10,267 nt of DNA, taken from the NCBI GenBank assembly GCA_964646045.1, contig CAZYAW010000164.1, positions 1 through 10,267 on the forward strand, read 5' to 3'. Numbering within the stretch: the stretch's first letter is position 1; each line of letters starts with the position of its first letter. The notes beneath the pieces were generated by a model that was not told where the DNA came from, did not search any database, and saw only the letters and a program-made list of their open reading frames with translations. A program made the position numbers and the translations under genes. This stretch comes from an uncultured Victivallales bacterium (GTDB taxonomy: Bacteria; Verrucomicrobiota; Kiritimatiellia; UBA8416; SLMC01). Below, piece after piece: positions 1-10,267 of the stretch.

Positions 1-214
1 CCGAGGCCGCGTACTGCGGCAATATGGTCTTCAGCGCGCGGCGGCCGCCCAATGTCGTGTGCTCGGCCTCGTACACCTCGCCCATGCCGCCGCGGCCCAG
101 GGGGCGTATGATCTTGTACTGGCCCAGGGTTTGACCGGCAGACAGCGTGTAGCCGCCGGACTGGGCTGCGCCGGTTATAGTTCGGTCGGTGCCTATGGAG
201 TTTTCGGTTGTCAT
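1..214 (-). CDS. Ser/Thr protein kinase, N-terminal part (gene continues beyond the left window edge)
   Basis: The minus-strand translation from the ATG at 214..212 reads [71 protein letters not shown]. This contains a Hanks-kinase glycine loop ([10 protein letters not shown]) and the invariant subdomain-II lysine (ALK). There is an in-frame stop upstream at 250..248 and no stop before the window edge. It is not in the ORF table because it is open-ended. There is no clear SD. Confidence 0.7.
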
Positions 215-350
215 GGGTTTGGAAAGTATAGGGTTTTTGCGGGGTTGTCAGGTGAAAACTGAACAGTTGCGGATTTTGGCGCCGCCCGCCGGTCTGCTCC
301 GGCTGCGATCAGCGCCGGGACAGGCCGGGCGGGATCGCCGCCCTGTCCTG

Positions 351-1202
351 TCAGCCTCTGGCCGCGATGCGTTCACAGGCCCAGTAGCTGTAGCCGCCGC
401 AAATCGACAGCGCCGCCAGGAGTTTGACCGCCCCGAACAAGCCGTCGAGATCGAAGCTCCAGAACGCCATGGCCAAAGCCAGCCCCAGAACGGTATGGCC
501 GAACACCAGCAGAAAGCTCGCCAAGTTGCTTTTTTTGCCGACGGCCTTGTGCGTGGCGGCGGCCGACACCCAGGGCAGCAGCGCCACGAACGCCAGCCAG
601 AGAACCAGTCGCGTCCAGCCGCTCATGCCGCGCATGCGCATGGCGGCCCTTGCGGCGGGACCGGGTCGCCAGTCGCGCTCGAAGGTTCCGGACACCAGCG
701 TCTCGCCGGCCCGGGCATCGAAGACATGCAGCCGCAGCGCGGCGGTCGCGCCGACATCCGTCTGTTCCACCTTGAGGGTTTCGCCGGCCACAACGGCGTC
801 GATGCCCACGCGGCGGCCCGCATTCACGACTTCGTCGAGGCCGGTGGCGTTGAGCACGCTGCGGGCGACATCGGCCAGAAACCGCTGGATCGGCGACTCG
901 TCGAGCGCCGTCCAGTTCTTGCGGCTCGCGATGAACTCGCGCGTTATCTGCGTGACCTGGTCTCCGGAGTCCCCGACGAAGCGCGCCACTCCGAAACGCG
1001 TGGGCCGCTCGCCGATGCGCTCGACGACAGGGGCGAAGGCCGTCTCGACGGCGGCCAGCACGGCCCTGCGCTCGCTTTCGGAATAGACCCGGGGTCGCGG
1101 CCGGCTGAACACCCAGACCTGCCAGACCACGAACGCCACCAGTAAAACAAAAAATATACGGGCGGGCAGCAGCAGCGCTCTGGTCACGGACGGCAGTCTC
1201 AT
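351..1202 (-). CDS. Integral membrane protein of unknown function (N-terminal TM helix plus a C-terminal cluster of 2-3 TM helices)
   Basis: 283-aa ORF with hydrophobic segments (IFFVLLVAFVVWQVWVF; LVLWLAFVALLPWV; LLVFGHTVLGLALAMAFW; LLAALSICGGY). An SD-like AAAGGA lies ~9 nt upstream of the ATG at 1202 on the minus strand. The opposite-strand ORF 189..1145 is R/A/G/P low-complexity. It sits upstream of, and co-oriented with, the kinase at 214..1. Confidence 0.6.
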   Translation of the reverse strand: MRLPSVTRALLLPARIFFVLLVAFVVWQVWVFSRPRPRVYSESERRAVLAAVETAFAPVVERIGERPTRFGVARFVGDSGDQVTQITREFIASRKNWTALDESPIQRFLADVARSVLNATGLDEVVNAGRRVGIDAVVAGETLKVEQTDVGATAALRLHVFDARAGETLVSGTFERDWRPGPAARAAMRMRGMSGWTRLVLWLAFVALLPWVSAAATHKAVGKKSNLASFLLVFGHTVLGLALAMAFWSFDLDGLFGAVKLLAALSICGGYSYWACERIAARG

Positions 1203-1346
1203 GGCGAATTATCCTTTCCGGTGAAGAATTTCAATTGATTTTGCCGGCCTCGCGCCGGCTCTACGACATCCGGCCGATTCCGTTGTCTCGAACCATGTAT
1301 AAGCAAAAGCAAAAATAAGTAAACAGAAAAAAACAAAAAATAATTG

Positions 1347-1375
1347 TTGACACTTCTGATGGCCAGACGTAACTT
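1347..1375 (+). promoter_or_regulatory. Candidate sigma70-type promoter (-35 TTGACA, 17-nt spacer, -10 TAACTT) inside an AT-rich divergent intergenic island
   Basis: TTGACA at 1347-1352, then 17 nt, then TAACTT at 1370-1375. The surrounding 1203-1345 region is strikingly AT-rich for this DNA (aaaaataagtaaacagaaaaaaacaaaaaataatt). It lies between the divergently oriented genes starting at 1202 (minus) and 1443 (plus). Confidence 0.35.
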
Positions 1376-1442
1376 GCTGTTTCTTTGGCGGGAATACCGC
1401 CGCGCGGCGGATATCGGAGGCCGACAGGCCGGGAACCATGCT

Positions 1443-1787
1443 ATGAGCGCGAACAGCGACAAAAAGGAATTTCTTTCGGTGGACGAGGTCGCCAGGCTTC
1501 TCGGGGTGACGTATCATCTCATTTACCGCCTGGTGCGCGAGGGCGAGATACCGGCCTCGCGCATCGGCAAGGTGTACCGGGTGCGCCAGGCCGATCTCGA
1601 CGCGTATCTGGAGCGGTCCAAAACCGACGCGCCGCAGGGAACCGACTGCGCGGTGTGCGGCAAGACGTATGCCAGCCGGTTTTCGATCAAGGGCCAGTGC
1701 GAGGAATGCGAGGCTCCGATTTGCACGGACTGCTGGACGCGCAAGGGCGTACGGCGCTGTCCGGAACATGCGAAGCGGCAGGGATGA
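1443..1787 (+). CDS. Excisionase/MerR-type helix-turn-helix DNA-binding protein with a C-terminal Cys-rich (zinc-ribbon-like) domain; probable regulator, first gene of the cluster
   Basis: MSANSDKKEFLSVDEVARLLGVTYHLIYRLVREGEIPASRIGKVYRVRQADLDAYL matches the excisionase-family HTH pattern. It is followed by CAVCGK...CEECEAPICTDCW...RCPEH (Cys pairs). I prefer the ATG at 1443: the in-frame Met at 1344 falls inside the predicted promoter, so the listed ORF 1344..1787 is trimmed. The start is uncertain because GGAGG sits 22 nt upstream. Confidence 0.65.
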   Translation: MSANSDKKEFLSVDEVARLLGVTYHLIYRLVREGEIPASRIGKVYRVRQADLDAYLERSKTDAPQGTDCAVCGKTYASRFSIKGQCEECEAPICTDCWTRKGVRRCPEHAKRQG

Positions 1788-1807
1788 GGATGCGGGGACG
1801 ATAAACG

Positions 1808-1828
1808 TTGCCGGCGGGCTGCCGGCAA
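1808..1828. other. 8-bp perfect hairpin (ttgccggc / gggct / gccggcaa) in the 58-nt spacer between gene 1 and gene 2
   Basis: Inverted repeat read directly. No U-run follows it. It ends 5 nt before the GGAGG SD of the next gene. Confidence 0.25.
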
Positions 1829-1844
1829 GAGACGGAGGTGAGCG

Positions 1845-3509
1845 ATGGGAATTTTTTCCGACAAGTGTCAGGCCCTGATCGACGGGGAAAGCGGACGCGC
1901 GCTGACGGGGGAGGCTTTGGCCAAAGCCCGGCAGGAGCGCAAGTGGCCGCGCTGCGGAAACCGGGTGCCCAGGGCGGCGCGGTTCTGCAACGCCTGCGGA
2001 CAGGCGGCGCCGGGCGGCTGGTGGCAGTGTCCGGCCTGCGGCAAGTGGGTGGGCAACGATTCCCGGTTCTGCGCACACTGCGATACGCCGCTGCAGCCCG
2101 AGTCCCGGGTCGACATGGCGGGCGGGGTCTGGCGCAAGGGGCCGGAGACGCTGGCGCAGCGCTTCGAGGCGGGCGATGTGAAGCGGCTGCTGAAGAACGG
2201 GCTGCAGGTTCAGCCGGGCACGGTCGCGGTTTTGCTCGAGGCCGGCAAGGTCGGCGACACGCTGGGCCCGGGCCGTCACGAGCCCGACGGACTGGCGCGC
2301 AAGATCAACTGGTTCGGCAATCCGCCGCCGCGCTCGGTGGTGCTGGTGGAGGCCGGCGACATTGTGCTGCCGGTGCGCGTCGAGGAACTGCGTTCGGCCG
2401 AGCAGATTCCGCTGGAGTTCTACGGCGAGATCGTCCTGCGGTTCGAGCCCAGGCTGGCCGGGGATTTTCTGGAGAATCTGTTCAAGGGCGCCGAGGCGCT
2501 GTCCTACGCCGAACTCGGCGAACGGCTGGGCGGGGAGATCCGCCACGCCGTGGACGAGATGTGCGTGGCCTCGACGATCGACGACCTCGTGCGCGACCCC
2601 AAACGGAGACTGCGGCTCGAGGACGTGATCGAAGGCTCGCTCAAACCGGGGCTCGAACGCTGCGGTTTCAGCCTGGTTCGCGTTTCGCAGGCCGAGTTTC
2701 TGGGCGACGCCTACGACGCGCTGGCCGAAAAAAGCGGCGAGGTCGAGCAGGTCCGCCGCCGCATCGAACTCGATCAGCGGCTGGCCGAGATGCTCGACAA
2801 GGAGAAGATGGGCCGGTTCAAGAGCGAGGCCGAGATCGAGGAATACGCCGCCCAGCTCGCGCAGGAGCGCGGCGTGTCCGAACTGCACCGCGGACGCGAG
2901 ATCGAAATCCTGAAAACGGGCTGGCGGCGGCAGGACCAGCTCGACGAGGCGCGGCGCCTGATGACGCGGGAACGCGACGAGACCGGCCACAAGATCGGCA
3001 TCGCCTCCGAATGGGACGGCTACAACCGCGACAAGCTGGTCGCCGACGCCGACGCCAAGGCCCGGGCCCGCGACAAGGAATTCGAACAGGAGGCCCGCGA
3101 GACCGACAAGGCCCTGGAGTGGCGCAAGGAAAAGAACCGCATCCGTCAGCAGGATCTGGCCGCCACGGCCGACACTCTCAAGGGCCGCAGCCTGCAGGAC
3201 CTGATGGCTCTGATCGACGATCCCGACAAGCGCAGGGACCTGCTGGCGTTCCGGGAGCAGGAGATCAAGAGCGGCATGAGCGAGAGGCAGATACTGGCCA
3301 TGGCCGTCGAGAAGAGTCCGGCGGCCGCCGAGGCGCTGGCCCGCATGGCCGGCAGCGAGCAAGTCAATGCGGAGGCCCGTGTCGAGGAATCCCGCAAGCT
3401 GATGAAAGACATGCTCGACCGCGACGAACGCATCCTCAAGACGGCGCTGGAACCCGGCGTGGAGGCCGCCAGGAACAAAACCGGCAGCACCCACCAGATT
3501 ATCAAGTAG
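1845..3509 (+). CDS. Double zinc-ribbon + SPFH/Band-7 (Band_7_1-type) domain protein with a long C-terminal coiled-coil (flotillin-like)
   Basis: GGAGG sits 6 nt upstream of the ATG. The N-terminus has CPRCGN..FCNACG and CPACGK..FCAHCD zinc ribbons. The segment GDVKRLLKNGLQVQPGTVAVLLEAGKVGDTLGPGRHEPDGL...NWFGNPP...EFYGEIVLRF fits the SPFH Band_7_1 / COG4260 'virion-core-like' pattern. The C-terminal ~250 aa are E/R/K/A/D-rich heptad-like. The antisense 871-aa ORF is low-complexity. Confidence 0.8.
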   Translation: MGIFSDKCQALIDGESGRALTGEALAKARQERKWPRCGNRVPRAARFCNACGQAAPGGWWQCPACGKWVGNDSRFCAHCDTPLQPESRVDMAGGVWRKGPETLAQRFEAGDVKRLLKNGLQVQPGTVAVLLEAGKVGDTLGPGRHEPDGLARKINWFGNPPPRSVVLVEAGDIVLPVRVEELRSAEQIPLEFYGEIVLRFEPRLAGDFLENLFKGAEALSYAELGERLGGEIRHAVDEMCVASTIDDLVRDPKRRLRLEDVIEGSLKPGLERCGFSLVRVSQAEFLGDAYDALAEKSGEVEQVRRRIELDQRLAEMLDKEKMGRFKSEAEIEEYAAQLAQERGVSELHRGREIEILKTGWRRQDQLDEARRLMTRERDETGHKIGIASEWDGYNRDKLVADADAKARARDKEFEQEARETDKALEWRKEKNRIRQQDLAATADTLKGRSLQDLMALIDDPDKRRDLLAFREQEIKSGMSERQILAMAVEKSPAAAEALARMAGSEQVNAEARVEESRKLMKDMLDRDERILKTALEPGVEAARNKTGSTHQIIK

Positions 3510-3528
3510 AAGAGCGGAGACCGTTTCG

Positions 3529-5118
3529 ATGCCGGAAAAGACCAGATGTCCGAACTGCGACAGGCTGACGGAGCCGGGCCGCTTCTGCGCTCGGTGCGGC
3601 GGCGACCTGGGCGCCCCGGCCAGGACCGCGGCGCCGTCCGCCTTGCCGGTTGCGCCCCGCGACACGGTCCCGAAGCGCGAGATCGCGCCGGTCGAGTCCC
3701 CGGCCGATTCGCGGGACGCGAGCCGGCCGCGACCCTGGAGCCGCGCGACGGGCGGTTCCGACATTGCGCGTGCCGCCCAAGCCACGACGCCGGAAGCCCC
3801 GGCCGAACGGACGCGCCCCGCCACGGTAGTCTCCTACTGCAACGATCTCAAGATCGAATGCGATATGGCCCAGATTTTCGTGGCCGACATCAACATGCCG
3901 TTTTTTTTCAGGATCACGCCTCTGGCGGACGGCGTCGAGAAGCCGGTCGTCGAGGTGCGCTGCGACGCCGACAACTGGAGCCATCTCAAGGAGCTGACCA
4001 GAAAGCTGCGCAAGAACCGGTCCGTCGAGCACAGCGTCAACTACCGCCCGGGCCGCGAATCCGGGGGCGTCGTATCCTTCGACATCTACATCGCCTACCT
4101 CAAGGACGGCAAAAGACAGGCTTTCGAGGCCGACGTCCGGCACAAGGTCTATCCGAGCAACAGCAACGCGCGCCAGGTAGTCGACAACATCATTGTCAAC
4201 ATCAGCACCGAGATCAAGACCGGTCACGCCGCCGACATCAATCTGCGCAACGGGCTCGACGAACTCGCCTCCATTCGCGACCGGACCGGAGCCGACGACA
4301 CCCTGCAAAGCCTGATCGACCGCATTTCCTCGATGCCTCGGGCTCTGTCCATACTGCAAATGTATCCCTCCGACTGGCGTTCCGACGAACAACCCGGCGG
4401 GCATCGCGACGCCTGCACGCCCGAGGACGCCCGGCTCGACCGCCTCACGCTGCGGACCGGGGATACGCGGGTGCATCTCTACGCCGTCGAAAGTCTCGCC
4501 GCCGGCAAGCGCCGCGACAACGACCTGGTTACGCGCAACTTCAACCGGGCCGGCAGGGCGACAAGGGAAATCAACGACAAGATCAGCCGCTACCACGCCC
4601 GCTTCGAGCTGCACGACGACCGCTGTTTCGTCGAGGACGGCGGGTTCGACCCGGAGAAGGGAGCCCGCCGTGAATCGGCCAATGGCACCTGGCTTGGCGG
4701 GCGCCGTCTGCCGCCGCTGGGTTCGGCCGAGCTGCCGCCCGGAACCTCGACGCCGGTGTCGCTGGCCGGCGAGGACGTCGGCGCCTTCGCGGCCTTCGCC
4801 TTGAAAGCCACTCCCGCGCTCTGCGCCGCGCCGATCCCGCGCGCCTGCGGCATGTCCGACAACTGCCGACCCGGCACGCTGGCCGCCGTATTTCTGGAAA
4901 GACAGGGCGGCGACGCTCCCGAATCCTACGTCATGCTGGTGCGCTGCGCCGAGCTTGGCCGGCTCTCGCCGGATCTGGCGGGCCTGAAGGTCTGGCGACG
5001 CGGCGACGGAGTCAGGTTCTCGGCCGGAAACCGAAACGACTGGCTGATTCCGGGCGACAGCTTCGGGCTGAACGGCAAAACCGTGTTCGTGGAGCGATTC
5101 CGTCAGTGGGGACTGTAA
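3529..5118 (+). CDS. Zinc-ribbon + Pro-rich linker + domain of unknown function + FHA (forkhead-associated, phospho-Thr-binding) domain protein
   Basis: The N-terminus has CPNCDRLTEPGRFCARCG. The FHA signature is RNFNRAGRATREINDKISRYHARFEL...ESANGTWLGGRRL (G-R...S..H...NGT). The start is 20 nt after the previous stop and is preceded by AGCGGAGA. Residues ~100-330 have no family I recognise. Confidence 0.8.
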   Translation: MPEKTRCPNCDRLTEPGRFCARCGGDLGAPARTAAPSALPVAPRDTVPKREIAPVESPADSRDASRPRPWSRATGGSDIARAAQATTPEAPAERTRPATVVSYCNDLKIECDMAQIFVADINMPFFFRITPLADGVEKPVVEVRCDADNWSHLKELTRKLRKNRSVEHSVNYRPGRESGGVVSFDIYIAYLKDGKRQAFEADVRHKVYPSNSNARQVVDNIIVNISTEIKTGHAADINLRNGLDELASIRDRTGADDTLQSLIDRISSMPRALSILQMYPSDWRSDEQPGGHRDACTPEDARLDRLTLRTGDTRVHLYAVESLAAGKRRDNDLVTRNFNRAGRATREINDKISRYHARFELHDDRCFVEDGGFDPEKGARRESANGTWLGGRRLPPLGSAELPPGTSTPVSLAGEDVGAFAAFALKATPALCAAPIPRACGMSDNCRPGTLAAVFLERQGGDAPESYVMLVRCAELGRLSPDLAGLKVWRRGDGVRFSAGNRNDWLIPGDSFGLNGKTVFVERFRQWGL

Positions 5119-5169
5119 ACGAAAGCGCAAGATCTGGGAAAACAGGGCATACGGAAAGGGGAACCCGAC

Positions 5170-5946
5170 ATGAGAACGAAGAAACAGGGACAATGGCTGT
5201 GGGCGCGGGCGGGCATGGTGGCGGCGGCGATGCTGACGCAGGGCTGCGGGACCGCGGCGGTGATGCGACCGGCCGACCGGACCGCCGATTCCGAGTCCGT
5301 CGCCGCGACAACGGCCGAGGAGCACGCCAGGCTGCTGAACCTGCGCATCGACGCCCGGGGTTCGGGCGCGCACGACAAGACCGTGGCCGGGCTCGTCGGG
5401 CGAAGCGTCTCCGGCAGTCTCCTGCGGCAGGGCTACCGCATGGAGGACGGAACCGCCGACGTGCTGGTCAGCCTGACGGCCGAGGCCAAGGTCTTCGACA
5501 AGAGCGGCAACTACTACCGGCACGACGGCACGCTCGACGCCGAAGTCAGCCTGCCGCCGGCCCGGCGCAAGATCGGCCGACAGAGCTTCACCGCCCGCGG
5601 CGACCGCAAGCTGGGCGAAACCGAAAGCCTTCGGGACCTCGCCGCCAGGCTTGCCGAACCCGCCGAAGAATGGGTTCGGACCCTGGCCGGGCCGCTGGGC
5701 TCCGAACTGGCCGTCAACGATGTCGTCGTCCGGCGCTCCAGGCTGAACGCCGTGAAAACCCCGGATTCCCGCTATGCCGAGCGTTTCGTCAAGCGCGTAT
5801 CCGAACTCGACGGCGTTATCTCCTGCGAACTGGTCGGCCAGGACCGCGTCGCCCATGGCATGACTTTCAGAATCGTTTACTACAGGCAGAAGTTCCCCGC
5901 CGGCATGCTCAACCGGCTGGCCAACATGAGCGGGCTCGAGCTGTAG
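5170..5946 (+). CDS. Putative lipoprotein of unknown function
   Basis: The signal peptide MRTKKQGQWLWARAGMVAAAMLTQGC ends in a lipobox-like LTQGC. The SD AAAGGGGA sits ~8 nt upstream of the start. Confidence 0.6.
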   Translation: MRTKKQGQWLWARAGMVAAAMLTQGCGTAAVMRPADRTADSESVAATTAEEHARLLNLRIDARGSGAHDKTVAGLVGRSVSGSLLRQGYRMEDGTADVLVSLTAEAKVFDKSGNYYRHDGTLDAEVSLPPARRKIGRQSFTARGDRKLGETESLRDLAARLAEPAEEWVRTLAGPLGSELAVNDVVVRRSRLNAVKTPDSRYAERFVKRVSELDGVISCELVGQDRVAHGMTFRIVYYRQKFPAGMLNRLANMSGLEL

Positions 5947-6028
5947 CCGCGGAGAAGGGGCGCGAAGGGCGGGACAAGGGAGACGCGATACGCAACCGGG
6001 AAAATATCAACACGGAAGGAAAACTACC

Positions 6029-7117
6029 ATGAAAAGACGGGAAACGATCAATATCGGGTGGATGGCGGCCGCGGCGGCTCTGGTTTTCATGCAGCCCGCG
6101 CGGGGATCGGCCGACGAACTGCGCCAGGCCGTCCGCATGGCGGTCGAGGACGCGCGCGACAGCCTCGCCAAAAGCGGACTGCCGCGCGACCGGGGCCTGG
6201 CCGTTCTGCCTTTGACCGGCGACCGGGACCGCTATGTCGAGGGCCTGCTCAAAACCGCGGTCACCGACGCCGGGCTCAAGCATGTCGAGGGCGGCCGCTC
6301 GCCGTTCTGGGACGAAATACTCCGTGAAGTCGAGTGGGCCGAGCGCAAGGAGGACATGCTGGCCCCCGAGACCGCCGCAAAGTTCGGCAAACTGGAAGGC
6401 GTGCGCATGCTGCTCTACGGCACGCTGCGTTCCGCGCGCCGCGAGACCCACCGGGTCTTCGTCGAGATCGAGCTGCACGTCAGCGACATCGAGACCGGCC
6501 GCCACCTCTGGGGAACCGCGGTCAGCCGCCGGTTCTACCTGCCCGGCGCCGTGCAGGGCATTGTCGATCTCGACACCGACGCCCGCAACGCCATCGACCG
6601 CACCATCGAGAAGGGGCTGGAGTCCCTGAAGGGCAGCGACAAGCTCGGCGAAATTCGGACTGTGGCGATGGTTCCGCTGGCCGGCGACATCGACAGCTAC
6701 GTCGGCGGGCGCGTGCAGGACATGGTCTCGCGGACTCGGCTGAACCCCAAGAACCTCGACCTGCCGACTCTCGGCGAGGCCCGTCAGCTCATGCGCGACC
6801 GGCCCGAACAGGCCGACGCCGTGCTCTACGGCGCATTGCGCGACCTCTCGCGCCGTCTGGTGCGCGAGGAAACCATGCGTACCACGCACGAGGTCTCGGC
6901 GGAAATCCAGCTTGTCATCCAGTCCGCCTCTACAGGGGAAGTGCTCTGGAGCGACACGCTGCGTCATGTCGAGGAGGTCACGCCCGCGAAACCCGGCGAG
7001 GAGGCCGTGGTCGAGCTGACCCGCAGGTATCCGCGTCTCTGGCTGTATCTCGGCGGCGGCCTCCTGGGGCTGATCGTTCTGAGCATAATCGTCAAGAAGG
7101 CTACGCGGGTAAGGTAG
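6029..7117 (+). CDS. Secreted protein with two tandem CsgG/LpoB/TolB-N-like domains and a C-terminal TM anchor
   Basis: It has a signal peptide (MKRRETINIGWMAAAAALVFMQPARGSA). There is an internal duplication: LAVLPLTGDRDRYVEGLL...LLYGTL...VFVEIELHVSDIETGRHLWG versus VAMVPLAGDIDSYVGGRV...VLYGAL...VSAEIQLVIQSASTGEVLWS. The C-terminus is hydrophobic (LWLYLGGGLLGLIVLSIIV KKATRVR). The SD GGAAGGAAAA is present. Confidence 0.7.
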   Translation: MKRRETINIGWMAAAAALVFMQPARGSADELRQAVRMAVEDARDSLAKSGLPRDRGLAVLPLTGDRDRYVEGLLKTAVTDAGLKHVEGGRSPFWDEILREVEWAERKEDMLAPETAAKFGKLEGVRMLLYGTLRSARRETHRVFVEIELHVSDIETGRHLWGTAVSRRFYLPGAVQGIVDLDTDARNAIDRTIEKGLESLKGSDKLGEIRTVAMVPLAGDIDSYVGGRVQDMVSRTRLNPKNLDLPTLGEARQLMRDRPEQADAVLYGALRDLSRRLVREETMRTTHEVSAEIQLVIQSASTGEVLWSDTLRHVEEVTPAKPGEEAVVELTRRYPRLWLYLGGGLLGLIVLSIIVKKATRVR

Positions 7118-7337
7118 GCGGGGGGCCGCTTGCCGATCTTGTTTCGGCGGATGCCGGCGTCGCGGAGCGCCCCGTCCGGGACGTTCGCCGCGATTTTGCG
7201 CGACTACCGGCCCCGGCGGGGCTCCGCGTCTTTGCCCCGCCCGACAATGCGGACGGGGACGGGACAACCGGGCTGGGCTTGCGTGTTCCGCTCCGCCGAC
7301 AGCCCCATGCCGCCGACGCTCCGGGAATCCGCTTCTC

Positions 7338-7351
7338 AGCGCGCAAGCGCT
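7338..7351. other. Small GC hairpin with a GCAA (GNRA) loop abutting the distal end of the TR
   Basis: agcgc-gcaa-gcgct read directly. It lies immediately beyond the last TR/VR-homologous base on the TR-sense strand. Confidence 0.25.
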
Positions 7352-7495
7352 CAGCGAGACAACACCAAACGAAACCCGTTGTTGTTGTTACGATTCGACG
7401 GATTGTTGTCGTTGCGGTTCGAACAACGCAGGTTGTCCTGATTGTTGTTGTTCCAGGACGCGCCGCGCCACGCGCCGAACGACCCGCCGAACGTT
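7350..7495 (-). repeat. DGR template repeat (TR), non-coding, 146 bp
   Basis: It is collinear with 9007-9152 at an offset of +1657. The sense (minus) strand reads ...TCC TGG AAC AAC AAC AAT CAG GAC AAC CTG CGT TGT TCG AAC CGC AAC GAC AAC AAT CCG TCG AAT CGT AAC AAC AAC AAC GGG TTT.... All 25 mismatches to the VR lie at TR adenines. It is not within any plausible ORF. It begins 8 nt after the RT stop codon. Confidence 0.85.
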
Positions 7496-7502
7496 CGCCC
7501 GG

Positions 7503-8555
7503 TCATCCAAAACCATGTGCTCTATACTGCCGATAAAGCCCTTTTGTGTTACCGTAGTCCGCAAACGCCTTCCAGCCCTCCGCCGACTTGATGACATCAG
7601 GCATTTCCGTTCTGCCGTCACGCACATCGGCCATGCGGCGACGCATGCGCCGCTCGAACCGGCGTTTGCACTCGCCGATAAGTCGCGGGGAACGGGCGGG
7701 GAAAAAGCGAAATCCGAGAAACGGAACACCGGTTCGCGTTGGAATGATTCGTGTCTTGACCGGATGCAGCGACAGCCTGTCCTCGACCAGCAGTTGCGCA
7801 ATAGCATCCCGGCATGTCCGCAGTGTCGACTTGTCGTCCGCCCACAGAATGAAATCGTCCGTATAGCGCACATAGCCCGGCACGCGCAGTTCTTCCCGGA
7901 TGAAGTGGTCCATGCGATCGAGATACAGGTTCGCCCACAACTGGCTGGTCAGGTTGCCGATCGGCAATCCGCGCTTACGACCTGTCGGCGCAAGCGGATC
8001 GTCCCCGGGGAACCATGCGGGAGCCGTTTCCCCGGATATGCTGGAGCCTATGATGCGGCGGCAAAGCTCAAGGGTGGCACGACAACGTATTGCCCGCGAC
8101 ACCTTGTCGAACAGAATCTCGTGATCGACAGAATCGAAGTATTTGGAGATGTCGCACTTCAGCGCGTAACGGTAACGGTTGGTGAACATCCGGCAACGCT
8201 CGCGGCCCGCCAGCGTTCCCTTGCCCTTGCGACAGGAGTACGAGTCGTGCACGAAACGGCGCTCGATCAATGGCCCGATCACGTTGCACAGCGCATGATG
8301 CACGATCCTGTCGCGGTACGGAGCGGCGCTGATCGTGCGGGTTTTAGGATCGTGTATCCGGAACTTTCGGTAGGCAGAAGGCGTCCAGCGTTCCGCCGTA
8401 AGTTCCTCGTGAATCTGCCGCACAAAACGTTCCCGGTGCAGTTCGAAACGCTCGACATCCTCCTTGCGCGTCTTGCGTTTGCGGGCCTTGGCAGCAGCCG
8501 CGTAAAGATTCTCAAGCGCGCAAATCCCGGCATACAGATTGCCCCGGCTTTTCAC
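7503..8555 (-). CDS. DGR reverse transcriptase
   Basis: RT motifs are present: PKTRTISAAPYRDRIVHHAL; DISKYFDSVDHEIL; GLPIGNLTSQLWANLYL (the DGR-specific IGxxxSQ); YVRYTDDFILW (YxDD); LSLHPVKTRI; FLGFRF. The start is proposed at the GTG at 8555..8553, which overlaps the TGA of the upstream Avd-like gene as GTGA, with AGGGAAAG 8 nt upstream. The open frame itself extends to 8681. Confidence 0.85.
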   Translation of the reverse strand: MKSRGNLYAGICALENLYAAAAKARKRKTRKEDVERFELHRERFVRQIHEELTAERWTPSAYRKFRIHDPKTRTISAAPYRDRIVHHALCNVIGPLIERRFVHDSYSCRKGKGTLAGRERCRMFTNRYRYALKCDISKYFDSVDHEILFDKVSRAIRCRATLELCRRIIGSSISGETAPAWFPGDDPLAPTGRKRGLPIGNLTSQLWANLYLDRMDHFIREELRVPGYVRYTDDFILWADDKSTLRTCRDAIAQLLVEDRLSLHPVKTRIIPTRTGVPFLGFRFFPARSPRLIGECKRRFERRMRRRMADVRDGRTEMPDVIKSAEGWKAFADYGNTKGLYRQYRAHGFG

Positions 8556-8911
8556 GGCGATGCTTTCCCTGACTGCTGCTTGAGCCAGCCGCCGACCATG
8601 CGGCCCGCCTCGTCCAGCTTGCCGTGCACAAAGTCCAGTTGCCTCAAGTTGATCCAACTGCGCTTCTGCACCAGCCGCCACAGAACGCGCAGTTCTTCCA
8701 GCTTCAGATTGATCTCGTCCAGCATCGCGGTCTTTTCCCGCGTGTGGATCGCGCGAACGACAAGCTGAAGCACATCCAGCGTCATCGCGTCAATCCGCTG
8801 CCCGAACGTGAAGCGTTGCGACTTCGGGATGGCCGCCGTGCGGTCGAAAGTCCAGCCGCAGACCTCCTCCCATACGGTGTAAATCGGCGGGCGTTTCGTA
8901 TCCGGTTTCAT
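8552..8911 (-). CDS. avd: Avd-like accessory variability determinant (four-helix-bundle family)
   Basis: 119 aa, positioned between the VR-bearing target and the RT as in characterised DGRs. Its sequence (IYTVWEEV...FPK-like ...RIDAMTLDVLQLVVRAIHT...LEELRVLWRLV...LDEAGRMVGGWLKQ) fits the Avd / 23S-IVS four-helix-bundle pattern as I remember it. The SD is weak. Confidence 0.6.
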   Translation of the reverse strand: MKPDTKRPPIYTVWEEVCGWTFDRTAAIPKSQRFTFGQRIDAMTLDVLQLVVRAIHTREKTAMLDEINLKLEELRVLWRLVQKRSWINLRQLDFVHGKLDEAGRMVGGWLKQQSGKASP

Positions 8912-8936
8912 ATGGAAAATTCAAATTTCAAACTCG

Positions 8937-8973
8937 ACCCGCTCCGCGGGTACGGAAGGCGCCATTCGGCGCC
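8937..8973. other. Two adjacent GC hairpins in the 96-bp gap between the VR stop and avd
   Basis: Both were read directly: acccgc-tcc-gcgggt at 8937-8951 and ggcgcc-attc-ggcgcc at 8958-8973. They sit 35-70 nt downstream of the VR on the sense strand, where DGRs carry a homing-associated stem-loop. Neither is followed by a U-run. Confidence 0.3.
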
Positions 8974-9006
8974 AAAGAAACAAAGGTCAAAGGGTAAATT
9001 TAAGCC

Positions 9007-9152
9007 CTCAGCGAGACAACACCAAACGAAACCCGCGGCGGTCGACACGAAACGACGGAACGTAGGCGCCGCGGTACGAACAACGCAGGTAGCCCTGAGT
9101 GCGGTAGGACCAGGACGCGCCGCGCCACGCGCCGAACGACCCGCCGAACGCT
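9007..9152 (-). repeat. DGR variable repeat (VR) covering the last ~49 codons plus stop of the kinase-FGE target gene
   Basis: It is the counterpart of the TR. It encodes ...GQAFGGSFGAWRGASWSYRTQGYLRCSYRGAYVPSFRVDRRGFRLVLSR*. The TR would instead encode ...GRTFGGSFGAWRGASWNNNNQDNLRCSNRNDNNPSNRNNNNGFRLVLSR*. The 3'-terminal 29 nt on the sense strand are identical to the TR (IMH-like invariant end). Confidence 0.85.
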
Positions 9153-10267
9153 TGTCCTGTGCTGTCTCTGGCGCAGGCCTCCCATACGTTGCCGCCAACG
9201 CCATGAAGACCCCAAGGATTGGCCCAGAGCTTGTCGACGGGCGCCGTTACGGGAAACCCGTCATTGTAGCCGGATATCTTGTCCCATGTTCCAGCACCTT
9301 CCTGTCCGTGATAATTCCCGGCCCGCCCGCTCGGCGGCGGCCAATTGTTGCCCCACGGATATTCCCTACCATCTCCGCACTGCGCGTATGTCATCCATTC
9401 GTCCTCGCTGGGCAGCCGATACCTTGCTCCGCCCAGCGCCGCCTTCTCGCGCTCGGTCAGCCACGCGGCATACGCCTTGGCATCATCAAAATTCACATAC
9501 ACCACCGGCTGGCTGTCACGGTTGAGACTGTGATTCTTATAGCTCTTCGAGTCATGACGCGGTTCCTTTTTCCGGTACTCCCCGTTCGTCACTTCGAATT
9601 TACCCACCCACATCTTCAATGCGTCAATCCACACGAATTTCATACCGGTCGCGGGAGATGTCCAGTTCTGGCCGGCTACCGGCGCACCACGTTGCGACGC
9701 CGCCGCATCCCTCCGAGGCGCAACAGCAGCCGGGGTACTGGCAGGGGGAGGCGTTGGACGGGAACTGACGGCCGGGGCCGAAGGTCTTGCAGCAACACCT
9801 TGGGTCTGCTTCGGCTTGCTGTCACGGCTTATCAAGACCCCGAAGCCGATGACCGCCGCGATAACAACCAGCAGCGCAAAACCGCGTCCGCCCCGCCGTT
9901 TCTTTGCTTTCGGTACGGCAGGCGGCTCTGCGGGCTGACTTCGCGCGGCAAGCTCCTCTCGCCGCCTGGTTTCCTGTGAGCGTTGCTCAGCCTCAGCCTG
10001 CCGCCGGGCGGCCTCCGCCTTTTGCCGCTGCTCGGCGGCCTTTGCACGGCGTTCCTGCTCCAGACGCGCCCGCTCGACTTCCGCCCGCCGCGCCTCTTCC
10101 TCACGCAACCTTTTCGACTCCTTGGCAGCGGCCCCAATCTCACCCCCGTACAGTCCACCCAACGACGCGGCCACTGCCGCCATGTCCGCAGGCCGATCTG
10201 CAGGGTCTTCTTCAAGACAGGAGTCAATCAGGTCGTCCCATGCATCATCAAGCCCAGCAACCAGCTT
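9008..10267 (-). CDS. Ser/Thr protein kinase (C-lobe end; 5' part outside window) - charged coiled-coil linker - single TM helix - extracytoplasmic FGE-sulfatase / C-type-lectin-fold domain; DGR target (variable) protein
   Basis: The frame is open to the window edge. The translation upstream of the first Met reads KLVAGLDDAWDDLIDSCLEEDPADRPADMAAV, a kinase subdomain-XI-like motif. The TM helix is GFALLVVIAAVIGFGVLI. FGE-domain motifs include FEVTNGEY, YRLPSEDEW, YPWGNNW, GNVWEA, GGSFGAWRGASW and RRGFRLV. Confidence 0.85.
   Translation of the reverse strand, partial: KLVAGLDDAWDDLIDSCLEEDPADRPADMAAVAASLGGLYGGEIGAAAKESKRLREEEARRAEVERARLEQERRAKAAEQRQKAEAARRQAEAEQRSQETRRREELAARSQPAEPPAVPKAKKRRGGRGFALLVVIAAVIGFGVLISRDSKPKQTQGVAARPSAPAVSSRPTPPPASTPAAVAPRRDAAASQRGAPVAGQNWTSPATGMKFVWIDALKMWVGKFEVTNGEYRKKEPRHDSKSYKNHSLNRDSQPVVYVNFDDAKAYAAWLTEREKAALGGARYRLPSEDEWMTYAQCGDGREYPWGNNWPPPSGRAGNYHGQEGAGTWDKISGYNDGFPVTAPVDKLWANPWGLHGVGGNVWEACARDSTGQAFGGSFGAWRGASWSYRTQGYLRCSYRGAYVPSFRVDRRGFRLVLSR

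Follow-up and report, generated by a model that had tools for sequence, protein, structure and literature searches.

Layout of the locus

ORF calling on the 10,267-nt stretch of DNA analysed here (the window) places five plus-strand ORFs, all co-directional, between positions 1443 and 7117, with the order and coordinates given in the original prediction. The features of the locus are as follows:

1-213, minus strand: N-terminus of a Ser/Thr protein kinase (translation MTTENS...RALK), cut by the left contig end
351-1202, minus strand: g0, a membrane protein of 283 aa, divergently transcribed
1203-1442, no strand assigned: divergent intergenic region, rich in A and poor in G+C; contains TTGACA at about 1347
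1443-1787, plus strand: g1, ORF of 114 aa
1845-3509, plus strand: g2, ORF of 554 aa
3529-5118, plus strand: g3, ORF of 529 aa
5170-5946, plus strand: g4, ORF of 258 aa
6029-7117, plus strand: g5, ORF of 362 aa
7113-7144, plus strand: terminator-like hairpin with a T-rich tail; 9-bp G+C-rich stem with 6 G-C pairs, tail GATCTTGTTT

The genes are separated by 57, 19, 51 and 82 nt, each gap being 1 nt below the figures noted earlier (58, 20, 52 and 83 nt) because of a different counting convention. Purine runs resembling an SD lie ahead of g2 (GGAGG), g3 (GGAG), g4 (AAGGGG) and g5 (GGAAGGA), but none was found close to the ATG of g1, so that the SD previously assigned to every gene holds for all except the first. 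A consensus scan of the plus strand returned only two terminator-like sites: a weak 5-bp stem inside g5 and the hairpin at 7113-7144, which overlaps the g5 stop codon and closes the plus-strand cluster on the contig (fold of 7100-7150, -24.5 kcal/mol, z = -2.85). The sole strong hairpin thus comes after the last gene, in agreement with the claim that no terminator separates the five. The proposal of one operon stands on two observations, the spacing and the gene order conserved among relatives, which together suggest that g1-g5 are transcribed as a single unit. G+C drops to 0.56 in 1203-1442, the presumed promoter region for both g0 and g1-g5, in which no convincing operator-like repeat was found.

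Domain composition of the encoded proteins

The g1 protein, described earlier as an excisionase-type HTH with a Cys cluster, matches HTH_17 (PF12728; E 7.6e-17, 61.8 bits against a cut-off of 27) and the excisionase-type model TIGR01764 (E 8.4e-17, 61.3 bits against 28.8), and thus belongs to this excisionase/MerR-type family. Its Cys cluster had been counted as the first of three consecutive zinc ribbons. Instead, the C-terminus carries an eight-ligand Cys/His Zn finger (C-x2-C-x14-C-x2-C-x4-C-x2-C-x9-C-x2-H) with weak FYVE_2 and Prok-RING_1 matches over residues 65-102; we read it as a RING/FYVE-like binuclear Zn finger, which leaves the zinc ribbons to g2 and g3. The finger is homologous to the N-terminus of g1L, a ZnF-coiled-coil protein of about 300 aa encoded in related loci (hhalign 99.2%, E 3.3e-19).

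The architecture proposed for g2 was recovered, namely a double Zn ribbon (Pfam DZR, E 4.5e-8), an SPFH domain and a long helical/coiled-coil C-terminal region, but the SPFH subtype was not. The domain matches Band_7 (PF01145; residues 121-332, E 6e-7, 30.1 bits against a curated threshold of 23.6), which places g2 in the SPFH/Band_7 superfamily, rather than Band_7_1 (PF13421), which is found in only 2 of 120 listed homologs; precomputed PF01145 annotations are present on nearly all of these. The family comprises at least 424 full-length homologs, with eight invariant cysteines (C8, C37, C48, C51, C62, C65, C76 and C79) and a conserved N-terminal motif, MGIFSDxC. No TM or hydrophobic segment was found in g2, which looks like a cytoplasmic scaffold protein. 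Sequence searches detected no relative of solved structure, and we therefore regard g2 as a divergent SPFH branch.

The g3 protein is built from the following segments:

1-30: Zn ribbon
32-86: disordered linker
about 105-208: Ig-like beta-sandwich
214-267: three helices
about 300-430: FHA domain
about 450-525: C-terminal beta domain

Its identification as a Zn-ribbon FHA protein agrees with an FHA match above the cut-off (E 1.3e-7, 32.4 bits against 20.7), with the FHA beta-sandwich fold, and with the (near-)invariance of C7, C10, C20 and C23 in 77 family members, the Zn_ribbon_3 match itself reaching just 0.004. The family counts 238 representatives at E<=1e-10. Candidate pThr-binding residues are present (G326-K/R, S353-R-Y-H356 and S383-A-N-G-T387), with G326, S353, H356, S383 and G386 each at least 90% conserved in the same 77 sequences. 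The pThr-binding motifs of the FHA domain are thus intact, and g3 is a predicted pThr reader.

The remaining proteins point to the envelope. No match to g4 was found in Pfam, NCBIfam or PADLOC, and no relatedness to g5 was detectable. Its N-terminus is signal-peptide-like, with a Cys at position 26 (MRTKKQGQWLWARAGMVAAAMLTQGC), as befits the lipoprotein that it was called, but the lipobox is imperfect; g4 is probably an exported protein or lipoprotein, fast evolving and with no recognised domain. The description of g5 as a tandem LpoB-like periplasmic protein is corroborated by a match to Pfam LpoB (residues 105-161, E 1.5e-7, 31.9 bits against a cut-off of 22.3) and by the alignment of its N-terminal to its C-terminal half (hhalign 98.2%, E 3.9e-14), a genuine tandem. 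It has a signal peptide, a C-terminal TM anchor (337-355) followed by a short basic tail, and no lipobox. The first of its two LpoB-like domains also aligns with residues 38-179 of g0 (hhalign 93.5%, E 2.3e-7). With TM segments at 9-27, 199-217 and 227-245, g0 is predicted to have one TM helix at its N-terminus and about three towards its C-terminus, with the LpoB-like domain between them exposed to the periplasm. Given the anchor of g5 and the polytopic nature of g0, neither is a lipoprotein.

LpoB of E. coli is an outer-membrane lipoprotein that activates PBP1B. Its domain is matched twice in g5 and once in g0, but the match covers only about 57 residues, g5 is anchored C-terminally, g0 is polytopic and no PBP partner is encoded nearby; moreover, g5 scores 39.1 bits on TIGR02722, against an equivalog cut-off of 110.55. 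From this partial, sub-cut-off match, together with the signal peptide, C-terminal TM segment and missing lipobox of g5, we conclude that the locus encodes LpoB-like domains and not LpoB, and orthology was rejected for both proteins. The LpoB-like domain represents a generic TolB-N/LpoB-like fold.

Conservation of the cluster and its extension in PVC bacteria

A g2-seeded scan of one genome per species returned 54 loci, all from PVC bacteria (Kiritimatiellae/Lentisphaerae/Verrucomicrobia-type). The order g1-g2-g3(-g4-g5) is repeated in 57 further loci, every one PVC; since these are independent, the cluster is not a chance arrangement, and the neighbourhood anticipated in the original prediction is indeed conserved. 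An upstream g1 occurs in 46 of 55 loci, g3 adjoins g2 in 46 of 47, and g4 and g5 are present and adjacent in 28 of 37, with median intergenic gaps of -4 to 40 nt. A g0 homolog was detected in only 9 of 47 loci; it holds the same divergent position in L006, L007, L008, L031, L034, L045, L053 and L070. The relatives carrying the array are all uncultured MAGs, and the homologs counted above for g2 and g3 are all annotated as hypothetical. No published description of the array was found in the literature searched.

In relatives, g5 is usually followed in the same orientation by g1L, a Snf7-family protein and a single-domain AAA ATPase, so that the canonical array reads g0 (minus strand, in a subset only), then g1, g2, g3, g4, g5, g1L, Snf7-like and AAA. 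One or more of the three additional genes are present in 29 of 37 loci, the Snf7-like and AAA genes together in 20 and the AAA gene in 23, and full arrays are seen, for example, in L070, L114, L129 and L134. Reciprocally, a scan of metagenome contigs seeded with the Snf7-like protein found g2 and g3 in 16 of the 19 loci with at least 7 kb upstream. Judging from these arrays, the functional unit is one of about eight to nine genes, not five. Within 10 kb, all three additional genes are absent from 8 of 37 well-flanked relatives, although in at least one of these (L016) an AAA homolog lies on the same contig beyond the flank. In L006, which shares 71% identity with the window in g2, 46% in g3 and 51% in g4, they lie on the other side of g0. 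No Snf7-like, AAA or g1L gene was found in the window or located for the source organism. A diversity-generating retroelement (DGR) abuts g5 on the contig. The g1L, Snf7-like and AAA genes must either be encoded elsewhere in the genome, on the pattern of L006, or have been lost.

All 23 Snf7-like proteins match Pfam Snf7 (PF03357) at E<=0.01 (best 2.5e-8), some falling just under the gathering threshold (24.6 bits against 27.3 for the first member). Their profile is collinear with residues 10-124 of yeast Snf7, including the hairpin-tip G-x-K...A...L motif, with a PDB match that is non-significant (E 0.16). They share the N-terminus MGFLFFK and an acidic C-terminal helix. PspA_IM30 is matched by none of the 23, nor by any protein in the window. 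By sequence, the protein is of the Snf7 family over its helical hairpin core and thereby part of the PspA/ESCRT-III superfamily.

The AAA ATPase matches PF00004 at 2e-36 to 2e-38, with AAA_lid_3, in 21 of 23 members, and Vps4_C weakly in 4 of 23. Among NCBIfam models, the L007 member obtains similar scores, 195 bits with CDC48, 190 with CdvC (alignment over positions 83-368 of 370), 178 with PAN and 169 with FtsH, and the top 50 Foldseek hits are all p97/Cdc48 D2 (33-37% identity, E 2e-21); a Vps4 identity is not demonstrable from these matches. In its model, three helices form the N-domain, which a disordered linker joins to the AAA module, and a further helix lies at the C-terminus. The N-terminal helices (4-20, 24-43 and 47-74) are compatible with an MIT-like bundle, and a profile search of the N-domain against PDB and Pfam found no MIT domain.

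Kinases recur around these loci. The flanks contain 59 kinase ORFs in 611 kb (25 of 30 loci), 19 of them fused to FGE-sulfatase, which is suggestive of Ser/Thr kinase enrichment around the array. The adjacent kinase reported for the window is real: it starts at about 213 on the minus strand, runs off the left end, and possesses a Gly-rich loop, a catalytic Lys and the N-terminal pattern of kinases flanking related loci. We consider it context outside the core, and a likely signalling input. Together with the intact FHA motifs, the many flanking kinases favour the phospho-signalling idea put forward earlier.

Relation to known systems and proposed function

According to recent reviews, bacteria possess the ESCRT-III-superfamily proteins PspA/Vipp1, with no dedicated Vps4-like ATPase partner (PMC7619361) and with no further ESCRT components identifiable (PMC10936438). 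In Bacillus, the SPFH protein YdjI is required for membrane localisation of PspA, and SPFH proteins are thought to recruit the polymer (PMC11237479; PMC10936438). The analogy to pspA-ydjGHI that was drawn from the five genes gains strength because the array in most relatives runs into a Snf7-family protein of the PspA/ESCRT-III superfamily. Both encode a soluble Zn-ribbon SPFH protein with an ESCRT-III-superfamily polymer and membrane or exported partners. However, the PVC polymer is Snf7-type and not PspA_IM30, the g2 Zn ribbons are N-terminal and its SPFH domain is Band_7 rather than Band_7_1, and neither a TPM (YdjH) nor a 2xZnR-NTF2-TM (YdjG) protein occurs in the recurrent clusters. The array also adds the FHA adaptor, AAA ATPase, HTH-ZnF regulator, LpoB-like periplasmic proteins and Ser/Thr kinases, and is restricted to PVC bacteria. 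A Bacillus-type PspA-YdjGHI system was rejected on the missing PspA_IM30, TPM and NTF2 proteins and the Band_7 domain.

Archaeal non-Asgard ESCRT variants offer a second parallel. In Halo_FHA loci, FHA proteins are encoded alongside Ser/Thr kinases and phosphatases; Meth_adaptin loci code for an SPFH+coiled-coil+Zn-ribbon protein as well as for Zn-ribbon/Ig-like-domain proteins (Makarova et al. 2024, PMC10936438). With both, the PVC array shares an ESCRT-III-family protein and a single-domain AAA ATPase, with the former also an FHA protein and Ser/Thr kinases, and with the latter, in a likeness by description, the architecture of g2; in g3, a Zn ribbon, an Ig-like sandwich and FHA are likewise combined. 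Unlike these variants, the array is bacterial, its AAA ATPase has p97/Cdc48 D2 as closest relative and an N-domain without detectable MIT signature, no wH/ESCRT-II-like or CdvA-like domain was detected, and LpoB-like proteins of the periplasm are included along with a probable lipoprotein, which fits a diderm envelope. Our best reading is that the array resembles both PspA-YdjGHI and the archaeal FHA-/SPFH-containing ESCRT variants and belongs to neither.

Its signalling logic recalls the way in which the Pseudomonas aeruginosa H1-T6SS is controlled by threonine phosphorylation (TagQRST-PpkA-PppA-Fha1). There, envelope perturbation is registered by an outer-membrane lipoprotein together with periplasmic/inner-membrane proteins; phosphorylation by a membrane Ser/Thr kinase follows, after which an FHA scaffold permits a cytoplasmic, membrane-attached machine to assemble. 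The likeness concerns this succession of envelope sensing, kinase and FHA scaffold; the PVC array lacks T6SS structural genes, its output would be SPFH/Snf7/AAA, and the proteins are not known to be homologous past the FHA and kinase domains.

As the array continues into Snf7 and AAA genes in most relatives, g1-g5 looks like one half of a larger system. We favour, with moderate confidence, the view that g1-g5 (with g0) form the sensing and scaffolding half of a PVC-restricted, phospho-Thr-controlled SPFH/ESCRT-III-like system for envelope maintenance or remodelling. Membrane Ser/Thr kinases encoded nearby, of which many have FGE-sulfatase/C-type-lectin-like sensor domains in the periplasm, would phosphorylate a membrane-proximal target; g3 would read the pThr mark and dock onto the g2 scaffold, which the TM proteins g0 and g5 would hold at the inner membrane, reaching into the periplasm with the putative lipoprotein g4. 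This platform might position or license the growth of Snf7-like polymers on the membrane, which would thereby be sealed, stabilised or made to bud, and the AAA ATPase would recycle the polymer. More speculatively still, g1 could be controlled by g1L competing for a common Zn-finger partner, in a PspF/PspA-like sequestration logic.

A neighbouring reading differs only in omitting phospho-signalling and turnover by the ATPase. It posits a Psp-like envelope-stress response with no active remodelling, in which an SPFH cage and Snf7-like polymer patch or stabilise damaged inner membrane, g1 is a stress-responsive regulator, and kinases and FHA are incidental neighbours. It draws on the conserved regulator at the head of the array and on the parallel to Bacillus pspA-ydjGHI with its Zn-ribbon SPFH and ESCRT-III-superfamily proteins (PMC11237479; PMC7619361). 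We nonetheless think it unlikely, as no partner is linked to g2 more tightly than the FHA protein, the AAA ATPase is frequent, and the ESCRT-III-like protein is Snf7-type, not PspA_IM30-type.

Control of peptidoglycan or cell-envelope synthesis seems similarly doubtful. Here, penicillin-binding proteins or other envelope synthases would be modulated by g0, g4 and g5 under cytoplasmic regulation by the FHA protein and the Ser/Thr kinases, while SPFH would be a membrane organiser only and Snf7/AAA a loosely linked neighbour. Mycobacterial FhaA, PknB and MviN provide a precedent. The LpoB and TIGR02722 matches of g5, the homologous domain in g0, the intact FHA motifs with kinases nearby, and the flanks devoid of Snf7 and AAA all fit this idea. 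However, the LpoB match is short, far below the equivalog cut-off and of a generic fold; recurrent peptidoglycan genes (PBP, MurJ/MviN, SEDS or others) are absent from the loci; and g1L, Snf7 and AAA directly follow g5, co-oriented, in most arrays, a linkage also recovered reciprocally.

An anti-phage or conflict system, with receptor kinases (some DGR-diversified) detecting invaders at the envelope and an FHA/SPFH/Snf7/AAA module executing membrane repair, exclusion or abortive infection, is very unlikely: the adjoining DGR, the toxin-antitoxin and transposase genes next to the L007 array, the far faster evolution of g3 and g4 than of g2, the match of the g1 HTH to the MADS Mad1 model (PADLOC, E 2.5e-8, 32 bits) and a weak match of the AAA ATPase to the IteA anti-phage ATPase model are outweighed by the lack of any PADLOC match for g0 and g2-g5, by a Mad1 match that reflects the shared HTH_17 fold far under the cut-off, by the lack of a conserved DGR association (a phmmer search with the window RT found ORFs in 2 loci only, in a set that included the window-identical contigs L001-L005), and by the single locus per genome hit in the one-genome-per-species scan and stable order across three PVC phyla-level groups, a pattern that looks like vertical inheritance of a housekeeping or stress system and not like a patchy defence island.

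The favoured SPFH/ESCRT-III-like system might also go further, although we hold this to be rather improbable, and act as an ESCRT-like cargo-selecting machine, in which kinase pThr marks are read by the ZnR-Ig-FHA adaptor and SPFH/Snf7/AAA then bud, invaginate or excise the marked patch. The receptor kinases would bind periplasmic ligands, with lectin-fold ectodomains that in some cases would be DGR-hypervariable. The PVC superphylum is known for endomembranes and endocytosis-like uptake. If cargo selection were true, archaeal FHA-/SPFH-containing ESCRT systems would have a counterpart in bacteria, whether through convergence or through ancient relationship.

A bacterial array thus unites a Snf7-type protein, a single-domain classical AAA ATPase, a Zn-ribbon SPFH scaffold and an FHA adaptor with an HTH regulator, periplasmic proteins and receptor Ser/Thr kinases, in at least 54 species-level PVC genomes. 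Even if it were 'only' a lineage-specific envelope-stress system, it would still place several large hypothetical-protein families in a context. If it works as proposed, the cooperation of an SPFH platform with an ESCRT-III-like polymer, the gating of bacterial membrane remodelling by a phospho-signal, and the ancient or convergent origin of the archaeal SPFH-/FHA-ESCRT-III links would become testable.

Organization of the gene cluster and its predicted proteins

The window is an entire metagenomic contig (10,267 nt), and no recorded contig with its g2 protein is longer. The five plus-strand genes that the original prediction grouped together (g1-g5) are preceded by a divergent membrane-protein gene (g0) and followed by a diversity-generating retroelement (DGR).

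Features of the window (genes from six-frame ORFs and domain scans)
from ~213, off the left end, minus strand: Ser/Thr kinase N-terminus
351-1202, minus strand: g0, membrane protein of 283 aa
between g0 and g1: A-rich intergenic region of 240 nt
1443-1787, plus strand: g1
1845-3509, plus strand: g2
3529-5118, plus strand: g3
5170-5946, plus strand: g4
6029-7117, plus strand: g5
7345-10183, minus strand: complete DGR cassette, convergent to the cluster

The cluster, with a G+C content of ~66-70%, is borne out by its ORFs, their spacing, and the position of the sole convincing plus-strand terminator-like hairpin, which overlaps the g5 stop codon (7113-7144; -24.5 kcal/mol, z -2.85). The spacing proposed for the genes (58, 20, 52, and 83 nt) holds, but each count was off by one, the actual gaps being 57, 19, 51, and 82 nt. 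SD-like purine-rich motifs are found upstream of g2, g3, g4, and g5, and a search of the stretch between g0 and g1 for operator-like repeats returned only short, chance-level matches.

Zinc ribbons had been predicted in three consecutive proteins, and those of g2 and g3 were recovered. In g1, an HTH_17/excisionase-type DNA-binding domain (E about 1e-16) is instead followed by a C-terminal eight-ligand Cys/His cluster with a weak likeness to FYVE/RING fingers. The g2 protein features two Zn ribbons with eight invariant cysteines, an SPFH domain, and a long helical C-terminal half; no hydrophobic segment was found in it. Its SPFH domain scores above the Pfam cut-off as Band_7, and only the more specific label 'Band_7_1' had to be dropped. 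When PDB sequences were searched with the profile of g2, only Zn-ribbon look-alikes (LapB and L37a, for example) were retrieved, none of them an SPFH structure, so that this search was of no use for sub-classing the domain. The predicted structure of g3 (pLDDT 85.5, 77-sequence alignment) comprises a Zn ribbon (residues 1-30) and, beyond a disordered linker (32-86), a beta-sandwich, three helices, the anticipated FHA domain, and a C-terminal beta domain. In agreement with the FHA assignment, the canonical residues predicted to bind pThr (G-R, S-x-x-H, and N-G-T) are present and conserved.

The g4 protein has a signal/lipobox-like N-terminus and no family detectable in domain scans; a diverged LpoB-like domain was rejected, as hhalign comparison with both halves of g5 gave no signal. 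In g5, a signal peptide precedes a pair of LpoB-like domains that are homologous to each other (hhalign 98.2%), and a TM anchor lies at the C-terminus. A single LpoB-like domain of this kind is found in g0, flanked by one TM helix on its N-terminal side and about three on its C-terminal side. Based on these domain and TM/signal predictions, g1, g2, and g3 are thus likely cytoplasmic, and g0, g4, and g5 are predicted to face the periplasm.

Conservation of the cluster and its Snf7-like and AAA partners

At least 424 full-length g2 homologs (43-73% identity) were found, the named ones in MAGs of Kiritimatiellia, Lentisphaerae, Verrucomicrobia, and 'Planctomycetota'. For g3, a word-indexed search returned four homologs and an exhaustive profile search 238 family representatives (E<=1e-10), mostly full length. 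The g1-g5 order plus divergent g0 occurs in all three long contigs with g2 homologs of 48-71% identity, and a one-genome-per-species scan yielded 54 loci, exclusively from Kiritimatiellae/Lentisphaerae/Verrucomicrobia-type (PVC) bacteria. To count conservation, ORFs were called in the scan loci, iterated profiles were used for g0-g5, and leftover ORFs were clustered; the g0 counts, which come from the first-iteration profile because later iterations drifted into g5-like proteins, are probably underestimates. Neighbourhood conservation had been set beforehand as a test, and the order is kept: g3 adjoins g2 in 46/47 loci, g1 lies upstream of g2 in 46/55, and g4 and g5 are both present in 28/37, with median intergenic gaps of -4 to 40 nt. 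Chance juxtaposition of the genes is excluded.

Protein identity to the window in three related loci (L006, the closest long relative; L007; L034)
g2: 71%, 48%, 40%
g1: 67%, 53%, 50%
g5: 63%, 44%, 41%
g0: 51%, 38%, 39%
g4: 51%, 31%, 28%
g3: 46%, 27%, 25%

Between the same genome pairs, g3 and g4 diverge about twice as much as g2, possibly because they co-evolve with partners that vary, for instance the kinases or periplasmic ligands.

Another three gene families are found repeatedly, oriented alike and most often immediately 3' of g5. The first, g1L (~300 aa), shares its N-terminal Zn finger with the g1 C-terminus (hhalign 99.2%, E 3e-19) and is otherwise helical; its candidacy as a second ESCRT-III-like protein was rejected (hhalign probability 0.4% against the Snf7-like alignment). 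The second, c9 (~207 aa), matches Pfam Snf7 in 23/23 tested members (best E 2.5e-8), none of which matches PspA_IM30, and its profile is collinear with the yeast Snf7 core; the Snf7 family is a reasonable, if remote, assignment. Members of c9 have an acidic C-terminal helix and a conserved hydrophobic N-terminus (MGFLFFK); the Kiritimatiellae form (193 aa) lacks the C-terminal helix ELDxRIxxGQERVKxLL found in other c9 proteins. The g2 protein likewise begins with Met-Gly and a hydrophobic run (MGIFSDxC), and both starts, noted in L007 (15793-19739), L006 (1728-4349), and the whole arrays of L070, L129, and L134, could be membrane-insertion or modification motifs. Proteins of the third family, c10 (~375 aa), are classical AAA ATPases that have one AAA domain (PF00004, about 1e-36) plus AAA_lid_3.

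At least one of g1L, c9, and c10 is present in 29 of the 37 well-flanked loci, and c9 and c10 occur together in 20/37. As an independent reciprocal check, the c9 alignment was used to seed a scan of metagenome contigs. Among the 19 loci that extend 7 kb or more upstream, 16 have g2 and g3, and two of the other three are a contig end or the alternative arrangement; g1L precedes c9 in 38/53 c9-seeded loci and c10 follows it in 28/42. The full array g1-g2-g3-g4-g5-g1L-c9-c10 is found, for example, in L114, L129, and L134, and together with divergent g0 in L070, while Kiritimatiellae variants are ordered g1-g2-g3-c9-c10-g1L-g5-g4. The divergent arm of L006 consists of g0, a 70-aa ORF, an AAA gene, g1L, and a Snf7-like gene. 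Because a kinase gene occupies the equivalent of this position in the window and the DGR, with a G+C content of 0.58-0.63 (lower than that of the cluster), the position after g5, the window holds the first half of the system only. The cluster forms the conserved 5' half of a system, SPFH-FHA-Snf7-AAA, that is PVC-specific and undescribed in the literature searched.

The g1L, Snf7, and AAA genes of the window's own organism were not found among identical-protein contigs, which span at most 5.7 kb and end at the cluster borders, and none of the AAA homologs among the matches listed is more than 65% identical to the AAA protein of the closest relative. Independent assemblies of the same organism that are identical to the window over the cluster (L001-L005) all break near its edges, on the left shortly before g1 and on the right shortly past g5. 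These breaks fit flanks that vary between strains or are repeated; to the right of the cluster lies the DGR template/variable repeat. Small ORFs upstream of g1 in L004 and L005 differ from those of the window.

Ser/Thr kinases and two kinds of protease accompany the arrays less often. The proteases, a serine protease of the Trypsin_2 type (E 7e-15) and an M48-like membrane peptidase (a TM protein that contains HExxH, with weak M48/DUF4344 matches), recur 3' of arrays (L006 11504-17880, L007 19996-21629, L028 15968-17020, and L060-L062). In L006, they are followed by the gene of an Ig/FGE-sulfatase protein that is at least 2,700 aa long. L007 also carries, less than 8 kb upstream of the system, genes of a toxin-antitoxin pair (ParE/RelB) and of a DDE transposase (1967-2429 and 3989-5743), which were not seen to recur.

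Kinases and a retroelement in the flanks

Ser/Thr kinases appear unusually dense around the system, with 59 kinase ORFs in 611 kb (25/30 loci), or ~1 per 10 kb, a density counted in the flanks alone. Examples are window 1-213 (minus strand), L007 1-8108, and L008 15299-21617. The flank kinases and the window's partial kinase have in common an N-terminal motif, G-Q-x-F/L-G-Q-Y...LGRGGMG. Nineteen of the kinases are fused to FGE-sulfatase ectodomains, the same fold as in the DGR target.

Components of the DGR (all minus strand)
7345-7503: template repeat (TR)
7503-8681: reverse transcriptase
8552-8911: Avd (NF033474, E 2e-24)
9008-10183: target gene
9002-9160: variable repeat (VR), at the target-gene 3' end

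Over 159 nt, TR and VR share 82% identity, and 25 of the 29 mismatches replace a TR adenine with any base in VR. In the target protein, a TM helix joins a cytoplasmic coiled coil to an ectodomain of the FGE-sulfatase/C-type-lectin fold. A DGR beside the system is not conserved elsewhere: in a phmmer search of a set that included the window-identical L001-L005, the window's reverse transcriptase matched two loci only.

Relation to known systems and proposed mechanism

The system extends two known kinds, PspA/ESCRT-III-SPFH membrane systems and FHA-kinase signalling. As in g2, a Zn-ribbon SPFH protein occurs in Bacillus PspA-YdjGHI, where it is required to place PspA on the membrane (PMC11237479; PMC10936438), and archaeal 'Meth_adaptin' ESCRT loci encode an SPFH, coiled-coil, and Zn-ribbon protein (PMC10936438). 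Archaeal 'Halo_FHA' loci combine FHA proteins with Ser/Thr kinases and phosphatases (PMC10936438), resembling g3 and the flank kinases. The original prediction of membrane-stress likeness and phospho-signalling is supported, the latter by the FHA motifs and the flank kinases, and can be extended to the Snf7/AAA partners.

The c10 model has a Vps4-like layout (three-helix N-domain, disordered linker, one AAA module, and C-terminal helix), whereas its nearest solved relatives are p97/Cdc48 D2 in Foldseek output, which is saturated by the AAA module. Curated CDC48, CdvC, PAN, and FtsH models give it similar scores, and an MIT identity of the N-domain is unsupported at the sequence level. A PDB profile search with the AAA alignment is unfit for clade assignment, as it ranked two-domain p97/Cdc48 proteins first because the scores of their two domains add up. 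Given the p97/Cdc48 D2 relatives, the similar model scores, and the missing MIT signature, we regard the array as probably ESCRT-like in its way of working, without assigning it to the Vps4/ESCRT family.

Gene content, order, domain folds, predicted topology, and conservation are the established basis for a possible mechanism. Neighbouring receptor kinases would make pThr marks, which the g3 FHA domain would read. Subsequently, g3 and g2 might associate, perhaps via their Zn ribbons, on a platform for which g0 and g5 would be the anchors and to which g4 would be linked in the periplasm. This platform would set the place and time of Snf7-like polymerisation, with the AAA ATPase recycling the Snf7-like protein, and g1 would autoregulate the locus, itself controlled via the Zn finger common to g1L. 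The membrane could be sealed and stabilised, a Psp-like outcome, or could actively bud or invaginate, an ESCRT-like one; the data do not discriminate between the two. Rival explanations are a passive Psp-like response, control of peptidoglycan synthesis, and a defence system; a PADLOC scan of g0-g5 gave only a generic HTH match, and the defence reading was not adopted. The main weaknesses of our account are that the Snf7 and AAA genes are not on this contig, that c10 shows neither a clear Vps4 affinity nor an MIT signature in its sequence, and that the mechanism is a proposal drawn from sequence.

We found no description of the PVC array in the literature searched, whose coverage was incomplete, making this absence of evidence only. 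ESCRT components have been described as not identifiable in bacteria (PMC10936438), and a Vps4-like ATPase as apparently missing from bacterial systems (PMC7619361). With this system, bacteria would have a Snf7-type polymer together with its dedicated AAA ATPase and a phospho-reader.

Follow-up and report, generated by a model that had tools for sequence, protein, structure and literature searches.

A diversity-generating retroelement and its template-linked structured RNA in an uncultured Victivallales bacterium

The minus strand of the window (the whole stretch of DNA analysed, 10,267 nucleotides from an uncultured Victivallales bacterium) very probably carries a complete diversity-generating retroelement (DGR) that is recently or currently active. 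On this strand, the cassette reads target gene with its variable repeat (VR), avd, reverse transcriptase (RT), template repeat (TR) and structured RNA. An earlier note, made from the sequence alone, had interpreted the locus as a DGR, and this interpretation is borne out by mismatches restricted to adenines, by the adjoining RT and Avd genes and by population data. As a DGR, the system is ordinary, a textbook member of a described class. Some 31,000 DGRs have been catalogued, FGE/CLec domains are the commonest class of target, and kinase-CLec targets have already been described.

The repeat pair and the genes of the cassette

The repeats, the protein-coding genes and the inverted repeats near the VR are located as follows, with the basis for each in brackets where one applies.

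9008..10267, minus strand: DGR target gene, 3′ part (420 codons and stop), cut by the right end of the window (Pfam, homologue on contig L002)
9007..9152, minus strand: VR, the last 47 codons and stop codon of the target, core 9036-9109 (TR alignment, alleles)
8974-9001, minus strand: CCTTT-type pyrimidine repeats ahead of the VR-proximal hairpin
8958..8973, minus strand: GC-rich inverted repeat GGCGCC-GAAT-GGCGCC, 34 nt 3′ of the VR (hairpin scan, folding)
8937-8951, minus strand: second hairpin, ACCCGC-GGA-GCGGGT
8552..8911, minus strand: avd, accessory variability determinant, 119 aa (Pfam bAvd 3.3e-16; NCBIfam)
7503..8555, minus strand: DGR reverse transcriptase, 350 aa, its GTG start overlapping the avd stop (GTGA) (Pfam RVT_1 7.6e-22)
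7350..7495, minus strand: TR, mutagenic core 7379-7452, source of the A positions at which the VR varies

The two repeats align without gaps at an offset of +1657, with 25 mismatches. The earlier claim that these are adenine-only is upheld by pairwise alignment and tabulation: 25/25 fall at TR adenines of the minus (sense) strand, which are T on the plus strand of the first copy, and opposite these the plus strand of the VR has C at 10, A at 9 and G at 6. There are 34 A in the 146-nt TR core, and the hypergeometric probability that all 25 mismatches would fall on them is 5.6e-21. The mismatches occupy codon positions 1 (14) and 2 (11) and no others. The diversified core holds 31 A's in 17 codons, comprising 14 AAY, two GAC and one CAG. 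The seven A's said to be unchanged inside the variable zone were confirmed for the window allele, and the peptide strings NNNNQDN/NRNDNN/NRNNNN of the TR and SYRTQGY/YRGAYV/FRVDRR of the VR were reproduced.

Weaker TR/VR homology reaches 7503/9160 on one side, with three non-A mismatches (7501, 7498 and 7496), and 7345/9002 on the other, with one C/G mismatch (7349/9006) just beyond the repeat. Apart from this pair (family D1, 159 nt, 82%), the window contains no long repeat, and no further copy of the pair occurs there. No IMH/IMH* asymmetry is seen at the 3′ end of the TR/VR pair, where the last 29 nt of both repeats are identical; because this asymmetry is not universal among DGRs, its lack does not exclude membership.

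The A-rich copy had been taken for the donor, and rightly so: it begins 7 nt past the stop codon of a DGR-type RT gene, with avd nearby. Its description as non-coding holds for its function, although the TR keeps an open frame of 51 codons (7351-7506, overlapping the RT stop as ATGA) that gene callers report on contigs L001-L010 and L094 and that is annotated as an FGE fragment. Similarly, the VR does form the C-terminus of an FGE-domain ORF, but "intact" does not fit that ORF, which measures 391 aa from an internal ATG and runs off the end of the window.

The target ORF has no in-frame stop upstream as far as the window end. Its FGE-sulfatase match in Pfam has an E of 2.4e-26, and its upstream residues resemble the end of a kinase domain. 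The kinase part itself falls beyond the window and was read from a full-length homologue on contig L002, which shares ~99% DNA identity and matches both Pkinase (1.7e-37) and FGE (4.1e-27). The full-length product of 700 aa consists of a Ser/Thr kinase (aa 33-310), a charged coiled region, a hydrophobic helix, a Pro/Ala-rich linker and an FGE-sulfatase/C-type-lectin-like domain (aa 501-697; window 9020-9610), for which the sequence predicts a C-type-lectin/FGE fold. The hydrophobic helix is one 19-mer (aa 410-428; window 9827-9883), and the Kyte-Doolittle maximum of the target, 2.67, is found at GFALLVVIAAVIGFGVLIS, with KKRRGGR on its N-side. The target is likely a Hanks-type kinase joined by one predicted transmembrane helix to the variable domain, and the hydropathy peak with its flanking positive charges would place the FGE domain outside the cytoplasm. 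Such a protein would likely be a receptor kinase, in which a ligand-binding pocket outside the cytoplasm is diversified and a putative signalling module in the cytoplasm is kept constant.

The Avd protein scores 85.9 bits against the NCBIfam DivGenRetAVD equivalog, passing the cut-off of 80, and an identical protein occurs on 19 metagenome contigs; a sequence search of the PDB with Avd gave no match. For the RT, gene callers predict the same 350-aa product. Among solved structures, the RT is closest to the 328-aa bRT of the 8ub7 series (E 1.2e-41), ahead of group II intron RTs (5.6e-19); NCBIfam has no curated DGR-RT model, and its group II model scores the protein below its cut-off. In 21 relatives, the motifs IGNLTSQ and YTDD never vary, nor do the conserved equivalents of bRT K29, F66, R74, I76, I181, G182, Q187, D138 and D215/216, and the enzyme keeps the residues that in bRT contact template and dNTP. 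The 4-nt overlaps between avd and RT and between RT and the TR ORF fit a single operon.

The GC-rich inverted repeat near the VR recalls a published hairpin/cruciform with a GC stem of 7–10 bp and a GRNA loop, 4–34 bp from the VR (Guo et al. 2011). The stem in the window is 6 bp long, and its GAAT loop fits GRNA except in the final position. Relatives have a GC-rich hairpin at an equal relative position with a GAA, GGA or GAAT loop, such as TCCGCC-GAAT-GGCGGA on contig L014. The GGCGCC hairpin is a candidate DNA hairpin/cruciform for target-site recognition; it could also, or instead, be a transcription terminator of the target gene.

The template-linked RNA and the limit of transfer

Directly 3′ of the TR, covariation and a covariance model delimit a structured RNA whose sequence blocks are conserved in relatives. 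Its parts, and the strand 5′ of the TR with which it pairs, are given below.

7497..7508, minus strand: 5′ strand of the putative stop duplex, GGAUGACCGGGC, spanning the RT stop codon and abutting the TR on its 5′ side (pairing, permutation test)
7164..7349, minus strand: TR-linked structured RNA, ~185 nt (covariation, covariance model)
7338-7351, minus strand: small hairpin at the TR end
7294-7326, minus strand: P1 stem-loop
7262-7273, minus strand: 3′ strand of the putative stop duplex, GCCCGGUUGUCC, within the structured RNA
7235-7258, minus strand: P2 hairpin
7229-7234, minus strand: invariant CAAAGA, after P2
7210-7224 (5′ strand) and 7165-7182 (3′ strand), minus strand: P3 long stem, enclosing CCGGUAG, P4 and CGAACGU
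7188-7203, minus strand: P4 hairpin

RNAalifold found compensatory changes in 22/25 pairs of the RNA. In P1, 10 of the 11 bp show such changes, as do eight of the 9 bp of P3, the stem that encloses P4. The proposed pairs are paired in 91.9% of cases, compared with 71% when shuffled (the observed value was reached in 0/500 shuffles) and 32–46% when slid, and 24/30 pairs have changed on both sides, though these covariation statistics, drawn from 29–61 PVC-clade sequences, are inflated to some degree by kinship. The corresponding A5 statistics, which were fitted to the model, are 93.9% and 70.7%. The covariance model R1 has one match in the window, at 7164-7330(-) with 94.5 bits and E 3e-22, and 61 matches in 58 of the 75 sources searched. 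The match starts 0–35 nt past the TR in 32/34 loci, and this position is fixed whether the TR comes before or after the RT gene. The A's of CAAAGA, unpaired adenosines directly after P2, are invariant in 29 sequences, and the RNA also holds invariant G-U pairs. No family in Rfam matches it.

The strand that spans the RT stop codon forms 12 bp of a 12–13-bp long-range duplex with 7262-7273. This pairing averages 11.4/13 within a locus and 7.8 across loci, and the within-locus value was reached in 0/10,000 permutations. In the window, TR/VR identity starts 2 nt 3′ of the duplex, and in 15/15 informative loci it starts 2–10 nt 3′ of it. The comparison of sequences thereby points to a duplex that would mark the 5′ limit of TR-to-VR transfer, much like the "cPRT Stop" of BPP-1.

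A terminator, a leader or some other regulatory RNA could conceivably sit beside the cassette by mere co-occurrence, outside the reverse-transcription machinery. In many relatives, an intrinsic-terminator-like run of T follows the last stem, P3, and the RNA is mapped onto the elements of BPP-1 by order and shape rather than by sequence homology or an Rfam family. A candidate primer strand also pairs with the TR 3′ end no better within a locus than across loci (6.7 versus 6.9), a comparison without power because both strands are conserved. A gene terminator or leader would nevertheless not be expected to keep its place just past the TR on either side of the RT gene. Nor would it account for a locus-specific duplex with sequence 5′ of the TR that coincides with the transfer limit in every informative locus, and a fold of several helices over 160 nt, with unpaired A's and G-U pairs that never vary, exceeds by far what a terminator needs. 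Such co-occurrence is therefore improbable, and a role for the RNA in reverse transcription is preferred.

Population variation and activity

Variation was followed in the window and nine related metagenome contigs (10 sequences), with an eleventh contig, L094, added for one allele. The TR is 100% identical on all 11 contigs. Among the 10 sequences, the VR occurs in six clean alleles and in one more with indels (contig L010), and L094 supplies a seventh clean allele. The variable sites of the VR among the 10 sequences cover 31/34 TR-adenine positions, including all 31 core adenines, and 0/112 G/C/T positions. Opposite the A at TR 7494, all VR alleles seen have G, which makes this a fixed difference and not a variable site. 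None of the alleles contains a stop codon, and the remaining ~2,950 nt of cassette sequence, made up of target, avd, RT and TR, have no variable site among the 10 sequences; the structured RNA is likewise invariant in the population. The contig comparison thus agrees with the earlier proposal that the TR stays invariant while polymorphism of the VR is confined to A-corresponding positions. L094 has a single non-A change near the VR 3′ end. The L010 allele has +2 and +3 nt indels that shift the frame, which could come from mixed alleles being mis-assembled or could mark a dead allele. Because the same alleles turn up again in different samples, they are real lineages and not assembly noise.

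These consensus contigs of different metagenomes argue strongly for a DGR that is active now or was so recently. The cassette might instead be a relic, inactive today, with VR alleles that are old polymorphisms kept in diverged strains. The recurrence of identical alleles across samples does indicate that an allele can stay stable for some time, and signs of decay might be seen in the frameshifted VR of L010 and in the kinase part of the target on contig L008, which is split into two ORFs. If strains were old enough to have fixed seven or eight VR alleles with differences at as many as 31 sites, differences elsewhere would be expected too, yet the flanking ~2,950 nt do not vary. Moreover, every gene is intact, catalytic residues are conserved, and the TR and the 185-nt RNA are unchanged while every core adenine varies, all of which makes a relic very unlikely. 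Exchange between paralogous kinase-FGE genes, by recombination or gene conversion, can be dismissed almost entirely as a source of the VR variation, and so can chimeric assembly. A second kinase gene begins at the left end of the window, and over its first 192 nt it matches the N-terminus of the L010 target at 98% identity, which shows that paralogue exchange or chimeric assembly does occur at this locus; the L010 VR also carries indels. Yet neither gene conversion nor assembly chimeras would confine differences to the 34 TR-A positions and spare 112 others, the window has no other copy of the repeat, and RT, Avd and template adjoin the VR.

Recent or current retrohoming is thus the preferred source of the alleles. 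Seven clean VR alleles on otherwise identical DNA, from several metagenomes, provide a clean natural example of activity and make this locus well suited to following the turnover rate of a cellular DGR in reads or time series.

Proposed mechanism and comparison with known systems

The biochemical steps, including the synthesis of adenine-mutagenised cDNA, are proposed by analogy with BPP-1. The operon would be transcribed, and RNA carrying the TR and its 3′ structured extension would bind the RT-Avd complex. The RT would copy the TR to cDNA, inserting random nucleotides opposite template adenines, and synthesis would halt a few nt before the 12–13-bp duplex. At the 3′ end of the target gene, the homologous VR would then be exchanged for the cDNA, probably with help from the GC-rich hairpin. 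Since the template A's lie at positions 1 and 2 of AAY, GAC and CAG codons, 17 residues of the FGE domain could be randomised without creating stops, which by arithmetic (15^14 x 4^3) gives ~10^18 potential protein variants.

Much of this is shared with the prototype BPP-1 (mtd-avd-TR-brt): adenine-specific transfer from a TR to a VR that encodes the C-terminus of a C-type-lectin-fold protein, an AAY-rich template, an Avd, an RT homologous to bRT (E 1e-41) and a GC-rich hairpin 3′ of the VR, the last with its own loop, stem length and distance in the window. BPP-1 is phage-borne and diversifies a tail-fibre protein, whereas the element of the window is cellular and its target is a kinase-TM-FGE protein. 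BPP-1 has IMH/IMH* mismatches, and none are visible here. The order is avd-TR-brt in BPP-1 and avd-RT-TR in the window, so that here it is the end of the RT gene, rather than avd, that supplies the 5′ strand of the stop duplex. In sequence, the RNA shows no detectable likeness to the Sp of BPP-1, but the order of elements is repeated, namely a stem-loop, a single-stranded segment, a strand pairing with sequence 5′ of the TR, a small hairpin with adenosines and a long interrupted stem. By position and shape, P1 and P3 would correspond to the Avd-binding stem-loop and the RT-binding stem, respectively.

Sp-like RNAs of Avd-containing DGRs have been predicted by single-sequence folding with MxFold2 in Pseudomonadota, Bacillota, Cyanobacteriota, Nanoarchaeota and CPR (Handa et al., bioRxiv 10.1101/2023.10.23.563531). 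The RNA of the window has all three features of those predicted elements. Beyond that work, it is accompanied by covariation over PVC-clade sequences, and its duplex falls at the TR/VR boundary.

Two things may be new here, and their combination is put forward tentatively, at a little under even chances: that the TR RNA represents an uncatalogued family of Verrucomicrobiota, Lentisphaerota and their neighbours with a transfer-limiting duplex, and that the target is a transmembrane receptor kinase whose hypervariable sensor lies outside the cell and which is wired to the adjacent FHA-domain protein. If so, this would be the first comparative evidence, from covariation and the TR boundary, for the cPRT-Stop architecture across a large clade of cellular DGRs, an architecture that cryo-EM has shown in one phage. 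Whatever precedes the TR, here the RT stop codon, would be recruited as the 5′ strand of the duplex, and the target would in effect be a somatically diversified antigen-receptor kinase outside cyanobacteria. Comparing the stop duplex with the TR/VR boundary offers a test that needs sequence only, and its outcome supports the reverse-transcription model of BPP-1 in a distant clade. The covariance model that the relatives yielded for the TR-linked RNA could also help to annotate DGRs better, by locating TRs and placing their ends precisely, and to design better DGR-based mutagenesis tools.

Cellular "clade 5" DGRs have CLec domains fused to NACHT/STAND, kinase, caspase or TIR, and both Pkinase-CLec targets and TM-anchored periplasmic CLec domains have been described among them (Dore et al. 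2024, PMC10907252). The targets of the window RT's relatives are alike: all have FGE, fused to signalling or conflict domains (NACHT in 12/37, Pkinase in 6, caspase in 6, and also SIR2, HD and trypsin), a likeness that concerns the targets. The text of that paper makes no mention of PVC bacteria, to which the present hosts belong (Victivallales/Lentisphaerae, Verrucomicrobiota and Opitutales). The window has no MoxR/VMAP ternary-system genes; the neighbouring genes encode an FHA-domain protein and lipoproteins.

Cyanobacterial DGRs also target Ser/Thr-kinase-CLec proteins (Vallota-Eastman et al. 2020, PMC7517822). As in those systems, an N-terminal Hanks-type kinase is combined with a C-terminal diversified CLec domain, and a paralogous kinase gene is nearby, this being the second Ser/Thr-kinase gene, which begins at the left end of the window. 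Here, by contrast, the host belongs to the PVC bacteria, and a transmembrane helix is predicted between kinase and CLec. A predicted membrane-spanning Ser/Thr kinase as target, beside an FHA-domain gene in a PVC bacterium, extends the theme of diversified sensors and signalling beyond cyanobacteria and multicellular proteobacteria.

The repeat pair and the genes of the retroelement

The best-supported reading of this locus is a working diversity-generating retroelement (DGR) that randomises 17 codons in the C-type-lectin-like (CLec) domain of a predicted membrane-spanning Ser/Thr kinase. FGE/CLec targets are common among DGRs, and targets linked to kinases have already been published. Three things lift this one above a routine DGR: population evidence of activity that is unusually clean, a kinase-TM-CLec architecture (the TM segment being predicted) in a PVC bacterium, and a covariation-supported model of an RNA linked to the template repeat (TR), with a stop duplex marking the TR boundary. 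All functional genes of the element lie on the minus strand.

Features of the retroelement in the window
9008 to beyond the right end, minus: 3' part of the target gene, FGE-sulfatase domain (Pfam E 2.4e-26)
9007-9152, minus: variable repeat (VR), 3' end of the target gene
8974-9001, minus: CCTTT-type pyrimidine repeats between the VR end and a GC-rich hairpin
8958-8973, minus: the hairpin, GGCGCC-GAAT-GGCGCC, 34 nt from the VR end, with a second small hairpin next to it
8552-8911, minus: avd, 119 aa (Pfam bAvd 3.3e-16; NCBIfam DivGenRetAVD 85.9 bits)
7503-8555, minus: reverse transcriptase (RT), 350 aa, GTG start overlapping the avd stop (GTGA)
7351-7506, minus: TR ORF, 51 codons in an open frame, ATG overlapping the RT stop (ATGA)
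7350-7495, minus: TR

The two 146-nt copies, the sole long repeat within the window, align without gaps at an offset of +1657 and differ at 25 positions. Every mismatch is a T on the plus strand of the first copy, and thus an A on the sense strand, facing C (10), A (9) or G (6) on the plus strand of the second. Since the TR holds 34 A's among its 146 sense-strand bases, the probability that 25 of 25 mismatches would fall on A by chance is 5.6e-21. In the VR frame, the mismatches occupy codon positions 1 (14) and 2 (11) and none elsewhere. The earlier note had read this pair as the signature of a DGR, and rightly so; its count of 25 adenine-only mismatches, the AAC/AAT-rich codons of the first copy and the peptide strings that it quoted were all reproduced. 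Weaker homology reaches 7503/9160 on one side, with three non-adenine mismatches (7501, 7498 and 7496), and 7345/9002 on the other, with a single C/G mismatch at 7349. TR and VR do not differ in their final 29 nt, so that no IMH/IMH* asymmetry can be seen between them.

The TR begins 7 nt past the RT stop codon. On every related contig, automated gene callers have called the TR ORF as a 51-aa "FGE-sulfatase (weak)", and we see no reason to think that it is translated. The annotation is a pitfall, and could also be used for finding TRs.

The Avd protein scored above the curated cut-off of 80 for DivGenRetAVD. A sequence search of Avd against the PDB gave no match. The closest solved relative of the RT was a 328-aa RT (entries 8ub7-8ube; E 1.2e-41), and the best group II intron RT gave E 5.6e-19. 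The numbering of I181, G182 and Q187 in the 8ub7-8ube chain agrees with residues of bRT, the RT of the Bordetella phage prototype DGR BPP-1, that are named in the BPP-1 cryo-EM paper. Equivalents of bRT K29, F66, R74, I76, I181, G182, Q187, D138 and D215/216 are all present in the window RT and, with the IGxxxSQ and YxDD motifs among them, are invariant in 21 relatives. NCBIfam holds no DGR-RT model, and the top RT match there was a group II RT model, below its cut-off. ORFs on the strand opposite to genes (7515-8768+, 8624-9979+, 5909-7267-, 3502-5856- and 1209-3824-) had zero Pfam matches and were treated as shadow ORFs of this 65% GC sequence.

In BPP-1, a hairpin/cruciform 3' of the VR is required, and phage DGR hairpins have a GC-rich stem of 7–10 bp and a GRNA loop at 4–34 bp from the VR (Guo et al. 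2011). The window hairpin matches this pattern in location and base make-up, whereas its stem length and loop match only in part; it could act as a terminator as well. Relatives share the layout, with GC-rich stems, GAA, GGA or GAAT loops and often a GCGAAGC motif. Pyrimidine repeats of the CCTTT/CTTTG type, in 3–6 copies, also lie 3' of the VR in related loci L014–L068, a position conserved across many PVC-clade DGRs. To our knowledge, no function has been described for them.

Population variation at the variable repeat

An exact protein look-up matched Avd on 19 metagenome contigs; 10 of these (L001–L010) were taken into the comparison, and an eleventh, L094, was added through a look-up of the TR ORF. 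The source metagenomes are JGI samples 3300001335, 3300001336 and 3300001533 and those of the 3300077xxx and 3300078755 series. The TR was 100% identical on all 11. In the window and the nine contigs whose VR aligned without gaps, six VR alleles were found, with 31 of 146 columns variable and all 31 facing a TR adenine. Among the remaining adenines, that at 7494 is G in every VR allele, and two others were never altered. By comparison, the 112 G, C and T positions matched the TR in every one of the six alleles (112/112). Over the six alleles, the base tally at the TR-A sites was A 65, G 63, T 52 and C 24, and no allele contained a stop codon. Outside the VR, the 3,140-nt cassette had only 11 variable columns, all of them at 7130-7175, where they adjoin an indel that lies past the element; across the other ~2,950 nt, made up of target, avd, RT and TR, no column varied. 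The population check proposed in the earlier note thus came out as predicted, and such A-restricted VR variation alongside an invariant TR shows, at the level of sequence, recent or ongoing mutagenic homing.

Four alleles were each found twice among these consensus sequences, on different contigs or in different samples (window and L008, L001 and L005, L003 and L007, L004 and L009), which argues against assembly noise. The VR of L094 brings the clean alleles to seven and has a single non-A change close to its 3' end. In L010, the VR (L010:2700-2920) carries insertions of 2 and 3 nt relative to the TR that shift the frame, and the target reads on into avd in another frame (a 721-aa call); this may be due to different alleles mis-assembled together or to an indel that arose in homing.

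An indel/replacement haplotype lies at window 7125-7175, immediately 3' of the RNA element. Five contigs (L001, L003, L004, L005 and L008) carry ~192 extra nt there, including a strong hairpin (GGTGGAGGTGG...CCGACCTCCACC) and flanked by a 37-nt imperfect direct repeat, together with 11 linked SNPs; the insertion is absent from the window, L002, L006, L007 and L009. The same VR allele occurs with both haplotypes in three pairs: window and L008, L003 and L007, L004 and L009.

The target kinase and its neighbourhood

The target had been described as an intact FGE ORF, a claim that has to be given up because the frame stays open upstream to the window end, and because homologues of 700 aa carry a kinase domain. 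What the window holds is a receptor-like Ser/Thr kinase truncated by the window edge, of which the C-terminal 60% is present, and the first residues inside the window look like the last part of a kinase domain. The related contigs carry this gene at ~99% DNA identity, and there it encodes Pkinase at aa 33-310 and FGE at aa 501-697. Between the two lie a charged region, one strongly hydrophobic 19-mer (aa 410-428; Kyte-Doolittle 2.67) with KKRRGGR ahead of it, and a linker rich in Pro and Ala.

The randomised codons comprise 14 AAY, two GAC and one CAG, which by arithmetic allows about 15^14 x 4^3, or ~2e18, protein variants. Since positive charges flank the predicted helix on the kinase side, the variable domain would face outward as a diversifiable sensor, and the constant kinase, coupled to it, would be cytoplasmic. 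By analogy with known systems, we infer the topology, the part played in signalling and each of the biochemical steps. On contig L008/L091 (MLSed_10028884), which has the VR allele of the window, the target was called as two ORFs, a 256-aa kinase and a 460-aa FGE protein. This implies a frameshift in the kinase-linker region, beyond the coverage of the window, which is either an assembly error or a sign of a pseudogenised copy.

Convergent with the DGR is a plus-strand gene cluster (1344-7117), and a second kinase gene runs off the left end.

Neighbouring genes in the window
1-263, minus: start of a second Ser/Thr-kinase gene (gene start about 218), running off the left end
1344-1787, plus: excisionase-family HTH protein (TIGR01764 1.4e-16)
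1808-3568, plus: 586-aa protein, repeated CxxC-like DNA motifs, no family match
3529-5118, plus: zinc-ribbon and FHA-domain protein
5170-5946, plus: 258-aa protein, putative lipoprotein (lipoprotein-like N-terminus)
6029-7117, plus: LpoB-like protein, putative lipoprotein

FHA domains bind phosphothreonine, and the proximity of the FHA protein to two Ser/Thr kinases suggests a phospho-signalling module. The first 192 nt of the second kinase gene (49 nt of 5' UTR included) are 98% identical to the N-terminal part of the L010 DGR target (721 aa), but not to that of the target on the other contigs; the 72 aa inside the window had no Pfam match. The identity could reflect recombination between paralogues, a second DGR target or a chimeric assembly.

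The TR-linked RNA and its occurrence in relatives

The ~200 nt that follow the TR on its 3' side do not code for protein but are conserved in relatives down to ~45% RT identity, and an Rfam scan of the whole window (E<=1) gave no match. RNAalifold on 29 sequences returned two helices with compensatory changes in 22 of 25 pairs. A hand-drawn structure of 30 pairs (P1, the base of P2, P3 and P4) was then tested: 91.9% of cells paired, against 71.0% in shuffled alignments and 32–46% with slid partners, 24 of the 30 pairs had changed on both sides, and none of 500 shuffles reached any of the observed measures. A covariance model built from that alignment found 61 matches in 58 of 75 sources, and exactly one in the window (7164-7330, minus; 94.5 bits, E 3e-22). 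In the resulting 61-sequence alignment, which is fitted to the model and hence leans towards the structure, 93.9% of cells pair against 70.7% when shuffled. The RNA starts 0–35 nt past the TR (median 14.5) in 32 of 34 loci with a scanner-found TR, and this holds with the TR on either side of the RT gene. Within the population the RNA is invariant, the two haplotypes parting just beyond its last helix.

In the cryo-EM structure of the BPP-1 RNP, the RNA elements 3' of the TR are, in order, an Avd-binding stem-loop, a primer strand base-paired to the 3' end of the TR, a strand whose pairing partner lies 5' of the TR (the "cPRT Stop" duplex), a small stem-loop with adenosines after it in A-minor contacts, a single-stranded "thumb ring" and a long, interrupted RT-binding stem (bioRxiv 10.1101/2023.10.23.563531). 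The window RNA has the same order of elements.

Elements of the window RNA
7294-7326, minus: P1, followed by a single-stranded segment
7262-7273, minus: GCCCGGUUGUCC
7235-7258, minus: P2
7229-7234, minus: invariant CAAAGA, followed by a short single-stranded stretch
7165-7224, minus: P3/P4

For the stop duplex, folding with shuffles gave z of about 0, the signal being drowned by large loops and high GC; gapless scoring of the linker against 107 upstream columns, with cross-locus controls, was therefore adopted. In 24 of 29 loci, the top duplex used the same linker columns and lay at a fixed distance upstream of the TGGAAC motif of the TR. In this fixed register, own-locus pairing was 11.4 of 13 against 7.8 +/- 2.3 across loci, a value reached in 0 of 10,000 permutations, and the duplex sequences are wholly different among loci (e.g., GUGGAUGUGCAG/CUGCAUGUCCAC versus GGAUGACCGGGC/GCCCGGUUGUCC). 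The 5' limit of TR/VR identity, taken as the 3'-most non-adenine mismatch, falls 2–10 nt 3' of the upstream duplex strand in all 15 informative loci; in the window, that strand is 7497-7508 and identity runs from 7495. In BPP-1, cDNA synthesis stops a few nucleotides before the corresponding duplex (bioRxiv 10.1101/2023.10.23.563531). Compensatory mutation in that phage failed to restore activity. For the primer:template duplex, in which the TR 3' end would pair with the stretch 5' of the stop strand, own-locus pairing equalled cross-locus pairing, both strands being conserved, and candidates were found by eye only: GGGUGGU/GCCACCU in Verrucomicrobia-type loci and GUGUU/AACAC in the window. 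An initially suspected CCUAACC:GGNUU pairing overlaps the stop-duplex strand and was dropped. As the published survey of such RNA elements used single-sequence fold prediction in other phyla (bioRxiv 10.1101/2023.10.23.563531), the covariation evidence is additional and the concept itself is not new.

A G-U wobble in P1 is invariant in the 29-sequence alignment (columns 20/33; 29/29) and present in 57/60 of the larger one, and a second, in P3 (columns 129/173), is nearly so. The unpaired blocks AAAGA, CCGGUA(A/G) and CGAA(A/C)GU are also conserved; together with the two G-U pairs, they are likely protein-contact sites. A T-run like that of an intrinsic terminator often follows the last helix, P3 (L023, L024, L026, L034, L035, L045 and L052), even with the RT gene downstream; the window copy is without it.

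The nearest genomic RTs come from PVC-superphylum MAGs (Victivallales 79%, Verrucomicrobiota 73%, Opitutales 62% and Lentisphaerae 61%), followed by many Verrucomicrobia at 45–50%. With a simple TR/VR scanner, pairs of repeats with an adenine bias came up in ~40 relative loci, arranged VR-avd-RT-TR, as in the window (L014, L016, L023, L025, L030 and L049), or VR-TR-RT (L019, L022, L026, L027 and others). All 37 VR-bearing ORFs of relatives contain an FGE domain, fused to NACHT (12), Pkinase (6, that of the window included), caspase (6) and also PEGA, SIR2, HD-CE, trypsin or STAND. Fusions of this class have been described for cellular "clade 5" DGRs (PMC10907252); Ser/Thr-kinase-CLec targets have been described in cyanobacteria (PMC7517822), and a 2018 survey lists one kinase class (PMC5758913). 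Several relatives have two VR-bearing targets. In three loci, the RT gene has a copy of the TR-linked RNA on either side (L017, 3007-3169 and 4802-4961; L036, 5363-5525 and 7194-7313; L045, 5339-5494 and 7185-7338), which suggests DGRs with two TRs.

Follow-up and report, generated by a model that had tools for sequence, protein, structure and literature searches.

The window, a stretch of 10,267 nucleotides from an uncultured Victivallales bacterium, is best explained as containing a chromosomal diversity-generating retroelement (DGR) on its minus strand, arranged in the order target, avd, reverse transcriptase (RT) and template repeat (TR). The DGR is complete, in that Avd, RT and TR are all present. 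The 3' 1260 nucleotides of the target gene (9008..10267) encode residues 282-700 of a 700-amino-acid protein and the stop codon, and the gene exits the right window edge. Its last 47 codons and stop correspond to the variable region (VR, 9007..9150), in which 17 codons are variable. The avd gene (accessory variability determinant, 8552..8911) encodes 119 amino acids that match PF22296 (bAvd, E 3e-16) and NF033474 (DivGenRetAVD), where the score of 85.9 bits exceeds the cutoff (80). Its stop is overlapped by the GTG start of the RT gene (7503..8555, 350 amino acids), a gene call also made in sister contigs. The RT matches RVT_1 (E 6e-22) and phrog_1423 (E 9e-107), and its translation includes the motifs LPIGNLTSQ and YTDD. 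By motif as well as profile match it belongs to the DGR clade, whose members have [LIV]GxxxSQ instead of the QGxxxSP of group II introns, together with YxDD. The TR (7350..7493) begins 10 nucleotides past the RT stop and is identical in all contigs that have a TR. All of these features lie on the minus strand, and when the cassette and its surroundings were scanned for promoters and terminators, signals did not exceed background.

The TR and VR form a pair of 144 nucleotides with 24 mismatches, all 24 of which occur at TR adenines and at codon positions 1 or 2. Only 32 of the 144 TR nucleotides are adenines, and the chance that an all-adenine mismatch pattern would arise at random is ~1e-16. 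The TR versions of the 17 variable codons comprise 14 AAY, two GAC and one CAG. Roughly 1.9e18 VR peptides are possible and, because of the AAY design of the TR, a stop codon is created by no variant. An adenine-poor 3' segment of 28 nucleotides, a candidate IMH-like element, is the same in the TR and VR, and the first difference in the flanks, G versus C, directly follows CTGAG. A GC hairpin on the minus strand (GGCGCC-GAAT-GGCGCC, 8958..8973), with a loop of 4 nucleotides, is located 36 nucleotides 3' of the VR stop; the DNA fold of positions 8912-9012 has z = -3.3 relative to shuffled sequences. This hairpin is a candidate DGR target-recognition hairpin or terminator.

Related metagenome contigs reveal how the VR varies in nature. 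Eight VR alleles are found among twelve contigs from different metagenome samples. Each of the other in-register alleles has 20-24 differences to the TR, likewise at TR adenines, and the VR is frameshifted in L099 and L100. These two contigs and L101 have indel alleles, which may be real or may be assembly artefacts. We compared seven contigs base by base (the window and L001-L006), and from window position 10267 to about 7176 no difference exists outside the VR; the TR is invariant. The eight VR alleles, together with the invariant target-to-TR background of these seven contigs, are population-level evidence that DGR diversification is ongoing. The repertoire of receptor specificities proposed in an earlier note on this DNA is thus directly supported by natural alleles, with an invariant background wherever contigs were compared base by base. 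Contigs found with the RT protein are all 1.3-1.6 kb long, end beside repeats and contribute no new VR information.

The target ORF, whose stop is at 9008-9010, is an open frame from base 10267, so that it indeed runs to the right window edge as the earlier note claimed. Its translation contains KLVAGLDDAWDDLIDSCLEEDPADRPADMAAV, followed by residues rich in E, R, A and K, then GFALLVVIAAVIGFGVLIS, then residues rich in P, A and S, and at the end an FGE-sulfatase domain. The window itself includes only residues 282-310 of the kinase domain (10181..10267, minus strand), corresponding to the end of the C-lobe of a Hanks catalytic domain. For the window fragment alone, Pfam Pkinase yields no match and the NCBIfam PknB model yields a weak one (residues 3-153, E 8e-5), and we therefore settled the kinase claim through sister contigs, which are metagenome contigs encoding an identical Avd protein. 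Outside the VR, the fragment is 100% identical to ORFs of 700 amino acids (L002:1194-3296 and others). This ORF is uninterrupted in six sister contigs, and the cluster of 700-amino-acid proteins (P0001) has 8 member sequences.

In the full-length target of the sister contigs, Pfam Pkinase matches residues 33-310 with E 1.7e-37. The hallmarks of Hanks kinases (Gly-rich loop, VAIK lysine, HRDxKxxN, DFG and APE) are all present, in the form of GKGGMGEV40, AVK62, HRDLKPAN164, DFG188 and SPE242. Among PDB sequences, the kinase is matched best by the bacterial receptor kinases StkP, PknA and PknB (E 1e-26 to 5e-32). Judged by its motifs, the target kinase is a complete and intact Hanks Ser/Thr kinase in these contigs, with predicted phosphotransfer activity. 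The catalytic-domain end that had been recognized at the right edge therefore extends into a complete kinase, and profile searches with the completed protein recover both Pkinase and FGE-sulfatase (PF03781).

The kinase domain is followed by a continuous helix rich in E, R, K and A (residues 310-389; 9944..10183, minus strand; composition A23 E17 R17 K7 Q7), which AF2 models with pLDDT 90-97. The E/R/A/K-rich character of the linker had been described correctly; what was called coiled-coil-like is modelled as one continuous helix of 80 residues. This helix is probably a cytoplasmic stalk, for which an ER/K single alpha-helix is as plausible as a coiled coil. Beyond it lies a single predicted transmembrane (TM) segment, GFALLVVIAAVIGFGVLIS (residues 410-428; 9827..9883, minus strand), with a Kyte-Doolittle mean of 2.67 over 19 residues. 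It is preceded by KAKKRRGGR and has SRDSKPK on its other flank. A hydropathy scan of the 700-amino-acid protein detects only this one strongly hydrophobic segment, which separates the kinase from the sensor domain. The N-terminus of the full-length target is hydrophilic and lacks a signal peptide. The one TM helix of the earlier note is thereby borne out. The segment keeps its place in the nearest homologues, which have a single TM after the kinase and usually more K/R on the kinase side, and in DGR targets of two other Victivallales genomes (L008 and L009). Beside the TM of the target, K/R counts are 6 on the kinase side versus 4, which is a weak positive-inside bias.

A Pro/Ala/Ser-rich tether of 54 amino acids follows (residues 429-482; 9665..9826, minus strand), and its disorder is predicted by composition and by an AF2 pLDDT below 50 for residues 422-473. 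The full-length AF2 model consists of the kinase, helix 310-389, the disordered tether and the lectin domain, and has low confidence at the TM. Because the kinase needs ATP, a signal peptide is lacking and exactly one TM lies between the domains, hydropathy and logic predict a cytoplasmic kinase and a periplasmic lectin domain. The earlier placement of the kinase inside is retained as a prediction, but the sensor, which was said to be outside the cell, is better described as periplasmic or extracytoplasmic, since the nearest relatives are diderm PVC bacteria.

The C-terminal domain has the FGE-sulfatase or C-type-lectin (CLec) fold (residues 501-697; 9020..9610, minus strand; PF03781, E 3e-26 to 4e-27). 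Its AF2 model has a pLDDT of 88.8, and Foldseek searches with this model retrieve FGE at 1e-11, the DGR variable protein TvpA (2y3c) at 6e-10, and also PvdO. These results agree with the FGE-sulfatase domain previously assigned to the C-terminus. The VR lies at the C-terminal end of this domain, where it takes up about the last 35 codons. FGE proper (SUMF1/FGE) has a conserved catalytic, copper-binding Cys pair near its C-terminus. HMMER alignments of the target to FGE structures end before the catalytic-Cys segment, and the stretch equivalent to the FGE Cys site appears to be the hypervariable VR (GASW-x9-C-S-x-R...), with one invariant Cys only. At the level of sequence, this single invariant Cys appears incompatible with the conserved two-Cys FGE site.

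Both the second kinase and the FHA protein that had been noted in the locus are present. The former is a paralogous Hanks kinase represented by its N-terminal 71 codons (1..214, minus strand; translation MTTENSIG...), which exits the left edge. The fragment is near-identical to the N-terminus of a 697-amino-acid protein (P0046) that contains Pkinase, GYF_2 and FGE-sulfatase domains and no TM. The latter (3529..5118, plus strand) combines a Zn ribbon with a phosphothreonine-binding FHA domain (PF00498, E 1e-7; motif GR...SRYHA...NGT). Its operon is convergent with the DGR cassette and is not co-transcribed with it, which counts against a link between the kinase and the FHA protein. Genes for HTH_17, DZR+SPFH, Zn-ribbon-FHA, lipoprotein and LpoB-like proteins are syntenic beside kinase or kinase-FGE genes elsewhere (L088, L021, L009, L011, L026, L039, L014 and L030), and the FHA protein is found with kinase genes in L088, L021, L009, L014 and others. 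This gene neighbourhood makes the Zn-ribbon-FHA protein a candidate downstream partner of the kinase. No PP2C phosphatase is found in the window. We dropped the possibility of a prophage, as the PHROGs match of the RT is generic and no neighbour is phage-like. The HTH_17 "excisionase" was likewise rejected as a prophage marker, since it belongs to the conserved module (L088, L021).

The closest relatives of the target occur in PVC bacteria (Victivallales, Kiritimatiellales and Verrucomicrobiota), with a best full-length identity of 44% among the genome contigs scanned. The Victivallales MAGs L008 and L009 encode DGR-linked kinase-TM-FGE targets with two VRs each, and additional DGR-linked kinase-FGE targets are found in L087, L088 and L089. 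Both these genes and the neighbour gene set thus recur in other PVC genomes. The protein collection contains thousands of proteins with Pkinase and FGE-sulfatase domains, and only a minority of the sampled Pkinase-FGE genes have a DGR within 8 kb. Since several homologues lack a TM (P0019, which is itself DGR-diversified, P0053 and others, including the DGR targets in L088), the kinase-FGE family also exists in a cytoplasmic form.

We consider it probable that the target is a single-pass receptor Ser/Thr kinase with a DGR-diversified ectodomain, which signals to its FHA and envelope neighbours. In such a system, the RT would make errors specifically at adenines as it copies TR RNA, and the VR would be replaced by the resulting cDNA. 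This replacement would rewrite 17 codons of the C-terminal, FGE-like CLec at its ligand-binding face; the placement of VR residues on the binding face is suggested by fold homology to TvpA and Mtd. The lectin domain would reside in the periplasm on the Pro/Ala/Ser tether of ~54 residues, and the kinase in the cytoplasm on the E/R/K helix of 80 residues. Each VR allele would then give the cell a different periplasmic binding specificity. By analogy with PknB-type receptor kinases, binding of a ligand might change the activity state of the kinase, with dimerisation or clustering as the likeliest mechanism. The resulting phosphothreonine marks could be read by the Zn-ribbon-FHA protein, together with the co-conserved SPFH, lipoprotein and LpoB-like envelope proteins.

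The same architecture might instead be an immune device, or "antigen sensor", whose periplasmic lectin detects phage or invader components and whose kinase triggers a defensive or abortive response. SPFH and FHA are domain types seen in conflict systems, which counts for such a role. Published proposals assign an antigen-sensor role to CLec domains that are diversified by DGRs and joined to kinase or NTPase modules (PMC10907252; PMC7159879). Although the target kinase scores high against the PADLOC defence-kinase models PD-T4-6 and mad6, these matches are those of any Hanks kinase, and among the neighbours PADLOC models recognize only a generic HTH. Moreover, effector domains (nuclease, TIR, caspase or pore former) are absent from the window, and the LpoB-like and lipoprotein genes of the module point to envelope physiology. 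We therefore view an immune role as rather unlikely. Assignment to a known defence system was dropped, given the generic PADLOC kinase matches and the fact that no neighbour is a known defence protein.

One contig raises the question of whether the receptor kinase is intact in the genome from which the window derives. L096 (sample MLSed) is identical to window positions 7176-10267, and this identity extends to all 24 VR positions. At nucleotide 720 of its target gene, which is upstream of the part covered by the window, a 7-nucleotide insertion (ATGATAC) shifts the frame at the GTYEYMSPE motif; the uninterrupted form of this site is GGAACCTACGAGTATATGAGTCCC. The L096 target is called as two ORFs, with a kinase of 256 amino acids split from a TM and lectin protein of 460 amino acids. 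Because L096 shares the VR allele of the window and is frameshifted, the window's own copy of the target could be a pseudogene. However, 11 mismatches between L096 and the window within 7130-7175 show that the two are not the same contig. Six other contigs have an intact ORF of 700 amino acids, with P0001 comprising 8 members, and a lone 7-nucleotide insertion in an old assembly is possibly an assembly error. We judge a pseudogene to be improbable. Followed upstream of the window, the kinase-FGE fusion that had been predicted is thus uninterrupted in six contigs, but broken in L096 by a frameshift in the kinase.

It is very improbable that the hydrophobic segment does not span the membrane, or that the lectin domain is cytoplasmic and belongs to a soluble kinase, which it would inhibit or whose substrates it would select. 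In favour of this reading, the kinase-CLec DGR targets of cyanobacteria are for the most part predicted to be cytosolic (PMC7517822) and TM-less homologues exist in the kinase-FGE family, including the DGR targets in L088. Against it, 19 residues with a mean hydropathy of 2.67 flanked by KAKKRRGGR and SRDSKPK make a textbook TM helix. The nearest homologues and the L008 and L009 targets have this helix at an equivalent place, and it is followed by a disordered Pro/Ala/Ser tether typical of periplasmic stalks.

If the target is a receptor kinase as we propose, then it is the input domain of a transmembrane signalling enzyme that undergoes hypermutation, and variation would therefore change what the cell senses across its inner membrane. 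The role usually assigned to DGRs is to alter what a phage or cell surface sticks to. Each lineage could test a different sensor out of about 1e18 possibilities. The eight natural alleles, the adjacent FHA protein and the syntenic envelope module make the question of what the kinase senses, and what its output is, testable. More tentatively, a conserved envelope-signalling system might exist in PVC hosts (Kiritimatiellota, Lentisphaerota and Verrucomicrobiota), in which the retroelement-diversified lectin ectodomain of a receptor kinase is wired to an FHA reader, an SPFH scaffold and LpoB-like or lipoprotein components. Such a system would give prokaryotes their own version of a diversified receptor-kinase repertoire, and it would differ both from the cytosolic cyanobacterial kinase-CLec proteins and from STAND/MoxR conflict systems.

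The class of kinase-CLec DGR targets is already published, and our results extend it to the PVC superphylum with a form predicted to span the membrane, which is no discovery of principle. Such targets were described in cyanobacteria (Vallota-Eastman et al. 2020, PMC7517822; class b12 of Wu et al. 2018, PMC5758913), and the earlier note was correct that they are known mainly from this group (PMC7517822). The target resembles them in its N-terminal Hanks kinase, its FGE-type CLec, its VR at the extreme C-terminus and adenine mutagenesis from a TR, and in the presence of paralogous kinase-CLec genes in one genome, of which some are diversified and some are not. Unlike them, it has a single TM and a Pro/Ala/Ser tether between the domains, an 80-residue E/R/K helix and a PVC host. 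Most cyanobacterial kinase-CLec variable proteins are predicted to be cytosolic (PMC7517822; the supplement lists "Kinase, CLec" without a TM), and an autoinhibitory or substrate-selecting role has been proposed for their CLec. Their two domains are thus mostly predicted to share a compartment, whereas the target has a TM segment between them; with this TM and the tether, its CLec is predicted to be unable to contact cytoplasmic substrates. In open-access literature text, we found no report that joins DGRs with Kiritimatiell* or with "receptor kinase", which is no proof of novelty.

The target is predicted to have the layout of PknB, StkP and PrkC, to which the best kinase-domain matches belong: the kinase lies in the cytoplasm, and a single TM connects it to a ligand-binding domain on the far side of the membrane. 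FHA and envelope proteins are encoded nearby in those systems as well. However, their sensors are PASTA repeats, whereas the sensor here is an FGE/CLec domain hypermutated by a retroelement, and the window contains no PP2C. An atlas of bacterial Ser/Thr kinases (bSTK) lists C-terminal TM and FGE-sulfatase each for the family "Proteo1" (bioRxiv 10.1101/2025.01.12.632604), but does not connect the Pkinase-TM-FGE architecture with DGRs, by which the target here is diversified. "Antigen sensors" of multicellular bacteria also combine DGR-diversified CLec domains with signalling modules; their domain legend lists Pkinase, and some are predicted to put the CLec in the periplasm via TM segments (Dore et al. 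2024, PMC10907252). In contrast to their STAND NTPases and MoxR-vWA ternary systems, neither of which is found here, the neighbours of the target are HTH, SPFH, FHA and LpoB-like genes. Finally, Treponema denticola TvpA and Bordetella phage Mtd share with the target a CLec or FGE-like fold, a VR in the C-terminal part and an AAY-rich TR. Neither the lipoprotein TvpA nor Mtd, which forms the tip of a phage tail fibre, has a signalling domain, whereas the lectin domain here is predicted to be the ectodomain of a kinase.

The minus-strand cassette in the window is a textbook diversity-generating retroelement (DGR), since it has an accessory variability determinant (Avd), a reverse transcriptase (RT) and a template repeat (TR) whose mismatches to the variable region (VR) all lie at adenines. 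The 3' part of the target ORF (9008-10267, -), whose frame is open to the right window edge, is accompanied by avd (8911-8552, -; 119 amino acids; PF22296, E 3e-16; NF033474, 85.9 bits against a cutoff of 80) and by an RT gene (8555-7503, -; 350 amino acids; RVT_1, E 6e-22; phrog_1423, E 9e-107) with LPIGNLTSQ and YTDD motifs. The 144-nucleotide TR (7493-7350, -) starts ten bases past the RT stop, and its repeat match, the VR, forms the last 144 nucleotides of the target ORF (9150-9007, -). TR and VR have 24 mismatches in 144 nucleotides, 24 of 24 at TR adenines and all in codon positions 1 or 2; with adenines at 32 of the 144 TR bases, the chance of such a pattern is ~1e-16. The TR codons open to variation are 14 AAY, two GAC and one CAG, from which ~1.9e18 peptides are possible, and no variant codon can become a stop. 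GC content of the cassette (7500-9500) is 59-62% versus 66-68% in flanking genes, and is compatible with horizontal acquisition. JGI gene calling annotates a spurious 51-amino-acid ORF (7351-7506, -) around the TR and gives it a weak FGE-sulfatase match; this annotation is an artefact arising from the homology of TR and VR.

The target fragment in the window comprises ~30 C-terminal residues of a kinase C-lobe (...DLIDSCLEEDPADRPADMAAV...), an E/R/A/K-rich stretch, GFALLVVIAAVIGFGVLIS, a Pro/Ala/Ser-rich stretch and an FGE-sulfatase domain (PF03781, E 3e-26). Because the kinase signal of this fragment alone is weak (NCBIfam PknB model, E 8e-5), we consulted sister contigs chosen for encoding an exactly identical Avd protein, and read twelve contigs of the same locus, window included. 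Six sister contigs carry an uninterrupted 700-amino-acid ORF whose residues 282-700 equal the window sequence except in the VR. As the earlier note anticipated, the frame runs on upstream into a complete kinase (residues 33-310 match Pkinase, E 1.7e-37) in which no catalytic signature is missing: GKGGMGEV, AVK62, HRDLKPAN164, DFG188 and SPE242. The closest solved structures are those of the bacterial receptor kinases StkP, PknA and PknB. The DFG-to-SPE activation segment (residues 188-242, beyond the window; 1755-1919 in sister contig L002) has the sequence ...WLRSVVDVSMRQSMSMGGDRT...STTGSILGT and is unusually long at ~54 residues; the alignment consensus shows this segment to be conserved throughout this family of PVC kinases.

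An upstream stop or frameshift uncoupling the FGE domain from the kinase is absent from these six contigs, and a frameshift of 7 nucleotides is present in contig L096 (sample MLSed). There, an ATGATAC insertion within GTYEYMSPE, at ~1015-1021 and ~120 nucleotides past window base 10267, breaks the gene into 256- and 460-amino-acid ORFs; either this allele is a true pseudogene or the insertion arose in assembly. L096 is the one contig with the window's VR allele and is identical to the window over 7176-10267. It is not the same contig, because 11 intergenic positions differ in the gap between the TR and an LpoB-like gene (7125-7175), and we think it improbable that the window's own target copy is broken. 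This intergenic stretch is polymorphic among contigs, and four of them (L001, L003-L005) have a ~191-nucleotide insertion at the ~7126 junction that contains a partial duplication of flanking sequence.

The twelve contigs derive from different metagenome samples and carry eight distinct VR alleles. Each in-register allele differs from the TR at 20-24 positions, every one a TR adenine. Of the 32 adenines in the TR, 31 are altered in one allele or more. The TR itself is invariant in all contigs carrying it, and from 10267 down to ~7176 the window and L001-L006 have no substitution outside the VR. Judged from sequence, this combination marks mutagenic retrohoming that is still under way in natural populations, and it agrees with the diversified receptor repertoire proposed earlier. 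Two contigs (L099 and L100) have VR insertions of +2 and +3 nucleotides, with a frameshift and read-through into avd (721 amino acids), and L101 has lost 14-15 nucleotides at the VR 3' end, including part of the invariant 3' segment. Errors of the RT may account for these indels, as may misassembly of the hypervariable site. Residues 1-48 of the L099 target are the N-terminus of a second kinase of the locus, and this target is a chimera or recombinant joined at the G-loop.

By hydropathy, the target has a single membrane-type segment (residues 410-428, mean Kyte-Doolittle 2.67), matching the one transmembrane (TM) helix expected between kinase and FGE domain, and its hydrophilic N-terminus bears no signal peptide. 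The closest homologues and other DGR-targeted relatives have this lone segment at the same place, after the kinase. Among relatives, Lys/Arg residues are usually more numerous on the kinase side of the TM segment, and the count in the target is 6 versus 4. Because the kinase requires cytoplasmic ATP and there is only one TM segment, the lectin domain is predicted to be extracytoplasmic. PVC bacteria are diderm, and the nearest relatives are PVC; the tip would thus be periplasmic, carried by a disordered Pro/Ala/Ser tether of 54 residues. The earlier note's ligand-binding surface accordingly keeps its extracytoplasmic side, by prediction, and is not outside the cell.

The full-length AlphaFold model consists of the kinase, an uninterrupted helix at residues 310-389 (pLDDT 90-97), a low-confidence TM segment and tether, and the lectin domain. 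The helix (80 residues of E/R/K/A; 9944-10183, -) lies between kinase and membrane. The E/R/A/K-rich linker described previously is thus present. Heptad hydrophobic residues are few in the modelled helix, so it might be a spacer of ~12 nm formed by an ER/K single alpha-helix and not a coiled coil.

AlphaFold models the C-terminal 230 residues confidently (pLDDT 88.8), and Foldseek matches this domain to FGE (5nyy, E 1e-11), PvdO and the DGR variable protein TvpA (2y3c, E 6e-10). Together with the PF03781 match and the position of the VR, these results uphold the assignment of a C-terminal FGE/CLec domain bearing the VR. What we take to be the position of the FGE catalytic cysteine pair corresponds to the hypervariable stretch, which holds one invariant Cys, and the domain is therefore probably a binding domain and not an FGE enzyme.

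A plus-strand gene set (1344-7117) converges on the cassette. It encodes an HTH_17 and Zn-finger protein (1344-1787, +), a double-zinc-ribbon and SPFH protein (1845-3509, +), a Zn-ribbon and FHA protein with canonical GR...SxxH...NG pThr-binding residues (3529-5118, +), a probable lipoprotein (5170-5946, +) and an LpoB-like protein with a signal peptide and C-terminal anchor (6029-7117, +). Contig L088 (7236-14885) has the same five genes in the same order after two DGR-diversified kinase-FGE genes, with identities of 58% (HTH), 50% (SPFH), 26% (FHA protein, full length), 31% (lipoprotein) and 56% (LpoB-like). Parts of the set adjoin kinase genes in L021 (5296-8918), L009 (207-2647), L011, L026, L039, L014 and L030. 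This synteny with kinase(-FGE) genes in several PVC genomes, including L088, where the set comes directly after a DGR whose accessory is of HRDC type and not Avd, suggests a conserved functional module.

Like the FHA protein, the second kinase reported in the earlier note is found in the locus: the N-terminal 71 codons of a paralogous Hanks kinase (1-214, -), starting MTTENSIG, continue beyond the left edge. No TM segment is present in its near-identical homologue P0046 (697 amino acids; Pkinase, GYF_2 and FGE-sulfatase), so the module appears to be flanked by one cytoplasmic and one transmembrane kinase-lectin paralogue. Between the second kinase and the HTH gene lies a 283-amino-acid four-TM protein without a Pfam match (351-1202, -), homologues of which (37-42% identity) adjoin kinase genes in two other PVC genomes (L007:6966-7799 and L031:3693-4454).

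The domain architecture, diversification and synteny of the locus are directly observed, and the best-supported signalling scheme is a proposal. In it, the DGR diversifies the predicted periplasmic lectin sensor, binding of a presumed ligand would switch the cytoplasmic kinase, and the FHA protein, as putative partner, would read the phosphothreonine output, acting on the SPFH and envelope module. A role of the diversified kinase in defence or as an "antigen sensor" is a live alternative, although nothing in the window is specific to it.

The protein collection searched holds thousands of Pkinase and FGE-sulfatase proteins, and those named near the query belong to Kiritimatiellae, Verrucomicrobia and Opitutales. 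In a scan of species-representative genomes, Victivallales, Kiritimatiellales/Pontiellaceae and Verrucomicrobiota MAGs match best; with no full-length identity above 44%, the host species is absent from that set. Several relatives are DGR targets. Two Victivallales contigs (L008 and L009) each have an HRDC-type accessory and two kinase-TM-FGE targets flanking the RT, the DGR of L087 (Avd 77% and RT 69% identical to the window proteins) has a kinase-FGE target, that of L088 has three VRs and an HRDC-type accessory, and L089 has a further such target. The TM segment is missing in some relatives, the L088 targets among them. For most other kinase-FGE paralogues, no RT was found within 8 kb. DGR linkage is therefore patchy across this large paralogous family, which is consistent with capture and loss. 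In two contigs (L085:7009-7365 and L086:4833-5189), a 118-amino-acid ORF with only 62 Avd-like residues (73%) follows the gene for P0010, a kinase-TM-FGE homologue (51% identical). Since Avd is partial and no RT or TR is nearby, these loci look like decayed DGRs.

Kinase-fused DGR targets, as the earlier note recognized, are already published. Wu et al. 2018 (PMC5758913) list one kinase composition, b12, among DGR targets. Vallota-Eastman et al. (PMC7517822) describe kinase-CLec targets, for the most part predicted to be cytosolic, in which the CLec domain is proposed to autoinhibit the kinase or to select its substrates. Dore et al. 2024 (PMC10907252) include Pkinase among target domains and predict some CLec domains to be periplasmic. 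In a 2024 MAG survey, "Pkn1/PknD" targets are reported whose VR falls within a CLec domain. For one STK family, a bacterial kinome atlas (bioRxiv 10.1101/2025.01.12.632604) records domain organisations that include a C-terminal TM region and an FGE-sulfatase domain, and DGRs are unmentioned. We found no open-access text joining DGRs with Kiritimatiellota or "receptor kinase".

In this uncultured PVC bacterium, then, a DGR targets a receptor-type Ser/Thr kinase of single-pass design, whose lectin ectodomain is hypervariable and predicted to be periplasmic. Kinase-CLec DGR targets are known as a kind, and what sets this locus apart is the membrane-spanning kinase-lectin target, the PVC host lineage and the syntenic FHA/SPFH/LpoB-like module, which make it more than one further member. 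Its transmembrane arrangement would exclude the cytosolic mechanisms proposed for the cyanobacterial kinase-CLec targets.
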